From: Escherichia coli
GTDB lineage: Bacteria > Pseudomonadota > Gammaproteobacteria > Enterobacterales > Enterobacteriaceae
Assembly: GCF_016026235.1 (NCBI RefSeq)
Contig: NZ_CP065613.1
Direction: 5' to 3' (one strand)
Length of the DNA stretch: 64,000 bases
Shown here: positions 1-64,000 of the stretch, piece by piece
How positions within the stretch are numbered: position 1 is the stretch's first letter
How the letters are laid out: the number at the start of each line of letters is the position of its first letter
Notes under the pieces: generated by a model
The model's database searches: none
The model's input: only the letters and a program-made list of their open reading frames with translations
Told to the model about the DNA's origin: nothing
Translations under genes and position numbers: made by a program

Positions 1-1
1 G

Positions 2-292
2 CGTCAGCAAAAAGGCTTTGGCGCAATGTTGAGTTTTGAACTGGATGGCGATGAGCAGACGCTGCGTCGTTTCCTGGGCGGGCTGTCGTTGTTTACGCTG
101 GCGGAATCATTAGGGGGAGTGGAAAGTTTAATCTCTCACGCCGCAACCATGACACATGCAGGCATGGCACCAGAAGCGCGTGCTGCCGCCGGGATTTCCG
201 AGACGCTGCTGCGTATCTCCACCGGTATTGAAGATGGCGAAGATTTAATTGCCGACCTGGAAAATGGCTTCTGGGCTGCAAACAAGGGGTAA
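2..292 (+). CDS. metB: Cystathionine gamma-synthase, C-terminal fragment (5' end lies outside the window)
   Basis: ORF track 26..292; the reading frame is open to the window edge; C-terminal sequence and position immediately upstream of metL match my recall of K-12 metB. Confidence 0.8.
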   Translation, partial: RQQKGFGAMLSFELDGDEQTLRRFLGGLSLFTLAESLGGVESLISHAATMTHAGMAPEARAAAGISETLLRISTGIEDGEDLIADLENGFWAANKG

Positions 293-294
293 AA

Positions 295-2727
295 ATGAGT
301 GTGATTGCGCAGGCAGGGGCGAAAGGTCGTCAGCTGCATAAATTTGGTGGCAGTAGTCTGGCTGATGTGAAGTGTTATTTGCGTGTCGCGGGCATTATGG
401 CGGAGTACTCTCAGCCTGACGATATGATGGTGGTTTCTGCCGCCGGTAGCACCACTAACCAGTTGATTAACTGGTTGAAACTAAGCCAGACCGATCGTCT
501 CTCTGCGCATCAGGTTCAACAAACGCTGCGTCGCTATCAGTGCGATCTGATTAGCGGTCTGCTACCCGCTGAAGAAGCCGATAGCCTCATTAGCGCTTTT
601 GTCAGCGACCTTGAGCGCCTGGCGGCGCTGCTCGACAGCGGTATTAACGACGCAGTGTATGCGGAAGTGGTGGGCCACGGGGAAGTATGGTCGGCACGCC
701 TGATGTCTGCGGTACTTAATCAACAAGGGCTGCCAGCGGCCTGGCTTGATGCCCGCGAGTTTTTACGCGCTGAACGCGCCGCACAACCGCAGGTTGATGA
801 AGGGCTTTCTTACCCGTTGCTGCAACAGCTGCTGGTGCAACATCCGGGCAAACGTCTGGTGGTGACCGGATTTATCAGCCGCAACAACGCCGGTGAAACG
901 GTGCTGCTGGGGCGTAACGGTTCCGACTATTCCGCGACACAAATCGGTGCGCTGGCGGGTGTTTCTCGCGTAACCATCTGGAGCGACGTCGCCGGGGTAT
1001 ACAGTGCCGACCCGCGTAAAGTGAAAGATGCCTGCCTGCTGCCGTTGCTGCGTCTGGATGAGGCCAGCGAACTGGCGCGCCTGGCGGCTCCCGTTCTTCA
1101 CGCCCGTACTTTACAGCCGGTTTCTGGCAGCGAAATCGACCTGCAACTGCGCTGTAGCTACACGCCGGATCAAGGTTCCACGCGCATTGAACGCGTGCTG
1201 GCCTCCGGTACTGGTGCGCGTATTGTCACCAGCCACGATGATGTCTGTTTGATTGAGTTTCAGGTGCCCGCCAGTCAGGATTTCAAACTGGCGCATAAAG
1301 AGATCGACCAAATCCTGAAACGCGCGCAGGTACGCCCGCTGGCGGTTGGCGTACATAACGATCGCCAGTTGCTGCAATTTTGCTACACCTCAGAAGTGGC
1401 CGACAGTGCGCTGAAAATCCTCGACGAAGCGGGATTACCTGGCGAACTGCGCCTGCGTCAGGGGCTGGCGCTGGTGGCGATGGTCGGTGCAGGCGTCACC
1501 CGTAACCCGCTGCATTGCCACCGCTTCTGGCAGCAACTGAAAGGCCAGCCGGTCGAATTTACCTGGCAGTCCGATGACGGCATCAGCCTGGTGGCAGTAC
1601 TGCGCACCGGCCCGACCGAAAGCCTGATTCAGGGGCTGCATCAGTCCGTCTTCCGCGCAGAAAAACGCATCGGCCTGGTATTGTTCGGTAAGGGCAATAT
1701 CGGTTCCCGTTGGCTGGAACTGTTCGCCCGTGAGCAGAGCACGCTTTCGGCACGTACCGGCTTTGAGTTTGTGCTGGCAGGTGTGGTGGACAGCCGCCGC
1801 AGCCTGTTGAGCTATGACGGGCTGGACGCCAGCCGCGCGTTAGCCTTCTTCAACGATGAAGCGGTTGAGCAGGATGAAGAGTCGTTGTTCCTGTGGATGC
1901 GCGCCCATCCGTATGATGATTTAGTGGTGCTGGACGTTACCGCCAGCCAGCAGCTTGCTGATCAGTATCTTGATTTCGCCAGCCACGGTTTCCACGTTAT
2001 CAGCGCCAACAAACTGGCGGGAGCCAGCGACAGCAATAAATATCGCCAGATCCACGACGCCTTCGAAAAAACCGGGCGTCACTGGCTGTACAATGCCACC
2101 GTCGGTGCGGGCTTGCCGATCAACCACACCGTGCGCGATCTGATCGACAGCGGCGATACTATTTTGTCGATCAGCGGGATCTTCTCCGGCACGCTCTCCT
2201 GGCTGTTCCTGCAATTCGACGGTAGCGTGCCGTTTACCGAGCTGGTGGATCAGGCGTGGCAGCAGGGCTTAACCGAGCCTGATCCGCGTGACGACCTCTC
2301 CGGCAAAGACGTAATGCGCAAGCTGGTAATTCTGGCGCGTGAAGCGGGTTACAACATTGAACCGGACCAGGTACGTGTGGAATCGCTGGTGCCTGCTCAT
2401 TGCGAAGGCGGCAGCATCGACCATTTCTTTGAAAATGGCGATGAACTTAACGAGCAGATGGTGCAACGGCTGGAAGCGGCCCGCGAAATGGGGCTGGTGC
2501 TGCGCTACGTGGCGCGTTTCGATGCCAACGGCAAAGCGCGTGTGGGCGTGGAGGCGGTGCGTGAAGACCATCCGCTGGCATCACTGCTGCCGTGCGATAA
2601 CGTCTTTGCCATCGAAAGCCGCTGGTATCGCGACAACCCGCTGGTGATCCGTGGGCCTGGCGCGGGGCGCGACGTCACCGCCGGGGCGATTCAGTCGGAT
2701 ATCAACCGGCTGGCACAGTTGTTGTAA
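295..2727 (+). CDS. metL: Bifunctional aspartokinase II / homoserine dehydrogenase II
   Basis: 810 aa ORF, same length as K-12 MetL; starts 3 nt after the metB stop (metBL operon arrangement). Confidence 0.95.
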   Translation: MSVIAQAGAKGRQLHKFGGSSLADVKCYLRVAGIMAEYSQPDDMMVVSAAGSTTNQLINWLKLSQTDRLSAHQVQQTLRRYQCDLISGLLPAEEADSLISAFVSDLERLAALLDSGINDAVYAEVVGHGEVWSARLMSAVLNQQGLPAAWLDAREFLRAERAAQPQVDEGLSYPLLQQLLVQHPGKRLVVTGFISRNNAGETVLLGRNGSDYSATQIGALAGVSRVTIWSDVAGVYSADPRKVKDACLLPLLRLDEASELARLAAPVLHARTLQPVSGSEIDLQLRCSYTPDQGSTRIERVLASGTGARIVTSHDDVCLIEFQVPASQDFKLAHKEIDQILKRAQVRPLAVGVHNDRQLLQFCYTSEVADSALKILDEAGLPGELRLRQGLALVAMVGAGVTRNPLHCHRFWQQLKGQPVEFTWQSDDGISLVAVLRTGPTESLIQGLHQSVFRAEKRIGLVLFGKGNIGSRWLELFAREQSTLSARTGFEFVLAGVVDSRRSLLSYDGLDASRALAFFNDEAVEQDEESLFLWMRAHPYDDLVVLDVTASQQLADQYLDFASHGFHVISANKLAGASDSNKYRQIHDAFEKTGRHWLYNATVGAGLPINHTVRDLIDSGDTILSISGIFSGTLSWLFLQFDGSVPFTELVDQAWQQGLTEPDPRDDLSGKDVMRKLVILAREAGYNIEPDQVRVESLVPAHCEGGSIDHFFENGDELNEQMVQRLEAAREMGLVLRYVARFDANGKARVGVEAVREDHPLASLLPCDNVFAIESRWYRDNPLVIRGPGAGRDVTAGAIQSDINRLAQLL

Positions 2728-3003
2728 TTTCAGAAATTTAATAATGCCCGGTACTCATGTTTTCGGGTTTATGGTTTCTAATGAAATATATTGAATTATC
2801 ATAGGATTAGGCCGGATTAAGCGTTTACGACGAATCCGGCAAGAAGCAATAAGTACATGGTTAGTTTATATTTGCAGTCCGGTTTGCTTTGCATACCGGA
2901 TTTTCTTTTTCTTACCATCCTGAAGTTTTTTCATCTTCCCTGATTTTTCCTCACCATCATTGGTCATTTTTCGGTTGACGCCCTTCGGCTTTTCCTTCAT
3001 CTT

Positions 3004-3040
3004 TACATCTGGACGTCTAAACGGATAGATGTGCACAACA
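3004..3040 (+). promoter_or_regulatory. Candidate MetJ operator (met boxes) upstream of metF
   Basis: Sequence acatctggacgtctaaacggatagatgtg contains AGACGTCT-like tandem 8-mers about 40-70 bp upstream of the metF start. Confidence 0.45.
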
Positions 3041-3072
3041 CAACATATAACTACAAGCGATTGATGAGGTAA

Positions 3073-3966
<894 letters not shown>

Positions 3967-4239
3967 ATAGTGTGGCTTTTGTGAAAATCACACAGTGATC
4001 ACAAATTTTAAACAGAGCACAAAATGCTGCCTCGAAATGAGGGCGGGAAAATAAGGTTATCAGCCTTGTTTTCTCCCTCATTACTTGAAGGATATGAACC
4101 TAAAACCCTTTTTTATAAAGCATTTGTCCGAATTCGGACATAATCAAAAAGCTTAATTACGATCAATTTGATCTACATCTCTTTAACCAACAATATGTAA
4201 GATCTCAACTATCGCATCCGTGGATTAATTCAATTATAA

Positions 4240-6474
<2,235 letters not shown>

Positions 6475-6483
6475 TCTGACCTT

Positions 6484-6526
6484 CTTCAGCGACTGCCTTT
6501 CAGGCAGTCGCTGAAGTTTCTTTACC
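6484..6526 (+). terminator. Rho-independent terminator after katG
   Basis: Perfect inverted repeat cagcgactgcc / ggcagtcgctg with a 4-nt loop followed by a T-rich run. Confidence 0.6.
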
Positions 6527-6567
6527 GGCGTATAGTGTCCACAGGAAAACTACACACTGGATCTCTC

Positions 6568-7473
6568 ATGTCTGCCGCAGGAAAGAGCAACCCACTGGCA
6601 ATCAGTGGCCTGGTTGTGCTCACACTTATCTGGAGTTATAGCTGGATTTTCATGAAGCAAGTCACCAGCTACATCGGTGCCTTCGACTTTACCGCCTTAC
6701 GCTGCATTTTCGGCGCTCTCGTTTTATTCATCGTCCTTTTATTACGTGGTCGCGGAATGCGCCCGACACCGTTTAAATACACCTTAGCCATTGCCCTGTT
6801 ACAAACCTGCGGGATGGTTGGCCTGGCGCAGTGGGCGCTGGTCAGCGGCGGAGCGGGGAAGGTGGCGATCCTAAGCTATACCATGCCGTTCTGGGTGGTG
6901 ATTTTCGCCGCGTTGTTTCTCGGTGAACGCCTGCGACGTGGGCAATATTTCGCGATACTGATTGCCGCTTTCGGCTTATTTTTGGTGTTGCAGCCGTGGC
7001 AACTCGATTTCTCTTCGATGAAAAGTGCCATGCTGGCAATCCTCTCCGGCGTCAGTTGGGGGGCGAGCGCGATTGTTGCTAAACGTCTGTATGCCCGTCA
7101 TCCGCGCGTGGATTTATTGTCGTTAACATCCTGGCAGATGCTCTATGCGGCGCTGGTGATGAGTGTGGTCGCTTTACTGGTGCCGCAACGTGAAATTGAC
7201 TGGCAGCCCACCGTGTTCTGGGCGCTGGCCTACAGTGCGATTCTGGCGACGGCACTGGCGTGGAGCTTATGGTTGTTTGTATTGAAAAACTTGCCTGCCA
7301 GTATTGCCAGCTTAAGCACACTGGCCGTTCCCGTTTGCGGCGTACTCTTTTCCTGGTGGCTGCTCGGCGAGAATCCGGGGGCCGTTGAAGGTAGCGGTAT
7401 TGTGCTGATTGTGATGGCACTGGCGCTGGTGAGCCGTAAGAAAAAAGAAGCCGTTAGTGTAAAAAGGATCTGA
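6568..7473 (+). CDS. yijE: EamA/DMT-family inner membrane transporter (cystine exporter YijE)
   Basis: ORF 6535..7473, trimmed to the ATG giving [11 protein letters not shown] and the 301 aa K-12 length; highly hydrophobic multi-TM protein. Confidence 0.85.
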
Positions 7474-7499
7474 ATTTTTTCTTCATGTGGGGCGATCGC

Positions 7500-8117
7500 T
7501 TATTTAACAAAATAACGATAATGCCCCACCATCCGCCAGCTAAACAGCACATCTTCTTCCTGCGCACCTGCGCCAATGTTATGTATCACCAGCGGCGTAC
7601 CGTCGCGGGCGAAGCCATCTGAAACCACCCCAATATGTGCCAGCCCGTTATCTAATCGCCAGGAGACAATATCGCCCGCTTGATAGTCACTGGGGTTCTT
7701 GCTGATGGGGCGTGTTTTATCGTGGCGGGTAAACCAGGTTTCCAGATTAGGCACCCGACGGTGATCGATGTTGCTGTCCGGGCGCTTTAACTGCCATTTT
7801 TGCGGGTACTCGGCAAAATTCTTCGCCATATCTTCGTGCACCAGTTTCTGCAAATCGACCTTCTGGCTGCGCAATGCACGGATCACCACATCGGAACATA
7901 CCCCGCGTTCTTGCGGGACATCACCGCCAGGATAGGTAAGCTGCATATACGCCGGATCGTAAAATAGCGTGCTGCCGATTTGCTGTCTGGCACCGTCTGC
8001 GATGGCAAGGTTGGTATTGGCCTGGATTTGTACCACGGTTGGTGGAACGGCGGGAGATTTTAAGGAGTGGCTGGTAAATGCCGTTAGCAGGCTGAGCAGC
8101 GCCAGTGAAGCTTTCAT
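7500..8117 (-). CDS. yijF: DUF1287 family protein YijF
   Basis: 205 aa ORF with N-terminal signal-like sequence; same length and position as K-12 yijF. Confidence 0.85.
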   Translation of the reverse strand: MKASLALLSLLTAFTSHSLKSPAVPPTVVQIQANTNLAIADGARQQIGSTLFYDPAYMQLTYPGGDVPQERGVCSDVVIRALRSQKVDLQKLVHEDMAKNFAEYPQKWQLKRPDSNIDHRRVPNLETWFTRHDKTRPISKNPSDYQAGDIVSWRLDNGLAHIGVVSDGFARDGTPLVIHNIGAGAQEEDVLFSWRMVGHYRYFVK

Positions 8118-8247
8118 CTGGTTCGTCCGTGAAAATAAGAGTCACAGATTCGACCTTCCGGGCTAACGATTGTTCTGTGGAGAAAATGTCCAGAAGCGGA
8201 TAAAAAACTCCTGAACAACGTGGGAGTTTCAGATTACTGGCACAGAG

Positions 8248-8348
8248 TGCCGGATGCGGAGTGAACGCCTTATCCGGCCTACAAAAGCACGCAAATTCAA
8301 TATATTGCAGAGATTGCGTAGGCCTGATAAGCGTAGCGCATCAGGCAA
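8248..8348. repeat. REP (repetitive extragenic palindromic) elements
   Basis: gccggatgcgg...cgccttatccggcctac and gtaggcctgataagcgtagcgcatcaggc motifs, typical E. coli REP units, in the yijF-gldA intergenic region. Confidence 0.7.
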
Positions 8349-8391
8349 TTTTGCGTTCAAACTCCCGGACAAGCCGGGAGTTTGGAGTAGG

Positions 8392-9495
8392 TTATTCCCA
8401 CTCTTGCAGGAAACGCTGACCGTACTGGTCAGCTACCAGCAGTGCGGCGTAAACCTGATCTGGCGTCGCGCCGCCAGGCATGTTGTGGATGGTTTCACCT
8501 TCTGCACAAGATGCTTTTGCAACAATGCGCATTTTCGCCGGGACATCTTCTTTAATATCCAGTTGAGCGAGAGTTATTGGCAAACCTACCGCATGGCTAA
8601 GTGCAGCTACGGTTTCGATTTCCTCCACCGGCGCGTTTTCCAGTACCAGCTGCGTCAGCGTACCAAATGCCACTTTTTCACCGTGATAATAGTGATGCGC
8701 GTCCGGGATAGCGGTCAGGCCGTTATGCACCGCGTGAGCCGCCGCCAGCCCGCCGCTTTCAAAACCAACGCCGCTCAAATAGGTGTTCGCTTCAATCACG
8801 CGCTCCAGCGCCGGGGTTACTACATGCTGTTCGGCGGCAAGCATCGCTTTTTCGCCTTCTTCCAGCAGGGTGTTGTAGCACAGTTCAGCCAGTGCCAGCG
8901 CCGCCTGGGTGCACTTGCCGCCCGCCATGGTGGTCGCGCCGCTACGAGAGCAAGCACGCGCTTCAAACCAGGTTGCCAGCGCATCGCCGATACCCGCTGC
9001 TAACAGACGTGCAGGTGCGCCCGCGACGATTTTGGTGTCGACAATGACCATATTCGGGTTATTTGGCAACAGCAGATAGCGGTCAAACTCACCCTCATCG
9101 GTGTAGATAACAGACAATGCGCTGCACGGTGCATCGGTAGAGGCGATAGTCGGTGCGATCGCTACCGGAACACCCATGAAATGTGCCAGTGCTTTGGCAG
9201 TATCGAGGGTTTTTCCGCCACCGATACCGAGAATTGCGCCACACTGCGCAGTCTCCGCGATGCCACGCAGACGGTCGATCTCATTTTGCGAACATTCACC
9301 GCCAAACGGCGCAATTTCTACTACCAGTCCAGCATCTTTAAAGCTTTTCTCGACAGTGGATTGAGCAAAACCTAAAACAAATTTGTCACCTACCACTAAC
9401 CAGCGTTCTGCCAGCGGCTTCAGGTATTCGCCCAGACGATTAATCACATCAGCGCCCTGGATGTATTTACCCGGTGATTGAATAATGCGGTCCAT
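8392..9495 (-). CDS. gldA: Glycerol dehydrogenase
   Basis: ORF 8392..9534, trimmed to the ATG giving [11 protein letters not shown] and the 367 aa K-12 length; iron-containing alcohol dehydrogenase family. Confidence 0.92.
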
Positions 9496-9505
9496 AATTG
9501 CTCCT

Positions 9506-10168
9506 TTAGAGATGAGTAGTGCCAAATGCGGCATTCCAGTCGTGTTCGAACTTCTCTATAGCTGACTCTACCGCAGGGGTGTTGAGCATTTGTTGCGCTA
9601 CATCTAAGGGCAGGGTGATGGATTCACATCCTGCCAGTAAACAGTCCAGCGCCTGACGCGGCGTTTTAAAGCTGGCTGCCAGCACCATGCTTTCTGGCGC
9701 GTGCATTTCTAACAGCGCTTGCAGCTCCTGAACCGTACGAATGCCGTCTCCGCCCTGGGCATCTACGCGGTTAACATACGGAGCAACGTATTTTGCCCCT
9801 GCCAGCGCGGCCAGTAACCCTTGTGCAGCACTGTACACTGCGGTGCCAAGCGTAGTAATACCCTCTTTTTTCAGCATCTTAATGGCGGCCAGACCTTCGG
9901 AAGTCACCGGGATTTTCACCACAATGCCCAGAATGGCATCACGCAGACGCTTCGCTTCTTCCACCATCCCCTGCGCGTCGCGGCTCATAGTCTGAGCAAA
10001 CAGAATGCCCTCATCACCAATCGTTTTTTGCAGACGCGGCAGCACTTCCCAGATGGACTCCTTGCTGGCAGCGATAATGCTCGGGTTAGTTGTCACCCCG
10101 GCAATCGGGAATATGCGTGCCAGACGTTCGACTTCTGCGACGTTAGCGGTGTCCAGATACAGTTCCAT
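9506..10168 (-). CDS. fsaB: Fructose-6-phosphate aldolase 2
   Basis: 220 aa ORF ([12 protein letters not shown]...), transaldolase-like; sits between gldA and ptsA as in K-12. Confidence 0.92.
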
Positions 10169-10179
10169 GATGTTTCCTT

Positions 10180-12681
10180 TTACAGTTCCAGTTCATGTTG
10201 CAGCAGGCTGGCGATAGCGTCGGCAGAGGCGGCGTTAACCAGCGCGTTACGGAATTCTTCGTGCATGATGCGACGAGCGAGGCGCGAGAAAATGCGCATA
10301 TGCTGATCGCCCGCAGCGTGTTTGTTCAGGGTTAACATAATGATGAATTGCGCTTCATCATCGCCCCAGCGCACTGGCGCTTGCAGGCGCGCTACACTGA
10401 TGGTGGATTGCTCAATGTGTTCTGATTTGCTGTGTGGAATGGCAAAACTAAAGCCCAGACCGGTAGAGAAAACGGCCTCGCGCGCCCACAAGTCGGCTTC
10501 CAGTTTACGCGGATAGCGGCAGCGCCCTGCCAGCAGCAGGTTATCGGTCATGCCTTTGAGCACTTCTTCTTTGCTGCGCCAGTCGCTTTCCAGCGTGATG
10601 CACTCGGCGGTGACCAGTGGTGCGTCCTGTTGGGTCATGCGGAATTGCGCCAGCAGGTGTTCCACTTCCAGCGAAGTACGGCAGGCCATTGCCTGGTTGA
10701 GCAACTTGCGGCACTCACGGCTATCAAGTTGCGCCATCCGCGCTTTCGCCGCCGGAATTGATGGTGCGCTCATGCTGAGTTCATCCAGCCCTAAGCCGAC
10801 CAGCAACGGCAGCACGGAACCTTTCGCTCCCAGCTCACCGCACAGACCAATCCATTTGCCTTGGCGATGCACCGCTTGCACGGCGTAATCGAGCGCCCGC
10901 AAGAATGCCGGATTCAGGCTGTTGTAGTGACGAGTAACCTTAGCGTTATCGCGATCCACTGCCAGCAGATATTGCGTCAGGTCATTACTACCAATACTAA
11001 AGAAATCAATCTCTTCGCAGCATTGATCGATGATGAACATCACCGACGGCACTTCCAGCATGATGCCGAGCTGGATCTTCTCATCAAACGGAATGTGTTC
11101 GTTACGTAGTTGCTGTTTGGCTTCCGCCAGTTTTTCTTTCACCCATAAGATCTCTTCCATTGAAGAGATCATCGGGATCATGATTTTCAGGCTGCCGTGA
11201 GCGGAGGCACGGAGGATCGACCGTAGTTGTGTGGTAAATAACGACGCGTACTCTTCATAAATACGCACAGCGCGATAACCGAGGAACGGGTTAGCTTCTG
11301 CCGGAATGTTCAGATAATCAACGGGTTTGTCGCCGCCAATGTCCATAGTGCGCACAATAATGCTGCGTCCGTTGGCAGACTCCAGCGCCTGACAAAAAAT
11401 GTTGTACAGCTCGCTTTCGCCCGGTGCACTGGTGCGATCCATATAGAGCATTTCAGTGCGGAACAAACCAACGCCTTCCGCACCGTTGCCGAATGCGGCC
11501 TGCGCTTCCACGGAGTGAGCGATGTTAGCGGCAATTTCAATGCGGATACCGTCAGCGGTACGGGCTTGTTGGGTCAGCCAGACACGCTGTTGCTCACGCA
11601 GGGCGTCCTGTACGCGGGCTTCTTGCTGATAATAACGAGCTACGGCTTCTCCTGGCTCAACCACAATCGCCCCGGCGTTGCCGTCGATATAAATCGTTTG
11701 ATGCTGCCACGGAGTAAGGGCATCAATATCTACACCAACCAGTGTCGGAATGTTGAACGAACGGGCAAGAATTACGGTATGTGAGGTGGTGCCGCCACTT
11801 TTCAGTAACAGACCTTTGAGGTGATTTTTATCCAGTTCGAGGAACTGGCTGGGGGTTAGTTCATCAGCCATACAAATGGCGGGCTGCGTCAGTTTGCCCG
11901 GTGCCGGGAAGCGTTGCTCACCGTAGATTTGCTGAAGCAGCTGGAAGCAGACATCGCGTACGTCCAGGGCACGTTCTTGCAGGTAGCTGCTGCTGGAACG
12001 GGAAAACTCTTCACAAAAGTGATTCGCACTGGCGACAATCGCTTCGGCGCAGCTTAATCCGGCGCTGACGCCTGCCAGTAAATGTTCGTGCAGGGAAGTA
12101 TCGCCAGCCAGGGATCGGTGCGCTTCCAGAATCGCGCTGGTGGCACCGTCGCTATCCAGCAGACGAAACTCAATGTTTTTCAGTACCAGCGTCAGGCCGT
12201 TTTCCAGTGCGGATTGCTCGGCGTCAACGTCTTTGGCTGCGGGAAGATTACCCAGCGCATTGAGATCTAAAGAAGAGATCGGCGTCAGAATGCCACCTGC
12301 GCTACCGCTGCACACGGTGCGGGCGCGAATAATGCGCGGATTCAAATTAGTGAGTGAAACCGGTAGCGGCTCCAGTTCGTCAGATTTTACTTCCGCCAGC
12401 GGTGCGTCGCAGTGGGGAAATTCATCGCGCAGCCATTGGCTTAAACGCTGGTGCGCTTCCTGTTCGTCGGCCCCGGAAATCAGTAACTGGCAGTTATCGC
12501 CCGCCAGCGTGTCGGTGCCAATCAGCGCAAGGGCGCTTTTGGCGTTGCCCTTGCGGTCAGTGCGCAGGTTATGCCACTCAATTTGTGATGAAAAAGTATT
12601 ACACAGCGTTTCAACGTGGCTTGCCGGACGTGCATGTACGCCGTTAGGTAGCTCACAAATAAATTCCACAATCAGGGCCAT
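10180..12681 (-). CDS. ptsA: Multiphosphoryl transfer protein (PTS enzyme I / HPr / IIA fusion) of the frw system
   Basis: 833 aa ORF, same length as K-12 PtsA (FrwA); PEP-utilising enzyme domain. Confidence 0.92.
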
Positions 12682-12989
12682 TGCCTCTCTCCCGGTACGG
12701 TTTTCTGTTTACAGGATAAGAGCGCACGGCAACGGCCTGCCATGTGACAAATCTGCCAAAAGCTGGACAAATGTAATGTAACCGTCAATTTGCGACGCGT
12801 CTCACAAGACGCCGTTTTGCGGCATGCTTCCGGATTATCGCAAGTTATGAGGCGGATCGCATTTTTGTACTGATATTACAAAAGTCCAGTAAATGGCCTT
12901 TTTATCCACTGTTTGCTCCGCCTGCGATTGCCTATTGTTTCCTCCATCAAAAATATGGACATGGGCTTTCGCAAGCCCGGGAGCAGCTT

Positions 12990-14069
12990 ATGAATGAGTT
13001 GGTGCAGATCCTGAAAAATACCCGTCAGCATTTAATGACGGGCGTTTCACACATGATTCCCTTCGTGGTATCGGGCGGTATTTTGCTGGCGGTTTCCGTC
13101 ATGTTGTATGGCAAAGGCGCAGTGCCGGATGCCGTCGCCGATCCGAATCTGAAAAAACTGTTTGATATCGGCGTTGCAGGTTTGACGCTGATGGTGCCTT
13201 TCCTCGCCGCTTACATCGGTTACTCCATTGCAGAGCGTTCTGCGCTGGCCCCGTGCGCTATCGGTGCCTGGGTTGGTAACAGCTTTGGTGCGGGCTTCTT
13301 TGGTGCGCTGATCGCCGGGATTATTGGCGGCATCGTGGTGCATTACCTGAAGAAAATTCCGGTGCATAAAGTTCTGCGCTCGGTGATGCCTATCTTCATC
13401 ATTCCTATCATCGGCACACTGATTACCGCAGGCATCATGATGTGGGGCTTGGGCGAGCCTGTAGGGGCGTTGACCAACAGCCTGACTCAGTGGCTTCAGG
13501 GGATGCAGCAGGGCAGCATTGTTATGCTGGCGGTGATCATGGGTCTGATGCTGGCGTTCGATATGGGCGGTCCGGTTAACAAAGTGGCCTATGCCTTCAT
13601 GCTGATTTGCGTTGCTCAGGGTGTTTATACCGTGGTGGCCATTGCTGCCGTGGGTATTTGTATCCCGCCGCTGGGGATGGGGCTGGCGACGCTGATTGGT
13701 CGTAAAAATTTCTCCGCAGAAGAGCGCGAAACCGGTAAAGCGGCGCTGGTGATGGGGTGCGTTGGGGTTACTGAAGGGGCGATTCCTTTCGCCGCTGCCG
13801 ATCCGTTACGTGTAATTCCTTCCATCATGGTTGGTTCAGTTTGTGGTGCAGTAACTGCGGCGCTGGTCGGTGCGCAGTGCTATGCAGGCTGGGGTGGTCT
13901 GATTGTGCTGCCGGTGGTTGAAGGTAAGTTGGGTTATATCGCAGCAGTGGCTGTCGGGGCGGTTGTGACGGCAGTCTGCGTGAACGTGCTGAAAAGTCTG
14001 GCGCGTAAAAATGGGTCTTCGACTGATGAGAAGGAAGACGACCTGGATCTGGATTTTGAAATTAATTAA
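12990..14069 (+). CDS. frwC: PTS fructose-like permease IIC component
   Basis: 359 aa hydrophobic ORF, same length as K-12 FrwC; divergent from ptsA. Confidence 0.9.
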   Translation: MNELVQILKNTRQHLMTGVSHMIPFVVSGGILLAVSVMLYGKGAVPDAVADPNLKKLFDIGVAGLTLMVPFLAAYIGYSIAERSALAPCAIGAWVGNSFGAGFFGALIAGIIGGIVVHYLKKIPVHKVLRSVMPIFIIPIIGTLITAGIMMWGLGEPVGALTNSLTQWLQGMQQGSIVMLAVIMGLMLAFDMGGPVNKVAYAFMLICVAQGVYTVVAIAAVGICIPPLGMGLATLIGRKNFSAEERETGKAALVMGCVGVTEGAIPFAAADPLRVIPSIMVGSVCGAVTAALVGAQCYAGWGGLIVLPVVEGKLGYIAAVAVGAVVTAVCVNVLKSLARKNGSSTDEKEDDLDLDFEIN

Positions 14070-14083
14070 TTGAGGAACGAGCC

Positions 14084-14404
14084 ATGACGAAAATTATTGC
14101 AGTAACCGCATGTCCATCTGGTGTTGCCCATACCTATATGGCGGCAGAGGCGCTGGAAAGTGCCGCAAAAGCGAAAGGCTGGGAAGTGGAAGTAGAAACC
14201 CAGGGCTCGATTGGTCTGGAAAACGAACTGACTGCGGAAGATGTGGCGAGCGCCGATATGGTGATTCTGACCAAAGATATCGGCATCAAGTTTGAAGAGC
14301 GTTTTGCTGGCAAGACCATTGTGCGCGTCAACATCAGCGACGCGGTAAAACGCGCTGACGCCATTATGAGCAAAATTGAAGCTCACCTGGCGCAAACCGC
14401 TTAA
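14084..14404 (+). CDS. frwB: PTS fructose-like IIB component
   Basis: 106 aa ORF with the conserved VTACPSGVAHTYMAAE phosphocysteine motif. Confidence 0.9.
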   Translation: MTKIIAVTACPSGVAHTYMAAEALESAAKAKGWEVEVETQGSIGLENELTAEDVASADMVILTKDIGIKFEERFAGKTIVRVNISDAVKRADAIMSKIEAHLAQTA

Positions 14405-14454
14405 GTTCTTCTCCCGCTCGCAAGGGCGGGTTCGCTTTCCCACAGGAGTTCCTC

Positions 14455-16306
14455 ATGACGAATCGTATCTCTCGCCTCAAAACTGCACTGTTTGCCAATA
14501 CCCGTGAAATCTCGCTGGAGCGGGCGCTGCTTTATACCGCCAGCCATCGGCAAACCGAAGGCGAACCGGTGATATTGCGCCGGGCGAAAGCAACAGCGTA
14601 TATCCTTGAACATGTTGAAATTTCGATTCGTGATGAAGAACTGATTGCCGGTAACCGCACCGTAAAACCGCGCGCCGGGATTATGTCGCCGGAAATGGAC
14701 CCTTACTGGCTGCTGAAAGAGCTGGATCAATTCCCGACGCGTCCGCAGGACCGCTTTGCTATCAGCGAAGAAGATAAACGTATCTACCGTGAAGAGTTGT
14801 TCCCGTACTGGGAAAAACGTTCGATGAAAGATTTCATCAACGGGCAGATGACAGATGAAGTAAAAGCCGCGACCAACACGCAGATTTTCAGCATCAACCA
14901 GACGGATAAAGGCCAGGGGCACATTATTATTGATTACCCACGCCTGTTGAATCACGGTCTGGGTGAGCTGGTGGCACAGATGCAGCAACATTGTCAGCAA
15001 CAGCCGGAGAATCACTTTTATCAGGCCGCGTTGTTACTGCTGGAAGCCTCGCAGAAACACATTTTGCGTTACGCCGAACTGGCGGAAACGATGGCGGCAA
15101 ACTGCACAGATGCCCAGCGTCGCGAAGAACTGCTGACTATTGCGGAGATCTCTCGCCATAACGCCGAACATAAGCCGCAGACGTTCTGGCAGGCGTGCCA
15201 GTTATTCTGGTACATGAACATCATTCTGCAATACGAATCCAACGCCAGTTCGCTATCGCTGGGGCGCTTCGACCAGTATATGTTGCCGTTCTATCAGGCA
15301 TCATTAACCCAGGGCGAAGATCCGGCGTTCCTGAAAGAACTGCTCGAATCTTTATGGGTGAAATGCAACGACATCGTGCTGTTGCGCTCCACCAGCAGCG
15401 CGCGTTATTTCGCAGGTTTCCCGACCGGCTATACCGCACTGCTCGGCGGGTTAACCGAGAACGGACGTAGCGCGGTGAACGTGCTTTCGTTCCTTTGCCT
15501 TGATTATCAGCGATTGTCTGGAAAAAGGTCGCGATATTACCGATGGCGGCGCGCGTTATAACTTCTCCGGCGTACAGGGGATCGGTATCGCCAACCTGAG
15601 CGATTCTCTCCATGCGTTGAAAGGGATGGTTTTTGAGCAACAGCGTTTAAGTTTTGACGAATTGCTGTCGGTATTAAAAGCCAACTTTGCAACGCCAGAA
15701 GGCGAAAAAGTCCGTGCTCGCTTAATTAACCGCTTCGAGAAATACGGTAACGATATCGACGAGGTGGATAACATCAGCGCCGAACTGTTACGCCACTACT
15801 GCAAAGAAGTGGAAAAATACCAGAACCCGCGCGGCGGTTACTTCACGCCGGGATCGTATACCGTTTCTGCTCACGTCCCGTTGGGATCGGTGGTTGGCGC
15901 GACGCCAGACGGTCGTTTTGCCGGGGAACAACTGGCAGACGGCGGCTTGTCACCTATGCTGGGCCAGGACGCACAAGGGCCAACAGCGGTACTGAAGTCA
16001 GTCAGTAAGCTCGATAATACGCTGCTGTCTAACGGTACGTTGCTGAACGTGAAATTCACTCCGGCGACCCTGGAAGGTGAAGCGGGATTACGCAAACTGG
16101 CCGACTTCTTACGGGCGTTTACCCAGCTTAAGTTGCAGCATATTCAGTTTAACGTGGTGAACGCCGACACGTTGCGGGAAGCGCAACAGCGCCCACAAGA
16201 TTATGCCGGGCTGGTGGTGCGCGTTGCCGGATACAGCGCCTTCTTTGTCGAACTGTCGAAGGAGATCCAGGATGACATCATCCGCCGGACAGCGCATCAG
16301 CTGTAA
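14455..16306 (+). pseudogene. pflD: Formate acetyltransferase 2 (glycyl radical enzyme), disrupted by an internal deletion and frameshift
   Basis: Two ORFs in different frames (14455..15561 and 15500..16306) together span 1852 nt; K-12 pflD is 765 aa (2298 nt) as I recall; the C-terminal ORF keeps the glycyl radical motif RVAGYSAFF; the junction is near 15500. Confidence 0.75.
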
Positions 16307-17150
16307 CGTTGTGGAAACGCGCCGCGATGATGTGGCGCGCATTTTCAACATTCAGCGTTATTCACTGAATGACGGCGAGGGCATTCGTACGGTGGTCTTT
16401 TTTAAAGGCTGTCCGCATCTTTGCCCGTGGTGTGCTAATCCGGAGTCGATCTCCGGCAAAATCCAGACGGTACGCAGAGAGGCGAAATGTCTGCACTGTG
16501 CGAAATGTTTGCGTGATGCGGATGAATGCCCCTCCGGGGCGTTTGAACGGATTGGTCGCGATATCAGCCTTGACGCGCTGGAACGGGAAGTGATGAAAGA
16601 TGACATTTTCTTTCGCACGTCCGGCGGCGGCGTCACGCTTTCTGGCGGCGAAGTGTTAATGCAGGCGGAGTTTGCTACCCGTTTTTTACAGCGACTGCGG
16701 CTGTGGGATGTCTCATGTGCCATTGAAACTGCCGGAGACGCACCAGCCAGCAAGCTGTTACCGCTGGCGAAATTGTGCGATGAAGTGTTGTTCGATTTAA
16801 AAATTATGGACGCGACTCAGGCGCGGGATGTGGTGAAGATGAACCTGCCACGCGTACTGGAGAACCTGCGTTTGCTGGTGAGTGAGGGTGTCAACGTGAT
16901 CCCGCGTTTGCCGCTGATCCCCGGTTTCACACTCAGCCGGGAGAATATGCAGCAGGCGCTGGACGTGCTGATCCCGCTGAATATCAGGCAGATCCATCTG
17001 TTGCCGTTTCATCAGTACGGCGAGCCGAAATACCGCCTGCTGGGGAAAACATGGTCGATGAAAGAGGTGCCTGCGCCGTCGTCAGCCGATGTGACAACGA
17101 TGCGCGAAATGGCAGAACGGGCCGGATTTCAGGTTACCGTGGGAGGTTAA
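16272..17150 (+). CDS. pflC: Glycyl radical enzyme activating protein (radical SAM)
   Basis: ORF 16203..17150, trimmed to the ATG giving MTSSAGQRIS and the 292 aa K-12 length; CPHLCPWC radical-SAM cysteine motif; overlaps the pflD 3' end. Confidence 0.88.
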   Translation: MTSSAGQRISCNVVETRRDDVARIFNIQRYSLNDGEGIRTVVFFKGCPHLCPWCANPESISGKIQTVRREAKCLHCAKCLRDADECPSGAFERIGRDISLDALEREVMKDDIFFRTSGGGVTLSGGEVLMQAEFATRFLQRLRLWDVSCAIETAGDAPASKLLPLAKLCDEVLFDLKIMDATQARDVVKMNLPRVLENLRLLVSEGVNVIPRLPLIPGFTLSRENMQQALDVLIPLNIRQIHLLPFHQYGEPKYRLLGKTWSMKEVPAPSSADVTTMREMAERAGFQVTVGG

Positions 17151-17151
17151 A

Positions 17152-17493
17152 ATGGCATACCTGGTGGCAGTAACCGCCTGCGTAAGCGGCGTGGCGCATA
17201 CTTATATGGCGGCGGAACGGCTGGAAAAGTTGTGCCAGTTAGAGAAGTGGGGCGTCAGCATTGAAACTCAGGGCGCGCTGGGAACGGAGAATCGTTTAGC
17301 GGACGAGGATATCCGTCGGGCGGATGTTGCTCTGTTGATTACGGATATCGAGCTTGCCGGTGCCGAGCGATTTGAACATTGCCGCTATGTGCAATGCAGC
17401 ATCTACGCATTCCTGCGTGAGCCGCAGCGGGTAATGAGCGCGGTGCGCAAAGTGCTTTCTGCGCCGCAGCAAACCCATCTTATTCTGGAGTAG
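17152..17493 (+). CDS. frwD: PTS fructose-like IIB component 2
   Basis: 113 aa ORF, paralogous to frwB (VTACVSGVAHTYMAAE). Confidence 0.9.
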   Translation: MAYLVAVTACVSGVAHTYMAAERLEKLCQLEKWGVSIETQGALGTENRLADEDIRRADVALLITDIELAGAERFEHCRYVQCSIYAFLREPQRVMSAVRKVLSAPQQTHLILE

Positions 17494-18331
17494 TCGGTTT
17501 TTCTGTCAGTTGGCTGTGGTACTGCCGGCGATATTCCGACGGCGAGCGTTCGGTGTTTTTACGAAACAGACGGCAGAAGTAGTTGCTGTCGACAAAGCCG
17601 CAGGCGTGCGCCACTTCTTTTACCTTCAGGTCATAGCCTTTCAATAACGTCTTAGCGTGCTCCAGTCGCGTGTGATTCAGGTATTCGTTAAAACCAATGG
17701 CCCCCGTTTTTTGAAACAGGTGCGAGAGATAGTTTGGTGAAATATAGAATGCCTGTGCGACAGATTCGCGGGTAAGCGCGGAGGCATAGCGTTCGTCGAT
17801 ATAATCGCGAATAGCTTCAAATAGTGCCTGGCTGCGTGAGGCGGTCTGGATTTGGCTGCCGAGCAAATCGCGGCAGTGGCTAATCAGGCTGGCTACGATA
17901 AGCCTTGCCGTTTGCTGCTCCTGCGGCTGCATTTGCATTTCATTGAGCGTTTGTAGCAGAAAAGAACCTATACGTGGGCCGCGTCGGGCGACGTGTTGCT
18001 TCGCCAGATTTTGATATTGTTTGCCATCCCATTGCACGACGCTGAAGCCGAGTTGCTGTTTGCCAAACAGCACGCTAAAGGTGGTAGCGGGTGTTTTCCA
18101 TTGTGGGAAATTCCAGCCACCAGCGGCAACGTACAGCACATCGCCGGGAACTAACGTTGCTCCAGCGCCGGTATCAACAAACTCACCTTCCAGCACAATT
18201 TCCAGCCGTGGAAAATCGACCTGATACGCAAGATCGGGCACCGGGCCGTTACTGCTGGCAAAGTAAATCTGGCGCAGGGACAGCGGGCCGTTGATCAGGC
18301 GGGAGAGCAGATAGCTGACGTCGTGATACAT
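17480..18331 (-). CDS. yijO: AraC-family transcriptional regulator
   Basis: 283 aa ORF with a C-terminal AraC-type HTH region; same length as K-12 YijO. Confidence 0.88.
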   Translation of the reverse strand: MYHDVSYLLSRLINGPLSLRQIYFASSNGPVPDLAYQVDFPRLEIVLEGEFVDTGAGATLVPGDVLYVAAGGWNFPQWKTPATTFSVLFGKQQLGFSVVQWDGKQYQNLAKQHVARRGPRIGSFLLQTLNEMQMQPQEQQTARLIVASLISHCRDLLGSQIQTASRSQALFEAIRDYIDERYASALTRESVAQAFYISPNYLSHLFQKTGAIGFNEYLNHTRLEHAKTLLKGYDLKVKEVAHACGFVDSNYFCRLFRKNTERSPSEYRRQYHSQLTEKPTTPE

Positions 18332-18375
18332 GTTATTCCCTTAGGTATGTAGACGGGAAAACAGTAACTGGCATT

Positions 18376-18408
18376 ATTAAAAAAGGCCACCTGAAAAGTG
18401 TGGCCTGA
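18376..18408 (-). terminator. Rho-independent terminator downstream of eptC
   Basis: On the minus strand: ggccacac-ttttc-aggtggcc hairpin followed by a T run. Confidence 0.5.
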
Positions 18409-18443
18409 GGGGAGTTCGATGTAAACATTGCGGCAGTTGTATT

Positions 18444-18532
18444 GCCGGATGTGGCGTAAACGCCTTATCCAGTCTACCGCCGCGATCTGTAGGCCGGATA
18501 AGACGCGTCAAGCGTCGCATCCGGCAAATAGC
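18444..18532. repeat. REP elements
   Basis: gccggatgtggcgtaaacgccttatcc and gtaggccggataagacgcgtcaagcgtcgcatccggc REP-type palindromes. Confidence 0.7.
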
Positions 18533-18545
18533 GCCTGGCTGATAA

Positions 18546-20279
18546 TTACTGATTACCTACCTGGTCGCCATACGGCAGTGTGTCGTAATCGATCAGCGCG
18601 TTTTTCTTGTACGGGTTACCAATCCAGCGGGTAGTTTCTTTGAACTGCGGATTCACCACTGAACGGGTTGGATCGTAACCGTCGTAAGATAAGCCTGCTA
18701 AATCTGACCAGGTGTGGATCAGTTCCGCAAGGCTGTATTTACGATCAACATCCTGCGAGAAATCACGCGGATGAGTCGCTTGCCATTTTTCTGACGTCCA
18801 CAGCAGGAACGGAATGGTGTACATATGACGCGTCGGGTTGTCCTCATTACGCCCCTGGGTTTTATGAGGCGGCGTGTCGTAAACCTCTTCACCGTGGTCA
18901 GAGAAGTAAACCAGGAAACCGTTCGGGTCTGCTGCTTTAAAGTCTTTAATCAGGCTGGCAACCACATGATCGTTATACAGGTTAGCGTTGTCATAATCGT
19001 TATATGACTCCAGCTCTTCCGCGTTTAATCCCGGCGGAACATGATCGGTATTGCCATCAAACTTGCCCTGATTTTCCGGGTAGCGGTATTTGTATTTGAT
19101 ATGCGTACCCAGCAGATGAACAATGATCAGTTTCTTCGGCGCAGGGTCCTTCAGCACTTCCTGGAACGGCTTCAGCACGTTAGTGTCGTATTCACGCGCA
19201 CTCTGCGTACGTTGCTGGTTCATGTAGTACTGCTTGTCGGTCTGGCGCGAAAATACCGTCAGCATGGTATTGCGGGCGGTCATCGTCTGCTGGTTGGTGA
19301 TCCAGAAGGTTTTATAACCCGCCTGTTTCATCATGTTCATCAGCGACGGCTGCGTCAGATACAGATCTGGGTTCTTTTCATTGGCAAAGGTCAGCGCCTG
19401 TTGCAGGATTTCAATGGTGTACGGACGAGACGTAACTACGTTATTAAACACGGTTAGATTCGGATCGGTTTTATGCAGCGCATCCAGCTCCGGCGTGGTT
19501 TCACGCGGATAACCGTACAGACTCATGCGTCCACGCTGGGTTGACTCGCCAATCACCAGCACTAAGGTGCGCGGTTCGTTACCCGATTCATCTTTGAAAT
19601 TAGCCAGCGGCGGCAAGGCATTATTTTCATTCAGTAGCTTTGTTAGCGAGTTTAGTTGCTGACGATACTGATAATAGCCGGTCAGGAATTGCCACGGTGC
19701 GGCAGGCTCCATACGCGAGGCCAGGTTATCCAACGTTTTCTCAAACGGCTTGTTTTTGATAAACGTATTCATGGCGATCGGATGCAGAATCAAGCCATAA
19801 AGCAGGGCAAAAGAGACAACATAACGCCACGGCTTTGGAATATAGACCGGGCGCAGGCGTGTCCACAGCAGAACTGCCACCGCCGTATAGGCCAGCGCGA
19901 TAAGCACAATTTTCAGGCTGAAATACTGGCTTAAATACTCGCTGGCTTCGTTGGTGTTGGTTTCGAACATCACAAACAGAACGCTCTGCGAGAACTCCTG
20001 ACCGTAGATGACGTAGTAGCACAGCGCCGCCAGAGAGGCCGCCCATAGCACCACGCCGATCACTGCGGCAATAATTTTGATCCGCTTCGGAAAGAGGAAT
20101 ACCGGAATTAACCACAGCGAGCTGAATAACAGCGAGTCGCGAATGCCGTTGGTGCCACTATAACCACTGATGTAAATAATGGCCTGTAGCAGAGTAGAGA
20201 AAAACCAAAAGTAGAGCAGTGCCCAACCCAGGGCTTTCCAGCTAAAAAGAGGTTTAGCCTGGACTTCTGTGGAATGCAT
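18546..20279 (-). CDS. eptC: Phosphoethanolamine transferase (LPS core modification)
   Basis: ORF 18546..20324, trimmed to the ATG giving MHSTEVQAKP and the 577 aa K-12 length; N-terminal TM helices plus sulfatase-like domain. Confidence 0.9.
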   Translation of the reverse strand: MHSTEVQAKPLFSWKALGWALLYFWFFSTLLQAIIYISGYSGTNGIRDSLLFSSLWLIPVFLFPKRIKIIAAVIGVVLWAASLAALCYYVIYGQEFSQSVLFVMFETNTNEASEYLSQYFSLKIVLIALAYTAVAVLLWTRLRPVYIPKPWRYVVSFALLYGLILHPIAMNTFIKNKPFEKTLDNLASRMEPAAPWQFLTGYYQYRQQLNSLTKLLNENNALPPLANFKDESGNEPRTLVLVIGESTQRGRMSLYGYPRETTPELDALHKTDPNLTVFNNVVTSRPYTIEILQQALTFANEKNPDLYLTQPSLMNMMKQAGYKTFWITNQQTMTARNTMLTVFSRQTDKQYYMNQQRTQSAREYDTNVLKPFQEVLKDPAPKKLIIVHLLGTHIKYKYRYPENQGKFDGNTDHVPPGLNAEELESYNDYDNANLYNDHVVASLIKDFKAADPNGFLVYFSDHGEEVYDTPPHKTQGRNEDNPTRHMYTIPFLLWTSEKWQATHPRDFSQDVDRKYSLAELIHTWSDLAGLSYDGYDPTRSVVNPQFKETTRWIGNPYKKNALIDYDTLPYGDQVGNQ

Positions 20280-20461
20280 AGTAAGAACCTGTCTTGAAAA
20301 AAATATCGCCGAATGTACCGACAATTCCTTAAGGATATCTGAAGGGATATCCAGAATTTGAATAAAATGCAGACAGAAATATATTGAAAACGAGGGTGTT
20401 AGAACAGAAGTATTTCAGAAAACCCTCGCGCAAAAGCACGAGGGTTTGCAGGAGAGGAAGA

Positions 20462-23113
20462 TTAGCCGGTATTACGCATACCTGCCGCAATCCCGGCAAT
20501 AGTGACCATTAACGCCTGCTCGACGCGAGGATCCGGTTCCTGGCCTTCTTTTTCTGCCTGGCGGGAGCGGTGCAGCAACTCGGCTTGCAATACGTTCAGC
20601 GGGTCGGTGTAAATATTCCGTAGCTGAATAGACTCTGCAATCCACGGCAGATCGGCCATCAGATGGGAATCGTTGGCAATCGCCAGCACCACTTTGATGT
20701 CTTCTTCTTGCAGATTGCGTAACTCTTTACCTAACGGCCACAGTGCTTTGTCTACCAGGCGTTGGTCATAGTATTCCGCCAGCCACAGGTCTGCTTTGGC
20801 GAAGACCATCTCCAGCATGCCGAGACGCGTCGAGAAGAATGGCCAATCGCGGCACATAGCCTCCAGCTCGCTCTGTTTGCCATCTTCGACCACTTTTTGC
20901 AGCGCCGTACCTGCACCCAGCCAGGCGGGGAGCATCAGACGGTTTTGCGTCCAGGCGAAGATCCACGGAATGGCGCGTAGTGACTCGACGCCGCCGGTTG
21001 GGCGACGTTTCGCCGGACGTGAACCCAACGGCAGTTTGCCCAGTTCTTGTTCCGGCGTAGCGGAGCGGAAGTAAGGCACAAAATCTTTGTTTTCACGTAC
21101 GTAGCCACGGTAGAGATCGCAGGAGATGACTGATAGTTCATCCATAATGCGACGCCAGCTCTCTTTCGGCTCAGGTGGTGGCAGCAGGTTGGCTTCCAGA
21201 ATCGCCCCGGTGTAAAGCGACAGGCTGCTGACGGTGATTTCTGGCAGACCATATTTAAAGCGGATCATCTCGCCCTGTTCAGTCACGCGCAGGCCACCTT
21301 TCAGGCTTCCTGGCGGTTGTGACAGCAGCGCCGCATGAGCAGGTGCGCCGCCGCGACCAATGGAACCGCCGCGACCGTGGAACAACGTCAGCTCAATACC
21401 CGCTTTTTCGCAGGTTTTGATTAATGCATCCTGTGCCTGATATTGCGCCCAGGAAGCTGCCATCACGCCCGCATCTTTTGCTGAGTCGGAATAGCCAATC
21501 ATCACCATCTGTTTGCCCTGAATCAGGCCGCGATACCAGTCGATATTGAGCAGCTGGGTCATGACATCGTTGGCGTTGTTCAGGTCATCGAGAGTTTCAA
21601 ACAGCGGAGCAACCGGCATCGCAAACCCGATACCCGCTTCTTTCAGCAGCAGGTGGACAGCCAGTACGTCGGACGGCGTTTTCGCCATCGAGATCACGTA
21701 GGCGGCAATGGAGCCTTGCGGCGCTTCGGCAATCACCTGGCAGGTATCGAGCACTTCGCGCGTTTCGGCGCTTGGTTGCCAGTTGCGCGGCAGAAGCGGA
21801 CGTTTGGAGTTCAGTTCGCGGATCAGGAACGCCTGTTTGTCGGCCTCTGACCAGCTTTCGTAGTCGCCGATACCGAGGTAGCGGGTCAGCTCGCCCAGCG
21901 CTTCGGTATGGCGGGTGCTCTCCTGACGGATATCAATACGGACCAGCGGTACGCCGAAACATTTCACGCGGCGCAGGGTGTCGAGCAGATCGCCGTTGGC
22001 GATAATACCCATGCCACACGCCTGAAGTGACTGGTAGCAAGCGTAGAGCGGTTCCCACAGTTCTTCGTTTTGTGTCAGCAGGCCTTCTGGTTTTGGCAGT
22101 TCTTCGCCTTTCAGGCGCGCTTCCAGCCATGCCTGTGTCGCCATCAGGCGAGAACGCAGGTTTTTCATCAGATAGCGATACGGTTCTGCGGCACCTTCTT
22201 CGCCAACCAGCGCCAGCAGTTCAGGGGTCGCTTCAACCATCGACAGTTCAGAAACCAGAACCTGAATATCTTTCAGGAACAGATCGGTGGCTTTCCAGCG
22301 GCTGAGCAGCAGGACGTGGCGGGTGATATCGGCAGTGACGTTCGGGTTGCCGTCGCGGTCACCGCCCATCCACGAGGTAAAACGTACCGGAACAAATTCG
22401 ACGGGCAGTTTGTAGCCGAGGTTCTCTTCCAGTTGTTCGTTCAGTTCGCGCAGGTAATTCGGTACGCCTTGCCACAGGCTGTTTTCTACTACGGCAAAGC
22501 CCCATTTGGCTTCATCTACCGGGCTTGGACGCAGCTTACGGATTTCATCGGTATGCCATGACTGGGCGATCAACTGGCGCAGGCGGCGCATCAGCTGGTT
22601 GTGTTCGTAGTCAGCGATATCTTTGTTATCGAGCTGTTTTAAGCAGGCGTTCACTTCCACCATTTTGTGGATCAGTGTACGACGGGTAATTTCGGTTGGG
22701 TGAGCCGTGAGGACCAGTTCCAGCGACAGCGATTCCACTGCTTTTTTGATGGTGTCTTCGCTCAGTTCCGGCTGGTTTTTCAGTTTACGCAGGGTGCGGG
22801 CGATCACTTCCGGGTTGCTGGCAGCTTCGCCTTTCGGCGAAATGCTGTGGTATTGCTCGGCGGTGTTGGCCAGGTTCAGGAACTGACTAAACGCACGCGC
22901 AACGGGCAGCAGCTCGTCGTTCGACAAATTTTGTAAGGTGGTGAGTAACTCCTGGCGGTTAGCATCATTGCCAGCGCGTGAAGATTTGGACAACTTACGG
23001 ATAGTTTCTACGCGTTCAAGAATGTGTTCTCCCAACGCATCCTTGATGGTTTCTCCCAGCACTTTGCCGAGCATACTGACATTACTACGCAATGCGGAAT
23101 ATTGTTCGTTCAT
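20462..23113 (-). CDS. ppc: Phosphoenolpyruvate carboxylase
   Basis: 883 aa ORF, same length as K-12 Ppc. Confidence 0.96.
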
Positions 23114-23361
23114 ATTACCCCAGACACCCCATCTTATCGTTTGATAGCCCTGTATCCTTCACGTCGCATTGGCGCGAATATGCTCGGGCTTTGCTTTTCA
23201 TCGTCTTTTATAAAGCCACGTAAAAGCGATGACGTCAAATGCTGCGAAATCGCTTCAGCAAACGAATAAATAGCAGGAATTTACGTCATTAAATTCACGA
23301 CGCTTTAAATAAGCGTAACTTATGGGAATGTTAAAAAATCGCCTCAAGTAACACCAAAGGT

Positions 23362-23463
23362 GTAGGTCGGATAAGATGCGCAAGTATCGCATCCGACATT
23401 ATTGCGGCACTGGAGTTTGGCAACAGTGCCGGATGCGGCGCAAGCGCCTTATTCGGCCTACGT
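23362..23463. repeat. REP elements
   Basis: gtaggtcggataagatgcgcaagtatcgcatccgac and gccggatgcggcgcaagcgccttattcggcctac palindromic units between ppc and argE. Confidence 0.7.
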
Positions 23464-23464
23464 T

Positions 23465-24616
23465 TTAATGCCAGCAAAAATGATGAATGACCTGGGTTAT
23501 CAGTTCGCGGGTGGGCTTGATAAACCGTGTTTCCAGATATTCATCAGGCTGATGAGCCTGATTAATTGAGCCAGGCCCCAGAACCAGCGTCGGGCATAAC
23601 GTTTGAATAAACGGCGCTTCGGTACAGTAATTCACCACTTCGGTCTTTGCTCCGAGCAATTTCTCAACCACTTCAACCAGTTGATGATTCGGTGGGCATT
23701 CATAGCCAGGGATCGGCGGATGCAGCTCGTCGACCGTCAGACGACCCGGCCAGCGTTCGCTCACCGGAGCCAATGCATCGTTGAGCAAACCATTAAGTTC
23801 ATTGAGTGTCATGCCAGGCAGCGGACGAATATCCATATGCAACTCACAGCAAGCGCAAATACGGTTAGAAGCGTCGCCACCGTGAATATGCCCGAGGTTG
23901 AGCGTAGGGTATGGCACGGTAAACGCGTCGTAGTGATAACGTTCTTTCAGGTTATCGCGCAATTGCAAAATATGCCCGATAGCGTCGTGCATTAGTTCGA
24001 TAGCGTTAACTCCGCGTGCTGGATCGCTGGAGTGCCCCGACTGGCCCTGAATACGGATGGCGTTAGAGATATGACCTTTATGTGCGCGTACCGGTTGTAG
24101 TGACGTCGGTTCGCCAATGATGGCGCAATCCGGGCGCAGGGCAGTAGTTTCGGCAAAATAACGCGCTCCGGCCATACTGGTTTCTTCATCAGCAGTCGCC
24201 AGAATGTAGAGCGGTTTTTTCAGTTTCGTGACGTCGACATCGCGTAGCGCATCAAGGATAAATGCAAAAAAGCCTTTCATGTCGGCGGTGCCTAAGCCGT
24301 AAAGCTTGCCGTCATGCTCCGTCAGTGTAAACGGATCGCGCGTCCAGCGACCGTCATCAAATGGCACCGTATCGGTATGCCCCGCCAGCAACAAGCCGCC
24401 AGCCCCTTGTCCGGTACTTGCCAGCATATTGAATTTGTTGCGAGTTCCTGGCACAGGCTGCACTTCCACATTGAAGCCTAAATCTTTAAACCAGTCCGCC
24501 AGCAGAGTGATTAAATCTGCATTGCTTTGATCGAGTGCCTCTTCCGTGGCGCTTATTGAAGGTGTGGCAATCAGAGCACGATAAATCTCGATAAATGGCG
24601 GTAATTTGTTTTTCAT
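23465..24616 (-). CDS. argE: Acetylornithine deacetylase
   Basis: ORF 23465..24655, trimmed to the ATG giving [10 protein letters not shown] and the 383 aa K-12 length; M20 peptidase family. Confidence 0.92.
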
Positions 24617-24639
24617 TGTTGACACACCTCTGGTCATGA

Positions 24640-24690
24640 TAGTATCAATATTCATGCAGTATTTATGAATAAAAATACACTAACGTTGAG
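24640..24690. promoter_or_regulatory. argE/argCBH divergent control region with ArgR operator (ARG boxes)
   Basis: aatattcatgcagtatttatgaataaaaatacact contains two adjacent TnTGAATwwwwATTCAnw-like ARG boxes between the divergent argE and argC starts. Confidence 0.55.
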
Positions 24691-24769
24691 CGTAATAAAA
24701 CCCACCAGCCGTAAGGTGAATGTTTTACGTTTAACCTGGCAACCAGACATAAGAAGGTGAATAGCCCCG

Positions 24770-25774
24770 ATGTTGAATACGCTGATTGTGGGTGCCAGCG
24801 GCTACGCTGGCGCAGAGCTAGTGACCTATGTAAATCGCCATCCGCATATGAACATAACCGCTTTGACTGTTTCAGCGCAAAGCAATGATGCGGGAAAGTT
24901 AATCTCCGATTTGCATCCGCAGCTAAAAGGCATCGTTGAGCTGCCGTTGCAGCCGATGTCGGATATCAGCGAGTTTAGCCCAGGGGTGGACGTAGTGTTT
25001 CTCGCCACCGCCCATGAAGTTAGCCACGATTTAGCGCCGCAGTTTCTTGAAGCGGGCTGCGTGGTGTTCGACCTTTCCGGCGCGTTTCGTGTTAACGACG
25101 CCACCTTCTATGAAAAATATTACGGCTTTACCCATCAATACCCGGAACTGCTGGAACAGGCAGCCTACGGTCTGGCGGAGTGGTGCGGTAATAAATTAAA
25201 AGAAGCGAATTTGATTGCGGTGCCAGGCTGTTATCCGACGGCGGCACAGCTGGCGCTGAAACCGTTGATTGATGCCGATCTTCTTGACCTCAATCAGTGG
25301 CCGGTGATCAACGCCACCAGCGGCGTGAGCGGTGCAGGACGTAAGGCAGCGATTTCAAATAGTTTTTGTGAAGTTAGCCTGCAACCGTATGGCGTCTTTA
25401 CTCATCGCCATCAACCAGAGATCGCCACACACCTCGGTGCTGACGTTATCTTCACCCCACATCTGGGCAATTTCCCGCGCGGCATTCTCGAAACCATTAC
25501 CTGCCGCCTGAAATCGGGTGTGACCCAGGCGCAAGTCGCGCAAGTGTTACAGCAGGCGTATGCCCATAAACCGCTGGTGCGGCTGTATGACAAAGGCGTT
25601 CCGGCGCTGAAAAATGTCGTTGGGCTGCCATTTTTCGATATCGGGTTTGCCGTTCAGGGCGAGCATCTGATTATTGTGGCGACCGAAGACAACTTACTGA
25701 AAGGCGCGGCGGCACAAGCGGTACAGTGCGCCAATATTCGTTTCGGCTATGCGGAAACGCAGTCTCTTATTTAA
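24770..25774 (+). CDS. argC: N-acetyl-gamma-glutamyl-phosphate reductase
   Basis: 334 aa ORF, same length as K-12 ArgC. Confidence 0.95.
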
Positions 25775-25781
25775 GGGTGCA

Positions 25782-26558
25782 ATGATGAATCCATTAATTA
25801 TCAAACTGGGCGGCGTACTGCTGGATAGTGAAGAGGCGCTGGAACGTCTGTTTAGCGCACTGGTGAATTATCGTGAGTCACATCAGCGTCCGCTGGTGAT
25901 TGTGCACGGCGGCGGTTGCGTGGTGGATGAGCTGATGAAAGGGCTGAATCTGCCGGTGAAAAAGAAAAACGGCCTGCGGGTGACGCCTGCTGATCAGATA
26001 GACATTATCACCGGAGCACTGGCGGGAACGGCAAATAAAACCCTGTTGGCATGGGCGAAGAAACATCAGATTGCGGCCGTAGGTTTGTTTCTCGGTGACG
26101 GCGACAGCGTCAAAGTGACCCAGCTTGATGAAGAGTTAGGTCATGTTGGACTGGCGCAGCCAGGTTCGCCTAAGCTTATCAACTCCTTGCTGGAGAACGG
26201 TTATCTGCCGGTGGTCAGCTCCATTGGCGTAACAGACGAAGGGCAACTGATGAACGTCAATGCCGACCAGGCGGCAACGGCGCTGGCGGCAACGCTGGGC
26301 GCGGATCTGATTTTGCTCTCCGACGTCAGCGGCATTCTCGACGGCAAAGGGCAACGCATTGCCGAAATGACCGCCGCGAAAGCAGAACAACTGATTGAGC
26401 AGGGCATTATTACTGACGGCATGATAGTGAAAGTGAACGCGGCGCTGGATGCGGCCCGCACGCTGGGCCGTCCGGTAGATATCGCCTCCTGGCGTCATGC
26501 GGAGCAGCTTCCGGCACTGTTTAACGGTATGCCGATGGGTACGCGGATTTTAGCTTAA
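25782..26558 (+). CDS. argB: Acetylglutamate kinase
   Basis: ORF 25749..26558, trimmed to the ATG giving [11 protein letters not shown] and the 258 aa K-12 length. Confidence 0.92.
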
Positions 26559-26618
26559 GTTTTGTTGGCCGGAGGCGCAGCTTTCCGGCATTGAATTTCA
26601 AAATAAGGAAACAGAGTT

Positions 26619-27992
26619 ATGGCACTTTGGGGCGGGCGTTTTACCCAGGCAGCAGATCAACGGTTCAAACAATTCAACGACTCACTGCGCTTTGATTACC
26701 GTCTGGCGGAGCAGGATATTGTTGGCTCTGTGGCCTGGTCCAAAGCCCTGGTCACGGTAGGCGTGTTAACCGCAGAAGAGCAGGCGCAACTGGAAGAGGC
26801 GCTGAACGTGCTGCTGGAAGATGTTCGCGCCAGGCCACAACAAATCCTTGAAAGCGACGCCGAAGATATCCATAGCTGGGTGGAAGGCAAACTGATCGAC
26901 AAAGTGGGCCAGTTAGGCAAAAAGCTGCATACCGGGCGTAGTCGTAACGATCAGGTAGCGACTGACCTGAAACTGTGGTGCAAAGATACCGTTAGCGAGT
27001 TACTGACGGCTAACCGACAGCTGCAATCGGCGCTGGTGGAAACCGCACAAAACAATCAGGACGCGGTCATGCCAGGTTACACTCACCTGCAACGCGCCCA
27101 GCCGGTGACGTTCGCGCACTGGTGCCTGGCCTATGTTGAGATGCTGGCGCGTGATGAAAGCCGTTTGCAGGATGCGCTTAAGCGTCTGGATGTCAGCCCA
27201 TTAGGCTGTGGCGCGCTGGCGGGAACGGCCTATGAAATCGACCGTGAACAGTTAGCGGGCTGGCTGGGATTTGCTTCAGCAACCCGTAACAGTCTCGACA
27301 GCGTTTCTGACCGTGACCACGTGCTGGAACTGCTTTCTGCTGCCGCTATCGGCATGGTGCATCTGTCGCGTTTTGCTGAAGATCTGATTTTCTTTAACAC
27401 CGGCGAAGCGGGGTTTGTGGAGCTTTCGGACCGCGTGACTTCCGGTTCATCATTAATGCCGCAGAAGAAAAACCCGGATGCGCTGGAGCTGATTCGCGGT
27501 AAATGCGGTCGGGTGCAGGGGGCGTTAACCGGCATGATGATGACGCTGAAAGGTTTGCCGCTGGCTTACAACAAAGATATGCAGGAAGACAAAGAAGGTC
27601 TGTTCGACGCGCTCGATACCTGGCTGGACTGCCTGCATATGGCGGCGCTGGTGCTGGACGGCATTCAGGTGAAACGTCCACGTTGCCAGGAAGCGGCTCA
27701 GCAGGGTTACGCCAACGCCACCGAACTGGCGGATTACCTGGTGGCGAAAGGCGTACCGTTCCGCGAGGCGCACCATATTGTTGGTGAAGCGGTGGTGGAA
27801 GCCATTCGTCAGGGCAAACCGCTGGAAGATCTGCCACTCAGTGAGTTGCAGAAATTCAGCCCGGTGATTGGCGAAGATGTCTATCCGATTCTGTCGCTGC
27901 AATCGTGCCTCGACAAGCGTGCGGCAAAAGGCGGCGTCTCACCGCAGCAGGTGGCGCAGGCGATTGCTTTTGCAAGGGCGCGGTTGGGGTAA
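26619..27992 (+). CDS. argH: Argininosuccinate lyase
   Basis: 457 aa ORF, same length as K-12 ArgH. Confidence 0.95.
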
Positions 27993-28046
27993 GAACATTT
28001 ATATGTACAAATTTGAGCCTGGCTTATCGCCGGGCTTTTTTATGGC

Positions 28047-28163
28047 AAAAAAAAGCGGATCCTGGAGATCCGCAAAAGTTCACGTTGGCTTTAGTTATTC
28101 GAGTTGAGAAACTCTCGAAACGGGCAGTGACTTCAAGGGTTAAAAGAGGTGCCGCTCCGTTTC
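28047..28163 (-). ncRNA. oxyS: OxyS small regulatory RNA (oxidative stress, OxyR-induced)
   Basis: Minus-strand sequence gaaacggagcggcacctcttttaaccc...gcggatctccaggatccgc followed by a U run matches my recall of oxyS; divergent from oxyR. Confidence 0.8.
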
Positions 28164-28258
28164 TGTGAGCAATTATCAGTCAGAATGCTTGATAGGGATA
28201 ATCGTTCATTGCTATTCTACCTATCGCCATGAACTATCGTGGAGATGGAGGATGGATA

Positions 28259-29176
28259 ATGAATATTCGTGATCTTGAGTACCTGGTGGCATTGGCTGAA
28301 CACCGCCATTTTCGGCGTGCGGCAGATTCCTGCCACGTTAGCCAGCCGACGCTTAGCGGGCAAATTCGTAAGCTGGAAGATGAGCTGGGCGTGATGTTGC
28401 TGGAGCGGACCAGCCGTAAAGTGTTGTTCACCCAGGCGGGAATGCTGCTGGTGGATCAGGCGCGTACCGTGCTGCGTGAGGTGAAAGTCCTTAAAGAGAT
28501 GGCAAGCCAGCAGGGCGAGACGATGTCCGGACCGCTGCATATTGGTTTGATTCCCACGGTTGGACCGTACCTGCTACCGCATATTATCCCGATGCTGCAC
28601 CAGACCTTTCCAAAGCTGGAAATGTATCTGCATGAAGCACAGACCCACCAGTTACTGGCGCAACTGGACAGCGGCAAACTCGATTGCGTGATCCTCGCGC
28701 TGGTGAAAGAGAGCGAAGCATTCATTGAAGTGCCGTTGTTTGATGAGCCAATGTTGCTGGCTATCTATGAAGACCACCCGTGGGCGAACCGCGAATGCGT
28801 ACCGATGGCCGATCTGGCTGGGGAAAAACTGCTGATGCTGGAAGATGGTCACTGTTTGCGCGATCAGGCAATGGGTTTCTGTTTTGAAGCCGGGGCGGAT
28901 GAAGATACACACTTCCGCGCGACCAGCCTGGAAACTCTGCGCAACATGGTGGCGGCAGGTAGCGGGATCACTTTACTGCCTGCGCTGGCTGTGCCGCCGG
29001 AGCGCAAACGCGATGGGGTTGTTTATCTGCCGTGCATTAAGCCGGAACCACGCCGCACTATTGGCCTGGTTTATCGTCCTGGCTCACCGCTGCGCAGCCG
29101 CTATGAGCAGCTGGCAGAGGCCATCCGCGCAAGAATGGATGGCCATTTCGATAAAGTGTTAAAACAGGCGGTTTAA
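28259..29176 (+). CDS. oxyR: LysR-family hydrogen peroxide-responsive regulator
   Basis: ORF 28229..29176, trimmed to the ATG giving [10 protein letters not shown] and the 305 aa K-12 length. Confidence 0.95.
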
Positions 29177-30559
29177 ACCGTTTAACGCAGCTACCCGATA
29201 GGCTTCCGCCATCGTCGGGTAGTTAAAGGTGGTGTTGACGAAGTACTCAATAGTGTTGCCGCCACCTTTCTGTTCCATAATCGCCTGACCGATATGAATA
29301 ATCTCGGCAGCGCGCTCGCCAAAGCAGTGAATGCCCAGAATCTCTTTTGTTTCCCGATGGAACAAAATTTTCAGCGTGCCCACGTTCATGCCGACGATTT
29401 GTGCACGTGCCAGATGTTTGAACTGGGCGCGGCCCACTTCATATGGCACTTTCATCGCGGTCAGCTGCTGTTCGGTTTTGCCCACAGAGCTGATTTCCGG
29501 GATGGTGTAAATGCCTGTAGGGATATCTTCAATCAGATGCGCGGTGGCTTCGCCTTTTACCAGCGCCTGCGCGGCAATGCGCCCCTGGTCATAGGCCGCT
29601 GATGCCAGGCTCGGATAACCAATCACGTCGCCCACCGCGTAAACGTGCGGCTGTGCGGTCTGATACATGCTGTTGACCTTCAGCTGTCCGCGACTGTCAG
29701 TTTCCAGCCCAATGTTCTGTAACGCCAGCGAATCGGTATTACCGGTACGACCGTTGGCATAGAGCAGGCAGTCAGCTTTCAGTTTTTTACCCGACTTCAG
29801 ATGCATGATCACACCGTCGTCACAGCCTTCGATCTTCTCGTACTCTTCGTTGTGACGAATCACTACGCCACTGTTCCAGAAGTGATAGGAGAGAGAATCT
29901 GACATCTCTTGATCGAGAAATGCCAGCAGGCGATCGCGGGTGTTGATCAGATCCACTTTTACATCCATACCGCGGAAGATCGACGCATATTCACAGCCGA
30001 TCACTCCAGCACCATAGATAAGTACATGGCGCGGTTCGTGGTGCATGCTGAGAATTGAGTCGCTGTCGTAAATGCGTGGATGGGTGAAATCAACATCTGT
30101 TGGATGATATGGACGAGAGCCGCAGGCAATAACAAATTTTTCAGCGGTTAGTGTTTCAACGCTGCCGTCCGGGCAATCCAGCGCCAACGTATGCTCGTCA
30201 ACAAAGCGAGCGTTCCCCTGCAATATTTCACAGTGATTACGTTCGTAAAATCCCTGACGCATGCGCGTTTGTTGATTAATCACGTTATCGGCATGGTTAA
30301 GGATATCGGCAAAAGAAGAGCGGAGCAGTCGGGAATGGTCGCTGTATAGTGGGTTTTGATTGAATTCTATAATGCGGCTGACGGCGTGACGGAGAGCTTT
30401 CGACGGGATGGTGCCCCAGTGGGTGCAACCGCCGCCAACATTTTGATAACGCTCGATAACTGCGACGCGCGCACCTTGCTTAACTAGGCCCATTGCAGCG
30501 CCTTCGCCGCCGGGGCCGGAACCTATTACTATGGCATCGTAATCGTAGGAATGTGGCAT
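29159..30559 (-). CDS. sthA: Soluble pyridine nucleotide transhydrogenase
   Basis: 466 aa ORF with FAD-binding GSGPGG motif; convergent with oxyR and overlapping its 3' end. Confidence 0.95.
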
Positions 30560-30888
30560 GGTAGGGCTTACCTGTTCTTATACATAAAAGCAACAGAATG
30601 GTAACATTTTATCGCGGGTAAGCCAATTGATCCCCGTCATTAATCTGGCTATAGCGTGAGCGGCCTTTGCTTTGTCTGCCTCCTTCTTAACCCATTTATT
30701 CACTATTAATCGCTTTTTATTATGGCTGATAGTTTTATCTTGCCGAAGCGTGCTTTTTTGTTATTGTCTTTATGAAATCTTCTTATAAAACAAACATATA
30801 AATATTTTATATTGATGGGTTATTTGTATTTATACCATCAATAAAATCCGTTAATTAGCCTGTTTATAAGTGAATAAAGGAATAGCCG

Positions 30889-32055
30889 ATGATCGAACAC
30901 TATATTCGAGGGTTTGAGGAAGAACTGCGTGAGATCCGCCATCAGATCCACGAAAACCCGGAGCTGGGATTACAAGAATTTAAAACCAGTGCTTTGGTTG
31001 CGGAAAAGCTGCGTCAGTGGGGCTATGAAGTAGAGCAAGGACTGGCGACGACGGGGATAGTGGCCACGTTAAAAGTGGGCGACGGAGAGAAAAGTATTGG
31101 CCTGCGGGCGGATATGGATGCGCTGCCGATTTATGAAAATAGTGGCAAGCCCTGGGCCAGTAAACATCCTGGTTTAATGCACGCCTGCGGGCATGACGGG
31201 CATACCACCATACTGCTGGGGGCCGCGCGTTATTTTGCCGAAACCCGCCGTTTTAACGGCACGTTACGTCTTATCTTCCAGCCTGCGGAAGAGATGATTA
31301 ATGGCGGTGAGATCATGGTTAAAGAGGGGCTTTTTGATCATTTCCCCTGCGATGTCATTTTCGGCATGCATAACATGCCCGGTCTGCCGGTGGGTAAGTT
31401 TTATTTCCAGCCAGGGGCACTGATGGCGTCAATGGATCAGTTCCATATTACAGTTCGTGGTTGTGGCGGACACGGTGCGATCCCGCACAAAGCCATCGAT
31501 CCGGTGCTAGTTGCCGCACATATCACCACCGCATTACAAAGCATTGTGTCACGCAATGTCGATCCGCTGGAAGCGGCGGTAATTACCGTCGGCAGCATTG
31601 TTGCGGGTGAGGCGGCTAACGTCATTCCTGACAGTGCTGAGATGAAAATCAGCGTCCGCTCTCTTAGCCGCGATACCCGACAACTTCTTCTGACCCGTAT
31701 TCCTGCTCTGGCACAAGCCCAGGCTGCCAGCTTTGGCGCTACGGCTGAGGTTACGCATGTTAACGGTACACCAGTATTAGTAAATGACGAGGAGATGGCG
31801 CGCTTCGCCTGGCAGGTGGCGTGTAAAACGTTTGGTGAAGATCGGGCCGAGTTTGGCATCAAGCCTCTGATGGGCAGTGAAGATTTCTCTTTCATGCTGG
31901 AAGCCCAACCCAAAGGCGGTTTCCTGTTATTCGGTAATGGCGATGTCGGGGAAGGTTCCTGCATGGTGCATAACCCGGGTTACGACTTCAACGATGCAAG
32001 TCTGGTCCCGGCAAGCAGCTACTGGGGCGCACTGGTAGAAGCCTGGCTGCAATAA
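30889..32055 (+). CDS. M20D-family amidohydrolase (hippurate hydrolase / N-acyl-amino acid amidohydrolase-like)
   Basis: 388 aa ORF with aggaa RBS; HACGHDGH metal-binding motif and overall layout typical of M20D aminoacylases; no gene sits here in K-12 as I recall. Confidence 0.85.
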   Translation: MIEHYIRGFEEELREIRHQIHENPELGLQEFKTSALVAEKLRQWGYEVEQGLATTGIVATLKVGDGEKSIGLRADMDALPIYENSGKPWASKHPGLMHACGHDGHTTILLGAARYFAETRRFNGTLRLIFQPAEEMINGGEIMVKEGLFDHFPCDVIFGMHNMPGLPVGKFYFQPGALMASMDQFHITVRGCGGHGAIPHKAIDPVLVAAHITTALQSIVSRNVDPLEAAVITVGSIVAGEAANVIPDSAEMKISVRSLSRDTRQLLLTRIPALAQAQAASFGATAEVTHVNGTPVLVNDEEMARFAWQVACKTFGEDRAEFGIKPLMGSEDFSFMLEAQPKGGFLLFGNGDVGEGSCMVHNPGYDFNDASLVPASSYWGALVEAWLQ

Positions 32056-32097
32056 ATAAAACAACACACAACAACACTTTTTGGCAAGGAACATGGA

Positions 32098-33414
32098 ATG
32101 ACGGCGATCGTAAATGAAACCGTGAGTGTGAAGAAAAAGCCCAGCGGCAGGCGGGTGATTTTTGCCTCGGCGTTTGGCAATGCGCTCGAATTTTTTGATT
32201 TTGGCGTTTACAACTTTTTTGTGGTCTATATCAGTACACTTTTCTTCCCACCCAGCGCTGATCACAATGTCGCGCTGTTACTGGCATTTGCAACGTTTGG
32301 CGTGAGTTTTTTTATGCGCCCGCTTGGTGGAATTATCGTCGGGGCCTGGGCCGATCGTTTCGGACGCAAACCCGCGATGGTGTTCACTATTGCCCTGATG
32401 AGCCTCGGCACGTTGATGATTGGCATTGCGCCGACGTATGCGACGGCGGGCTATTGGGGAACGGCAACTCTGGTACTTGCTCGTTTGATTCAGGGTGTTG
32501 CAGCAGGCGGTGAAGTTGGGGCTTCAATGTCGCTACTGGTGGAGTCAGCTCCGGCAAATCGTCGCGGTTTTTACAGCAGTTGGTCACTGGCGACTCAAGG
32601 CCTGGCAACAACTTTTGGAGGTGTTGTCGCTTTAGGTTTAAGTGCATGGCTGCCCTTTGCGACCGGTTCAGAAACCGTCATGGCTGAATGGGGCTGGCGT
32701 GTGCCGTTTTTTATTGGCGTGTTATTAGCGCCTGTCGGCTGTTGGTTGCGTTTGAGTCTGGAAAATGATGTTCCTGAGCCAGCACATAATAAGAAGGCCG
32801 CAGCCAGCGAAAGCGCCTTCTCCTTACTTATGCAACATAAAGCGACTATCGCTAACGGTATCTTGCTCGCTATTGGTAGCACGGTCGCAACCTATATCTC
32901 CCTCTTTTATTACGGTACATGGGCGGCGAAGTATTTAGGAATGAACCAAAACTATTCTCATGCAGCGATGTTACTGGCGGGCGTTATTACGTTTGTGGGT
33001 GCGCTGCTGGTGGGGATGTTGTGCGATTCGGTCGGGCGTAAAAAGCTGATTTTAATCTCCCGTGTGATGGTGCTGATCTGTAGCTGGCCGTCATTCTGGC
33101 TGTTGGTGAATTACCCAAGCCCTGGCATGTTGCTGACGGTGGTTTTCGTGATGGTCAGCTTTACCACGCTTGGCGGTGTGCCAGTGATGTTGTTGATCTC
33201 TGAACTGTTGCCGAAACGGATTCGGGCATTGGGTTTTGCGCTGGTTTATAGCATTGGTGTGGCAATCTTTGGCGGTTTTGCTCAATATTTCGCTACGCAA
33301 TCCATCGTGTTGCTGGATAGTTTGACGGCTCCGGCGTGGTATCTGGGTGGAGGCACGTTGCTGTCGATGTTGGCGTTGTTGTACGTAAAAGAACCGGCCA
33401 AAGAATTGCAGTAA
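32098..33414 (+). CDS. MFS transporter, metabolite:H+ symporter (MHS) family
   Basis: 438 aa hydrophobic ORF with the MHS signature [13 protein letters not shown] and ADRFGRK loop motif; 42 bp downstream of the amidohydrolase, same strand. Confidence 0.85.
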
Positions 33415-33463
33415 ATATGTTTTATTGCGTTACCGTTCATTCACAATACTGGAGCAATCCAGT

Positions 33464-34168
33464 ATGTTCATTCTCTGGTATAGTGCCAGCAGTACTTTTG
33501 GCAAGGATTCAGACATCGTGATGGGCGTAAGAGCGCAACAAAAAGAAAAAACCCGCCGTTCGCTGGTGGAAGCCGCATTTAGCCAATTAAGTGCTGAACG
33601 CAGCTTCGCCAGCCTGAGTTTGCGTGAAGTGGCGCGTGAAGCGGGCATTGCTCCCACCTCTTTTTATCGGCATTTCCGAGACGTAGACGAACTGGGTCTG
33701 ACCATGGTTGATGAGAGCGGTTTAATGCTACGCCAACTCATGCGCCAGGCGCGTCAGCGTATCGCCAAAGGCGGGAGTGTGATCCGCACCTCGGTCTCCA
33801 CATTTATGGAGTTCATCGGTAATAATCCTAACGCCTTCCGGTTATTATTGCGGGAACGCTCCGGCACCTCCGCTGCGTTTCGTGCCGCCGTTGCGCGTGA
33901 AATTCAGCACTTCATTGCGGAACTTGCGGACTATCTGGAACTCGAAAACCATATGCCGCGTGCGTTTACTGAAGCGCAAGCCGAAGCAATGGTGACAATT
34001 GTCTTCAGTGCGGGTGCCGAGGCGTTGGACGTCGGCGTTGAACAACGTCGGCAATTAGAAGAGCGACTGGTACTGCAACTGCGAATGATTTCGAAAGGGG
34101 CTTATTACTGGTATCGCCGTGAACAAGAGAAAACCGCAATTATTCCGGGAAATGTGAAGGACGAGTAA
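33464..34168 (+). CDS. fabR: TetR-family repressor of unsaturated fatty acid biosynthesis
   Basis: ORF 33425..34168; start set at the ATG giving MFILWYS (234 aa form); an alternative downstream start giving MGVRAQQ would make 215 aa. Confidence 0.88.
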
Positions 34169-34527
34169 TGAAACAAGCAAATCAAGATAGAGGTACGCTG
34201 CTGCTGGCGTTGGTTGCTGGCTTATCGATTAATGGTACTTTCGCAGCGCTGTTTAGCTCCATTGTGCCATTTTCTGTATTCCCGATTATTTCCCTGGTGC
34301 TGACGGTTTACTGCCTGCATCAACGTTATCTTAATCGCACTATGCCGGTAGGCTTGCCGGGTCTGGCAGCTGCCTGTTTTATTCTCGGCGTACTGCTGTA
34401 CAGCACGGTAGTTCGTGCGGAATATCCGGATATCGGCTCTAACTTCTTCCCGGCAGTACTGTCCGTCATTATGGTGTTCTGGATTGGCGCGAAGATGCGT
34501 AACCGTAAGCAGGAAGTTGCTGAGTAA
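34168..34527 (+). CDS. yijD: Inner membrane protein YijD
   Basis: 119 aa hydrophobic ORF; its ATG overlaps the fabR stop (taATGa). Confidence 0.88.
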
Positions 34528-34566
34528 TCGGTATCATGCCGGATGCTGGCGCATCCGGCATGGGTT

Positions 34567-35667
34567 TTACTTCGCGGTCAGTAATACGCCGCACTCCATA
34601 TGGTGCGTGTAGGGGAACTGATCAAACAGAGCCAGACGTTCGACCTTGTGCGTCTGGCTTAATGTTTCCAGATTCTTGCATAACGTTTCCGGATTGCAGG
34701 AGATATACAGAATACGTGGATACGCCTGCACCATTTTCTCGGTTTCACTGTCCAGACCGCTGCGCGGTGGGTCGACAAAAATGGTTTCGCACTGATAACT
34801 CTTTAAGTCGATCCCTTGCAGGCGGTTAAACTCGCGCACACCATTCATCGCCTGAGTAAATTCTTCTGCCGCCATACGAATAATTTGTACGTTATCAATA
34901 TGGTTAGCTGCGATGTTGTATTGCGCAGCAGCAACCGACGGCTTAGCGATTTCGGTGGCTAATACCCGATCAAAATTGCGCGCCAGCGCTAATGAAAAGT
35001 TACCGTTGCCGCAGTACAGCTCCAGTAAATCGCCTTTTGAGCCTTTGGTTACGTCCAGCGCCCATTCCAGCATCTGAATATTCATCGCCGCGTTCGGCTG
35101 GGTAAAGCTGTTTTCTACCTGACGGTAGATCATCTCTTTCCCTGCGACCGGCAGACGTTCATCGATGTAATCCTGATCCAGCTCGATTTTGGTTTTCGTT
35201 GCCCGACCAATCAGATGCACATTCAGATTCTGCGCGCGCAGTGCATCGCGCAGTGCTTCCGCTTCCTGACGCCACTCATCATCCAGCTTTTTATGGTACA
35301 GCAGGGAAACCACCGCCTGATTACTCAGCGTGGTGAGATAATCAATCTGGAACAACTTGTGGCGTAGAACGGGATTATTACGCACACCCGCAATCATCGC
35401 CGTCATCAACTGGTTGATGAGTTCACTGGCAGCGGGGAAGCTATCCACGCGGATACGGCTTTTGGTTTGTTGATCGAAAATGATGTGATACAGGTCATCG
35501 CCATCGTGCCAGATGCGGAACTCCGCACGCATCCGGTAATGACTGACCGGCGAGCGAAACACTTCCGGAACCAGGTCAGAAAACGGTGCCATCATACTTT
35601 GCAAACGTACCACTTTTTCGGCTAACTGCGCTTCATACTGTTCTGTTGGAAGGTGTTCGGGGGTCAT
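34567..35667 (-). CDS. trmA: tRNA (uracil54-C5)-methyltransferase
   Basis: 366 aa ORF, same length as K-12 TrmA. Confidence 0.93.
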
Positions 35668-35795
35668 GATGTATCCTGAAAAATTAAAGTACGCGGCGAT
35701 TGTAGGGATTGCTCATCAGATGTCCAGATCTTGATGAATTCCTATTTGTGAGCTACGTCTGGACAGTAACTTGTTACAACCTGTAGCATCCACTT

Positions 35796-35990
35796 GCCGG
35801 TCCTGTGAGTTAATAGGGAATCCAGTGCGAATCTGGAGCTGACGCGCAGCGGTAAGGAAAGGTGCGATGATTGCGTTATGCGGACACTGCCATTCGGTGG
35901 GAAGTCATCATCTCTTAGTATCTTAGATACCCCTCCAAGCCCGAAGACCTGCCGGCCAACGTCGCATCTGGTTCTCATCATCGCGTAATA
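35796..35990 (+). promoter_or_regulatory. Adenosylcobalamin riboswitch in the btuB leader
   Basis: Leader sequence gccggtcctgtgagttaatagggaatccagtgcgaatctggagctgacgcgcagcggtaaggaaaggtgcg...aagcccgaagacctgccggcc matches my recall of the btuB leader and B12 box. Confidence 0.8.
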
Positions 35991-36035
35991 TTGATGAAAC
36001 CTGCGGCATCCTTCTTCTATTGTGGATGCTTTACA

Positions 36036-37919
36036 ATGATTAAAAAAGCTTCGCTGCTGACGGCGTGTTCTGTCACAGCCTTTTCCGCTTGGGCACAGGA
36101 TACCAGCCCGGATACTCTCGTCGTTACTGCTAACCGTTTTCAGCAGCCAGTAAATACTGTCCTTGCACCTACTGATATTGTTACCCGTGAGGATATTCAA
36201 CGCTGGCAGTCGAAAGACCTCAACGATGTTATGAGTCATCTCCCCGGTGTAAATATCTCTCAAACTGGTGGAATGGGGACGAGTTCTTCTCTGTATGTTC
36301 GTGGCACTGAATCGCGCCATGTTTTAGTGTTGATTGACGGTGTGCCGATGGCTCGTGCCGGTATCGACAATGCAATTGATATTAGCCAGTTCCCGGTATC
36401 ACTTGTACAGCGTGTTGAATATATTCGTGGGCCGCGTTCTGCCGTTTATGGTTCTGGTGCCATCGGAGGTGTGGTGAACATTATTACAATGAGTAATGAT
36501 GAGAAAGCTCAGATCAACGCAGGAATGGGTACAAATGGTTATCAAGCCTATGATGGGGTAATAAATAAACGTTTTGGCGATACGATGGTAACAGCAGCAG
36601 GTGCTTACCAGACGACCAAAGGTTTTAACATTCAGCCTGGCTCACCATACAGTGGTGATAGCGATCGCGATGGATATCGCAACAAACTTTTCTGGGGGGG
36701 GCTGCAGCATAAGTTTAACGATAACTTCTCGGGGTTCTTCCGTGGTTACAGCTACACAGCTAATAATGATTACGACCAGGGCTCGATGTATGGTTCTGCT
36801 ACTGGCAACGAAGAAGCTCAGAATTACAACCAGTCCTGGGATACTGGCCTACGCTATAACTCCGGCATCTATTCGTCTCAGTTAATTGCTAACTATCAAC
36901 GACTCAAGAATTATAACTACACAAATAATCTTGGTCGTTATGCGGGAGATGCCACCCTGGATGACATGGAACAGCGTTATATTCAGTGGGGTAATAGCAT
37001 TGAGGTAGGGCATGGTGCAATTAGCGGCGGGATCGATTGGAAACAGGAAAAACTGACGTCCAGCAGCATTACAAAATCAGATGATTACGAACGCGATACC
37101 ACCGGGTTATACCTGACTGGACAGCAACAGATTTCCAATGTGACTTTGGAAGCTTCTGGCCGAGAAGATCATGATGAACAGTTTGGCTGGCATGGTACCT
37201 GGCAGACAGCTGCTGGCTGGGAGTTTATTGATGGCTACCAGGCAACACTTTCTTACGGTACCAGTTTTCTTTCGCCTTCTCTTGGACAGCAATACGGGGC
37301 TGCTCGCTTTGCTTCAATTTATGGTCCTGGTATTGCAGCCAACCCAAATTTGAAGCCAGAAGAATCTAAACAGTGGGAGATTGGAATTGAGGGGGTAACT
37401 GGGACTCTGGATTGGCGGCTCTCAGGATATCGTTATGAAATTCAAAACCTGATTGATTATAAAAGCATAAATAATGTCAACCAGTACATTAATGTGAAAT
37501 CAGCCACGATTAAAGGGCTGGAATGGACGGGAAATATTACAACCGGTCCTGTTGAACATCGCTTGACGTTACAATATGTTGACCCGCGCGATGATGAAAC
37601 AGATAAAGTGCTGTACCGTCGGGCAAAACAGCAGGTTAAGTACGAGTTGACTGGACAAGCTTATGGTTTCGAATGGGACGTTTCTTACCAATATATAGGT
37701 CAACGATACGACAACGCTTATGACGAGACCTCTGGCTCATCACATACAGTTAAATTAGGCGGTGTGAGCTTGTGGGATCTTGCGGTTGCATATCCGGTCA
37801 CCTCTCACCTGACAGTTCGTGGTAAAATAGCCAACCTGTTCGACAAAGATTATGAGACAGTCTATGGCTACCAAACTGCAGGACGGGAATACACCTTGTC
37901 TGGCAGCTACACCTTCTGA
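36036..37919 (+). CDS. btuB: TonB-dependent outer membrane vitamin B12 receptor; divergent mosaic allele
   Basis: ORF 35991..37919, trimmed to the ATG giving MIKKASLLTA; signal peptide, TonB box DTLVVTANR and the last 53 aa match my recall of K-12 BtuB, but the central region is strongly divergent and the protein is 627 aa against 614 aa. Confidence 0.85.
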   Translation: MIKKASLLTACSVTAFSAWAQDTSPDTLVVTANRFQQPVNTVLAPTDIVTREDIQRWQSKDLNDVMSHLPGVNISQTGGMGTSSSLYVRGTESRHVLVLIDGVPMARAGIDNAIDISQFPVSLVQRVEYIRGPRSAVYGSGAIGGVVNIITMSNDEKAQINAGMGTNGYQAYDGVINKRFGDTMVTAAGAYQTTKGFNIQPGSPYSGDSDRDGYRNKLFWGGLQHKFNDNFSGFFRGYSYTANNDYDQGSMYGSATGNEEAQNYNQSWDTGLRYNSGIYSSQLIANYQRLKNYNYTNNLGRYAGDATLDDMEQRYIQWGNSIEVGHGAISGGIDWKQEKLTSSSITKSDDYERDTTGLYLTGQQQISNVTLEASGREDHDEQFGWHGTWQTAAGWEFIDGYQATLSYGTSFLSPSLGQQYGAARFASIYGPGIAANPNLKPEESKQWEIGIEGVTGTLDWRLSGYRYEIQNLIDYKSINNVNQYINVKSATIKGLEWTGNITTGPVEHRLTLQYVDPRDDETDKVLYRRAKQQVKYELTGQAYGFEWDVSYQYIGQRYDNAYDETSGSSHTVKLGGVSLWDLAVAYPVTSHLTVRGKIANLFDKDYETVYGYQTAGREYTLSGSYTF

Positions 37920-38721
37920 ACCACGTCCCACCGTGCTGGTGTTTGACTCCGGCGTCGGTGGGTTGTCGGTCTATGACGAGATCCGGCATCTCTTACCGGA
38001 TCTCCATTACATTTATGCTTTCGATAACGTCGCTTTCCCGTATGGCGAAAAAAGCGAAGCGTTTATTGTTGAGCGAGTGGTGGCAATTGTCACCGCGGTG
38101 CAAGAACGTTATCCCCTTGCGCTGGCTGTGGTCGCTTGCAACACTGCCAGTACCGTTTCACTTCCTGCATTACGCGAAAAGTTCGACTTCCCGGTTGTTG
38201 GTGTCGTGCCGGCGATTAAACCTGCTGCACGTCTGACGGCAAATGGCATTGTCGGATTACTGGCAACCCGCGGAACAGTTAAACGTTCTTATACTCATGA
38301 GCTGATCGCGCGTTTCGCTAATGAATGCCAGATAGAAATGCTGGGCTCGGCAGAGATGGTTGAGTTGGCTGAAGCGAAGCTGCATGGCGAAGATGTTTCT
38401 CTGGATGCACTAAAACGTATCCTACGCCCGTGGTTAAGAATGAAAGAGCCGCCAGATACCGTTGTATTGGGTTGCACCCATTTCCCTCTACTACAAGAAG
38501 AACTGTTACAAGTGCTGCCAGAGGGAACCCGGCTGGTGGATTCTGGCGCAGCGATTGCTCGCCGAACGGCCTGGTTGTTAGAACATGAAGCCCCGGATGC
38601 AAAATCTGCCGATGCGAATATTGCCTTTTGTATGGCAATGACGCCAGAAGCTGAACAATTATTGCCCGTCTTACAGCGTTACGGCTTCGAAACGCTCGAA
38701 AAACTGGCAGTTTTAGGCTGA
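37864..38721 (+). CDS. murI: Glutamate racemase
   Basis: ORF 37852..38721, trimmed to the ATG giving MATKLQDGNT and the 285 aa K-12 length; overlaps the btuB 3' end. Confidence 0.92.
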   Translation: MATKLQDGNTPCLAATPSEPRPTVLVFDSGVGGLSVYDEIRHLLPDLHYIYAFDNVAFPYGEKSEAFIVERVVAIVTAVQERYPLALAVVACNTASTVSLPALREKFDFPVVGVVPAIKPAARLTANGIVGLLATRGTVKRSYTHELIARFANECQIEMLGSAEMVELAEAKLHGEDVSLDALKRILRPWLRMKEPPDTVVLGCTHFPLLQEELLQVLPEGTRLVDSGAAIARRTAWLLEHEAPDAKSADANIAFCMAMTPEAEQLLPVLQRYGFETLEKLAVLG

Positions 38722-38739
38722 TTTGGTTGAATGTTGCGC

Positions 38740-38915
38740 GGTCGGAAAATTATTTTAAATTTCCTCTTGTCAGGCCGGAATAACTCCCTATAATGCGCCA
38801 CCACTGACACGGAACAACGGCAAACACGCCGCCGGGTCAGCGGGGTTCTCCTGAGAATTCCGGCAGAGAAAGCAAAAATAAATGCTTGACTCTGTAGCGG
38901 GAAAGCGTATTATGC
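38740..38915 (+). promoter_or_regulatory. rrnB P1 and P2 promoters with upstream A/T-rich UP element
   Basis: P1 -35 ttgtca (38767..38772) and -10 tataat (38789..38794); P2 -35 ttgact (38886..38891) and -10 tattat (38908..38913); A/T tract aaaattattttaaatttcct upstream of P1. Confidence 0.75.
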
Positions 38916-39094
38916 ACACCCCGCGCCGCTGAGAAAAAGCGAAGCGGCACTGCTCTTTAACAATTTATCAGACAATCTGTGTGGGCACTCGAAGATACGG
39001 ATTCTTAACGTCGCAAGACGAAAAATGAATACCAAGTCTCAAGAGTGAACACGTAATTCATTACGAAGTTTAATTCTTTGAGCATCAAACTTTT

Positions 39095-40635
<1,541 letters not shown>

Positions 40636-40720
40636 CCTTAAAGAAGCGTACTTTGCAGTGCTCACACAGATTGTCTGATAGAAAGTGAAAAGCAAGGCGT
40701 CTTGCGAAGCAGACTGATAC

Positions 40721-40796
40721 GTCCCCTTCGTCTAGAGGCCCAGGACACCGCCCTTTCACGGCGGTAACAGGGGTTCGAATCCCCTAGGGGACGCCA
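40721..40796 (+). tRNA. gltT: tRNA-Glu (anticodon UUC) in the 16S-23S spacer
   Basis: gtccccttcgtctagaggcccaggacaccgccctttcacggcggtaacaggggttcgaatcccctaggggacgcca; cloverleaf with TTC anticodon and CCA end. Confidence 0.95.
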
Positions 40797-40989
40797 CTTG
40801 CTGGTTTGTGAGTGAAAGTCACCTGCCTTGATATCTCAAAACTCATCTTCGGGTGATGTTTGAGATATTTGCTCTTTAAAAATCTGGATCAAGCTGAAAA
40901 TTGAAACACTGAACAACGAGAGTTGTTCGTGAGTCTCTCAAATTTTCGCAACACGATGATGAATCGCAAGAAACATCTTCGGGTTGTGA

Positions 40990-43889
<2,900 letters not shown>

Positions 43890-43981
43890 ACAACGCCGAA
43901 GATGTTTTGGCGGATGAGAGAAGATTTTCAGCCTGATACAGATTAAATCAGAACGCAGAAGCGGTCTGATAAAACAGAATT

Positions 43982-44101
43982 TGCCTGGCGGCCTTAGCGC
44001 GGTGGTCCCACCTGACCCCATGCCGAACTCAGAAGTGAAACGCCGTAGCGCCGATGGTAGTGTGGGGTCTCCCCATGCGAGAGTAGGGAACTGCCAGGCA
44101 T
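43982..44101 (+). rRNA. rrfB: 5S ribosomal RNA
   Basis: tgcctggcggccttagcgcggtggtcccacctgacccc...gggaactgccaggcat, 120 nt. Confidence 0.95.
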
Positions 44102-44115
44102 CAAATTAAGCAGAA

Positions 44116-44145
44116 GGCCCGGTCGGAAGACTGGGCCTTTTTGCG
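44116..44145 (+). terminator. rrnB terminator (single hairpin)
   Basis: ggcccggtc-ggaa-gactgggcc hairpin (9 bp stem with one G-U pair, GNRA-type loop) followed by tttttgcgttt. Confidence 0.7.
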
Positions 44146-44235
44146 TTTCTACAAACTTTCCCTGTCGTCATAACTACAAGCCATCCCCCCACAGATACGG
44201 TAAACTAGCCTCGTTTTTGCATCAGGAAAGCAGCT

Positions 44236-45264
44236 ATGAACCACTCCTTAAAACCCTGGAACACATTTGGCATTGATCATAATGCTCAGCACATTGTATG
44301 TGCCGAAGACGAACAACAACTACTCAATGCCTGGCAGCATGCAACCGCAGAAGGGCAACCCGTTCTTATTCTGGGTGAAGGAAGTAATGTACTTTTTCTG
44401 GAAGACTATCGCGGCACGGTGATCATCAACCGGATCAAAGGTATCGAAATTCATGATGAACCTGATGCGTGGTATTTACATGTAGGAGCCGGAGAAAACT
44501 GGCATCGCCTGGTAAAATACACTTTGCAGGAAGGTATGCCTGGTCTGGAAAATCTGGCATTAATTCCTGGTTGTGTCGGCTCATCACCTATCCAGAATAT
44601 TGGTGCTTATGGCGTAGAATTACAGCGAGTTTGCGCTTATGTTGATTGTGTTGAACTGGCGACAGGCAAGCAAGTGCGCTTAACTGCCAAAGAGTGCCGT
44701 TTTGGCTATCGCGACAGTATTTTTAAACATGAATACCAGGACCGCTTCGCCATTGTAGCCGTAGGTCTGCGTCTGCCAAAAGAGTGGCAACCTGTACTAA
44801 CGTACGGTGACTTAACTCGTCTGGATCCTACAACAGTAACGCCACAGCAAGTATTTGATGCGGTGTGTCATATGCGCACCACCAAACTCCCTGATCCAAA
44901 AGTGAATGGCAATGCCGGTAGTTTCTTCAAAAACCCTGTTGTATCTGCCGAAACGGCTAAAGCATTACTGTCACAATTTCCAACAGCACCAAATTACCCC
45001 CAGGCGGATGGTTCAGTAAAACTGGCAGCAGGTTGGCTTATCGATCAGTGCCAGCTAAAAGGGATGCAAATGGGTGGGGCTGCGGTGCACCGTCAACAGG
45101 CGTTAGTTCTCATTAATGAAGACAATGCAAAAAGCGAAGATGTGGTGCAACTGGCACACCATGTAAGACAAAAAGTGGGTGAAAAATTTAATGTCTGGCT
45201 TGAGCCTGAAGTCCGCTTTATTGGTGCATCAGGTGAAGTGAGCGCAGTGGAGACAATTTCATGA
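44236..45264 (+). CDS. murB: UDP-N-acetylenolpyruvoylglucosamine reductase
   Basis: 342 aa ORF, same length as K-12 MurB. Confidence 0.95.
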
Positions 45265-46226
45265 AGGATAACACCGTGCCACTGAAATTGATTGCCCTGT
45301 TAGCGAACGGTGAATTTCACTCTGGCGAGCAGTTGGGTGAAACGCTGGGAATGAGCCGGGCGGCTATTAATAAACACATTCAGACACTGCGTGACTGGGG
45401 CGTTGATGTCTTTACCGTTCCGGGTAAAGGATACAGCCTGCCTGAGCCTATCCAGTTACTTAATGCTGAACAGATATTGGGTCAGCTGGATGGCGGTAGT
45501 GTAACTGTGCTGCCAGTGATTGACTCCACGAATCAGTACCTTCTTGATCGTATCGGAGAGCTTAAATCGGGCGATGCCTGCGTTGCAGAATACCAGCAGG
45601 CTGGCCGTGGTCGCCGGGGTCGGAAATGGTTTTCGCCTTTTGGCGCAAACTTATATTTGTCGATGTTCTGGCGTCTGGAACAAGGCCCGGCGGCGGCGAT
45701 TGGTTTAAGTCTGGTTATCGGTATCGTGATGGCGGAAGTATTACGCAAGCTGGGAGCAGATAAAGTTCGTGTCAAATGGCCTAATGACCTCTATCTGCAG
45801 GATCGCAAGCTGGCAGGCATTCTTGTGGAGCTGACTGGCAAAACCGGCGATGCGGCGCAAATAGTCATTGGAGCCGGGATCAACATGGCAATGCGTCGTG
45901 TTGAAGAGAGTGTCGTTAATCAGGGGTGGATCACGCTGCAGGAAGCGGGGATCAATCTCGATCGTAATACGTTGGCGGCCATGCTAATACGTGAATTACG
46001 CGCGGCGCTGGAACTCTTCGAACAAGAAGGATTGGCACCTTATCTTTCGCGCTGGGAAAAGCTGGATAATTTTATTAATCGCCCAGTGAAACTTATCATT
46101 GGTGATAAAGAAATATTTGGCATTTCACGCGGAATAGACAAACAAGGCGCTTTATTGCTTGAGCAGGACGGAATAATAAAACCCTGGATGGGCGGTGAAA
46201 TATCCCTGCGTAGTGCAGAAAAATAA
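45261..46226 (+). CDS. birA: Biotin-protein ligase / bio operon repressor
   Basis: 321 aa ORF; ATGA overlap with the murB stop. Confidence 0.95.
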
Positions 46227-46254
46227 GAAAGGGGAGCATTAGCTCCCCTGAAAA

Positions 46255-47205
46255 TTATTTGCGTAGTCTGACCTCTTCTACCGCATGATTAGCACTTTTC
46301 GTCAGGATTAAACTGGCGCGCTCGCGAGTAGGTAGAATATTTTGCTTTAAGTTCAGCCAGTTGATCTCTTTCCACAATGTCATGGCAGTCTTAATAGCTT
46401 CTTCTTTAGTTAATTTCGCGTAGTTATGAAAATAGGAATCCGGGTCTGTAAAAGCCCCTTCTCGGAATTTCAGAAAACGGTTGATATACCACGTCTGAAG
46501 TAAGTCTTCCGGTGCATCAACATATATCGAAAAATCGACAAAATCAGAAACAAATACATGATGTGGATCGTGTGGATAATCCATCCCGCTCTGTAAGACA
46601 TTTAATCCTTCAAGAATTAAAATATCAGGCTGAACAACAGTTTTATCTCCATCCGGGATCACATCATAAATAAGATGCGAGTAAACAGGGGCTGTAACGT
46701 TTGGCACGCCGGACTTGAGATCGGAAACAAACTTGACCAGGCGATGCATATCATACGATTCCGGGAAGCCTTTCTTCTTCATCAGACCACGTTCTTTCAG
46801 AACCTGATTAGGGTGAAGGAAGCCATCTGTAGTGATCAGTTCAACACGACGATGTTCCGGCCAACGGCTTAATAGCGCCTGCAATACACGGGCGGTTGTA
46901 CTTTTCCCCACCGCGACACTACCAGCAATACTGATAATGTAAGGAATGCGTTGCCCGTTGGTACCAAGAAACTGTTCCAGAACTGCCTGACGGCGCAGAT
47001 TCGAGCTTATATAGAAGTTCAGCAAACGTGACAGAGGTAAATAGATCTCGGCAACTTCTTCTAACGAGAGATCTTCATTAATACCTTTGAGACGGGCGAT
47101 CTCATCTTCCGATAACGTCATAGGTACGGAATCACGCAGAGCTGCCCACTGGTTGCGGTCAAACTGTAGGTAAGGCGTCATTAACGTTTGCTCTTTTATA
47201 CTCAT
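46255..47205 (-). CDS. coaA: Pantothenate kinase
   Basis: ORF 46255..47361, trimmed to the ATG giving [11 protein letters not shown] and the 316 aa K-12 length; P-loop GSVAVGKST. Confidence 0.9.
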
Positions 47206-47566
47206 AAGCATGTTTCTGGCGGTCATAGCTCTATCGGCAAAGCGATATTTGCCATGGCGCGTCACAGTTCTGTTGAATGGGTTAATGGGCAGGAGGGTAA
47301 CACCAGATGGGGAGGAATAATAAGAAAAAATCTCTCCCAGGAAGCTATCGTTGAAAAGCAATGTGACAGATATTCCATCTGATAAAAAGAATTATGGTTT
47401 AGCAGGAGCGCATTGTTGAGCACAATGATGTTGAAAAAGTGTGCTAATCTGCCCTCCATTCGGCTGTTTCTTCATCGTGTCGCATAAAATGTGACCAATA
47501 AAACAAATTATGCAATTTTTTAGTTGCATGAACTCGCATGTCTCCATAGAATGCGCGCTACTTGAT

Positions 47567-47642
<76 letters not shown>

Positions 47643-47650
47643 TCAAGTCC

Positions 47651-47735
<85 letters not shown>

Positions 47736-47851
47736 ATTTCGGCCACGCGATGGCGTAGCCCGAGACGATAAGTTCGCTTACCGGCTCGAATAAAGAGAGC
47801 TTCTCTCGATATTCAGTGCAGAATGAAAATCAGGTAGCCGAGTTCCAGGAT

Positions 47852-47926
<75 letters not shown>

Positions 47927-47932
47927 AGATGT

Positions 47933-48008
47933 GCTGATATAGCTCAGTTGGTAGAGCGCACCCTTGGTAAGGGTGAGGTCGGCAGTTCGAATCTGCCTAT
48001 CAGCACCA
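47933..48008 (+). tRNA. thrT: tRNA-Thr (anticodon GGU)
   Basis: gctgatatagctcagttggtagagcgcacccttggtaagggtgaggtcggcagttcgaatctgcctatcagcacca. Confidence 0.95.
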
Positions 48009-48086
48009 CTTCTTTTCTCCTCCCTGTTTTTTCCTTCTGTTTATTGCATTCAACAAGTCGGGCATGTTGCCTGGTTGATGTGGTGA

Positions 48087-49307
<1,221 letters not shown>

Positions 49308-49337
49308 TTGCCGATAACATTTGACGCAATGCGCACT

Positions 49338-49365
49338 AAAAGGGCATCATTTGATGCCCTTTTTG
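49338..49365 (+). terminator. Rho-independent terminator after tufB
   Basis: agggcatca-tt-tgatgccct hairpin followed by ttttt. Confidence 0.6.
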
Positions 49366-49536
49366 CACGCTTTCGTACCAGAACCTGGCTCATCAGTGAT
49401 TTTCTTTGTCATAATCATTGCTGAGACAGGCTCTGTTGAGGGCGTATAATCCGAAAAGCTAATACGCGTTTCGATTTGGTTTGCCTCGCGATCGCGGGGT
49501 GAAAATGTTTGTAGAAAACTTCTGACAGGTTGGTTT

Positions 49537-49920
49537 ATGAGTGCGAATACCGAAGCTCAAGGAAGCGGGCGCGGCCTGGAAGCGATGAAGTGGGTCGTTG
49601 TGGTGGCATTGCTCCTGGTGGCGATTGTCGGCAACTACCTTTATCGCGACATTATGCTGCCGCTGCGTGCGCTGGCCGTAGTAATTCTGATTGCTGCAGC
49701 GGGTGGTGTCGCGCTGTTAACGACAAAAGGTAAAGCTACCGTTGCTTTTGCCCGTGAAGCGCGTACCGAAGTCCGTAAGGTCATTTGGCCGACTCGCCAG
49801 GAAACATTGCACACCACGCTGATTGTGGCTGCGGTTACCGCAGTAATGTCACTGATCCTGTGGGGACTGGATGGTATTCTGGTTCGCCTGGTATCCTTTA
49901 TCACTGGCCTGAGGTTCTGA
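49537..49920 (+). CDS. secE: Preprotein translocase subunit SecE
   Basis: 127 aa ORF with three hydrophobic segments. Confidence 0.95.
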
Positions 49921-49921
49921 G

Positions 49922-50467
49922 ATGTCTGAAGCTCCTAAAAAGCGCTGGTACGTCGTTCAGGCGTTTTCCGGTTTTGAAGGCCGCGTAGCAACGTCGCTGC
50001 GTGAGCATATCAAATTACACAACATGGAAGATTTGTTTGGTGAAGTCATGGTACCAACCGAAGAAGTGGTTGAAATCCGTGGCGGTCAGCGTCGCAAAAG
50101 CGAACGTAAATTCTTCCCTGGCTACGTCCTCGTTCAGATGGTGATGAACGACGCGAGCTGGCACCTGGTGCGCAGCGTACCGCGTGTGATGGGCTTCATC
50201 GGCGGTACTTCCGATCGTCCTGCGCCAATCAGCGATAAAGAAGTCGATGCGATTATGAACCGCCTGCAGCAGGTTGGTGATAAGCCGCGTCCGAAAACGC
50301 TGTTTGAACCGGGTGAAATGGTCCGTGTTAATGATGGTCCGTTCGCTGACTTCAACGGTGTTGTTGAAGAAGTGGATTACGAGAAATCTCGTCTGAAAGT
50401 GTCTGTTTCTATCTTCGGTCGTGCGACCCCGGTAGAGCTGGACTTCAGCCAGGTTGAAAAAGCCTAA
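49922..50467 (+). CDS. nusG: Transcription termination/antitermination factor NusG
   Basis: 181 aa ORF starting 1 nt after the secE stop. Confidence 0.96.
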
Positions 50468-50562
50468 CCCAGCGATCAAAAAAGCGGCGATTTAATCGTT
50501 GCACAAGGCGCGAGATTGGAATACAATTTCGCGCCTTTTGTTTTTATGGGTCTTGCCCGTAA

Positions 50563-51762
<1,200 letters not shown>

Positions 51763-52174
51763 TGCCTTTACGTGGGCGGTGATTTTGTCTACAATCTTAC
51801 CCCCACGTATAATGCTTAATGCAGACGTATATCCGAGATATTCGGGTTGTGGCAAGGCGGCAACTGAGTGAGTCGCCAGGAGCATAGCTAACTATGTGAC
51901 TGGTGCGAACGAAGGAAGCCAACGCCGCCACAAGCTGAATAGCGACGGATAGAAAAGATTTGTTCGTTGGAGCCTGGCCTATCCAGGCCTCCGTCGAAGA
52001 CCGCAGGAGTTTCGCAAGAAACTTAATCCCCTGCGTAGACGGTGACAGAACGCTAAGATTATTCTTTTATATTCTGGCTTGTTTCTGCTCACCGTAATTA
52101 AGACGCTCTCTCCGTTTGGAGGAGTGAAGTGAGTTCCAGAGATTTTCTCTGGCAAACATCCAGGAGCAAAGCTA
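51763..52174 (+). promoter_or_regulatory. rplJL leader region (site of L10-L12 autogenous translational control)
   Basis: About 410-nt structured untranslated leader between rplA and rplJ; assignment rests on the known organisation of this operon. Confidence 0.55.
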
Positions 52175-52672
52175 ATGGCTTTAAATCTTCAAGACAAACA
52201 AGCGATTGTTGCTGAAGTCAGCGAAGTAGCCAAAGGCGCGCTGTCTGCAGTAGTTGCGGATTCCCGTGGCGTAACTGTAGATAAAATGACTGAACTGCGT
52301 AAAGCAGGTCGCGAAGCTGGCGTATACATGCGTGTTGTTCGTAACACCCTGCTGCGCCGTGCTGTTGAAGGTACTCCGTTCGAGTGCCTGAAAGACGCGT
52401 TTGTTGGTCCGACCCTGATTGCATACTCTATGGAACACCCGGGCGCTGCTGCTCGTCTGTTCAAAGAGTTCGCGAAAGCGAATGCAAAATTTGAGGTCAA
52501 AGCCGCTGCCTTTGAAGGTGAGCTGATCCCGGCGTCTCAGATCGACCGCCTGGCAACTCTGCCGACCTACGAAGAAGCAATTGCACGCCTGATGGCAACC
52601 ATGAAAGAAGCTTCGGCTGGCAAACTGGTTCGTACTCTGGCTGCTGTACGCGATGCGAAAGAAGCTGCTTAA
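52175..52672 (+). CDS. rplJ: 50S ribosomal protein L10
   Basis: 165 aa ORF. Confidence 0.97.
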
Positions 52673-52738
52673 TCGCAGTTATCTTTTTAACGCATTCGCT
52701 TACGTATAAACTTATTCTGATATTCAGGAACAATTTAA

Positions 52739-53104
<366 letters not shown>

Positions 53105-53143
53105 GCCAACCCTTCCGGTTGCAGCCTGAGAAATCAGGCTGAT

Positions 53144-53176
53144 GGCTGGTGACTTTTTAGTCACCAGCCTTTTTGC
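53144..53176 (+). terminator. rplL-rpoB intergenic attenuator (partial terminator)
   Basis: ggctggtgac-ttttta-gtcaccagcc hairpin followed by tttttg, about 250 nt upstream of rpoB. Confidence 0.65.
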
Positions 53177-53423
53177 GCTGTAAGGCGCCAGTAGCGTTTC
53201 ACACTGTTTGACTACTGCTGTGCCTTTCAATGCTTGTTTCTATCGACGACTTAATATACTGCGACAGGACGTCCGTTCTGTGTAAATCGCAATGAAATGG
53301 TTTAAGCGTGATAGCAACAGGCATTGCGGAAAGTGTTCCATTTTCCGGTCAACAAAATAGTGTTGCACAAACTGTCCGCTCAATGGACAGATGGGTCGAC
53401 TTGTCAGCGAGCTGAGGAACCCT

Positions 53424-56400
53424 ATGGTTTACTCCTATACCGAGAAAAAACGTATTCGTAAGGATTTTGGTAAACGTCCACAAGTTCTGGATGTACCTTA
53501 TCTCCTTTCTATCCAGCTTGACTCGTTTCAGAAATTTATCGAGCAAGATCCTGAAGGGCAGTATGGTCTGGAAGCTGCTTTCCGTTCCGTATTCCCGATT
53601 CAGAGCTACAGCGGTAATTCCGAGCTGCAATACGTCAGCTACCGCCTTGGCGAACCGGTGTTTGACGTCCAGGAATGTCAAATCCGTGGCGTGACCTATT
53701 CCGCACCGCTGCGCGTTAAACTGCGTCTGGTGATCTATGAGCGCGAAGCGCCGGAAGGCACCGTAAAAGACATTAAAGAACAAGAAGTCTACATGGGCGA
53801 AATTCCGCTCATGACAGACAACGGTACCTTTGTTATCAACGGTACTGAGCGTGTTATCGTTTCCCAGCTGCACCGTAGTCCGGGCGTCTTCTTTGACTCC
53901 GACAAAGGTAAAACCCACTCTTCGGGTAAAGTGCTGTATAACGCGCGCATCATCCCTTACCGTGGTTCCTGGCTGGACTTCGAATTCGATCCGAAGGACA
54001 ACCTGTTCGTACGTATCGACCGTCGCCGTAAACTGCCTGCGACCATCATTCTGCGTGCCCTGAACTACACCACAGAGCAGATCCTCGACCTGTTCTTTGA
54101 AAAAGTTATCTTTGAAATCCGTGATAACAAGCTGCAGATGGAACTGGTGCCGGAACGCCTGCGTGGTGAAACCGCATCTTTCGACATCGAAGCTAACGGT
54201 AAAGTGTACGTAGAAAAAGGCCGCCGTATCACTGCGCGCCACATTCGCCAGCTGGAAAAAGACGACGTCAAACTGATCGAAGTCCCGGTTGAGTACATCG
54301 CAGGTAAAGTGGTTGCTAAAGACTATATTGATGAGTCTACCGGCGAGCTGATCTGCGCAGCGAACATGGAGCTGAGCCTGGATCTGCTGGCTAAGCTGAG
54401 CCAGTCTGGTCACAAGCGTATCGAAACGCTGTTCACCAATGATCTGGATCACGGCCCATATATCTCTGAAACCTTACGTGTCGACCCAACTAACGACCGT
54501 CTGAGCGCACTGGTAGAAATCTACCGCATGATGCGCCCTGGCGAGCCGCCGACTCGTGAAGCAGCGGAAAGCCTGTTCGAGAACCTGTTCTTCTCCGAAG
54601 ACCGTTATGACCTGTCTGCGGTTGGTCGTATGAAGTTCAACCGTTCTCTGCTGCGCGAAGAAATCGAAGGTTCTGGTATCCTGAGCAAAGACGACATCAT
54701 TGATGTTATGAAAAAGCTCATCGATATCCGTAACGGTAAAGGCGAAGTCGATGATATCGACCACCTCGGCAACCGTCGTATCCGTTCCGTTGGCGAAATG
54801 GCGGAAAACCAGTTCCGCGTTGGCCTGGTACGTGTAGAGCGTGCGGTGAAAGAGCGTCTGTCTCTGGGCGATCTGGATACCCTGATGCCTCAGGATATGA
54901 TCAACGCCAAGCCGATTTCCGCAGCAGTGAAAGAGTTCTTCGGTTCCAGCCAGCTGTCTCAGTTTATGGACCAGAACAACCCGCTGTCTGAGATTACGCA
55001 CAAACGTCGTATCTCCGCACTCGGCCCAGGCGGTCTGACCCGTGAACGTGCAGGCTTCGAAGTTCGAGACGTACACCCGACTCACTACGGTCGCGTATGT
55101 CCAATCGAAACCCCTGAAGGTCCGAACATCGGTCTGATCAACTCTCTGTCCGTGTACGCACAGACTAACGAATACGGCTTCCTTGAGACTCCGTATCGTA
55201 AAGTGACCGACGGTGTTGTAACTGACGAAATTCACTACCTGTCTGCTATCGAAGAAGGCAACTACGTTATCGCCCAGGCGAACTCCAACCTGGATGAAGA
55301 AGGCCACTTCGTAGAAGACCTGGTAACTTGCCGTAGCAAAGGCGAATCCAGCTTGTTCAGCCGCGACCAGGTTGACTACATGGACGTATCCACCCAGCAG
55401 GTGGTATCCGTCGGTGCGTCCCTGATCCCGTTCCTGGAACACGATGACGCCAACCGTGCATTGATGGGTGCGAACATGCAACGTCAGGCCGTTCCGACTC
55501 TGCGCGCTGATAAGCCGCTGGTTGGTACTGGTATGGAACGTGCTGTTGCCGTTGACTCCGGTGTAACTGCGGTAGCTAAACGTGGTGGTGTCGTTCAGTA
55601 CGTGGATGCTTCCCGTATCGTTATCAAAGTTAACGAAGACGAGATGTATCCGGGTGAAGCAGGTATCGACATCTACAACCTGACCAAATACACCCGTTCT
55701 AACCAGAACACCTGTATCAACCAGATGCCGTGTGTGTCTCTGGGTGAACCGGTTGAACGTGGCGACGTGCTGGCAGACGGTCCGTCCACCGACCTCGGTG
55801 AACTGGCGCTTGGTCAGAACATGCGCGTAGCGTTCATGCCGTGGAATGGTTACAACTTCGAAGACTCCATCCTCGTATCCGAGCGTGTTGTTCAGGAAGA
55901 CCGTTTCACCACCATCCACATTCAGGAACTGGCGTGTGTGTCCCGTGACACCAAGCTGGGTCCGGAAGAGATCACCGCTGACATCCCGAACGTGGGTGAA
56001 GCTGCGCTCTCCAAACTGGATGAATCCGGTATCGTTTACATTGGTGCGGAAGTGACCGGTGGCGACATTCTGGTTGGTAAGGTAACGCCGAAAGGTGAAA
56101 CTCAGCTGACCCCAGAAGAAAAACTGCTGCGTGCGATCTTCGGTGAGAAAGCCTCTGACGTTAAAGACTCTTCTCTGCGCGTACCAAACGGTGTATCCGG
56201 TACGGTTATCGACGTTCAGGTCTTTACTCGCGATGGCGTAGAAAAAGACAAACGTGCGCTGGAAATCGAAGAAATGCAGCTCAAACAGGCGAAGAAAGAC
56301 CTGTCTGAAGAACTGCAGATCCTCGAAGCGGGTCTGTTCAGCCGTATCCGTGCTGTGCTGGTAGCCGGTGGCGTTGAAGCTGAGAAGCTCGACAAACTGC

Positions 56401-57452
56401 CGCGCGATCGCTGGCTGGAGCTGGGCCTGACAGACGAAGAGAAACAAAATCAGCTGGAACAGCTGGCTGAGCAGTATGACGAACTGAAACACGAGTTCGA
56501 GAAGAAACTCGAAGCGAAACGCCGCAAAATCACCCAGGGCGACGATCTGGCACCGGGCGTGCTGAAGATTGTTAAGGTATATCTGGCGGTTAAACGCCGT
56601 ATCCAGCCTGGTGACAAGATGGCAGGTCGTCACGGTAACAAGGGTGTAATTTCTAAGATCAACCCGATCGAAGATATGCCTTACGATGAAAACGGTACGC
56701 CGGTAGACATCGTACTGAACCCGCTGGGCGTACCGTCTCGTATGAACATCGGTCAGATCCTCGAAACCCACCTGGGTATGGCTGCGAAAGGTATCGGCGA
56801 CAAGATCAACGCCATGCTGAAACAGCAGCAAGAAGTCGCGAAACTGCGCGAATTCATCCAGCGTGCGTACGATCTGGGCGCTGACGTTCGTCAGAAAGTT
56901 GACCTGAGTACCTTCAGCGATGAAGAAGTTATGCGTCTGGCTGAAAACCTGCGCAAAGGTATGCCAATCGCAACGCCGGTGTTCGACGGTGCGAAAGAAG
57001 CAGAAATTAAAGAGCTGCTGAAACTTGGCGACCTGCCGACTTCCGGTCAGATCCGCCTGTACGATGGTCGCACTGGTGAACAGTTCGAGCGTCCGGTAAC
57101 CGTTGGTTACATGTACATGCTGAAACTGAACCACCTGGTCGACGACAAGATGCACGCGCGTTCCACCGGTTCTTACAGCCTGGTTACTCAGCAGCCGCTG
57201 GGTGGTAAGGCACAGTTCGGTGGTCAGCGTTTCGGGGAGATGGAAGTGTGGGCGCTGGAAGCATACGGCGCAGCATACACCCTGCAGGAAATGCTCACCG
57301 TTAAGTCTGATGACGTGAACGGTCGTACCAAGATGTATAAAAACATCGTGGACGGCAACCATCAGATGGAGCCGGGCATGCCAGAATCCTTCAACGTATT
57401 GTTGAAAGAGATTCGTTCGCTGGGTATCAACATCGAACTGGAAGACGAGTAA
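53424..57452 (+). CDS. rpoB: DNA-directed RNA polymerase beta subunit
   Basis: ORF 53391..57452, trimmed to the ATG giving [16 protein letters not shown] and the 1342 aa K-12 length. Confidence 0.97.
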
Positions 57453-57528
57453 TTCTCGCTCAAACAGGTCACTGCTGTCGGGGTAAAACCCGGCAGCGGA
57501 TTGTGCTAACTCCGACGGGAGCAAATCC

Positions 57529-60500
57529 GTGAAAGATTTATTAAAGTTTCTGAAAGCGCAGACTAAAACCGAAGAGTTTGATGCGATCAAAATTGCTCTG
57601 GCTTCGCCAGACATGATCCGTTCATGGTCTTTCGGTGAAGTTAAAAAGCCGGAAACCATCAACTACCGTACGTTCAAACCAGAACGTGACGGCCTTTTCT
57701 GCGCCCGTATCTTTGGGCCGGTAAAAGATTACGAGTGCCTGTGCGGTAAGTACAAGCGCCTGAAACACCGTGGCGTCATCTGTGAGAAGTGCGGCGTTGA
57801 AGTGACCCAGACTAAAGTACGCCGTGAGCGTATGGGCCACATCGAACTGGCTTCCCCGACTGCGCACATCTGGTTCCTGAAATCGCTGCCGTCCCGTATC
57901 GGTCTGCTGCTCGATATGCCGCTGCGCGATATCGAACGCGTACTGTACTTTGAATCCTATGTGGTTATCGAAGGCGGTATGACCAACCTGGAACGTCAGC
58001 AGATCCTGACTGAAGAGCAGTATCTGGACGCGCTGGAAGAGTTCGGTGACGAATTCGACGCGAAGATGGGTGCGGAAGCAATCCAGGCTCTGCTGAAGAG
58101 CATGGATCTGGAGCAAGAGTGCGAACAGCTGCGTGAAGAGCTGAACGAAACCAACTCCGAAACCAAGCGTAAAAAGCTGACCAAGCGTATCAAACTGCTG
58201 GAAGCGTTCGTTCAGTCTGGTAACAAACCAGAGTGGATGATCCTGACCGTTCTGCCGGTACTGCCGCCAGATCTGCGTCCGCTGGTTCCACTGGATGGTG
58301 GTCGTTTCGCGACTTCTGACCTGAACGATCTGTATCGTCGCGTCATTAACCGTAACAACCGTCTGAAACGTCTGCTGGATCTGGCTGCGCCGGACATCAT
58401 CGTACGTAACGAAAAACGTATGCTGCAGGAAGCGGTAGACGCCCTGCTGGATAACGGTCGTCGCGGTCGTGCGATCACCGGTTCTAACAAGCGTCCTCTG
58501 AAATCTTTGGCCGACATGATCAAAGGTAAACAGGGTCGTTTCCGTCAGAACCTGCTCGGTAAGCGTGTTGACTACTCCGGTCGTTCTGTAATCACCGTAG
58601 GTCCATACCTGCGTCTGCATCAGTGCGGTCTGCCGAAGAAAATGGCGCTGGAGCTGTTCAAACCGTTCATCTACGGCAAGCTGGAACTGCGTGGTCTTGC
58701 TACCACCATTAAAGCTGCGAAGAAAATGGTTGAGCGCGAAGAAGCTGTCGTTTGGGATATCCTGGACGAAGTTATCCGCGAACACCCGGTACTGCTGAAC
58801 CGTGCACCGACTCTGCACCGTCTGGGTATCCAGGCATTTGAACCGGTACTGATCGAAGGTAAAGCTATCCAGCTGCACCCGCTGGTTTGTGCGGCATATA
58901 ACGCCGACTTCGATGGTGACCAGATGGCTGTTCACGTACCGCTGACGCTGGAAGCCCAGCTGGAAGCGCGTGCGCTGATGATGTCTACCAACAACATCCT
59001 GTCCCCGGCGAACGGCGAACCAATCATCGTTCCGTCTCAGGACGTTGTTCTGGGTCTGTACTATATGACCCGTGACTGTGTTAACGCCAAAGGCGAAGGC
59101 ATGGTGCTGACTGGCCCGAAAGAAGCAGAACGTCTGTATCGCTCTGGTCTGGCTTCTCTGCATGCGCGCGTTAAAGTGCGTATCACCGAGTATGAAAAAG
59201 ATGCAAACGGTGAATTAGTAGCGAAAACCAGCCTGAAAGACACGACTGTTGGCCGTGCCATTCTGTGGATGATTGTACCGAAAGGTCTGCCTTACTCCAT
59301 CGTCAACCAGGCGCTGGGTAAAAAAGCAATCTCCAAAATGCTGAACACCTGCTACCGCATTCTCGGTCTGAAACCGACCGTTATTTTTGCGGACCAGATC
59401 ATGTACACCGGCTTCGCCTATGCAGCGCGTTCTGGTGCATCTGTTGGTATCGATGACATGGTCATCCCGGAGAAGAAACACGAAATCATCTCCGAGGCAG
59501 AAGCAGAAGTTGCTGAAATTCAGGAGCAGTTCCAGTCTGGTCTGGTAACTGCGGGCGAACGCTACAACAAAGTTATCGATATCTGGGCTGCGGCGAACGA
59601 TCGTGTATCCAAAGCGATGATGGATAACCTGCAAACTGAAACCGTGATTAACCGTGACGGTCAGGAAGAGAAGCAGGTTTCCTTCAACAGCATCTACATG
59701 ATGGCCGACTCCGGTGCGCGTGGTTCTGCGGCACAGATTCGTCAGCTTGCTGGTATGCGTGGTCTGATGGCGAAGCCGGATGGCTCCATCATCGAAACGC
59801 CAATCACCGCGAACTTCCGTGAAGGTCTGAACGTACTCCAGTACTTCATCTCCACCCACGGTGCTCGTAAAGGTCTGGCGGATACCGCACTGAAAACTGC
59901 GAACTCCGGTTACCTGACTCGTCGTCTGGTTGACGTGGCGCAGGACCTGGTGGTTACCGAAGACGATTGTGGTACCCATGAAGGTATCATGATGACTCCG
60001 GTTATCGAGGGTGGTGACGTTAAAGAGCCGCTGCGCGATCGCGTACTGGGTCGTGTAACTGCTGAAGACGTTCTGAAGCCGGGTACTGCTGATATCCTCG
60101 TTCCGCGCAACACGCTGCTGCACGAACAGTGGTGTGACCTGCTGGAAGAGAACTCTGTCGACGCGGTTAAAGTACGTTCTGTTGTATCTTGTGACACCGA
60201 CTTTGGTGTATGTGCGCACTGCTACGGTCGTGACCTGGCGCGTGGCCACATCATCAACAAGGGTGAAGCAATCGGTGTTATCGCGGCACAGTCCATCGGT
60301 GAACCGGGTACACAGCTGACCATGCGTACGTTCCACATCGGTGGTGCGGCATCTCGTGCGGCTGCTGAATCCAGCATCCAGGTGAAAAACAAAGGTAGCA
60401 TCAAGCTCAGCAACGTGAAGTCGGTTGTGAACTCCAGCGGTAAACTGGTTATCACTTCCCGTAATACTGAACTGAAACTGATCGACGAATTCGGTCGTAC

Positions 60501-61752
60501 CAAAGAAAGCTACAAAGTGCCTTACGGTGCGGTACTGGCGAAAGGCGATGGCGAACAGGTTGCTGGCGGCGAAACCGTTGCAAACTGGGACCCGCACACC
60601 ATGCCGGTTATCACCGAAGTAAGCGGTTTTGTACGCTTTACTGACATGATCGACGGTCAGACCATTACTCGTCAGACAGACGAATTGACCGGTCTGTCTT
60701 CGCTGGTGGTTCTGGATTCCGCAGAACGTACCGCAGGTGGTAAAGATCTGCGTCCGGCACTGAAAATCGTTGATGCTCAGGGTAACGACGTTCTGATCCC
60801 AGGTACCGATATGCCTGCGCAGTACTTCCTGCCGGGTAAAGCGATTGTTCAGCTGGAAGATGGCGTACAGATCAGCTCTGGTGACACCCTGGCGCGTATT
60901 CCGCAGGAATCCGGCGGTACCAAGGACATCACCGGTGGTCTGCCGCGCGTTGCGGACCTGTTCGAAGCACGTCGTCCGAAAGAGCCGGCAATCCTGGCTG
61001 AAATCAGCGGTATCGTTTCCTTCGGTAAAGAAACCAAAGGTAAACGTCGTCTGGTTATCACCCCGGTAGACGGTAGCGATCCGTACGAAGAGATGATTCC
61101 GAAATGGCGTCAGCTCAACGTGTTCGAAGGTGAACGTGTAGAACGTGGTGACGTAATTTCCGACGGTCCGGAAGCGCCGCACGACATTCTGCGTCTGCGT
61201 GGTGTTCATGCTGTGACTCGTTACATCGTTAACGAAGTACAGGACGTATACCGTCTGCAGGGCGTTAAGATTAACGATAAACACATCGAAGTTATCGTTC
61301 GTCAGATGCTGCGTAAAGCTACCATCGTTAACGCGGGCAGCTCCGACTTCCTGGAAGGCGAACAGGTTGAATACTCTCGCGTCAAGATCGCAAACCGCGA
61401 ACTGGAAGCGAACGGCAAAGTGGGTGCAACTTACTCCCGCGATCTGCTGGGTATCACCAAAGCGTCTCTGGCAACCGAGTCCTTCATCTCCGCGGCATCG
61501 TTCCAGGAGACCACTCGCGTGCTGACCGAAGCAGCCGTTGCGGGCAAACGCGACGAACTGCGCGGCCTGAAAGAGAACGTTATCGTGGGTCGTCTGATCC
61601 CGGCAGGTACCGGTTACGCGTACCACCAGGATCGTATGCGTCGCCGTGCTGCGGGTGAAGCTCCGGCTGCACCGCAGGTGACTGCAGAAGACGCATCTGC
61701 CAGCCTGGCAGAACTGCTGAACGCAGGTCTGGGCGGTTCTGATAACGAGTAA
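57529..61752 (+). CDS. rpoC: DNA-directed RNA polymerase beta-prime subunit
   Basis: 1407 aa ORF with GTG start (gtgaaagatttattaaag), NADFDGD active-site motif. Confidence 0.97.
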
Positions 61753-61773
61753 TCGTTAATCCGCAAATAACGT

Positions 61774-61801
61774 AAAAACCCGCTTCGGCGGGTTTTTTTA
61801 T
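61774..61801 (+). terminator. Rho-independent terminator after rpoC
   Basis: aacccgc-ttcg-gcgggtt hairpin followed by tttttttat. Confidence 0.7.
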
Positions 61802-61964
61802 GGGGGGAGTTTAGGGAAAGAGCATTTGTCAGAATATTTAAGGAATTTCTGAATACTCATAATCAATGTAGAGATGACTAATATCCTGAAACTGACTGAA
61901 CTAATTGAGTCAAACTCGGCAAGGATTCGATACTATTCCTGTGTAACTTTCTTAAGGAACGAGA

Positions 61965-62504
61965 ATGAAACAGGAAGTGGAAAAGTGGCGACCTTTTGGA
62001 CATCCGGATGGTGATATTCGTGATTTATCATTTCTTGATGCTCATCAGGCTGTCTACGTTCAGCATCATGAGGGCAAAGAGCCTTTAGAGTATCGCTTTT
62101 GGGTTACCTACTCTCTTCACTGCTTCACAAAAGATTATGAACATCAGACGAACGAAGAAAAACAATCGTTAATGTACCACGCGCCTAAAGAATCTCGTCC
62201 CTTCTGCCAGCACCGTTATAACTTAGCGCGCACACACTTAAAAAGAACTATTTTGGCGCTGCCAGAAAGCAACGTTATTCATGCCGGGTATGGTAGCTAT
62301 GCCGTGATTGAGGTGGACTTAGACGGAGGAGATAAGGCATTTTACTTTGTTGCGTTCAGGGCTTTCAGGGAAAAGAAAAAACTCCGTTTGCATGTAACTA
62401 GCGCTTATCCCATTTCTGAAAAACAGAAAGGTAAATCAGTGAAATTTTTCACCATTGCCTACAACTTATTGAGAAATAAGCAGCTTCCTCAGCCCTCAAA
62501 ATAA
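61965..62504 (+). CDS. yjaZ: Uncharacterised protein YjaZ (formerly HtrC)
   Basis: 179 aa ORF, same length and position as K-12 yjaZ. Confidence 0.85.
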   Translation: MKQEVEKWRPFGHPDGDIRDLSFLDAHQAVYVQHHEGKEPLEYRFWVTYSLHCFTKDYEHQTNEEKQSLMYHAPKESRPFCQHRYNLARTHLKRTILALPESNVIHAGYGSYAVIEVDLDGGDKAFYFVAFRAFREKKKLRLHVTSAYPISEKQKGKSVKFFTIAYNLLRNKQLPQPSK

Positions 62505-62913
62505 CAAAACCCACCTTAAGGTGGGTTTCGCCAGAGAATTATCTCTGGTATTCAGAACGCCATTACCGGACTTTGCCTTGACCTTGCGATAATCGCAGGT
62601 TGCGGGATGTCTGAATTTCTTCAGTCTGCTGCATCCTGGAAGATGAGAACATGTGTTCTTATTTTCGTCTCTATCATAGTTGAGTATTTACTCTCTTACA
62701 ATCAGATCTCTTTCATTGCTCAACAGGCGATGGCTTCAGACTTTGCATTACGGAATTTTTAAGAAAGGCAGGGCGAAACGAGGAAGAAGCTTTTCGCCCT
62801 GGACAACATTCCTGCTGACGGCACTACCATAAAAAAACAGAACGCTTTCAACAACCTTGCGTTTTTCATCTTCCGTAGCGGCTCGGAATAAATTTACGTT
62901 CTTACATTCCGTC

Positions 62914-64000
62914 TCATAGTCTTTGCGAGGCCCGTCCCAGATAGCTGTCCCAGTCTTTCCATACCGGCTGCAAACCCTGAGCGGTTAACGCGGCAGCAAC
63001 CGCTTCCGGTCTGCGATCGTCGTGCGGTGAGAACTGTTCCAACTCGGGGTGATTATCGGCATAGCCACCTGGCTGCGTTTTCGAGAAGGCGCTGACGTTA
63101 TTGATCGCCAGCGGAATAACGCGATCGCGAAACCACGGTGATTCCCGCGTGGAGAGTGACAGTTCAATCTCCGGTGCAAGCAGTCGGAAGGCGCAGATGG
63201 TTTGCACTAACTGGCGTTCATCCATAATCGACGCAGGCTCAATGCCGCCAGTACACGGGCGCAGGCGCGGAAAGGAGACAGAGTAACGGCTTTGCCAGTA
63301 ATGCTGTTGCAGCCATAGCAAATGTTCGGCAACCATATAGCAGTCAACGCGCCAGTTGTCGGAAAGGCCAATTAGCGCGCCGAGGCCTATCTTATCAATC
63401 CCCGCACGCCCCAGCCGATCCGGCGTTTCCAGCCGCCAGAAGAAGTCCTGTTTTTTGCCTTTCAGATGATGGCGGGCATAAGTCGCCTCGTGATATGTCT
63501 CCTGATAAACCATCACGCCATCCAGACCAAGCTGCTTTAACTCGGCGTATTCCGTCTCCGCCAGCGGTTGCACTTCCATTTGTAGTGAAGAGAACTGTTC
63601 ACGCAGGGCGGGGAGATGACGACGAAAGTAATCCATCCCCACTTTCGCCTGATGTTCACCAGTGACTAATAGCAGATGTTCAAAGCCCATCTCCCGTATA
63701 GCGGCGCTTTCCCTGGCAATATCCGCTTCATCCAGCGTTTTGCGCTTGATGCGATTACTCATGGAAAATCCGCAGTACGTGCAGTCGTTAGCGCAAAGAT
63801 TGGAAAGATAAAGCGGGACGTAGAAACTAACTGTGTTGCCAAATCGCTGACGGGTCAGACGCTGCGCCCGTTGGGCCAGTTGTTCCAGATAGCCACTGGC
63901 GGCTGGCGATAACAGCGCCATCATATCGTCGCGGGTGAATTGCGAGGCATTTAGCGCCCGCTCTACGTCAACAGCCGTTTTGCCGTTGATACGCAGGCGG
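62914..64000 (-). CDS. thiH: 2-iminoacetate synthase (thiamine biosynthesis, radical SAM), 5' end outside the window
   Basis: ORF 62914..63924 (MMALLSPAAS...) with radical-SAM CANDCTYCGF motif; K-12 ThiH is 377 aa as I recall, so the true start lies beyond position 64000. Confidence 0.85.
   Translation of the reverse strand, partial: RLRINGKTAVDVERALNASQFTRDDMMALLSPAASGYLEQLAQRAQRLTRQRFGNTVSFYVPLYLSNLCANDCTYCGFSMSNRIKRKTLDEADIARESAAIREMGFEHLLLVTGEHQAKVGMDYFRRHLPALREQFSSLQMEVQPLAETEYAELKQLGLDGVMVYQETYHEATYARHHLKGKKQDFFWRLETPDRLGRAGIDKIGLGALIGLSDNWRVDCYMVAEHLLWLQQHYWQSRYSVSFPRLRPCTGGIEPASIMDERQLVQTICAFRLLAPEIELSLSTRESPWFRDRVIPLAINNVSAFSKTQPGGYADNHPELEQFSPHDDRRPEAVAAALTAQGLQPVWKDWDSYLGRASQRL

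What the first reader, a model, noticed from the sequence alone, without database searches (positions are those of the whole stretch)
14455..16306. pflD (glycyl radical enzyme) is broken by an internal deletion of about 446 bp with frameshift, while its activase pflC is intact
The pflD position holds two overlapping ORFs in different frames (14455..15561 and 15500..16306) spanning 1852 nt in total, against a 765-aa (2298-nt) gene in K-12 as I recall. The first frame ends ...NVLSFLCLD then runs into out-of-frame sequence; the second resumes at IISDCLEKGRDITDGGARYN and keeps the C-terminal glycyl radical motif RVAGYSAFF. The missing stretch of roughly 149 codons is where homologous glycyl radical enzymes carry the catalytic cysteine loop, so the enzyme is almost certainly inactive. 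The length difference is 2 mod 3, which accounts for the frame change. pflC, frwC, frwB and frwD look intact, so this looks like recent decay of one gene in a cryptic operon.
Basis: partly seen in the sequence, partly recalled or inferred. Interest (0 to 1): 0.5.

Follow-up and report, generated by a model that had tools for sequence, protein, structure and literature searches.

The report
Lineage-specific 446-bp deletion inactivating pflD
One E. coli lineage has lost 446 bp from the middle of pflD, a gene for an oxygen-sensitive sugar-degrading enzyme, which removes its catalytic centre and shifts the reading frame; this is a real but ordinary case of recent gene loss.

Summary
Window 14455..15503 equals pflD nt 1-1049 and window 15504..16306 equals nt 1496-2298 of the intact 2298-nt (765-aa) gene. 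Exactly 446 bp (codons 350-499) are missing, with a blunt junction and a +2 frameshift. The lost block contains the Cys loop (GCVE, Cys419/Glu421). The Gly741 radical motif survives only in an ORF with no convincing start signal.

It is not an assembly artefact. The identical junction is in two deposited assemblies (GCA_002466675.1 and GCA_900449985.1) and in several separately assembled sequencing runs. None of 5,426 complete RefSeq E. coli genomes has it, so the lineage is rare.

The event looks recent. The pflD remnants, pflC and frwD have no substitutions relative to the nearest intact relative (FDAARGOS_943). All 43 other annotated CDSs fully covered by the window are intact.

Two points need correcting. 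The operon is no longer "cryptic", because PflD has been assigned as the 1,5-anhydromannitol-6-phosphate-cleaving glycyl radical enzyme (Ma et al., JACS 2024). pflD loss is also not unique, since independent nonsense alleles (Q356*, Q286*) exist in other E. coli.

Verdict: a genuine, ordinary pseudogene of low interest.

The parts
14455..15503 (+). pflD 5' remnant: nt 1-1049 of the 2298-nt gene (residues 1-349 and the first two bases of codon 350)
   Evidence: Identical to FDAARGOS_943 pflD nt 1-1049 with no mismatch. The product carries PF02901 PFL-like.
15503..15504 (+). Deletion junction (TTGA|TTAT): 446 bp (pflD nt 1050-1495, codons 350-499) missing between these two bases, blunt, 0 nt microhomology
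   Evidence: Left- and right-anchored comparisons sum exactly to 1852 nt. The junction 50-mer is absent from 5,426 complete genomes (control). It is present in L003-L006 and L009-L012.
15505..15561 (+). Out-of-frame tail of ORF1 (18 codons, YQRLSGKRSRYYRWRRAL) plus TAA stop
   Evidence: Translation. The same 368-aa chimeric product is called on 19 public contigs.
15504..16306 (+). pflD 3' remnant: nt 1496-2298 (residues 500-765 from 15506), including the glycyl radical motif RVAGYSA (Gly741 codon 16229..16231). It is now in a different frame from the 5' remnant and has no convincing ribosome-binding site.
   Evidence: Identical to FDAARGOS_943 pflD nt 1496-2298. PF02901 and PF01228 Gly_radical. 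In-frame start candidates and their upstream sequences are listed.
16272..17150 (+). pflC, radical-SAM activase, intact (292 aa); overlaps the end of pflD by 35 nt
   Evidence: 0 nt differences from FDAARGOS_943 pflC. PF04055 Radical_SAM and PF13353.
12990..14404 (+). frwC (12990..14069, EIIC) and frwB (14084..14404, EIIB), intact
   Evidence: Full length with no internal stops. frwC has 1 synonymous difference. frwB has 1 aa difference (K36E, window 14189).
17152..17493 (+). frwD (EIIB-like), intact
   Evidence: 0 nt differences from FDAARGOS_943.
8392..12681 (-). Divergent neighbours gldA (8392..9495), fsaB (9506..10168) and ptsA/'ptsP' (10180..12681), all intact
   Evidence: annotation.

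Best explanation
This is a genuine, recent, lineage-specific loss-of-function allele of pflD. A single 446-bp deletion inside the gene removes codons 350-499 and shifts the frame. Translation from the normal start gives PflD residues 1-350 plus 18 nonsense residues and then stops at 15559..15561. The removed block lies in the core of the enzyme and contains the Cys loop (Gly-Cys419-Val-Glu421), where the thiyl radical that attacks the substrate is formed. The surviving C-terminal part, which carries the Gly741 radical site, is out of frame with the start and has no convincing initiation signal. No active PflD can therefore be made (inferred from sequence, not measured). PflD is reported to cleave 1,5-anhydromannitol-6-phosphate to 1-deoxyfructose-6-phosphate. 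The lineage should therefore have lost anaerobic use of 1,5-anhydromannitol, while still encoding the Frw PTS components, the activase PflC and the neighbouring fsaB/gldA. The premature stop lies about 710 nt upstream of the overlapping pflC start, so it may also reduce pflC-frwD expression by polarity (inferred). The deletion arose once and is inherited clonally. Its blunt junction suggests illegitimate end-joining. A TTATCA 6-mer lies 3 nt inside the left breakpoint and exactly at the right one, which hints at imprecise slipped mispairing (inferred).
For: Exact mapping of the deletion. Intact gene length of 2298 nt / 765 aa; PDB 8YJO 'Probable dehydratase PflD' aligns 1-765. Cys419/Glu421 lie in the deleted block and align to positions 433/435 of glycerol dehydratase 1R8W, with GCVE conserved in 8ID0, 9RCO and 5I2A. 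Real allele: the exact 368-aa chimeric product is on 19 contigs and the 268-aa ORF2 on 20, including GCA_002466675.1, GCA_900449985.1 (4.56-Mb contig; protein STM02817.1) and Logan assemblies of ERR9828666, SRR8186592 and SRR30892832. The junction 50-mer is present in all of these loci, with 0-3 SNPs from the window. Rare: 0 of 5,426 complete genomes have the junction, whereas the control 50-mer hits 5,311. Recent: the remnants, pflC and frwD have 0 substitutions against FDAARGOS_943, the window is otherwise colinear with it, and 43 other CDSs are intact. The missing 446 bp is not elsewhere in the window. Function of PflD: PMC12441222 citing Ma et al., JACS 2024. Near-junction 6-mer: only 1.7% of all possible 446-nt deletions in pflD have one.
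Against: No expression, protein or growth data exist for this lineage, so inactivity is inferred from sequence. I could not read the primary paper (Ma et al. 2024), so the substrate assignment rests on a secondary summary. I could not inspect raw reads. Sample metadata were not available, so the roughly 20 carrier contigs could partly be repeat sequencing of one culture-collection strain, and the deletion could have arisen in culture and not in nature. The mechanism of the deletion cannot be determined from the product alone.
Confidence: 0.93

Rival explanations
1. Assembly or sequencing artefact: the source genome really has an intact pflD, and the 446-bp gap is a collapse or misjoin.
For: None of 5,426 complete RefSeq E. 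coli genomes has the junction. No reads were available to inspect.
Against: The identical junction occurs in a draft assembly (GCA_002466675.1), on a 4.56-Mb contig (GCA_900449985.1), and in at least three separately assembled runs from different accession series. The region is not repetitive: the deleted segment has no second copy in the window, so there is nothing for an assembler to collapse.
Confidence: 0.02
2. Selected rather than neutral loss: inactivating PflD is advantageous in some niches, for example by avoiding a costly or harmful oxygen-sensitive radical enzyme. The deletion is then one of several convergent knockouts.
For: Independent pflD null alleles exist on other allelic backgrounds with pflC intact. 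Q356* (CAA>TAA) is listed in 45 index blocks, of which 24 contigs were read. Q286* (CAG>TAG) is on 20 contigs, including GCA_005384565.1. A larger ptsP-to-pflD deletion is seen in NZ_AP027769.1.
Against: 5,392 of 5,426 complete genomes keep a place covering at least 80% of the query, and all 39 listed full-coverage hits are annotated with pflD, so the gene is overwhelmingly maintained. A few null alleles among very many sequenced E. coli are expected from mutation and drift alone. With the PTS intact, loss of PflD would if anything risk dead-end accumulation of the phosphorylated substrate (inference).
Confidence: 0.08
3. The locus still makes something functional: either a two-piece enzyme from ORF1 and ORF2, or a stand-alone glycyl radical domain protein from ORF2 that the intact PflC activates, analogous to GrcA/YfiD.
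For: ORF2 retains PF01228 Gly_radical with RVAGYSA, and the activase gene is intact. An in-frame ATG at 15626 lies 65 nt after the ORF1 stop.
Against: The Cys loop and about 148 core residues are absent from both pieces, so no catalysis of the PflD type is possible. No in-frame start has a well-spaced Shine-Dalgarno sequence. One carrier assembly has a further frameshift in ORF1. Zero divergence from the intact gene gives no sign of adaptation to a new role.
Confidence: 0.02

Closest known systems
Intact E. coli PflD (PDB 8YJO, 'Probable dehydratase PflD'), reported as the 1,5-anhydromannitol-6-phosphate-cleaving glycyl radical enzyme (Ma et al., JACS 2024)
   Same: Same gene and same genomic position (frwCB-pflDC-frwD next to ptsA-fsaB-gldA). 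The two remnants are 100% identical in nucleotide sequence to the intact gene of FDAARGOS_943.
   Different: Lacks nt 1050-1495 (residues 350-499, including Cys419/Glu421) and is frameshifted, so it is a pseudogene rather than a functional member.
Other naturally occurring pflD null alleles in E. coli (Q356* and Q286* nonsense alleles; the ptsP-pflD deletion in NZ_AP027769.1)
   Same: Inactivation of pflD alone with pflC left intact, on otherwise normal operons.
   Different: They are independent events on different allelic backgrounds (48-55 nt differences from the FDAARGOS_943 gene). They are point nonsense mutations or a larger deletion, not the 446-bp internal deletion.
YbiW, the paralogous E. 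coli glycyl radical enzyme (PDB 8ID7/8YJN), reported to act on 1,5-anhydroglucitol-6-phosphate
   Same: Same enzyme family and same chemistry class. It would remain as the related pathway elsewhere in the genome.
   Different: Different locus and a different epimeric substrate. It is not in this window, so its state in this lineage is unknown.
GrcA (YfiD), the stand-alone glycyl radical 'spare part' protein of E. coli
   Same: ORF2 is, on paper, a C-terminal glycyl radical domain fragment next to an activase gene.
   Different: GrcA is an evolved, expressed gene with its own signals (from general knowledge). ORF2 is the accidental residue of a deletion and has no convincing start signal. The resemblance is superficial.

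Membership tests
Functional PFL2/glycerol-dehydratase-like glycyl radical enzyme (PflD) | PFL-like barrel domain (PF02901) in one continuous polypeptide of about 765 aa | tested here: not met
   PF02901 is detected on both fragments, but they lie in different frames and 446 bp (148 whole codons plus parts of two more) are absent.
Functional PFL2/glycerol-dehydratase-like glycyl radical enzyme (PflD) | Catalytic Cys loop (G-C-V-E; thiyl radical Cys and general-base Glu) | tested here: not met
   Cys419/Glu421 of intact PflD lie in the deleted codons 350-499 and align to 1R8W positions 433/435. That these positions are the catalytic residues of glycerol dehydratase comes from my own knowledge of the literature.
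Functional PFL2/glycerol-dehydratase-like glycyl radical enzyme (PflD) | C-terminal glycyl radical domain (PF01228) with the RVxG motif | tested here: met
   RVAGYSAFF is present, with the Gly741 codon at 16229..16231, and PF01228 is on ORF2. However, it is not connected to a translated N-terminus.
Functional PFL2/glycerol-dehydratase-like glycyl radical enzyme (PflD) | Adjacent radical-SAM activase gene | tested here: met
   pflC 16272..17150 is intact with 0 nt differences from FDAARGOS_943, and carries PF04055.
Functional PFL2/glycerol-dehydratase-like glycyl radical enzyme (PflD) | Enzymatic activity (PflC-dependent radical formation; 1,5-anhydromannitol-6-phosphate cleavage) | not testable with these tools
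   Needs biochemistry or growth assays.
Recent unitary pseudogene (deletion allele of a conserved gene) | Orthologue intact in nearly all conspecific genomes at the same position | tested here: met
   5,392 of 5,426 complete genomes have a place covering at least 80% of the query, and all 39 listed full-coverage hits span the extra 446 bp and are annotated with pflD.
Recent unitary pseudogene (deletion allele of a conserved gene) | Disabling lesion reproducible in independent data sets | tested here: met
   The same junction is in GCA_002466675.1, GCA_900449985.1 and several Logan run assemblies.
Recent unitary pseudogene (deletion allele of a conserved gene) | Few or no secondary lesions in the remnants and flanking genes (recency) | tested here: met
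   0 substitutions in the 1852 nt of remnants, pflC and frwD against the nearest relative. One carrier assembly shows an extra A in a homopolymer, which is either an error or a second lesion.

The most novel reading that the evidence does not exclude
The retained C-terminal fragment (residues 500-765 with Gly741) is translated by reinitiation and radical-activated by the intact PflC. It would then act as a free-standing glycyl radical domain, a newly born GrcA-like 'spare part' or a radical sink that titrates the activase. That would make this a snapshot of how stand-alone glycyl radical proteins originate.
Probability: 0.02. Interest if true: 0.5.

Novelty: already known. Interest (0 to 1): 0.1.

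Why it matters
The practical value is small. The allele predicts that this lineage cannot use 1,5-anhydromannitol anaerobically, while it may still import and phosphorylate it. It offers a natural knockout for testing the recently proposed PflD pathway. Its unique junction sequence is a clean marker for tracking the lineage. Together with the independent Q356* and Q286* alleles, it shows that pflD is occasionally dispensable in E. coli. It does not reveal a new system or mechanism.

Tried and rejected
1. Assembly artefact: rejected, because the identical junction is in several independent assemblies.

2. Common E. coli allele: rejected. A junction 50-mer (25+25 nt, which cannot seed megablast unless the junction exists) found 0 of 5,426 complete genomes, while the neighbouring control 50-mer found 5,311.

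3. Metagenome scan for the exact 32-nt junction: no match, so no evidence of abundance in JGI metagenomes.

4. Microhomology-mediated deletion: the junction has 0 nt of microhomology. A TTATCA pair would predict a 443-bp deletion that keeps CGC, which is not what is seen. It occurs by chance in only 1.7% of positions, so it is kept as a hint only.

5. Translocation of the segment: the 446 bp is not elsewhere in the window.

6. Broader decay of the region: rejected, because all 43 other CDSs fully covered by the window are intact.

7. Reading the primary paper on PflD function: not held, so I relied on a review's summary.

8. Identifying the lineage from accession numbers in the literature: nothing useful.

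9. Literature search for pflD pseudogenes in E. coli: no relevant report.

Full report
OBSERVATION. The window holds two overlapping ORFs at the pflD position, in different frames: 14455..15561 (368 aa) and 15500..16306 (268 aa). A megablast of 14300..16500 against 5,426 complete E. coli genomes matched 5,417 of them. All 40 listed hits, including the 100%-identical best hit FDAARGOS_943, matched in two pieces spanning 2645-2647 bp, which is 446 bp more than the query. In FDAARGOS_943 and in a K-12-sized lab strain (AML003_par), pflD is annotated as one 2298-nt CDS of 765 aa. PDB 8YJO ('Probable dehydratase PflD') aligns over residues 1-765.

MAPPING. Base-by-base comparison shows that window 14455..15503 equals pflD nt 1-1049 and window 15504..16306 equals nt 1496-2298. 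Both stretches have no mismatch to FDAARGOS_943, and the two add up exactly to 1852 nt. The deletion is therefore exactly 446 bp (nt 1050-1495; 2 mod 3). The breakpoint is unique and blunt (..CCTTGA|TTATCAGCG..) with no microhomology.

ORF1 encodes PflD 1-350 (the junction codon GA|T still reads Asp), then 18 out-of-frame residues and TAA at 15559..15561. Authentic PflD sequence resumes at residue 500 (window 15506). The TTG 'start' of ORF2 and its first Ile are by-products of the junction. A TTATCA 6-mer lies 3 nt inside the left breakpoint and exactly at the right one. Recombination between these two copies would have given a 443-bp deletion that keeps CGC, which is not what is seen. Only 1.7% of all possible 446-nt deletions in pflD have such a 6-mer this close to both ends. 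It may therefore have guided an imprecise slippage event, but this is inference. The missing 446 bp is not elsewhere in the window.

WHAT WAS LOST. The deleted residues 350-499 include VVGCVELSIPG. When the segment is aligned alone against solved structures, Cys419/Glu421 fall on positions 433/435 of B12-independent glycerol dehydratase (1R8W). The GCVE motif is also conserved in 8ID0, 9RCO and the diol dehydratase 5I2A. To my knowledge, Cys433/Glu435 are the thiyl-radical Cys and catalytic Glu of glycerol dehydratase. The glycyl radical motif RVAGYSAFF (Gly741, window 16229..16231) and the PF01228 domain survive in ORF2. None of the in-frame start candidates (15500 TTG, 15617 TTG, 15626 ATG, 15662 TTG, 15764 GTG) has a well-spaced Shine-Dalgarno sequence. 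Even if both pieces were made, the enzyme would lack its Cys loop and about 148 core residues. Inactivity is therefore a strong inference, though it has not been measured.

REAL OR ARTEFACT. A 50-nt probe with 25 nt on each side of the junction found no match in the 5,426 complete genomes. It cannot seed a 28-mer megablast word unless the junction exists. The adjacent control 50-mer matched 5,311 genomes. A 32-nt junction pattern was absent from the metagenome contig collection.

The exact 368-aa chimeric product, whose tail exists only with this deletion, is nevertheless encoded on 19 public contigs, and the 268-aa ORF2 on 20. These include GCA_002466675.1 (NJNB01000013.1, 91.5 kb), GCA_900449985.1 (UGFA01000002.1, a 4.56-Mb contig; protein STM02817.1), and Logan assemblies of ERR9828666, SRR8186592 and SRR30892832. 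All of these loci contain the junction 50-mer and differ from the window by 0-3 SNPs over 3.8-11.1 kb.

The 4.56-Mb contig has one additional A in an A5 run at about window 14813..14817, which splits ORF1 again. This is either a homopolymer miscall or a second lesion. An artefact of one assembly is excluded. The allele is real, clonal and rare. Sample metadata were not available, so I cannot say whether the carriers are one strain sequenced many times or a circulating clone. The 3 SNPs in ERR9828666 argue for at least some diversification.

AGE AND CONTEXT. The 64-kb window is colinear with FDAARGOS_943, with 48 mismatches and six 1-nt gaps. The 446-bp gap is the only large structural difference. 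Of 44 annotated CDSs fully covered by the window, 43 are full length without internal stops, and pflD is the only broken one. pflC (16272..17150) and frwD have 0 nt differences. frwC has one synonymous change and frwB one substitution (K36E). The 1852 nt of pflD remnants have no substitution. This fits a recent event.

FUNCTION AND CONSEQUENCE. The operon is no longer cryptic. According to PMC12441222, summarising Ma et al., J. Am. Chem. Soc. 2024, 146:26187, E. coli takes up 1,5-anhydroglucitol and 1,5-anhydromannitol through PTS systems as the 6-phosphates. The glycyl radical enzymes YbiW and PflD then cleave 1,5-AG6P and 1,5-AM6P respectively to 1-deoxyfructose-6-phosphate, under strictly anaerobic conditions. 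The primary paper was not available to me. From memory of its abstract, an aldolase (here fsaB) and a dehydrogenase (here gldA) then process the product; this step is unverified.

The lineage should therefore have lost anaerobic catabolism of 1,5-anhydromannitol at its key step, while keeping transport and phosphorylation genes, the activase and the downstream genes. Two further consequences are inferred, not shown. First, the phosphorylated substrate may accumulate as a dead end. Second, pflC-frwD expression may be reduced by polarity, because translation now stops about 710 nt before the pflC start, which normally overlaps the pflD end by 35 nt.

HOW UNUSUAL. pflD loss is not unique to this lineage. 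The same protein cluster contains other truncated products. I confirmed two of them as real internal stops in otherwise full-length genes with pflC downstream. One is CAA>TAA at codon 356 (listed in 45 index blocks, 24 contigs read). The other is CAG>TAG at codon 286 (20 contigs, including GCA_005384565.1). They lie on allelic backgrounds 48-55 nt different from FDAARGOS_943. One complete genome (NZ_AP027769.1) has a larger deletion that leaves only the pflD 3' end next to ptsP. Against this, 5,392 of 5,426 complete genomes retain the region, so the gene is generally maintained. Occasional null alleles are what mutation and drift would produce in a conditionally useful gene. I found no paper describing this allele.

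VERDICT. The finding is a bona fide lineage-specific pseudogene of a known enzyme, and its sequence is already in public assemblies. It is ordinary biology and of low interest. Its uses are as a natural knockout and as a lineage marker.

Noticed in passing
L013/L014 (Logan SRR27315082, SRR28698180), gene at 1601..3898; L015/L016 (SRR24426383; GCA_005384565.1 BFLP01000026.1), gene at 1801..4098: Independent pflD null alleles occur in other E. coli backgrounds: Q356* (CAA>TAA) and Q286* (CAG>TAG). The genes are otherwise full length (2298 nt) with pflC following. A further product (P0002, 337 aa) looks like a frameshift near residue 319.
   Followed up: partly
NZ_AP027769.1 4427947..4428881 (hit H40): A complete genome in which only the 3' 42% of the query matches, with 'pyruvate formate lyase family protein' annotated next to ptsP. 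This appears to be a larger deletion removing frwC, frwB and the 5' part of pflD.
   Followed up: no
L010 (GCA_900449985.1 UGFA01000002.1), corresponding to window ~14813..14817: This carrier assembly has GGGAAAAAACG where the window and all other carriers have GGGAAAAACG. The extra A splits ORF1 into 134 + 245 aa. It is either a homopolymer sequencing error or a second frameshift accumulating in the pseudogene.
   Followed up: partly
window 30889..33414: A two-gene islet (M20 aminoacylase family protein and citrate-proton symporter) lies between sthA and fabR. It is complete in only 1,505 of 5,426 complete E. coli genomes, so it is a variable accessory segment.
   Followed up: partly
window ~39090..44100: The window runs through a complete rRNA operon (16S-tRNA-Glu-23S-5S, by colinearity with FDAARGOS_943). 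By my coordinate arithmetic, the draft contig NJNB01000013.1 ends just before it, at about window 39025. The window therefore probably comes from a contiguous assembly of this lineage that is not in the RefSeq 'complete genome' set searched.
   Followed up: no
window 14189 (frwB codon 36): FrwB carries K36E relative to the protein shared by FDAARGOS_943 and the K-12-like strain (WP_000161265.1). It is the only amino-acid change in the frw/pfl operon apart from the deletion.
   Followed up: no
window 15504..15509 and intact pflD nt 1053..1058 (L001 4208..4213): A TTATCA direct repeat lies 3 nt inside the left breakpoint and exactly at the right breakpoint. Only 1.7% of possible 446-nt deletions in pflD have such a repeat, which suggests imprecise slipped mispairing and not a fully random end-join.
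   Followed up: partly

Follow-up and report, generated by a model that had tools for sequence, protein, structure and literature searches.

What are two additional genes doing between sthA and fabR in an E. coli chromosome, and were they gained there or lost from K-12? The stretch of E. coli DNA analysed here is 64,000 nucleotides long (NZ_CP065613.1, assembly GCF_016026235.1; the window). A preliminary description of it had noted a two-gene block between sthA and fabR, encoding an amidohydrolase and a transporter, and had stated that K-12 lacks this block. The K-12 gene order given there holds on checking: in the K-12 reference MG1655, sthA and fabR are divergent and 330 bp apart, without the cassette. 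The overall reading that we favour, and consider fairly probable, is that the block is an old chromosomal two-gene operon of Escherichia for the uptake and hydrolysis of N-acyl or N-aroyl amino acids, which has been lost from K-12 by deletion.

The interval between sthA and fabR contains two intact ORFs, both on the + strand and neither of them found in K-12 (Table 1). Their shared orientation and the 42-bp gap between them are as first described. ORF calling likewise found no regulator, integrase or IS gene in the interval, and the only repeats flanking the cassette are short ones at chance level. The block had originally been taken to end at 33463 because an older fabR ATG (33464) was used; the RefSeq start of fabR is at 33518. 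The fabR upstream region is 99–100% identical among the cassette-bearing E. coli lineages compared. The coding regions do have the host-like composition ascribed to them, with 53.4% GC in the amidohydrolase gene and 51.3% in the transporter gene against 52.1% in the whole window, and GC3 is also host-like. The statement that the whole upstream region is AT-rich needs correction, however: of these 329 bp only the distal 210 are strongly AT-rich, and the proximal 119 are ordinary.

Table 1 Features of the sthA–fabR interval, in window coordinates.
Feature	Position	Strand	Basis or remark
sthA	29159-30559	-	ORF calling
sthA-proximal intergenic part, common to K-12	30560..30678		blastn; GC 44.5%
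Segment missing in K-12-type strains (2,701 bp; 73-bp filler there instead)	30679..33379		blastn junctions
Cassette leader/control region, 210 bp, 28.1% GC	30679..30888	+	Composition, alignment
AT-rich 29-mer, putative counterpart of TosR site	30782..30810	+	One base off published CFT073 motif
Palindrome ATTGATGG-N16-CCATCAAT, candidate operator	30811..30842		Position and conservation
M20D-family amidohydrolase/aminoacylase, 388 aa	30889..32055	+	ORF; TIGR01891
Intergene spacer, 42 bp, with transporter ribosome-binding site	32056..32097	+	ORF calling, alignment
MHS-type MFS transporter, 438 aa	32098..33414	+	ORF; TIGR00883 best family
3' end of transporter ORF, 35 bp, kept in K-12 and SMS-3-5 (deletion scar)	33380..33414	+	Junctions, translation
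fabR upstream region, common to K-12	33415..33517	+	blastn
Promoter-like site	33440-33468		Within fabR upstream region
Weak hairpin	33446-33465		Within fabR upstream region

The block is already catalogued, as c4924–c4926 of CFT073, and is known from the literature as a marker of UPEC and of a NEC clade. Though real, it is a rather unremarkable accessory locus with generic annotation, which will not surprise specialists in E. coli genomics or in M20 enzymes. We found no biochemical or genetic test of the E. coli pair in the searchable literature. Its use as a marker of UPEC and of a NEC-risk clade has come without an understanding of the cassette.

The first gene encodes a member of the M20D family with intact catalytic motifs, as judged from profile and structure matches. 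The protein matches TIGR01891 (‘amidohydrolases’) over residues 13–372 and, at 358.9 bits, lies well above the cutoff (153.75); the domains PF01546 (Peptidase_M20) and PF07687 (M20_dimer) are precomputed for identical or near-identical proteins. Together with the MHACGHDGH motif in the ORF, this upholds the original family assignment. The closest solved structures are YxeP of Bacillus subtilis (1ysj, E 2e-71), ILL2 of Arabidopsis (1xmb, 5e-69) and AgaA of Corynebacterium, an N-acyl-glutamine aminoacylase (6slf, 7e-67). For the fold, these sequence matches to M20D structures are decisive. The motifs HACGHDGH, QPAEE, GMHN and VHNP are conserved and align with those of 1ysj, 1xmb, 6slf and the S. 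aureus M20 peptidase 4ewt. From knowledge of the family, we take the Cys and His of HACGHD, the Glu-Glu of QPAEE, the His of GMHN and the C-terminal His of VHNP to have metal-site and catalytic roles; the Cys/His/Glu/His/His metal site and the catalytic-Glu motifs are thus shared with YxeP, ILL2 and AgaA.

All three of these enzymes hydrolyse N-acyl amino acid conjugates. None of them is much closer than the others to the E. coli enzyme, and they therefore give no clue to its acyl or amino acid specificity; their genomic contexts are also unlike that of the cassette. Nor is specificity within M20D predictable from closer relatives, because the nearest ones outside Escherichia, among the matches listed, are only 55–63% identical. 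As a class, the substrate probably belongs to the N-acylated amino acids or to carboxylate amides closely related to them.

The enzyme might instead be a peptidase, that is a carboxypeptidase or dipeptidase like CpsA of Sulfolobus or Sapep of S. aureus, in which case the cassette would scavenge small peptides. The CpsA model (NF040868) is indeed matched with 335.4 bits, and 4ewt is found in the PDB with E 1.5e-64. However, the CpsA score is below the equivalog cutoff of 500 bits (as is that of the DoeB2 deacetylase model NF038260, 321.8 against 550), and the better PDB matches are YxeP, ILL2 and AgaA, which are acyl-amino-acid hydrolases. In addition, the known substrates of MHS transporters are organic acids and osmolytes and not peptides, and E. 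coli has dedicated Dpp, Opp, Tpp and POT systems for peptides. A peptide-scavenging cassette is thus unlikely.

The annotations point in several directions. RefSeq names the protein ‘M20 aminoacylase family protein’, CFT073 c4924 is a ‘putative hippuricase’, and orthologues are labelled ‘hippurate hydrolase’ (K01451). The hippuricase and hippurate hydrolase labels on c4924 come from HipO of Campylobacter jejuni, a hippuricase (EC 3.5.1.32) of the same M20D subfamily; the C. jejuni gene is not known to have an MHS transporter gene as its partner. E. coli, in contrast, is scored as hippuricase-negative. This includes ATCC 25922, which gave a negative result as whole cells with 4-hydroxyhippurate as substrate in a published assay, and whose genome contains an intact cassette. 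The earlier hint of a ‘hippuricase type’ therefore lacks phenotypic support: a silent operon would explain the negative result, as would a substrate that is not of the hippurate type. That the substrate is hippurate specifically is doubtful.

The second protein contains the 13-residue MHS signature, and its best family is TIGR00883 (‘metabolite/H+ symporter’; E 1.1e-96), positions 1–392 of 400 being matched by residues 27–416. The MHS family of MFS transporters, as originally proposed, is thus retained as the best family, although the score of 324.4 bits is under the curated cutoff of 443.45, and indeed the protein falls under the curated cutoff of every NCBIfam model. Its Pfam domains are the general MFS_1 and Sugar_tr only. 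It appears best described as a divergent MHS-like member (TC 2.A.1.6) of the MFS. The RefSeq name, ‘citrate-proton symporter’, originates from TcuC and CitA, MHS proteins that have the architecture of this subfamily in common with it. The name reflects family-level similarity only, since the TcuC model (NF011656), the second-best in NCBIfam, gives 284.8 bits, far below its cutoff of 445.

Taken literally, the name would make the two genes unrelated neighbours, a citrate or tricarballylate H+ symporter next to an amidohydrolase acting on an endogenous substrate, and a 2010 survey did file c4924–c4926 under ‘citrate metabolism’. Besides the low TcuC score, the gene pairing speaks against this. 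The order amidohydrolase then MHS transporter recurs in nine distant proteobacterial loci (in Paraburkholderia, Burkholderia, Pseudomonas and others), with the transporter homologue directly downstream, and a comparable MFS–HipO pair is co-regulated in P. putida, as discussed below. This consistent pairing with an amidohydrolase, and not with tcu or cit genes, argues for a substrate other than citrate or tricarballylate. Furthermore, the 42-bp spacer is 100% identical in all four of the other E. coli copies compared and contains no terminator-like site. We regard unrelated neighbours as quite unlikely; the two genes plausibly form one operon, as their spacing had suggested, and this rests on the invariant spacer and on the order being kept in distant loci.

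The Pseudomonas homologues compared are only 52% (enzyme) and 36% (transporter) identical to the E. coli proteins. One locus with the pair (L007) has a divergent LysR regulator upstream, which was confirmed, and three more have LysR-like tblastn matches upstream. Around the genes of the nearest relatives, the contexts vary: in Silvimonas a transporter is missing, a 59%-identical enzyme is flanked by a gene of the choloylglycine hydrolase family and a PF03458 ‘Gly_transporter’ gene, and a 55%-identical one has a DHA2-type MFS gene next downstream. No consistent catabolic partner emerged from these neighbourhoods.

The closest characterised system is in P. putida KT2440, where a hippurate-inducible module of a LysR regulator (PP_2701), an MFS transporter (PP_2703) and HipO (PP_2704) has been studied experimentally (bioRxiv 10.64898/2025.12.09.693157). 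The purified HipO hydrolyses hippurate and, weakly, N-acetyl-L-alanine, and the promoter responds to hippurate via the LysR protein (bioRxiv 10.64898/2025.12.09.693157). As in the E. coli pair, an M20D-type amidohydrolase gene lies beside an MFS gene, the two being co-regulated in P. putida. There are also differences: the MFS gene is upstream of hipO, which is the reverse order, and a LysR gene is present. When the P. plecoglossicida enzyme was used as the query, the homologues obtained were other Pseudomonas orthologues only, without PP_2704 among them; the context of locus L020 differs from the KT2440 arrangement. By analogy, the KT2440 module offers the picture with the best experimental support of how the two E. 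coli proteins may function. The import and deacylation of an acylated amino acid, put forward in the preliminary description, is plausible because the enzyme belongs to M20D and has intact motifs, and because of this LysR/MFS/HipO module.

A second comparison is provided by abgABT of E. coli K-12, which together with abgR serves the uptake and hydrolysis of p-aminobenzoyl-glutamate. Here too a transporter brings in an N-aroyl amino acid, which M20-family hydrolases cleave in the cytoplasm, as the cassette may do, and in the wild type abgABT, too, is cryptic or has low expression. A relationship to an AbgB-type structure (3io1) can be detected (E 2e-35), although the abg hydrolase is far more distant in sequence than YxeP, ILL2 or AgaA. 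Further differences are that the abg transporter is of the AbgT family and not of the MFS, that the hydrolase has two subunits (AbgA/AbgB), and that a dedicated LysR regulator is part of the system.

Purifying selection on the two genes of the cassette is strong. Across lineages diverged to dS 0.17–0.69 (E. coli lineages and E. albertii), their dN/dS is 0.015–0.074, with values of 0.02–0.07 for the amidohydrolase and 0.015–0.047 for the transporter. Of six other copies inspected, five (FDAARGOS_943, LF82, AF16, AVS0343 and ATCC 25922) have the two ORFs intact; the sixth, in PapM-32-1, has an internal stop in the transporter gene. This stop, the loss of the cassette from 72% of complete genomes at no obvious cost, and its seeming silence in the laboratory (given the hippuricase-negative ATCC 25922 and the missing consensus promoter) could be taken to mean that the cassette is dispensable and in the course of being lost, a relic with no current function in its carriers. 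The purifying selection, the intact copies and the constraint on the leader make this very unlikely.

The 210-bp leader is selectively constrained, its rate of evolution being approximately one fifth of that at synonymous sites nearby. It was aligned across four E. coli lineages and E. albertii. K for the leader is 0.034 and 0.059 against adjacent dS values of 0.17 and 0.32 (P = 1e-8 and 1e-14). A promoter scan of its + strand found no consensus sigma-70 promoter; the ATG of the amidohydrolase is preceded by an AAGGA ribosome-binding site. The candidate operator palindrome has one arm position that is G or A, depending on the lineage. No Rfam family matched the leader or the cassette significantly, the one match being at chance level (E 0.32) and on the opposite strand of the transporter gene. 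A 17-codon ORF starting at 30722 was considered as a leader peptide and rejected, its ATG being lost in E. albertii.

A possible regulator is provided by published work on TosR, a protein of the PapB family. Its putative binding motif, CTTATAAAACAAATATATAAATATTTTAT, lies 78 bp upstream of c4924 in CFT073 (PMC5956150 supplement), and the 29-mer of the window is identical to it except for one base. Overexpression of TosR raises c4924 with a log2FC of 6.6, which is approximately 100-fold (PMC5956150). Those of the TosR tables that were consulted list c4924 and not c4926 (PMC5956150). The conserved AT-rich leader and the strong induction by TosR thus offer a handle for finding both the inducing condition and the substrate.

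In the mechanism that we infer, from operon status and direction of transport to substrate class and means of silencing, the MHS-type MFS protein would be a proton symporter that takes up an N-acyl or N-aroyl L-amino acid in its anionic form. Candidate substrates are hippurate and further conjugates of glycine or glutamine, as well as N-acetyl amino acids and mercapturates. In the cytoplasm, the M20D enzyme, which would have a binuclear metal site, would then cut the amide bond to yield a carboxylic acid and a free amino acid, usable as a source of nitrogen or carbon. The operon, which has no cognate regulator of its own, would probably be silent in laboratory conditions through nucleoid-protein silencing at the leader, and could be switched on by proteins with affinity for AT-rich DNA (in UPEC, for example, TosR) or by another activator.

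A more specific form of this mechanism can be proposed, which as a whole we consider rather unlikely. The cassette would be a silenced system for scavenging an abundant detoxification conjugate of the mammalian host. In urine or gut, this could be hippurate, phenylacetylglutamine or some further conjugate of glycine or glutamine, or else a mercapturate. Nucleoid proteins would silence the unusually conserved AT-rich leader, and the switch in vivo would be lineage-specific PapB-family anti-silencers (TosR) or an activator that binds the conserved palindrome. Its retention in 536, ST131 and O157:H7, together with a single ancient loss in K-12-type strains, would then represent a niche difference that aids the fitness of ExPEC and EHEC. 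If the substrate were such a host conjugate (hippurate or phenylacetylglutamine), the cassette would amount to a lineage-specific metabolic trait tied to life in urine or gut.

The remaining question is whether the cassette was gained or lost. The preliminary description implied an insertion, and the junctions indicate the opposite. K-12 is 99.1% identical to window positions 30001–30678 (blastn), with the left boundary of the deletion after 30678. On the right, 35 bp from the very end of the transporter ORF are still present before fabR, and the 10 residues encoded there align with the C-terminus of the family, (K/D)E(T)-AG(R/K)AL(D), in nine homologues. SMS-3-5 has the same junctions, scar and filler as K-12. 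Because the end of the transporter ORF was left behind, the K-12 layout is, on the evidence of this scar, derived, by a deletion and not by an insertion here. The locus is thus a clean textbook example of why absence from K-12 should not be equated with acquisition, since a recognisable deletion scar is present in the reference strain itself. The 73-bp filler was also considered as degraded ends of the cassette; this was rejected, as its local alignments to the leader, to the 3' end of the transporter gene and to the whole cassette are not significant (z <= 2.4).

E. albertii has the cassette at the identical site and in the identical layout, with an identity of 90.5% to be compared with 91.2% for sthA and 92.6% for trmA, so that its divergence equals that of the flanking core genes. 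The cassette therefore appears to be ancestral to E. coli and E. albertii, on the basis of this one outgroup and the scar. A search for outgroups through contigs with an identical OxyR led to ten places, all of them in E. coli. That the cassette is a recently acquired islet, inserted horizontally in this lineage with the K-12 layout as the ancestral one, is extremely improbable: its patchy distribution, a leader that is AT-rich as in many acquired genes, and nearest non-Escherichia homologues that are beta- and gammaproteobacterial and at most 63% identical (with no other Enterobacteriaceae among the best 80 loci of a scan that covered 600 pattern hits) would fit such an islet, but the scar in K-12 and SMS-3-5, the E. 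albertii copy and the host-like coding GC and GC3 do not, and we found neither an integrase, transposase or IS, a tRNA or att target, flanking direct repeats nor a plasmid-borne copy. An ancient transfer into the ancestor of Escherichia is, in contrast, likely.

Comparison by BLASTN with K-12, as had been suggested, fixed the boundaries of the replaced segment. Across 5,426 complete E. coli genomes, the locus has two states, the cassette or the K-12 scar. Of these genomes, 1,507 contain the interior of the cassette, 1,505 of which have it at near full length, and 3,918 contain the scar junction. Carriers include 536, LF82, ST131, O157:H7 and O145, and the distribution is patchy across phylogroups. 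The cassette is thus one of the small differences, outside islands, between the 536, ST131 and O157:H7 lineages and K-12-type E. coli. The ancestor shared by E. coli and E. albertii would already have carried the cassette, which a single 2.7-kb deletion would later have removed; the scar allele, now in approximately 72% of complete E. coli genomes, would have been reshuffled by recombination, giving an example of one deletion allele that has spread across phylogroups. When the state of the cassette is combined with that of an indel in the neighbouring manD, all four combinations exist. RM13322 was considered as a third state of the locus and rejected, as the K-12 scar is present there too and, after it, low-complexity assembly junk takes the place of fabR.

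The sthA-fabR interval of the window holds two open reading frames separated by 42 bp. They encode an amidohydrolase with the M20D motif HACGHDGH and an MHS-type MFS transporter carrying the 13-residue signature quoted in the preliminary description, so the cassette proposed there is indeed present. The end coordinate given there, 33463, corresponds to an older, longer FabR start. The cassette is missing from K-12, as that description states: in MG1655 sthA and fabR are divergent and 330 bp apart. The interval contains no ORF for a regulator, integrase or IS, short repeats flanking it are at chance level only, and the coding regions are host-like in GC (53.4% and 51.3%) and in GC3, all in agreement with the first description. 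The upstream region had been called strongly AT-rich, which holds for the distal 210 of its 329 bp (30679-30888, 28.1% GC); the 119 bp next to sthA, common to the window and K-12, are ordinary. A 12-mer that includes the RBS, TTTTGGCAAGGA, occurs twice, once before the start codon of the transporter gene and once before that of fabR (RefSeq start). Two copies in 3.3 kb are about the chance expectation, and they do not match the positions of the deletion breakpoints discussed below.

Features of the locus; coordinates refer to the window unless a contig is named.
Feature	Position	Strand	Remark
argH		+	upstream of oxyR
argH-oxyR gap	27993-28258		without manD and MFS gene
oxyR		+	next after argH
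sthA	29159-30559	-	left flank of cassette
AT-rich 29-mer	30782-30810		putative TosR motif, directly upstream of palindrome
Palindrome ATTGATGG-N16-CCATCAAT	30811-30842		in leader
Amidohydrolase ORF	30889-32055	+	388 aa
12-mer, first copy	32079-32090		before transporter start
MHS-type transporter ORF	32098-33414	+	438 aa
12-mer, second copy	33496-33507		before RefSeq fabR start
fabR	33518 (RefSeq start)	+	right flank of cassette
yijD		+	after fabR
trmA		-	after yijD
btuB	36036-37919	+	after trmA; 627 aa
manD + MFS indel, ATCC 25922	L094 16102-18666
manD + MFS indel, RM13322	L003 1244-3808

We propose that the cassette is an ancestral Escherichia operon, in which the transporter would take up an N-acyl or N-aroyl amino acid by proton coupling and the amidohydrolase would hydrolyse it in the cytoplasm. 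With a conserved AT-rich control region in front of it, the operon would normally be silent; a single deletion would have removed it in the lineage from which K-12 has its allele. Every rival considered here is less likely than this. The substrate probably belongs to the N-acyl or N-aroyl amino acid class; that it is hippurate specifically is unlikely.

The amidohydrolase matches NCBIfam TIGR01891 ('amidohydrolases') with 358.9 bits against a curated cutoff of 153.75. All of the M20D catalytic and metal-ligand motifs align with those of YxeP (1ysj, E 2e-71) and ILL2 (1xmb), and also with those of the N-acyl-glutamine aminoacylase AgaA (6slf) and S. aureus Sapep (4ewt). That the enzyme is a peptidase instead of an aminoacylase is quite unlikely. 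Within its very large family it stands on a branch apart: the closest protein from outside Escherichia among the matches listed, from Silvimonas, is 63% identical, and the 50%-cluster representatives are 55–59% identical.

Over its full length the transporter matches TIGR00883 ('metabolite/H+ symporter') best, with E 1e-96 but a score under the curated cutoff; the Pfam domains MFS_1 and Sugar_tr match as well. RefSeq names it 'citrate-proton symporter', a label that is unsupported (TcuC scores 285 bits against a cutoff of 445). If the name were right, the two genes could be unrelated neighbours and the transporter one for citrate. This is improbable; the same-strand order of amidohydrolase and then MHS transporter recurs in nine distant loci, in Paraburkholderia ginsengiterrae, Burkholderia sp. 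Leaf177 (twice), B. multivorans, Ca. Burkholderia verschuerenii, Pseudomonas sputi, P. plecoglossicida, Pseudochelatococcus and a MAG. A divergent LysR regulator was confirmed upstream of one of these pairs (L007), and LysR-like tblastn matches lie upstream of three more. No further catabolic gene was consistently linked in the neighbourhoods of relatives that were inspected. One of the closest relatives outside Escherichia (P0122, 59% identical to the amidohydrolase, on MAG contigs L088/L089) is flanked by a divergent gene of the choloylglycine-hydrolase/penicillin-V-amidase family and by a downstream PF03458 'Gly_transporter' gene, with IS fragments adjoining. The arrangement, a single context seen on two near-identical contigs, may point to metabolism of glycine conjugates in its host.

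The same logic of uptake and hydrolysis is used by E. coli abgABT for p-aminobenzoyl-glutamate, and an AbgB-type structure (3io1) is a distant match to the cassette enzyme. Likened by the description of its genes, the closest experimentally characterised analogue is a module of P. putida KT2440, where the hippurate-responsive LysR protein PP_2701 drives the MFS gene PP_2703 and hipO PP_2704, and the purified HipO is far more active on hippurate than on N-acetyl-L-alanine (bioRxiv 10.64898/2025.12.09.693157). The hippuricase-type label first given to the E. coli enzyme has no phenotypic backing. ATCC 25922 has an intact cassette, with proteins the same as those of strain LF82, and is hippuricase-negative in a whole-cell assay with 4-hydroxyhippurate (PMC12635141). 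Silencing or a different substrate would each account for the negative result.

Comparison of the window with four other E. coli alleles and E. albertii gave dN/dS of 0.02–0.07 for the amidohydrolase and 0.015–0.047 for the transporter; both genes are maintained. The proposal that the cassette is a relic without function is very improbable, even with the one broken copy seen: the baboon isolate PapM-32-1 has an internal stop in the transporter gene (L086 3399-4715), a RefSeq pseudogene, in a mosaic cassette (amidohydrolase 99.6% and transporter 95.4% identical to those of the window). Synonymous divergence in the cassette exceeds that of its flanks: between the window and LF82, the amidohydrolase has a dS of 0.17 and the transporter one of 0.40, compared with 0.08 for sthA and fabR. 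We read this as weak constraint on codon usage combined with homogenisation, by recombination with cassette-free strains, of the flanks only.

The 210-bp AT-rich leader, which is private to the cassette, has only 7 differences between the window and LF82 (K = 0.034) and 12 between the window and E. albertii (K = 0.059), where 32 and 54 are expected at the synonymous rate of the adjacent gene (P ~1e-8 and ~1e-14, respectively). The leader is thus under constraint. An Rfam search of it matched no family, its alignment contained no conserved leader peptide, and a promoter scan found no sigma-70 consensus promoter on the coding strand. It does contain a palindrome, ATTGATGG-N16-CCATCAAT, and the 29-mer beside this differs by one base from the sequence that the supplement of Luterbach and Mobley lists for CFT073 c4924 as a putative TosR motif, 78 bp upstream of the gene (PMC5956150).

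When K-12 is aligned with the window, homology covers 30001-30678 and resumes at 33380, within the transporter gene. In K-12 the intervening 2,701 bp (30679-33379) are swapped for a 73-bp filler, and the final 35 bp of the gene remain, still in frame and ending in the transporter's last 10 residues and stop. This match is evidently no coincidence, because the residues align with the family C-terminus, (K/D)-E-(T)-A-G-(R/K)-A-L-(D), conserved in nine transporter homologues from Burkholderia, Paraburkholderia, Pseudomonas and others. The filler (L001 1980-2052) has no significant similarity to the cassette, and no source for it was detected in the 64-kb window. In K-12 the remnant frame runs on upstream without a stop, through the filler, for about 50 codons, with a hydrophobic stretch that includes LLCLFLTFALTFYWIFIDD and ends in the remnant residues; no CDS is annotated there. 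SMS-3-5, which we take to be phylogroup F, has the same junctions and filler, with three substitutions and one indel. Judged from these junctions, the K-12 layout is a deletion and not an insertion in the window strain.

E. albertii NBRC 107761 has the same order, oxyR-sthA-amidohydrolase-transporter-fabR-yijD, and its proteins are 97% (amidohydrolase) and 96% (transporter) identical to those of the window. Its cassette DNA is 90.5% identical and its flanks are alike (sthA 91.2%, trmA 92.6%), which is what vertical descent from a common ancestor would predict. The cassette would thus be ancestral, a polarity that rests on E. albertii and on the scar. Recent insertion is extremely unlikely. The cassette was not found among PLSDB plasmids, where the best match comes from a Pantoea megaplasmid with an MFS-M20 pair of distant relationship (~66% identity over 29% of the query).

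Complete E. coli genomes (5,426) have essentially two states at this locus: the cassette in 1,505 and the K-12-type junction, at 95–100% identity, in 3,918. RM13322 (NZ_CP050498.1) was considered as a third state and rejected. After the K-12 scar, fabR and the 5' portion of yijD give way to ~0.8 kb of C/A/T-rich sequence of low complexity with long poly-C runs (L003 6662-7468); this is almost certainly no real allele and arose in the assembly or polishing of the public record. Cassette alleles 90–95% identical to that of the window occur in ~1,082 genomes, including 536, 83972 and strain O18, and alleles 95–99% identical in ~420, including O157:H7 EDL933 and EC4115 and one O145; just 5 genomes reach at least 99%, and the cassette interior of FDAARGOS_943 is identical. 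LF82, the ST131 strain EC958 and ATCC 25922 are further carriers, and near-identical protein matches include Shigella dysenteriae and S. boydii. We take 536, 83972, LF82, ST131 and ATCC 25922 to be phylogroup B2, O157:H7 and O145:H28 to be E, and K-12 to be A.

A second two-gene presence/absence site lies ~2.5 kb away in the argH-oxyR gap, where many strains have manD (D-mannonate dehydratase) and an MFS transporter; the window and K-12 lack both. Among contigs encoding identical OxyR, all of them E. coli as judged by sthA identity, all four combinations of cassette and manD indel exist. Recombination has therefore reshuffled the two sites, and it is for this reason that one deletion allele is found across unrelated phylogroups.

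In CFT073 the cassette is known as c4924 ('putative hippuricase') to c4926. These genes appear under 'citrate metabolism' in a synteny survey of 2010, as one of the sets missing in MG1655 and present in CFT073, F11, 536, UTI89 and E2348/69 (PMC2831201). Its table has O157:H7 negative, in conflict with our genome search, in which EDL933 and EC4115 are positive; the survey criterion probably needed all three CFT073 ORFs. In other work hipO (K01451) is listed as marking a UPEC clade with an association to necrotising enterocolitis (PMC4819403), and c4924 was among the five genes most induced (log2FC 6.6) on overproduction of the PapB-family protein TosR, predicted by the authors to bind AT-rich DNA and antagonise silencing by H-NS and Lrp (PMC5956150). 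No biochemical or genetic work on the pair was found in the literature searched. The presence/absence polymorphism is already public, as are the annotations, and both proteins come from well-known families. What is added here is the K-12 deletion scar, the site shared with E. albertii, the picture of a single event followed by recombination, the constraint on the leader, and the observation that a strain with an intact cassette is negative in a hippuricase test. All of this is useful as clarification and none of it is surprising; the finding would gain interest if the substrate were a host conjugate relevant in urine or gut.

Two other observations were made. The ATCC 25922 assembly NZ_CP009072.1 has a large inversion relative to the K-12 gene order, ~0.53–2.14 Mb, bounded on either side by an rRNA operon (at ~0.53 Mb the murI side of one, at ~2.14 Mb another that clpB abuts). 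SMS-3-5 and ATCC 25922 have the standard E. coli BtuB, with 98% identity between the two, and the BtuB of the window is only 57% identical to it. Identity is 87% in the N-terminal 60 residues, 100% in the C-terminal 30 and 38–67% in the interior. Vitamin B12, E colicins and phage BF23 all use BtuB as receptor, and the window allele, found at 99% identity or above in 282 of the 5,426 genomes, from diverse sources, looks like an allelic replacement of the receptor's barrel and loops.

What the first reader, a model, noticed from the sequence alone, without database searches (positions are those of the whole stretch)
30810..30843. Perfect 9-bp inverted repeat in the AT-rich region upstream of the amidohydrolase gene
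tattgatgg (30810..30818) and ccatcaata (30835..30843) form a perfect inverted repeat with a 16-bp AT-rich spacer, about 45-80 bp upstream of the amidohydrolase ATG. That placement and symmetry fit a dimeric regulator operator overlapping the promoter. No regulator is encoded in the cassette, so control would have to come from a trans-acting factor; the AT-rich context would also suit nucleoid-protein silencing.
Basis: seen in the sequence. Interest (0 to 1): 0.3.

Follow-up and report, generated by a model that had tools for sequence, protein, structure and literature searches.

The report
Chance-level dyad in conserved promoter block
The 9-bp inverted repeat is really there, upstream of an accessory E. 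coli amidohydrolase–transporter operon. It is no better than chance for such AT-rich DNA, its ninth pair is broken in most strains, and nothing singles it out from the conserved promoter region around it.

Summary
The repeat exists exactly as described: TATTGATGG at 30810-30818 and CCATCAATA at 30835-30843, with a 16-bp spacer, 46-79 bp before the ATG at 30889.

The window is E. coli chromosome. The two genes (an M20 aminoacylase and an MHS-family MFS symporter) lie between sthA and fabR in about 1505 of 5426 complete E. coli genomes and in E. albertii. No regulator is encoded with them.

- **Chance:** in shuffles of this 28%-GC region a perfect 9-bp dyad appears with P = 0.06-0.10, and an 8-bp one with P = 0.21-0.28.
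- **Polymorphism:** position 30818 is G in about 640 genomes and A in about 810-860. A is also the base in E. albertii, O157:H7 and Nissle 1917. There is no compensating change, so most carriers have only 8+8 bp.
- **Conservation:** the whole 92 bp before the ATG is strongly conserved, with 1 difference from E. albertii against 24-37% at four-fold sites. Spacer and flanks are as conserved as the arms.
- **No other support:** I found no known operator consensus, no Rfam family, no terminator and no second copy. The same dyad turns up by chance in at least 120 unrelated AT-rich metagenome contigs.

Most likely it is an incidental dyad inside a functional promoter/5'-UTR block. An operator is not excluded (about 0.2). 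Interest is low.

The parts
30810..30818 (.). Left arm TATTGATGG. Its last base (30818) is a common G/A polymorphism.
30819..30834 (.). 16-bp AT-rich spacer. It is as conserved as the arms; the only variant seen is T>C at 30833 in O157:H7.
30835..30843 (.). Right arm CCATCAATA. It is invariant in the 9 aligned sequences, and the 36-mer 30834-30869 is exact in 1465 of about 1506 carrier genomes.
30797..30888 (+). Conserved promoter-proximal / 5'-UTR block. It shows 1 difference in 92 bp from E. albertii, although four-fold sites in the flanking genes differ by 24-37%.
30679..30888 (.). Upstream DNA that is absent from K-12, 28% GC and single-copy per genome.
30842..30847 (+). Candidate -10 hexamer TAAAAT, overlapping the end of the right arm. 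This is an inference only: it scores within the noise of shuffled sequence.
30877..30881 (+). Shine-Dalgarno-like AAGGA, 7 nt before the ATG.
   Evidence: read from the sequence
30889..32055 (+). M20 (M20D-type) aminoacylase / amidohydrolase, 388 aa.
32098..33414 (+). MFS metabolite:H+ symporter (MHS family), 438 aa. Its last 35 bp are also present in K-12.
30719..30746 (-). Promoter-like site on the minus strand, TCGGCA-16-CATAAT. It matches a mapped sthA start site 152 nt upstream of the sthA ATG in EDL933. It is not part of the repeat.
   Evidence: PMC10469882 Table S5

Best explanation
The repeat is a real but incidental dyad. It lies in the low-complexity, AT-rich promoter and 5'-UTR block of a two-gene operon: an M20 aminoacylase followed by an MHS-family symporter. 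This operon sits between sthA and fabR in about 28% of complete E. coli genomes and in E. albertii.

Selection acts on the roughly 92-bp block as a whole. That means RNA polymerase contacts, possibly an upstream AT-rich (UP-like) tract, the ribosome-binding region, and perhaps nucleoid-protein binding. It does not act on the symmetry of the two arms.

Shown here:
- the location of the repeat;
- chance-level statistics;
- the uncompensated polymorphism;
- conservation of the whole block.

Inferred: where the promoter lies, and that no symmetric protein reads the arms.
For: 1. **Chance probability.** It is 0.064-0.10 for 9 bp and 0.21-0.28 for 8 bp in shuffles of this region.
2. **Uncompensated polymorphism.** 30818 is G in about 640 genomes and A in about 810-860. 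A is found in E. albertii, O157:H7, Nissle 1917 and ATCC 11775, and 30835 stays C.
3. **Conservation is not specific to the arms.** 30797-30888 has 1 difference in 92 bp from E. albertii. That matches the sthA-proximal 92 bp, which also has 1 difference. Four-fold sites differ by 24% (aminoacylase), 37% (MFS) and 32% (sthA).
4. **No recognised element.** There is no Rfam family, no terminator, no second copy in any E. coli genome and no fit to common E. coli operator consensus sequences (consensus sequences taken from memory).
5. **The same dyad arises by chance elsewhere.** The 77 matches I could read lie on contigs of median GC 0.34 and have unrelated spacers apart from three duplicated ones. 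Arm extension falls off roughly as chance predicts (52:16:4:3:1:1).
Against: - The 8+8-bp core is invariant across E. coli and E. albertii.
- It sits where operators often sit, close to or over the probable core promoter.
- The operon has no strong sigma-70 consensus promoter. That would fit a need for an activator.
- Distant versions of the module carry their own LysR regulator, so some regulator has presumably taken over in Escherichia.
- Widely spaced palindromic operators do exist, for example NikR GTATGA-N16-TCATAC and the BirA bio operator (from my own knowledge).
Confidence: 0.55

Rival explanations
1. The dyad is an operator for a regulator encoded elsewhere in the genome. That regulator would have widely spaced DNA-binding domains or act as a tetramer. 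It would repress or activate the operon by binding across the -35 to -10 interval.
For: - There is a perfect 8-9-bp dyad inside a block under purifying selection.
- No regulator is encoded in the unit, whereas 5 of 9 distant aminoacylase-MHS modules carry a divergent LysR regulator.
- The promoter consensus is weak.
- The transporter gene ECs4893 rises 2.09-fold at the stationary-phase transition in O157:H7 Sakai (PMC2241611), so expression is regulated in some way.
Against: - The statistics are at chance level.
- The ninth pair is lost without compensation in most strains.
- The spacer is as conserved as the arms.
- The half-site centres are 25-26 bp apart, on nearly opposite faces of the helix.
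- There is no match to a known consensus and no related site in the 64-kb window, apart from two half-site matches at 25132 and 37226 that I did not examine further.
- Metagenome occurrences look random.
Confidence: 0.2
2. The region is mainly a binding platform for nucleoid-associated proteins such as H-NS, Fis or IHF. These would silence or shape the promoter, and the dyad would be irrelevant to their binding.
For: - The upstream region is 28% GC against 52% for the window.
- TCAATAAAAT at 30838 is 2 mismatches from the H-NS high-affinity motif TCGATAAATT (motif from memory).
- IS1, which tends to insert in AT-rich DNA (from my own knowledge), has inserted exactly here in strain ZJ3920.
Against: - The genes themselves have ordinary GC (51-53%).
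- They diverge from E. albertii about as much as the core gene sthA, so this is not typical recently acquired, silenced DNA.
- The IHF consensus does not fit at either arm (the base before ATCAA is C, read from the sequence). The nearest match in the region, 1 mismatch at 30797, lies outside the arms.
- No binding data were available.
Confidence: 0.15
3. The arms pair in the mRNA. If transcription starts upstream of 30810, a 9-bp stem with a 16-nt loop in the 5'-UTR would modulate stability or translation.
For: - The predicted hairpin has -12.6 kcal/mol and z = -2.9 against shuffles.
- The best-scoring plus-strand promoter-like site (TTGCCG-16-TATTGT, -10 at 30762-30767) would put the start near 30774, upstream of the repeat.
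Against: - That promoter score (10.8) equals the mean of shuffled sequence (10.4).
- The common G>A change at 30818 creates an A.C mismatch with no compensating change.
- There is no Rfam family.
- The hairpin does not touch the Shine-Dalgarno sequence.
- No start site is available for this gene, because the sheet holding it in the EDL933 dataset was cut off as stored.
Confidence: 0.07

Closest known systems
Widely spaced palindromic operators (E. coli NikR GTATGA-N16-TCATAC; the BirA bio operator)
   Same: Two short inverted half-sites are separated by about 16 bp and placed over a promoter.
   Different: The half-site sequences do not match. No cognate regulator is known or encoded nearby. 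The symmetry is not maintained across strains, and binding is untested. The comparison rests on my own knowledge of those operators.
LysR-regulated aminoacylase plus MHS-transporter modules in Burkholderia, Paraburkholderia and other genera (loci L046, L006, L015, L027, L020)
   Same: The same gene pair occurs in the same order: aminoacylase at 50-57% identity and transporter at 37-45% identity.
   Different: Those modules have a divergent LysR regulator and GC-rich intergenic regions with TTG...CAA-type dyads. Escherichia has sthA in that position, an unrelated AT-rich upstream region and no regulator.
AT-rich promoters silenced by H-NS on horizontally acquired DNA
   Same: The upstream region is very AT-rich and belongs to an accessory unit.
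   Different: The coding GC is normal, and divergence from E. albertii resembles that of core genes. K-12 keeps the last 35 bp of the transporter gene, which points to loss in K-12 rather than recent gain.
M20D aminoacylases (B. subtilis YxeP, plant ILL2 IAA-amino acid hydrolase, N-acyl-glutamine aminoacylase)
   Same: The downstream enzyme matches these over its full length (E = 1e-64 to 1e-71) and matches TIGR01891.
   Different: The substrate of the E. coli enzyme is unknown. This comparison concerns the gene, not the repeat.

Membership tests
Palindromic operator of a dimeric transcription factor | Dyad symmetry of the site | tested here: met
   A perfect 9+9 bp dyad in the window, and 8+8 bp in most strains.
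Palindromic operator of a dimeric transcription factor | Symmetry better than chance for the local base composition | tested here: not met
   P = 0.064-0.10 for 9 bp and 0.21-0.28 for 8 bp in dinucleotide-preserving shuffles.
Palindromic operator of a dimeric transcription factor | Arms more conserved than spacer and flanks, or symmetric positions changing together | tested here: not met
   30818 is G/A polymorphic (about 640 against about 810-860 genomes) while 30835 stays fixed. The spacer and flanks are as invariant as the arms.
Palindromic operator of a dimeric transcription factor | Half-site spacing that puts both sites on one face of the helix (about 10-11 or 21 bp centre to centre) | tested here: not met
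   The centres are 25 bp apart (9-bp arms) or 26 bp apart (8-bp arms), which is 2.4-2.5 turns. This is read from the coordinates. Exceptions such as NikR and BirA exist.
Palindromic operator of a dimeric transcription factor | A cognate regulator nearby, or a match to a known consensus | tested here: not met
   The unit holds only the two genes. The best matches to 19 consensus patterns are poor at the repeat (consensus sequences from memory).
Palindromic operator of a dimeric transcription factor | Recurrence of the motif at other promoters (a regulon) | tested here: inconclusive
   Only the 64-kb window could be scanned. It holds two other half-site matches, at 25132 and 37226, which I did not examine further. 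Metagenome occurrences look random. A whole carrier genome was not scanned.
Palindromic operator of a dimeric transcription factor | Specific protein binding and an effect on transcription | not testable with these tools
   This needs EMSA or ChIP and reporter fusions.
H-NS-silenced acquired DNA | AT content well above the genome average | tested here: met
   30679-30888 is 28% GC against 52% for the window.
H-NS-silenced acquired DNA | Recently acquired genes of atypical composition | tested here: not met
   The genes are 51-53% GC. Four-fold divergence from E. albertii is 24-37%, against 32% for sthA. The unit sits at the same site in both species.
H-NS-silenced acquired DNA | H-NS occupancy and derepression in an hns mutant | not testable with these tools
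   No binding data were found.
Structured RNA element or intrinsic terminator | A match to a curated RNA family | tested here: not met
   No Rfam match at E <= 1 in 30300-31200.
Structured RNA element or intrinsic terminator | Compensatory changes that keep the stem | tested here: not met
   The only common change in the stem (G>A at 30818) produces an A.C mismatch.
Structured RNA element or intrinsic terminator | A GC-rich stem followed by a T-run | tested here: not met
   No terminator-like site in 30300-31100.
Dispersed repeat element (REP/ERIC/MITE-like) | Several copies per genome | tested here: not met
   One place per genome in both near and distant BLAST modes. The single extra place is explained by an IS1 split.

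The most novel reading that the evidence does not exclude
The 8-N18-8 dyad TATTGATG/CATCAATA is the operator of an as yet unidentified, chromosomally encoded E. coli regulator. That regulator would have taken over control of an ancestral N-acyl-amino-acid utilisation operon after its own LysR-type regulator was lost.
Probability: 0.15. Interest if true: 0.3.

Novelty: not a real feature. Interest (0 to 1): 0.1.

Why it matters
It matters little as it stands. The repeat gives no reliable handle on how this accessory operon is controlled.

The useful outcome is negative: a 9-bp perfect dyad in 28%-GC DNA should not be read as an operator without further evidence.

If the repeat did prove to be an operator, it would show how a catabolic module that lost its dedicated regulator became wired into the E. 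coli regulatory network. That would be of modest, local interest.

Tried and rejected
- **Footprinting across species.** The aminoacylase has no relative between 97% (E. albertii) and 63% identity (Silvimonas) among 100,044 species representatives. The large protein search returned only 99-100% E. coli variants. Comparison is therefore limited to Escherichia.
- **Mapped start site.** The EDL933 Cappable-seq tables (PMC10469882) are cut off as stored before this locus in the main sheet. No start site for the aminoacylase gene (EDL933_RS26195) could be read.
- **Sigma-70 scans.** The built-in scan found nothing on the plus strand. My own weight-matrix scan gave a best score of 10.8 against a shuffle mean of 10.4.
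- **Sigma-54 and common operators.** I scanned for CRP, FNR, IHF, ArcA, Fur, Lrp, ArgR, NtrC, Nac, PurR, TyrR, OxyR, FabR, PdhR and NanR. No convincing match lies at the repeat. FNR-like TTGAT/ATCAA is present, but 20 bp apart instead of 4.
- **Relic of a LysR box.** The intergenic regions of the distant LysR-linked modules share nothing with the E. coli region.
- **Terminator, Rfam element, dispersed repeat.** All rejected.
- **Leader peptide.** A 9-codon ORF, MGYLYLYHQ* (30815-30844), spans the repeat. It has no Shine-Dalgarno sequence and no downstream terminator, and the G/A polymorphism changes its second codon. I rejected it as unsupported.
- **Literature.** Searches for sthA + fabR + amidohydrolase, for hippuricase + O157, and for old locus tags found only one microarray mention of ECs4893.

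Full report
**Observation.** The window reads TATTGATGG at 30810-30818 and CCATCAATA at 30835-30843, which are exact reverse complements separated by 16 bp. The next outward pair (30809/30844) is A/A, so the arms stop at 9 bp. The aminoacylase ATG is at 30889, preceded by AAGGA at 30877-30881. This confirms the stated distance of about 45-80 bp.

**Context.** The window is E. coli chromosome. The gene order is argB, argH, oxyR, sthA (minus strand, 29159-30559), an M20 aminoacylase (30889-32055), an MHS-family MFS symporter (32098-33414), fabR, yijD, trmA and btuB.
- The two middle genes are present in 1505 of 5426 complete E. coli genomes. These include O157:H7, ST131, Nissle 1917 and the type strain.
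- E. albertii carries them at the same site.
- Against K-12, homology stops at 30678 and resumes at 33380. K-12 has 73 unrelated bp in between, yet it keeps the last 35 bp of the transporter reading frame.
- The repeat therefore lies in DNA that K-12 lacks, 130 bp inside the left junction.
- That upstream stretch (30679-30888) is 28% GC. The genes are 51-53% GC.

**Is the dyad more than chance?** It is not.
- Dinucleotide-preserving shuffles of the upstream stretch give at least one perfect dyad of 9 bp or more (spacer up to 20 or 30 bp) in 6.4-7.0% and 9.8-10.4% of trials.
- For 8 bp the figures are 21% and 28%.
- Across the 64-kb window about 7 such dyads are expected by chance, and 24 are seen. 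I did not examine the others.
- At looser thresholds the same 450 bp contains 13 other inverted repeats.

**Is the symmetry maintained?** I aligned nine upstream regions: the window, E. albertii, O157:H7, ST131 and five other lineages.
- Position 30818, the innermost base of the left arm, is G or A, while its partner at 30835 is always C.
- Exact 36-mer counts give the G allele in 637-639 complete genomes and the A allele in 809-860.
- So about 57% of carriers, and E. albertii, have only an 8+8-bp dyad with an 18-bp gap.
- The right-arm 36-mer is exact in 1465 of about 1506 carriers.

**Is the region functional?** It is, but as a block.
- Between the window and E. albertii, four-fold degenerate sites differ by 24% in the aminoacylase, 37% in the transporter and 32% in sthA.
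- Yet 30797-30888 differs at one position in 92, and that position is 30818.
- The probability of one or fewer differences is 5e-10 at the aminoacylase four-fold rate. It is 0.006 at the rate of the rest of the intergenic region.
- The sthA-proximal 92 bp are just as conserved.
- Arms, spacer and the 45 bp down to the ATG are all equally invariant. The conservation therefore says "promoter and leader" rather than "palindrome".
- The similar divergence of these genes and of sthA, together with the transporter remnant in K-12, suggests the unit is ancestral to E. coli and E. albertii and was lost in many E. coli. This weakens the picture of foreign-DNA silencing.

**Where is the promoter?** This remains unresolved.
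- The consensus scan finds nothing on the plus strand.
- A weight-matrix scan gives a best site (TTGCCG-16-TATTGT, -10 at 30762-30767) scoring 10.8, against a shuffle mean of 10.4.
- A candidate TAAAAT at 30842-30847 overlaps the end of the right arm. It would put the start near 30854.
- The conserved block would then span about -57 to +35, with an AT-rich UP-like tract (AAATATTTTAT) at its upstream edge. This is inference only.
- The EDL933 Cappable-seq tables were cut off as stored before this gene.
- They do list sthA start sites at 10, 32, 40 and 152 nt from the ATG. The 152-nt site maps to about 30711 and matches the minus-strand site TCGGCA-16-CATAAT at 30746-30719.

**Other readings tested.**
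- There is no Rfam match, no terminator and only one copy per genome in near and distant BLAST modes.
- As RNA the arms would form a hairpin of -12.6 kcal/mol (z = -2.9). The common G>A change makes an A.C mismatch with no compensation.
- None of 19 consensus patterns recalled from memory fits at the repeat.
The 77 matches I could read lie on contigs of median GC 0.34.
- Their spacers are unrelated, apart from three duplicated ones. Arm lengths fall off roughly as chance predicts (52:16:4:3:1:1).

**The regulator question.**
- Nine distant loci (Burkholderia, Paraburkholderia, Pseudomonas and others) carry the same aminoacylase-transporter pair.
- Five of them have a divergent LysR-type regulator immediately upstream.
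- Their intergenic regions are unrelated to the E. coli one.
- The only expression datum I found is that ECs4893, the transporter in O157:H7 Sakai, rises 2.09-fold at the stationary-phase transition (PMC2241611).

**Verdict.**
- Its perfect form is one allele of a common polymorphism, and nothing distinguishes it from the conserved promoter block around it.
- I put 0.55 on an incidental dyad within a functional promoter/5'-UTR block.
- The rivals are an operator for an unlinked regulator (0.2), mainly a nucleoid-protein platform (0.15) and an RNA hairpin (0.07).
- The geometry (centres 25-26 bp apart) argues against a simple dimer. It does not exclude NikR- or BirA-like arrangements.
- Interest is low.

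Noticed in passing
window 30719-30746 (minus strand); start site near 30711: EDL933 Cappable-seq lists an sthA start site 152 nt upstream of the ATG, besides sites at 10, 32 and 40 nt. K-12 is listed with 12 nt. The 152-nt site coincides with a promoter-like TCGGCA-16-CATAAT in DNA that K-12 lacks, so carrier strains seem to have an extra distal sthA promoter.
   Followed up: partly
L089 2661-3440 (strain ZJ3920), corresponding to window 30831-30839: An IS1 element is inserted inside the right arm with a 9-bp target duplication, TATACCATC. It separates the two arms by about 770 bp, which makes this strain a natural mutant for testing the repeat.
   Followed up: partly
window 30679-33379 compared with L001 2911-2983: K-12 has 73 unrelated bp in place of the 2.7-kb unit but keeps the last 35 bp of the transporter ORF. 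Four-fold divergence from E. albertii is 24-37% for these genes, similar to sthA at 32%. The unit therefore looks ancestral and lost in about 72% of E. coli, rather than a recent island.
   Followed up: partly
L046, L006, L015, L027, L020 (about 2800-3860, minus strand): Five of nine distant aminoacylase plus MHS-transporter modules have a divergent LysR-type regulator directly upstream. The Escherichia version lacks it.
   Followed up: yes
window 30815-30844: A 9-codon ORF, ATG GGT TAT TTG TAT TTA TAC CAT CAA TAA (MGYLYLYHQ*), runs from the left arm to the right arm. It has no Shine-Dalgarno sequence, and the G/A polymorphism turns Gly2 into Ser. It is probably meaningless.
   Followed up: partly
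window about 32236 (EDL933 position 5056730): The EDL933 dataset lists a start site 138 nt inside the annotated transporter gene, seen in several growth conditions.
   Followed up: no
window 32098-33414: The Sakai ortholog of the transporter (ECs4893) is listed as rising 2.09-fold at the stationary-phase transition in glucose minimal medium (PMC2241611).
   Followed up: partly
window 30679-30900: Two plasmid records in the E. coli collection also hold this upstream region, with the G allele. I did not check whether these are real chromosomal captures or assembly errors.
   Followed up: no
window 6484-6516, 8358-8384, 34535-34562, 49338-49363, 53144-53169, 62507-62528: These are longer perfect inverted repeats with short loops. 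They make up much of the window's excess of dyads over chance (24 against about 7). The short loops suggest terminator-type or REP-type hairpins, but I did not examine any of them.
   Followed up: no

Follow-up and report, generated by a model that had tools for sequence, protein, structure and literature searches.

A spacer with a conserved predicted promoter separates an old, strain-variable M20-MFS islet from fabR in Escherichia coli

Extended -10 (TGn) sigma-70 promoters of Escherichia coli are the closest described counterparts of the element that precedes the fabR gene. As in those promoters, a perfect TGn abuts a -10 hexamer that matches at five of six positions (TGGTATAGT), the -35 is poor or absent, and the spacing of the Shine-Dalgarno (SD) sequence and the start codon fits a leader of about 27 nt. 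The fabR element is conserved across Enterobacterales, and it departs from plain extended -10 promoters in having a further conserved block about 30 bp upstream (33427-33446). The DNA that lies ahead of this promoter region resembles the islets of the O-island type known from O157 strains, in that O157:H7, B2 and further lineages carry a metabolic module of two genes that K-12 does not have. However, unlike recent O157 insertions, this island is also found in E. albertii and in cryptic Escherichia lineages, and its G+C content is host-like. It also differs from O-island-type segments in showing no mobility genes or direct repeats within the sequence examined and in that K-12 represents the derived (deleted) state.

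Operons with internal promoters offer another parallel, because here too co-directional genes are separated by a short gap free of a terminator, and the second unit has a predicted promoter of its own. However, the functions of the island and of fabR-yijD are unrelated, their evolutionary ages differ, and any co-transcription of the two is putative. A copy of the M20-MFS module itself is found in Limnobaculum zhutongyuii, with the same gene pair in the same order and an MFS protein that is 78% identical. That copy resides in a different neighbourhood and ends with a strong terminator composed of a 12-bp G+C-rich stem and U6 (-22.7 kcal/mol). Nothing comparable follows the Escherichia copy, where fabR promoter DNA begins about 12 bp past the MFS stop codon.

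The window analysed here is a stretch of 64,000 nucleotides from an E. coli genome (RefSeq assembly GCF_016026235.1, contig NZ_CP065613.1). The gene order around the junction is oxyR / sthA(-) / M20 aminoacylase / MFS symporter / fabR-yijD / trmA(-), and the coordinates of the relevant features are collected in Table 1. RefSeq names the product of the M20 gene 'M20 aminoacylase family protein', and its counterpart in O157:H7 Sakai is ECs_4892. The Sakai record labels ECs_4892 'abgA', which reflects family-level similarity only. The MFS gene was described in a first-pass annotation of this DNA as stopping at 33414, and a TAA codon at 33412-33414 indeed closes its ORF. FabR scores 413.6 bits against the NF008402 equivalog profile, for which the cut-off is 151, with profile positions 1-206 of 211 aligned. 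The fabR and yijD genes form one operon (PMC12282094). The terminator between yijD and the convergent trmA gene folds with -25.1 kcal/mol (z -4.7). A search of positions 30400-34800 for known RNA families yielded nothing credible, the one sub-threshold match having an E value of 0.43.

The junction itself (33250-33650) has 100% identity to O157:H7 strains. Across 30400-33700 (3.3 kb), the window and Sakai are separated by 65 mismatches, 57 of which are located in a 310-bp stretch of the MFS gene (32235-32544), where the differences mostly show 3-nt spacing. This stretch resembles a recombination patch whose source would be a divergent allele.

Table 1. Features of the sthA-trmA region in the window, with supporting evidence
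Feature	Position	Strand	Evidence or remark
oxyR		+	
sthA	29159-30559	-	
Escherichia-specific DNA replacing ~44 bp of ancestral sthA-fabR intergenic region	30630..33426	+	alignments: 20 other genera, 71 species
Segment in island-type E. coli, absent in K-12-type strains (unrelated 73-bp filler instead)	30679..33379	+	blastn, K-12 versus window
M20 aminoacylase / amidohydrolase gene, 388 aa	30889..32055	+	TIGR01891, E 3e-107
MFS metabolite:H+ symporter-family gene, 438 aa	32098..33414	+	TIGR00883, E 1e-96; Sakai ECs_4893
Last 35 nt of MFS ORF	33380..33414	+	verbatim upstream of fabR in K-12
Conserved block A, GCGTTACCGTTCATTCACAA, consensus GCGTAAACAATCATTCACAA	33427..33446	+	column conservation at least 80-99%, 71 species
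Weak hairpin/palindrome, ATACTGGAGCAATCCAGTAT	33446..33465	+	8-bp stem, 3 G-C pairs, GCAA loop
Conserved block B, TCTCTGGTATAGTGCCAG	33472..33489	+	predicted extended -10 sigma-70; column conservation 90-99%
Conserved ribosome-binding block C and true start	33500..33527	+	SD AAGGA 33503-33507; GTG 33518; ATG 33521
fabR, 216 aa, TetR-family repressor of fabA/fabB	33518..34168	+	NF008402, E 1.5e-124; RefSeq annotation
yijD	34168..34527	+	start overlaps fabR stop (TAATG)
Terminator between yijD and convergent trmA, strong, bidirectional-looking	34534..34563	.	13-bp stem, 8 G-C pairs

The distance between the MFS gene and fabR depends on the choice of start codon, and both candidate sites (ATG 33464, and GTG 33518 / ATG 33521) are present in the window. 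The more upstream site corresponds to an older, long annotation that is still used for Sakai, where ECs_4894 is given as 705 bp and 234 aa (NC_002695.2; collected locus L088, 10460-11164, equivalent to window positions 33464-34168). PGAP places the start at GTG 33518 to give a gene of 651 bp (K-12 W3110, FDAARGOS_943), and the alignment of FabR to its profile opens exactly at 33518, which is residue 32 of the TTG-ORF. For comparison, fabR loci were collected from 80 species. In this set, the displayed Enterobacteriaceae sequences have either GTG or ATG at 33518. By comparison, the segment from 33464 to 33517 varies in both length and sequence across the 80 species and is not coding-like, and ATG 33464 is not conserved. 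Translation of fabR begins at GTG 33518 (or ATG 33521), not at ATG 33464.

With the start at 33518, the gap between the MFS gene and fabR is 103 bp rather than 50 bp. The first-pass annotation correctly placed fabR behind the MFS gene on the same strand, but of the two starts that it named, 33464 does not stand, and the distance of about 50 bp that it reported rests on an over-long fabR ORF. The same gene is 18 codons too long in records such as that of O157:H7 Sakai, where the surplus codons represent the predicted promoter and leader. Thus, what seems to be a 50-bp operon-like junction is a 103-bp spacer that bears this promoter.

A 34-codon upstream ORF (33417-33521) starts 2 nt past the MFS stop, and its TGA overlaps the fabR ATG at 33521 (GTGATGG). 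We considered a chain of translational coupling that runs from the MFS stop (TAA 33412-14) to the ATG of the upstream ORF (33417) and from its stop (TGA 33519-21) to the fabR ATG, and rejected it. The chain probably arose by chance, because the upstream ORF, although present in E. coli, is interrupted by stop codons or a frameshift both in E. albertii and in a more distant contig from Logan.

Homology with 71 non-Escherichia Enterobacteriaceae species restarts at approximately 33427, and the DNA from this point onward is common to three architectures: that of other genera (in which the sthA-fabR spacer is about 196 bp), the K-12 type and the island type. Three conserved blocks can be recognized in this shared DNA. 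Block A contains a 10-mer that is found in 55 of the 80 species, and also holds a -35-like TTCACA at 33440-33445. It might act as an UP-like element, bind an activator, or supply the -35 for a weak second promoter. Block B includes the extended -10 element (33476-33484), with TG at 33476-33477 and TATAGT at 33479-33484, and 78 of the 80 species carry the pattern TGnTATA[GTA]T. Relative to the start codon, the element is located at -37 to -42 in 74 Enterobacteriaceae; in Yersinia/Serratia its position is -56. It therefore has the characteristics of a sigma-70 extended -10 promoter, namely a TGn that abuts a near-TATAAT hexamer and a position that is conserved relative to the gene start. We infer that it serves as the core promoter of fabR, with transcription predicted to start at about 33490-33492 and to produce a leader of about 27 nt. 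Block C, which reads GGAAGGATTCAG..ATCGTGATGGGCG in the alignment with the 71 non-Escherichia Enterobacteriaceae, carries the ribosome-binding site and the start codons. In the long fabR annotation, the extended -10 falls at codons 5-7.

A consensus promoter scan left the extended -10 unscored, its -35 being poor, and scored TTCACA-17-TATGTT instead. The -35 of this pair is conserved across species, whereas a -10 at that spacing is not, and we retain the pair as a possible weak second promoter. The 138 bp ahead of the fabR GTG are 100% identical in K-12, which has no island. A pFabR fragment from MG1655, whose bounds are not given, has been used as an always-ON, '100% positive' constitutive promoter in memory-circuit screens (PMC12405535), which lends coarse, independent support without placing the promoter inside the 103 bp. 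The literature searched contains no experimental transcription start for fabR, and the E. coli and EHEC transcriptome supplements within it have no entry on fabR, yijD or Z5521-Z5525. Autoregulation by FabR was also considered and dropped; the accessible portion of a Salmonella ChIP-chip list of FabR targets makes no mention of the fabR promoter.

The spacer has no credible predicted intrinsic terminator, in agreement with the first-pass annotation, which had noted no hairpin and U-tract between the two genes. A lenient scan of the gap flags two small hairpins, at 33446-33465 and 33475-33489. Terminator-like sites in the 4.2-kb region number 8, compared with 5.2 +/- 2.6 in shuffled sequences, and so are not above chance. 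The hairpin at 33446-33465 folds with -10.7 kcal/mol (z -3.3) and was scanned with the tail GTTCATTCTC, but no U run follows it, since its tail (GUUCAUUCUC) includes no run of at least three U nucleotides. A hairpin at 33408-33428 (-7.6 kcal/mol, z -2.9) likewise has no U run after it. No stable G+C-rich stem-loop is present between the MFS gene and fabR, the best value of -10.7 kcal/mol comparing with -25.1 kcal/mol for the yijD/trmA terminator and -22.7 kcal/mol for that of Limnobaculum.

Related island-bearing genomes also show neither conservation of nor compensation in the stem at 33446-33465. Most Escherichia carry T33447C in this stem, and in E. albertii an uncompensated mismatch breaks the hairpin, the region folding no better than shuffled sequences. 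Being weak and not conserved, the hairpin was rejected both as a terminator and as an operator. A crude test for a rut-like stretch (C-rich and G-poor, about 80 nt) found none in the 103-nt spacer, where the maximum C/G is 1.21 and C makes up 21%. Transcripts from the island promoter would thus meet their first credible terminator only at the yijD/trmA hairpin.

The occurrence of the M20-MFS pair varies among E. coli strains. It is found in 1505-1507 of 5426 complete E. coli genomes (about 28%), a 3.3-kb query across the pair being fully covered in 1505, and O157:H7 and LF82 are among the carriers. In every carrier in this set the MFS-fabR junction is intact. In E. coli genomes without the island, the query matches at its sthA and fabR ends only, and K-12 is among the strains that lack it. 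The island was also looked for in 75 fabR loci of other genera, including Citrobacter, Salmonella, Klebsiella, Enterobacter, Kluyvera, Yersinia and Serratia, and none of the 75 carries it. Where the start of sthA was found in other genera, it is located 192-215 bp upstream of fabR in most loci; in two loci of Pseudocitrobacter, which contain an inserted repeat, the distance is 323 bp. Thus, an island between sthA and fabR is seen only in Escherichia loci, which represent E. coli, E. albertii and two further Escherichia lineages. The Logan contig has the order sthA/M20/MFS/fabR as well, with an MFS protein that is 83% identical.

The coding sequences of the island have a G+C content of 51-53%, which equals that of the host, as would be expected if the acquisition is old. 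The island sequence examined showed neither mobility genes nor direct repeats. The Escherichia-specific DNA starts with 48 bp of left flank and an AT-rich leader, continues through the M20 and MFS genes, and extends about 12 bp past the MFS stop. The leader upstream of the M20 gene has only 28% G+C. It carries a palindrome, TATTGATGG-N16-CCATCAATA (30810-30843), that Escherichia loci conserve and at which a regulator of the island might bind as its operator; the island itself contains no regulator gene. In Escherichia sp. MOD1-EC7003 (L007, ~2243-2366), an ERIC-like repeat, recognized by eye, appears to have been inserted immediately ahead of the ribosome-binding site of the M20 gene. The Pseudocitrobacter loci L044 and L052 have a similar repeat in place of the distal sthA-fabR intergenic DNA, yet TGGTATAGT is kept there.

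The K-12 allele records part of the history of this locus. By blastn, the match between K-12 and the window ends at 30678 and resumes at 33380, and the latter breakpoint is inside the MFS ORF. Strains of the K-12 type retain 48 bp of the Escherichia-specific left flank and 47 bp of the right flank. The C-terminal tail of the MFS protein, VKEPAKELQ, is conserved in homologues at 78-83% identity, with counterparts such as FFVREPQRELR, LCVKEPRRELL and FFKDPKRLEE. Because the tail is a genuine feature of the family, the 35 nt kept by K-12 are a relic of a deleted island, and this remnant of the MFS gene identifies K-12 as a secondary deletion and thus the derived state.

The 73-bp filler that replaces 2.7 kb in K-12 (L001:1780-1852, between the equivalents of window positions 30678 and 33380) does not resemble the island significantly (score 24, with shuffles at 19.8 +/- 2.3 and a maximum of 28). 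It also has no match in the collected loci other than alleles of the K-12 type. One divergent allele of this type (L006) carries the filler at 89% identity, which indicates that the K-12-type allele is old. The sthA-fabR intergenic region of K-12 is a deletion scar and not the ancestral arrangement, a distinction that matters when K-12 is used as the reference for fabR or sthA regulation.

A dyad of the form TTGTGCT(T/C)-N13-15-(A/G)AGCACAA is conserved in the sthA-fabR intergenic region of other Enterobacteriaceae, whereas all Escherichia are without it, and in the window it is absent at 30630/33426. The half-sites in other genera read TTGTGCTT-N13-AAGCACAA. The dyad belongs to a conserved element, CCCAATTATCGTTGTGCTTTTTT-N-AAGCACAAAC, which in loci L008-L082 occupies roughly -135 to -80 relative to the start of fabR (for example L008:4866-4921). 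In the dyad alignment, 86% of cells are paired, and one position shows compensatory changes from T-A to C-G in six sequences. A regulator of sthA or fabR may bind at the dyad. The segment of about 44 bp that bears it is the one ancestral regulatory piece truly displaced by the island. The possibility raised in the first-pass annotation, displacement of the native fabR promoter, is not supported for the core promoter, but the insertion did remove this distal dyad.

These observations can be combined into an account that we consider quite likely as a whole, comprising an ancestral insertion, a deletion in K-12, a surviving fabR promoter and an unblocked spacer. An ancestor of Escherichia would have gained the module of M20 amidohydrolase and MFS symporter genes within the divergent sthA-fabR control region. 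The insertion presumably swapped out about 44 bp from the middle of this region, ended about 12 bp past the MFS stop, and brought no terminator with it. Strains of the K-12 type would later have lost 2.7 kb of the island, while its flanks stayed in place, and with them the final 35 nt of the MFS gene. The fabR-proximal part of the ancestral intergenic region, about 90 bp in length, would have survived intact and now form the 103-bp spacer. Transcription of fabR-yijD would depend mainly on its own extended -10 sigma-70 promoter, with a predicted start at about 33491, and transcripts from the island promoter probably continue through fabR-yijD to the yijD/trmA terminator. The anatomy, the conservation and the succession of evolutionary events are shown by the comparisons, whereas the activity of the conserved element as a promoter, the place of the transcription start and read-through itself are inferred. 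The junction is thus unremarkable, consisting of a spacer with a predicted promoter that follows an old islet of strain-dependent occurrence, and its significance would grow only if read-through from the island altered FabR dosage.

Two other locations for the source of fabR transcripts were put forward as possibilities by the first-pass annotation. One, taken to its full extent, holds that the island displaced the native fabR promoter, leaving fabR in carriers largely dependent on read-through from the island. A spacer without a credible terminator and the removal of the conserved distal dyad by the insertion would both suit such a scheme, but it is highly improbable given that blocks A, B and C, and with them the core promoter, the SD and the start, are all downstream of the island. 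Moreover, the comparison with K-12 that had been suggested runs contrary to displacement, since these elements and the entire 138 bp ahead of the GTG are the same in a strain that has no island, and the arrangement persists from E. albertii to E. coli with the blocks unchanged. The other proposal, which places the native promoter within the 3' end of the MFS gene, also has very little chance of being correct. On its face, the retention of the last 35 nt of the MFS ORF in K-12 could indicate selection for a promoter. However, these nucleotides code for the true C-terminus of the MFS protein, so that a scar left by the deletion is the better interpretation, and the scan scored no promoter-like site within 33380-33414. 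Other genera have fabR without this sequence, the shared DNA starting only about 12 bp past the MFS stop. We therefore continue to place the main fabR promoter in block B.

The fate of transcripts that leave the island is a separate matter. If the hairpin at 33446-33465, or that at 33408-33428, terminated them, fabR would be insulated from the island. Both hairpins are more stable than most shuffled versions, and the former has a GNRA-type loop (GCAA) and a T-rich tail. This form of insulation is nevertheless quite improbable, because their folding energies are far from the -22 to -25 kcal/mol of real terminators in the vicinity or in the homologous module, both lack a U run after the stem, and the number of terminator-like sites is at the level of chance. 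In addition, other Escherichia have uncompensated stem changes, and the 33446-33465 hairpin is lost in E. albertii. At the opposite extreme, read-through might be substantial and regulatory, such that the induced M20-MFS-fabR-yijD genes would act as an operon with an internal promoter (raising FabR) or would occlude that promoter (lowering FabR). The genes are co-directional, the 103-bp gap has neither a terminator nor a rut-like stretch, and the module terminator of Limnobaculum is missing in Escherichia. Furthermore, ECs4893, flagged 'O157', changed 2.09-fold at the growth transition in a microarray time course of Sakai (PMC2241611). However, fabR and yijD were not among the genes changed at least 2-fold on the same array, where ECs4892, ECs4894 (fabR) and ECs4895 are not listed (PMC2241611). 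The 28% G+C of the leader also suggests that the island may be poorly expressed in laboratory conditions. We regard regulatory read-through on this scale as somewhat unlikely. The array pattern weakly argues against strong coupling between the MFS gene and fabR, and is silent on basal read-through. Under the account preferred here, transcription from the island into fabR-yijD is structurally unobstructed, judging from the sequence, and it is possible that it occurs and would only add to the output of fabR's own promoter.

It is doubtful that induction of the island, presumably by an N-acyl amino acid or a related carboxylate, measurably alters the dosage of FabR and YijD, whether by read-through or by promoter occlusion. 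Hippurate and N-acyl or N-acetyl amino acids are candidate inducers or substrates. If it did, the island would constitute a lineage-specific link between a nutrient signal and the control of membrane unsaturated fatty acids, which K-12 would have lost with the deletion of the island. The island-bearing lineages affected would include O157:H7 and the B2 pathotypes. Loss of fabR function was strongly selected in the long-term evolution experiment (PMC4301190), and effects of FabR dosage are not implausible given that such losses are selected in some settings.

One E. coli genome in the collection has lost the gene altogether. In strain RM13322 (L083, NZ_CP050498.1; locus 4161-5268), the locus lacks fabR together with the 5' portion of yijD, and the order is sthA, about 1.1 kb of unannotated DNA, and a partial yijD pseudogene. 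This absence of fabR recalls the recurrent loss-of-function mutations of the long-term evolution experiment (PMC4301190).

What the first reader, a model, noticed from the sequence alone, without database searches (positions are those of the whole stretch)
36694..36701. G8 homopolymer inside the btuB coding sequence
Eight consecutive G residues (36694..36701, codons tgg-ggg-ggg giving W-G-G) lie within the divergent part of btuB. Tracts of this length are prone to slipped-strand mispairing, so a +1 or -1 slip would truncate the receptor. That could act as a reversible on/off switch for a phage and colicin receptor, which would be unusual for E. coli core genes. It is also a typical site for sequencing or assembly error.
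Basis: seen in the sequence. Interest (0 to 1): 0.4.

Follow-up and report, generated by a model that had tools for sequence, protein, structure and literature searches.

The report
G8 run in mosaic btuB gene
A run of eight G's does sit inside the vitamin B12, phage and colicin receptor gene btuB of this E. coli, but in public genomes it is almost always eight long and varies no more than a control run, so it looks like an ordinary slip-prone spot and not an evolved on/off switch.

Summary
G8 lies at 36694-36701 as TGG GGG GGG (W-G-G), in frame in an intact btuB, and it is the only G/C run of 7 or more in the window. The window is E. coli FDAARGOS_943. Its btuB is a mosaic allele: about 1.65 kb is only about 60% identical to K-12. 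282 of 5426 complete E. coli genomes carry this allele.

The W-G-G motif is conserved in the nearest orthologues (Citrobacter, Kluyvera), but they use GGC, GGT or GGA. The run is therefore a matter of codon choice.

Among the 282 carriers, 11 assemblies have G7 (annotated as frameshifted) and none has G9. A control C8 run in tRNA-Leu leuT gives the same picture: 3.7% C7 and 0.33% C9 among 5376 genomes, including laboratory K-12 derivatives, and three of the btuB-G7 assemblies are among them. The G7 calls are therefore explained by long-read under-calling.

Draft assemblies contain a few G7 and G9 products on several haplotypes. These amount to at most 4% of carrier contigs, and probably far fewer. 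All six metagenome contigs are G8.

Published mutation-accumulation data give about 1e-4 slips per generation for such a run without mismatch repair. I infer about 1e-6 with repair. The run is a real mutational hot spot, but the switch idea is unsupported.

The parts
36694..36701 (+). G8 homopolymer (C8 on the minus strand)
   Evidence: Read directly. It is the only G/C run of 7 or more in the window.
36693..36701 (+). Codons TGG GGG GGG, giving W220-G221-G222 of the BtuB precursor. They align with Y203-G204-A205 of mature K-12 BtuB.
   Evidence: Translation and alignment to PDB BtuB chains 3rgm/1nqe. W-G-G/S/A is conserved in orthologues, but with GGC, GGT or GGA codons.
36036..37919 (+). btuB coding sequence (627 aa), intact
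   Evidence: NCBIfam NF007926 BtuB equivalog, 1042 bits over the full length. RefSeq annotates it as intact in the source genome NZ_CP065615.1.
36100..37763 (+). Divergent (mosaic) segment of btuB. It is about 60% identical in nucleotides to K-12, while both flanks are 99-100% identical. GC content is 45.9%.
   Evidence: 60-nt sliding identity against MG1655. Protein identity to K-12 BtuB is 57%. The closest species representatives are Citrobacter and Kluyvera at 82-87% aa.
36883..36885 (+). TAA stop reached after a -1 slip (G7), giving a 282-aa product. The shifted frame is that of ORF 36601-36885.
36710..36712 (+). TAA stop reached after a +1 slip (G9), giving a 225-aa product that ends ...FWGGAAA.
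   Evidence: This exact product is found in draft assemblies.
35781..35970 (+). Cobalamin riboswitch in the btuB leader (the known regulator of btuB expression)
   Evidence: RefSeq annotation of the source record, mapped to window coordinates. The same feature is annotated in other carriers.
37864..38721 (+). murI (glutamate racemase). It overlaps the 3' end of btuB by 56 nt and lies downstream of any premature stop.
   Evidence: RefSeq annotation and ORF list.

Best explanation
The G8 run is an incidental result of codon choice. A conserved Trp-Gly-Gly motif in a barrel strand of BtuB happens to be written TGG GGG GGG in one horizontally spread, mosaic btuB allele of E. coli. G8 is the functional, in-frame state and is stably inherited. 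Like any 8-bp G·C run it is a local hot spot for slipped-strand mispairing. A -1 slip gives a 282-aa product and a +1 slip gives a 225-aa product. Either truncation would remove most of the barrel and so abolish B12 uptake and BtuB-dependent phage and colicin entry. A second slip can restore the frame. In mismatch-repair-proficient cells this should happen at roughly 1e-6 per generation (inferred). That raises the supply of btuB-null mutants somewhat, but it does not act as an evolved switch. Most G7 versions in public complete genomes are long-read homopolymer under-calls.

Shown here: the tract, the reading frame, the truncated products, the allele distribution, the equality with the control run, and the lack of conservation of the tract. 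Inferred: the slip rate in wild-type cells, the null phenotype, and the absence of selection for mutability.
For: 1. The tract is in frame in an intact, full-length BtuB.
2. 282 of 5426 complete genomes carry the allele at 99% identity or more. 271 do not match the exact G7 probe, 11 are exact G7, and 0 are G9.
3. A control 8-G·C run in tRNA-Leu leuT gives 5098 exact C8, 200 C7 (3.7%) and 18 C9 (0.33%). This is the same rate and the same deletion bias as at btuB (Fisher p = 0.87). The C7 list includes laboratory strains DH5alpha, K-12 DHB4 and B C3029, although MG1655 is C8. It also includes three of the eleven btuB-G7 assemblies, N3, 2014C-3338 and SLK172, among only 60 rows listed (P = 0.007).
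4. G7 assembly 14EC047 has five further homopolymer deletions in rrnB, and N3 has one.
5. The W-G-G motif is conserved in 40 or more Enterobacteriaceae orthologues, but the G run there is usually 4. It is 6 in two Kluyvera and 7 in one Citrobacter. It reaches 8 only in the E. coli allele.
6. 5.3% of synonymous shuffles of this gene produce such a run.
7. All six metagenome contigs with the allele are G8.
8. Rate: 95 indels were recovered in four 8-G·C runs over about 250,000 generations in MMR-defective E. coli, which is about 1e-4 per run per generation (PMC8510543).
9. No IS insertion or other length change was seen in the divergent segment among the carriers.
Against: Exact G7 and G9 truncated products do occur in draft and run-level assemblies: 26 and 33 contigs. 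The G9 contigs are 10-200 kb, which is typical of short-read isolate assemblies, and they carry no other indels. G7, G8 and G9 occur on the same SNP haplotype. G7 is seen on at least 7 haplotype backgrounds and G9 on at least 3. Recurrent real slips in both directions are therefore likely, and 17 of the 24 G9 contigs that were read have similar neighbourhoods and may be one lineage with an inherited null allele. AR_0017 and 14EC047 are G7 at btuB but correct (C8) at leuT, so not every G7 is proven to be technical. Consensus assemblies cannot detect within-culture switching below about 10%.
Confidence: 0.75

Rival explanations
1. The tract is a genuine contingency locus. It is kept because reversible G8 to G7/G9 slippage lets a lineage hedge between B12 and ethanolamine use (ON) and resistance to BtuB-dependent phages and E-type colicins (OFF). 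This would resemble the poly-G tracts in Neisseria TonB-dependent receptors.
For: The tract sits in the coding region of a phage and colicin receptor. Both frameshift products exist in public assemblies on several haplotypes, and G7, G8 and G9 occur on one haplotype. All 11 frameshifts detected in the allele among complete genomes are at the tract, and no IS insertions were found. The tract is retained in a 97%-identical E. coli relative, L005. In repair-deficient cells the rate would be about 1e-4 per generation. There is a precedent in HmbR, whose poly-G tract also encodes glycines (PMC3068627).
Against: The OFF frequency in complete genomes equals that of a control run in a tRNA gene and shows the same deletion bias. 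No complete genome is G9. All six metagenome contigs are G8. The tract is not conserved in orthologues that keep W-G-G. The run is 8, at the low end for phase variation, in a species with active mismatch repair. No literature on it was found. The allele is so uniform (99% or more) that retention of the tract says nothing about selection.
Confidence: 0.1
2. The G8 in this window is itself an assembly error. The true tract in FDAARGOS_943 would be G9 or G7, and btuB would be a pseudogene in this strain.
For: The source assembly has G runs one base short in rrnB at three places compared with K-12 and four other genomes: G4 instead of G5 in 16S, and G5 instead of G6 at two sites in 23S. 8-bp G·C runs are miscalled in about 4% of complete genomes.
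Against: G8 keeps a 627-aa BtuB in frame. It matches about 271 other complete genomes and six metagenome contigs. The exact protein occurs on 1000 or more contigs. The rrn errors lie in a seven-copy repeat, where polishing is weakest, and need not reflect unique regions.
Confidence: 0.03
3. The run acts at the RNA level. Either G GGG GGG is a -1 ribosomal slippery heptamer, or RNA polymerase slips on it, so that a programmed truncated plug-domain product is made or frameshifted alleles are partly rescued.
For: G GGG GGG formally fits the X XXY YYZ pattern in the right register. The -1 frame ends three codons later and would give a 225-aa product.
Against: The 100 nt downstream fold no better than shuffled sequence (z = 0.22). 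All-G heptamers and G runs are poor slippery sites in E. coli (general knowledge, not tested here). Orthologues lack the heptamer. The truncated product has no evident function.
Confidence: 0.01

Closest known systems
Poly-G tract in Neisseria meningitidis hmbR (and hpuAB), which encode phase-variable TonB-dependent receptors
   Same: The tract is a homopolymeric G run inside the coding region of a 22-strand TonB-dependent outer-membrane receptor. It encodes glycines, and a change of one base shifts the frame (PMC3068627).
   Different: In Neisseria the tract length differs widely between isolates, and ON and OFF states are both common. Here G8 is essentially fixed, variation equals that of a control run, and the tract is absent from orthologues.
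8-bp G·C runs in E. coli leuP/Q/V/T tRNA genes, documented indel hot spots
   Same: Same length and base composition in the same species. 95 indels were recovered in four such runs over about 250,000 generations in repair-defective lines, and indel rate rises exponentially with run length (PMC8510543).
   Different: Those runs are in multicopy tRNA genes and form a stem. This one is in a single-copy protein-coding gene, where a slip gives a selectable null phenotype.
Long-read (PacBio or Nanopore) homopolymer under-calling in finished genomes
   Same: There is a -1 bias. About 4% of complete E. coli genomes are one base short at an 8-bp G·C run, and the same assemblies are affected at both sites.
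   Different: This explains the G7 records. It does not explain the existence of the G8 run or the G9 products in short-read-like drafts.
Campylobacter, Haemophilus and Helicobacter poly-G/C contingency genes that switch phage receptors or surface structures (recalled from general knowledge, not tested here)
   Same: Frameshifting at a G/C homopolymer gives reversible loss of a surface structure used by phages.
   Different: Those species lack or have weak mismatch repair, carry many tracts of G9 or longer, and show high measured switching rates. E. coli has MutSLH, and this is a single G8.

Membership tests
BtuB (TonB-dependent vitamin B12 receptor) | Full-length match to the curated equivalog model, above its cut-off | tested here: met
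   NF007926 scores 1042 bits against a cut-off of 836 over residues 1-627. TIGR01779 scores 665 bits against 600. E = 2e-209 to solved BtuB structures.
BtuB (TonB-dependent vitamin B12 receptor) | Conserved locus: cobalamin riboswitch leader, trmA upstream, murI overlapping downstream | tested here: met
Slipped-strand (simple-sequence-repeat) phase-variable contingency locus | A repeat tract in the coding region or promoter whose length change switches expression | tested here: met
   G8 lies in the coding region. G7 gives a 282-aa product and G9 a 225-aa product.
Slipped-strand (simple-sequence-repeat) phase-variable contingency locus | Tract length polymorphic between or within strains, with ON and OFF lengths both frequent and above technical noise | tested here: not met
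   The 282 complete genomes include 11 G7 and 0 G9. This is indistinguishable from the leuT control run (3.7% C7, 0.33% C9; p = 0.87). All 6 metagenome contigs are G8. Rare G7/G9 in drafts amount to at most 4% of counted contigs, with the denominator capped. Within-strain heterogeneity could not be tested.
Slipped-strand (simple-sequence-repeat) phase-variable contingency locus | Switching rate well above the background mutation rate (usually 1e-5 per generation or more) and reversible | not testable with these tools
   Only an inference is possible. Equivalent runs change at about 1e-4 per generation in repair-defective E. coli. I infer about 1e-6 with repair, from general knowledge of the size of the repair effect.
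Slipped-strand (simple-sequence-repeat) phase-variable contingency locus | Tract maintained by selection (conserved at the nucleotide level despite synonymous alternatives) | tested here: not met
   Orthologues keep W-G-G but use GGC, GGT or GGA, so the G run is mostly 4. Within E. coli the allele is too uniform to be informative.
Programmed -1 ribosomal frameshift site | Slippery heptamer plus a downstream stimulatory structure, conserved | tested here: not met
   The heptamer G GGG GGG is present, but the downstream fold has z = 0.22 and orthologues lack the heptamer.

The most novel reading that the evidence does not exclude
The G8 tract in this imported btuB allele is a working, low-rate contingency switch in E. 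coli. It would matter especially in naturally occurring mismatch-repair-deficient or stressed populations, where about 1e-4 slips per generation would continually seed and revert BtuB-null cells that resist BtuB-dependent phages and E-type colicins. This would be slipped-strand phase variation of a core outer-membrane receptor in a species where it is thought to be rare.
Probability: 0.08. Interest if true: 0.5.

Novelty: new member of a known kind. Interest (0 to 1): 0.2.

Why it matters
If the tract were a true switch, about 5% of E. coli strains would carry a built-in, reversible route to resistance against BtuB-dependent phages and E colicins. These strains include EPEC E2348/69 and several ETEC and livestock lineages. 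That would be relevant to phage therapy and to colicin ecology.

What the evidence supports is more modest. The run is a slip-prone site that somewhat raises the supply of btuB-null mutants.

There is also a practical warning. About 4% of finished E. coli genomes are one base short at 8-bp G·C runs, so 'frameshifted btuB' annotations in this allele should not be taken as biology without read-level support.

Tried and rejected
1. Local pseudogene density as an error test. In four G7 genomes btuB is the only frameshifted CDS within 20 kb on either side. This is uninformative, because no other long G/C run lies in that stretch.
2. Indels in rrnB as an error marker. This flagged 14EC047 and N3 but not 2014C-3338 or AR_0017, and it also revealed errors in the window itself. 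It is only a partial test, because rrn repeats are poorly polished.
3. Fetching leuT from every G7 genome. The btuB-leuT distance varies from 181 to 214 kb. I did this for two genomes only, and both were C8.
4. Literature searches for a btuB homopolymer, btuB phase variation or a mosaic btuB allele. Nothing specific was found.
5. Ribosomal frameshift stimulator: rejected.
6. A direct donor for the divergent segment. No species representative is closer than 87% aa, so the donor remains unknown.
7. A first Markov simulation timed out and was rerun.
8. The sequencing platform of the SRA/ENA runs with G7 or G9 could not be looked up offline. The reality of those variants is therefore unresolved.

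Full report
**Observation.** The window reads ...AAACTTTTCTGGGGGGGGCTGCAGCAT... with eight G's at 36694-36701. They fall in the ORF that starts at ATG 36036 and ends at 37919, and the codons are TGG GGG GGG CTG, giving W220-G221-G222-L. The ORF is BtuB by the curated NCBIfam equivalog (1042 bits against a cut-off of 836, full length). It aligns end to end with solved BtuB structures, where W-G-G corresponds to Y203-G204-A205 of the mature K-12 protein. The run is the only G or C run of 7 or more in the 64 kb.

On base composition alone this is not remarkable. A first-order Markov model expects 0.78 G/C runs of 8 or more per window, and 54% of simulations have at least one. The real sequence is nevertheless depleted in long G/C runs (6 of length 6 or more against 16.4 expected), and only 5.3% of synonymous-codon shuffles of this gene create such a run. 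Nothing is encoded on the opposite strand at this position.

**Where the window comes from and what kind of btuB this is.** A 13-kb stretch around the gene matches one record at 100%, E. coli FDAARGOS_943 (NZ_CP065615.1). The next best match is 99.0%. RefSeq annotates btuB as intact there, with the cobalamin riboswitch at window 35781-35970 and murI overlapping the 3' end.

Compared with MG1655, the flanks (trmA, the leader, the first 70 or so nt of btuB, its last 150 or so nt, and murI) are 99-100% identical. Window 36100-37763 is only about 60% identical and contains indels. The proteins are 57% identical, and the divergent segment has lower GC content (45.9%).

The allele is present at 99% identity or more in 282 of 5426 complete E. 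coli genomes, always on the chromosome. The carriers come from humans, pigs, poultry, cattle, frogs and water, and they include E2348/69, UMNK88 and O169:H41 ETEC. The closest species representatives are Citrobacter (86-87% aa), Kluyvera (82-86%) and Klebsiella spallanzanii (84%). No direct donor was found.

**Is the tract conserved?** In about 45 orthologues the amino-acid motif F-W-G-G/S/A is conserved, but the glycines are written GGC, GGT or GGA. The G run is 4 in most, 6 in two Kluyvera and 7 in one Citrobacter. It reaches 8 only in the E. coli allele, including a 97%-identical E. coli genome. K-12 btuB has no run longer than 6. The tract is therefore a lineage-specific accident of codon choice on a conserved motif.

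**Does its length vary?** I probed the complete genomes with G7 and G9 versions of a 200-nt stretch. Eleven genomes match G7 exactly and none matches G9. In every G7 genome whose annotation was fetched (six of the eleven), PGAP marks btuB 'frameshifted'. No IS insertions or other length changes were seen in the divergent segment. On its face, 3.9% OFF alleles, all at the tract, looks like support for a switch.

**The control shows otherwise.** E. coli tRNA-Leu leuT contains a C8 run. Probing it in the same way gives 5098 genomes with C8, 200 with C7 (3.7%) and 18 with C9 (0.33%). The btuB figures (11 of 282 and 0 of 282) are statistically indistinguishable from these (Fisher p = 0.87 and 1.0).

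The C7 list contains laboratory strains (DH5alpha, K-12 DHB4, B C3029) although MG1655 is C8, and it contains many assemblies from the same sequencing series. That points to a technical -1 under-call. Three of the eleven btuB-G7 assemblies (N3, 2014C-3338, SLK172) appear among the 60 C7 rows that were listed (P = 0.007 for three or more by chance). 14EC047 carries five further homopolymer deletions in rrnB, and N3 carries one. AR_0017 and 14EC047 are correct at leuT, so a few G7 calls could still be real.

The window's own assembly is one G short at three rrnB runs compared with K-12 and four other genomes. At btuB, however, its G8 is in frame and agrees with all the other carriers.

**Draft and run-level assemblies.** The G7 product (282 aa) is on 26 contigs and the G9 product (225 aa) on 33. 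The G9 contigs are 10-200 kb and have no other indels. The G7 contigs are mostly under 5 kb, and two of the ten carry extra indels.

SNP haplotypes show G7, G8 and G9 on one background, G7 on at least seven backgrounds and G9 on at least three. Some real slips in both directions therefore probably occur, but they make up at most 4% of counted contigs, and probably far fewer. A pattern scan of metagenome contigs that allowed G6-G11 found six contigs, all G8.

**Mechanism and rate.** A -1 slip reads into the frame of ORF 36601-36885 and stops at 36883-36885. A +1 slip stops at 36710-36712. Either product keeps the plug and only the first few barrel strands, so loss of function is expected (inference).

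Published mutation-accumulation data for repair-defective E. coli report 95 indels in four 8-G·C runs over about 250,000 generations, which is about 1e-4 per run per generation, and an exponential dependence of indel rate on run length (PMC8510543). Mismatch repair lowers indel rates by roughly two orders of magnitude (my recollection, not checked here). The wild-type rate should therefore be near 1e-6. That is enough to make the tract a noticeable contributor to btuB-null mutants, but it is below classical phase variation.

RNA-level readings have no support. The downstream RNA folds no better than shuffled sequence (z = 0.22).

**Comparison with known systems.** The nearest formal analogue is the poly-G tract in Neisseria hmbR. 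It also lies in a TonB-dependent receptor and also encodes glycines (PMC3068627). The defining population behaviour of such loci was tested here and not met. My literature searches found no description of this btuB tract.

**Verdict.** It is best explained as an incidental slip-prone run in a mosaic btuB allele. The apparent OFF alleles in finished genomes are mostly sequencing artefacts. A low-rate switch is not excluded (about 8-10%), but nothing requires it.

Noticed in passing
window 36100-37763: btuB is a sharp-edged mosaic. A 1.65-kb internal segment is only about 60% identical to K-12, with lower GC (45.9%), between flanks that are 99-100% identical. The segment is 99% or more identical in 282 of 5426 complete E. 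coli genomes from very different hosts and flanking haplotypes. Its nearest relatives are Citrobacter and Kluyvera BtuB at 82-87% aa, and no donor was identified. This receptor replacement is probably the more interesting biology at this locus, since it could allow escape from phages or colicins.
   Followed up: partly
window 39294-39297 (16S), 42408-42412 and 43626-43630 (23S): Three G runs in rrnB are one base shorter in the window (G4, G5, G5) than in K-12 MG1655 and four other genomes (G5, G6, G6). These are probably homopolymer under-calls left in the FDAARGOS_943 assembly inside the rRNA repeat.
   Followed up: partly
L075 478-485 (K-12 leuT), not in the window: The C8 run of tRNA-Leu leuT is recorded as C7 in 200 and as C9 in 18 of 5376 complete E. 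coli genomes, including laboratory K-12 and B derivatives. This gives a general estimate (about 4%, biased towards deletions) of how often finished genomes miscall 8-bp G·C runs.
   Followed up: yes
window 30889-33414: An M20 aminoacylase gene and a citrate-proton symporter gene lie between sthA and fabR. They are absent at this position in K-12 MG1655 and in 14EC047, N3 and 2014C-3338, and present in AR_0017.
   Followed up: no
window 27993-28054: An A8 run (28047-28054) sits at a homology break in the argH-oxyR intergenic region. Some other strains (N3, 2014C-3338, AR_0017) carry manD plus an MFS transporter gene there.
   Followed up: no
window 36293 and 37445: Both are third-codon positions at which the window differs from all 22 other carriers compared (G>T and A>G in them). 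They are private variants of this strain.
   Followed up: no
L059-L063 (G9 contigs from SRR7874659, SRR30408943, GCA_022972275.1, SRR23049497, GCA_054662995.1): 17 of the 24 G9 contigs that were read have the same neighbourhood as L059. They may represent one lineage with an inherited +1 btuB null allele.
   Followed up: no

Follow-up and report, generated by a model that had tools for sequence, protein, structure and literature searches.

Genes and features at the locus

The window analysed here is a stretch of 64,000 nucleotides of Escherichia coli DNA. It contains one rRNA operon on the plus strand, in the order 16S - tRNA-Glu - 23S - 5S, and murB is the first gene downstream of the rrnB terminator. 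The features are listed below, with the evidence used to place them.

28054-28163, minus strand: OxyS (Rfam, above the gathering score; expected in this region of E. coli)
35781-35970, plus strand: cobalamin riboswitch (Rfam, above the gathering score; expected in this region)
39095-40635, plus strand: 16S rRNA gene
40874-40982, plus strand: StyR-44, in the 16S-23S spacer (Rfam, above the gathering score; expected in this region)
40990-43889, plus strand: 23S rRNA gene, with tRNA-Glu between 16S and 23S
43982-44101, plus strand: rrfB, the 5S rRNA gene, 120 nt (full-length alignment to K-12 rrfB)
44102-44115, plus strand: 5S trailer CAAATTAAGCAGAA, A/U-rich, single-stranded or weakly paired (sequence and fold)
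44116-44137, plus strand: core of the T1-like terminator hairpin, with a 9-bp stem and a GGAA loop
44133-44140, no strand: position of the 166-nt length difference to K-12 (MAFFT), the exact point being ambiguous inside the shared GGCCTTT
44138-44148, plus strand: U-tract TTTTTGCGTTT, the same as the tract behind K-12 T2, with 5 T unbroken
44149-44235, plus strand: murB leader and upstream region (alignment and outgroup sequences)
44236-45264, plus strand: murB, UDP-N-acetylenolpyruvoylglucosamine reductase (ORF; annotation of the identical regions of EDL933 and FDAARGOS_943)
53109-53170, plus strand: P26 (Rfam, above the gathering score; expected in this region)
62506-62666, minus strand: sroH (Rfam, above the gathering score; expected in this region)

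The 5S gene ends at 44101 and murB starts at 44236, leaving an rrfB-murB spacer of 134 nt (44102-44235), the length given in the initial annotation. The Rfam family RF00001 places the 5S rRNA at 43984-44099 (93.2 bits). An 18-mer, AACTGCCAGGCATCAAAT (44089-44106), covers the last 13 nt of the 5S gene and the first 5 nt of the trailer. At 43993-43994 (5S positions 12-13), rrfB of the window reads GGCCTTAGCG, where K-12 rrfB reads GGCAGTAGCG; EDL933 carries the variant of the window. A minus-strand ORF of 93 codons (43740-44021) overlaps the 23S-5S junction and the 5S gene, and is almost certainly spurious. The small ORFs of the spacer (22-42 codons) were rejected as candidates; all of them overlap the 5S gene, the hairpin or the murB start, and no support was found for them.

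The terminator hairpin

The hairpin begins 14 nt past 5S, the last gene of the operon. It consists of GGCCCGGTC (44116-44124), the GGAA loop (44125-44128) and GACTGGGCC (44129-44137), followed by TTTTTGCGTTT, in which TTTTT (44138-44142) precedes GCGTTT. Seven of the 9 bp in the stem are G-C, and a G.U wobble joins G44121 to T44132. Folded in a 41-nt context, the hairpin has an energy of -26.1 kcal/mol (z = -6.3), and 0 of 200 shuffled sequences were as stable; the fold of the whole spacer gives -36.4 kcal/mol (z = -2.8). For comparison, the T1 and T2 hairpins of K-12 fold with -28.1 and -22.7 kcal/mol, respectively. The strong hairpin and T run noticed initially are therefore present at 44116-44137 and directly behind it. 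The element has a G+C-rich stem-loop with an adjacent U run, and lies at the 3' end of a transcription unit on the transcribed strand, as intrinsic (Rho-independent) terminators do. It is a known kind of element, an ordinary intrinsic terminator that is carried as a common allele.

The hairpin fits the rrnB T1 family, which is of the type GGCYCRGTC-GRAA-GACYGRGCC right behind the 5S trailer. The 3' flank of T1, TTT(C/T)GTTTTATCTGTTGTTTGTCGG leading into rrB, is absent from the window, which reads TTTTTGCGTTTCTACAAAC. The T2-family hairpin, GGCCATCC-NNNN-GGATGGCC, is also not found in the window; the whole inner stem differs, and the hairpin of the window is 2 nt longer.

Alignment of related sequences showed that the stem is paired in 13 of 13 variants, in 100% of the cells. 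The variants form a series of C-G, U.G and U-A at one pair, and of A-U, G.U and G-C at another, although 66 of 500 shuffles reach this level with only 13 related sequences. The window represents the G.U intermediate of the second series. Position 44121 is A in FDAARGOS_943, and is G in O157:H7, O145 and E. albertii as in the window. In E. albertii, the partner of this G is changed to C, which restores a G-C pair.

A pattern-based scan for terminators and promoters over 43700-44600 reported no consensus terminator or promoter. The same scanner detects K-12 T1 but not K-12 T2, although T2 is a known terminator and shares its flanks with the hairpin of the window; the negative result therefore carries no weight. 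In the fold, the 3' half of the trailer pairs with the U-tract. The scanner likely misses the hairpin in this way, with the A-rich trailer paired to the T-run and the stem extended through it.

The order of these elements suggests how the operon would end. RNA polymerase would transcribe the 5S gene and the 14-nt A/U-rich trailer. The 9-bp G+C-rich hairpin and UUUUU would then act as the intrinsic terminator, and the transcript would be released about 90 nt before murB. The remaining ~90 nt would form the conserved murB leader. The processing of 9S RNA by RNase E is established. The trailer may thus hold an RNase E site just 3' of the 5S, as judged from 9S RNA processing and from the work of Stenum et al. 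(2021, PMC8144298).

The murB leader

The last 64 nt before murB are invariant among four divergent E. coli genomes in the alignment. This region contains AGGAAA (44224-44229), which is the ribosome-binding site of murB. Genera of the Enterobacteriaceae share the conserved block ATACGGTAAACTA (TAAACT at 44201-44206), which from its sequence is plausibly the putative -10 region of a murB-birA promoter. A literature search for a mapped murB promoter or start site gave nothing usable.

Comparison with the rrnB end of K-12

In K-12 MG1655, the last position of rrfB is 4171756 and the first of murB 4172057, so that the spacer is exactly 300 nt and not 134 nt. The K-12 arrangement had been given in the initial annotation as about 300 bp with tandem terminators T1 and T2 and repeated flanks, and the alignment to K-12 bears this out. 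The K-12 spacer contains a 30-nt direct repeat with a spacing of 168 nt, 87% identity and the perfect 18-nt core AACTGCCAGGCATCAAAT. One copy covers the end of 5S together with the trailer that leads to T1, and the other lies before T2. No direct repeat was found in the spacer of the window; the 18-mer duplicated in K-12 occurs once in the window, at 44089-44106. The extra K-12 sequence comprises the T1 3' flank, the rrB gene, the second 18-nt repeat and the T2 hairpin. In the window, a T1-like hairpin is bordered by a generic 5S trailer on one side and by the murB-side flank on the other.

The hairpin resembles K-12 rrnB T1 (Brosius 1981 and Orosz 1991, as cited in PMC8144298) in several respects. 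Both lie directly after the 5S trailer, and both have a 9-bp stem, a 4-nt loop and close predicted stabilities. Their hairpins are identical at 19 of 22 nt (GGCCCGGTC-GGAA-GACTGGGCC in the window and GGCTCAGTC-GAAA-GACTGGGCC in T1). However, the flanks are different. The 5' trailer is CAAATTAAGCAG in the window and CAAATAAAACGA before K-12 T1. On the 3' side, the window has TTTTTGCGTTTCTAC, which is of the T2 or murB-side type, and K-12 T1 has the interrupted TTTCGTTTTATCTG; the U-tract is 5 uninterrupted T in the window and TTTCGTTTT in T1. Unlike K-12 T1, the hairpin of the window is not followed by rrB or a second terminator.

The flanks are those of K-12 T2. T2 is preceded by the same 18 nt, is followed by the same U-tract, and is likewise the last terminator before murB. 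From the U-tract to murB, the window equals the T2 side of K-12 except for 3 substitutions. The trailer of the window, CAAATTAAGCAGAAGGCC, recurs exactly before T2 in K-12, as the initial annotation had supposed from resemblance. This trailer, CAAATTAAGCAG, is not specific to T2, and is also present behind rrfC and rrfH in K-12. The K-12 T2 hairpin itself (GGCCATCC-TGAC-GGATGGCC, 8-bp stem, -22.7 kcal/mol) differs from that of the window. Moreover, T2 is preceded by a 5S 3'-end remnant at the rrB end, whereas the hairpin of the window is preceded by a real 5S gene.

Termination at K-12 T1 is 87% and at T2 100%, according to Orosz 1991 as quoted in PMC8144298. K-12 T1 is reported to be leaky and has the interrupted U-tract UUUCGUUUU, and the window has UUUUU; a tight sole terminator would therefore be expected here. 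By inference from the sequence, the combination of a T1-type stem with the uninterrupted U-tract of T2 would make a tight sole terminator and not a leaky first one. Such a predicted terminator would shield murB-birA from rrn transcription.

These comparisons bear on the origin that was first proposed for the short spacer, in which recombination between the direct repeats would recently have removed one 168-nt unit of a K-12-like tandem. The repeats for such an event are present in K-12 (30 nt, 87% identity, 18-nt perfect core, 168-nt spacing). The product would have a T2 hairpin and a spacer of 132 nt; however, the hairpin of the window is T1-like and its spacer 134 nt, and the length difference of 166 nt (300 - 134) is unlike the 168-nt repeat period. 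The murB-side flank haplotype of the window (CTTTCCC...CATAAC) also differs from that of K-12. The loss of one unit by repeat recombination thus did not hold for this genome, and we consider it highly improbable.

Another explanation is a deletion of 166 nt from a tandem ancestor, between two 7-nt microhomologies, the GGCCTTT at the 3' end of the T1 stem and that of the T2 stem. It would be ancient or recurrent, with the trailer later converted to the generic type. The arithmetic is exact (300 - 166 = 134, with the T1 hairpin joined to the T2 3' flank), and the MAFFT gap falls at the GGCCTTT microhomology point. However, a second event is needed for the trailer. This explanation is possible but doubtful; further evidence on it is given with the alleles and outgroups below.

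Allele frequencies in E. coli

The K-12 inter-terminator region into murB was used as the query against 5,426 complete E. coli genomes. Class sizes were taken from the BLAST summary bands and from 60 evenly spaced rows, in a collection that is biased to clinical clones. The tandem arrangement was found at rrnB (murB) in 2,516 of the 5,426 genomes (46%). In the genomes without the long form, the best match begins exactly at the 5S-end repeat, and these genomes fall into two classes.

The T2-only short class matches K-12 without a difference over 208 nt (100%); T2 follows 5S directly and the spacer is 132 nt, as in SCZE5. It comprises an estimated ~535-710 genomes, or roughly 10-13%. This class is the exact product of the recombination proposed initially, and its occurrence shows that such a product is formed; the window is in the other class. 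The T1-type short class has ~94% identity to K-12 and is 1-2 nt longer than the T2-only form. It was counted as the 2,261 records (~42%) with a best murB-side match of 90-95%; all sampled rows of this band were the 2-nt-longer short form. Lineage-specific variation, which had been offered as the alternative to loss, is therefore correct, with the T1-type short allele in ~42% of the 5,426 genomes, and the initial interpretation is partly supported overall.

The T1-type short allele is carried by O157:H7 EDL933, O145, SMS-3-5, ST131 and FDAARGOS_943. The O145 allele keeps the T1-like trailer CAAATAAAGCGAAAGG, which favours the microhomology deletion. The spacer of the window is 99.7% identical to that of O157:H7. 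Over 11.9 kb the nearest genome is FDAARGOS_943, and other non-O157 strains come next; the window is therefore not from O157:H7. The window and FDAARGOS_943 have 4 differences over the 12.9-kb locus, one of which, A to G at 44121, falls within the 5' arm of the stem.

A further explanation is an assembly artefact, in which a collapsed tandem repeat gave a falsely short spacer. The region does lie next to an rRNA operon that is present in several copies, and is exactly where many draft assemblies break. Against this, more than 2,000 complete genomes, with many independent O157:H7 assemblies among them, have the same short length class. Moreover, a collapse would yield a T2-only junction and not a T1-like hairpin. 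The chance of an artefact is negligible.

The 134-nt stretch is probably the normal rrnB 3' end in this E. coli lineage, a long-standing allele and not a recent loss. The 'rrnB T1T2' of textbooks and cloning vectors is the K-12-type allele and is not the species norm (46% at rrnB).

The rrA/rrB/rrF sRNA cassette

The extra 166 nt of K-12 hold rrB, which is already described (PMC8144298). Stenum et al. reported that the rrB sRNA gene lies between T1 and T2 and belongs to the tRNA-linked repeat (TLR) family (Rudd 1999, as cited in PMC8144298). The T1-T2 segments of K-12 rrnA, rrnB and rrnD encode RrA, RrB and RrF. These sRNAs arise by read-through of T1, are processed to ~173-nt and 115-nt species, and bind Hfq and CsrA in vitro; deletions of rrA, rrB and rrF gave modest phenotypes only (PMC8144298). 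PMC8144298 mentions neither O157 nor an absence of these sRNA genes within the species.

Compared with this TLR sRNA element, the spacer of the window equals the K-12 locus minus the element; of the 18-nt sequence duplicated by the element, a single copy is kept. A search of the 64-kb window with a 30-nt rrB core, allowing up to 3 mismatches, gave 0 matches. In the thrU-tyrU-glyT-thrT cluster of the window, the search for TLR sequences found generic tRNA similarity only. Rfam has no family for rrB or for these terminators. O157:H7, which has the same rrnB allele as the window, keeps a single copy of the element, rrF at rrnD. This O157 rrF gave a sub-threshold match to RtT (TLR), with 24 bits against a gathering score of 45.

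The 121-nt inter-terminator core was found somewhere in the genome in 3,975 of the 5,426 genomes, and was absent in 1,451 (27%). Insensitivity of megablast was rejected as the reason for this absence; blastn with 11-nt words also gave 3,975 of 5,426. Besides the 46% at rrnB, the tandem was linked to mobB (rrnA) in 1,167 genomes (21.5%) and to yhdZ (rrnD) in 3,239 genomes (60%). Engineered inserts and 68 plasmid matches slightly inflate the rrnB module counts. The presence of rrA, rrB and rrF is polymorphic at all three loci within E. coli. In the ST131 strain 2017_APHA, no copy of the module was found outside the murB junction.

CFT073 was considered as a B2 carrier of a partial module and was rejected, as the match is an engineered vector fragment beside TEM bla. 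The sequence labelled 'CFT073' (NZ_CP051263.1) has, at 832654-834086, a vector-like 5S/T1 fragment and a TEM-181 beta-lactamase gene adjoining msbA, and represents an engineered derivative. In ECZP248, the rrfB-murB region is of the long type but has lost 26 nt between short GGCA repeats, and with them most of the second copy of the 18-nt repeat, at the rrB 3' end. This allele is a precedent for a small deletion between short repeats, as the microhomology deletion requires.

The 27% of genomes without the cassette form a natural knockout series. This agrees with the mild phenotypes reported for the deletions, and the series is usable for tests of function. It is also conceivable, though we find it quite unlikely, that the presence of the cassette is a recurrent copy-number polymorphism (0-3 per genome) that is driven by gene conversion and under selection, with the hybrid of T1 stem and T2 U-tract as a 'sealed' state of a switch. 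If this were true, selection might tune CsrA/Hfq-linked growth-rate signalling, or rrn leakage into downstream genes such as murB-birA.

Other rrn operon ends and the probable exchange of terminator states

The 5S-proximal ends of the other rrn operons were compared in K-12 and O157:H7.

K-12: tandem at rrnA, rrnB and rrnD; T2-type single at rrnG; T1-type single at none
K-12, other operons: rrnE ends in a hairpin of its own; rrnC and rrnH run on into tRNAs
O157:H7: tandem at rrnD; T2-type single at rrnA and rrnE (identical cassette) and at rrnG; T1-type single at rrnB; rrnC and rrnH left out

The single-terminator ends, K-12 rrnG and O157:H7 rrnA, rrnE and rrnG, have the same layout as the window: 5S, a trailer of 14-16 nt, one hairpin and TTTTTGC. 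However, their hairpin is of the T2 type, and that of rrnB in the window is of the T1 type. The rrnA end of strain p11A is of the T1-type single state, with the same trailer and stem as rrnB of ST131. The terminator states thus differ between rrn operons in one genome and between lineages at one operon. The hairpin behind 5S can be regarded as an exchangeable cassette, because the states vary across operons and strains. Three long-standing and interchangeable 5S-proximal states may be proposed: T1-type single, T2-type single, and the T1-rrX-T2 tandem. The distribution of the states in these sequences suggests that they are most likely exchanged by gene conversion between rrn operons, a process that is well established.

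At the rrnE end of EDL933, rrfE adjoins yjaB and yjaA is absent; the rrnE-specific terminator of K-12 is replaced by the T2-type cassette of rrnA together with REP-like sequence. The REP-like GCATTGGCGCAGAAAAAAATGCCGGATGCGACGCTGGCGCGTCTTATC after the T2-type hairpin is common to rrnA and rrnG of K-12 and to rrnE and rrnA of EDL933. The homology of the operon ends therefore extends past the terminator, and could provide a right-hand anchor for gene conversion.

Outgroups and the age of the short allele

Outgroups were scanned with the murB N-terminal coding pattern, using one genome per species, which gave 69 loci. E. whittamii has a spacer of 134 nt after the true 5S end, with the T1-type hairpin GGCTCAGTC-GAAA-GACTGAGCC. 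In E. albertii, GGCCCGGTC-GAAA-GACCGGGCC abuts the murB flank; the contig starts inside the trailer and does not extend to a 5S gene. In Kosakonia oryzendophytica the single hairpin is of the T1 type. In two cryptic Escherichia lineages and most other genera it is of the T2 type, with spacers of 124-134 nt. The tandem was found in Kluyvera genomosp. 3, Klebsiella indica and one Enterobacter, and also in Salmonella diarizonae as judged from the contig start. All three states are old, because each was found across the outgroups.

The short T1-type form in E. whittamii and Kosakonia, and the same murB-proximal hairpin in E. albertii, argue against a recent loss by repeat recombination. For the microhomology deletion the outgroups point both ways. 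Salmonella, Kluyvera and Klebsiella also carry the tandem module, which makes it old, as a tandem ancestor would require. However, the allele also occurs in E. whittamii, Kosakonia and basal groups of E. coli; together with the murB-side hairpin of E. albertii, this indicates that the short form is old and not lineage-specific.

Among the E. coli carriers of the T1-type short allele are strains presumably of phylogroups B2, F and E. The short form is more likely the older one, because it occurs in E. whittamii, Kosakonia and the B2, F and E strains, and E. albertii has the same murB-adjacent hairpin. By parsimony over few outgroups and with these presumed phylogroups, we lean towards a T1-type single terminator as the ancestral state at rrnB in Escherichia, and towards the K-12 tandem as derived. 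Recurrent deletion could mimic the ancestral state.

A MAG contig labelled Flavobacterium psychrophilum (QFQM01000754.1) was also noticed. It has a 5S-murB junction of the Enterobacteriaceae that is nearly the same as in Phytobacter, and it is probably mis-binned or a contaminant.
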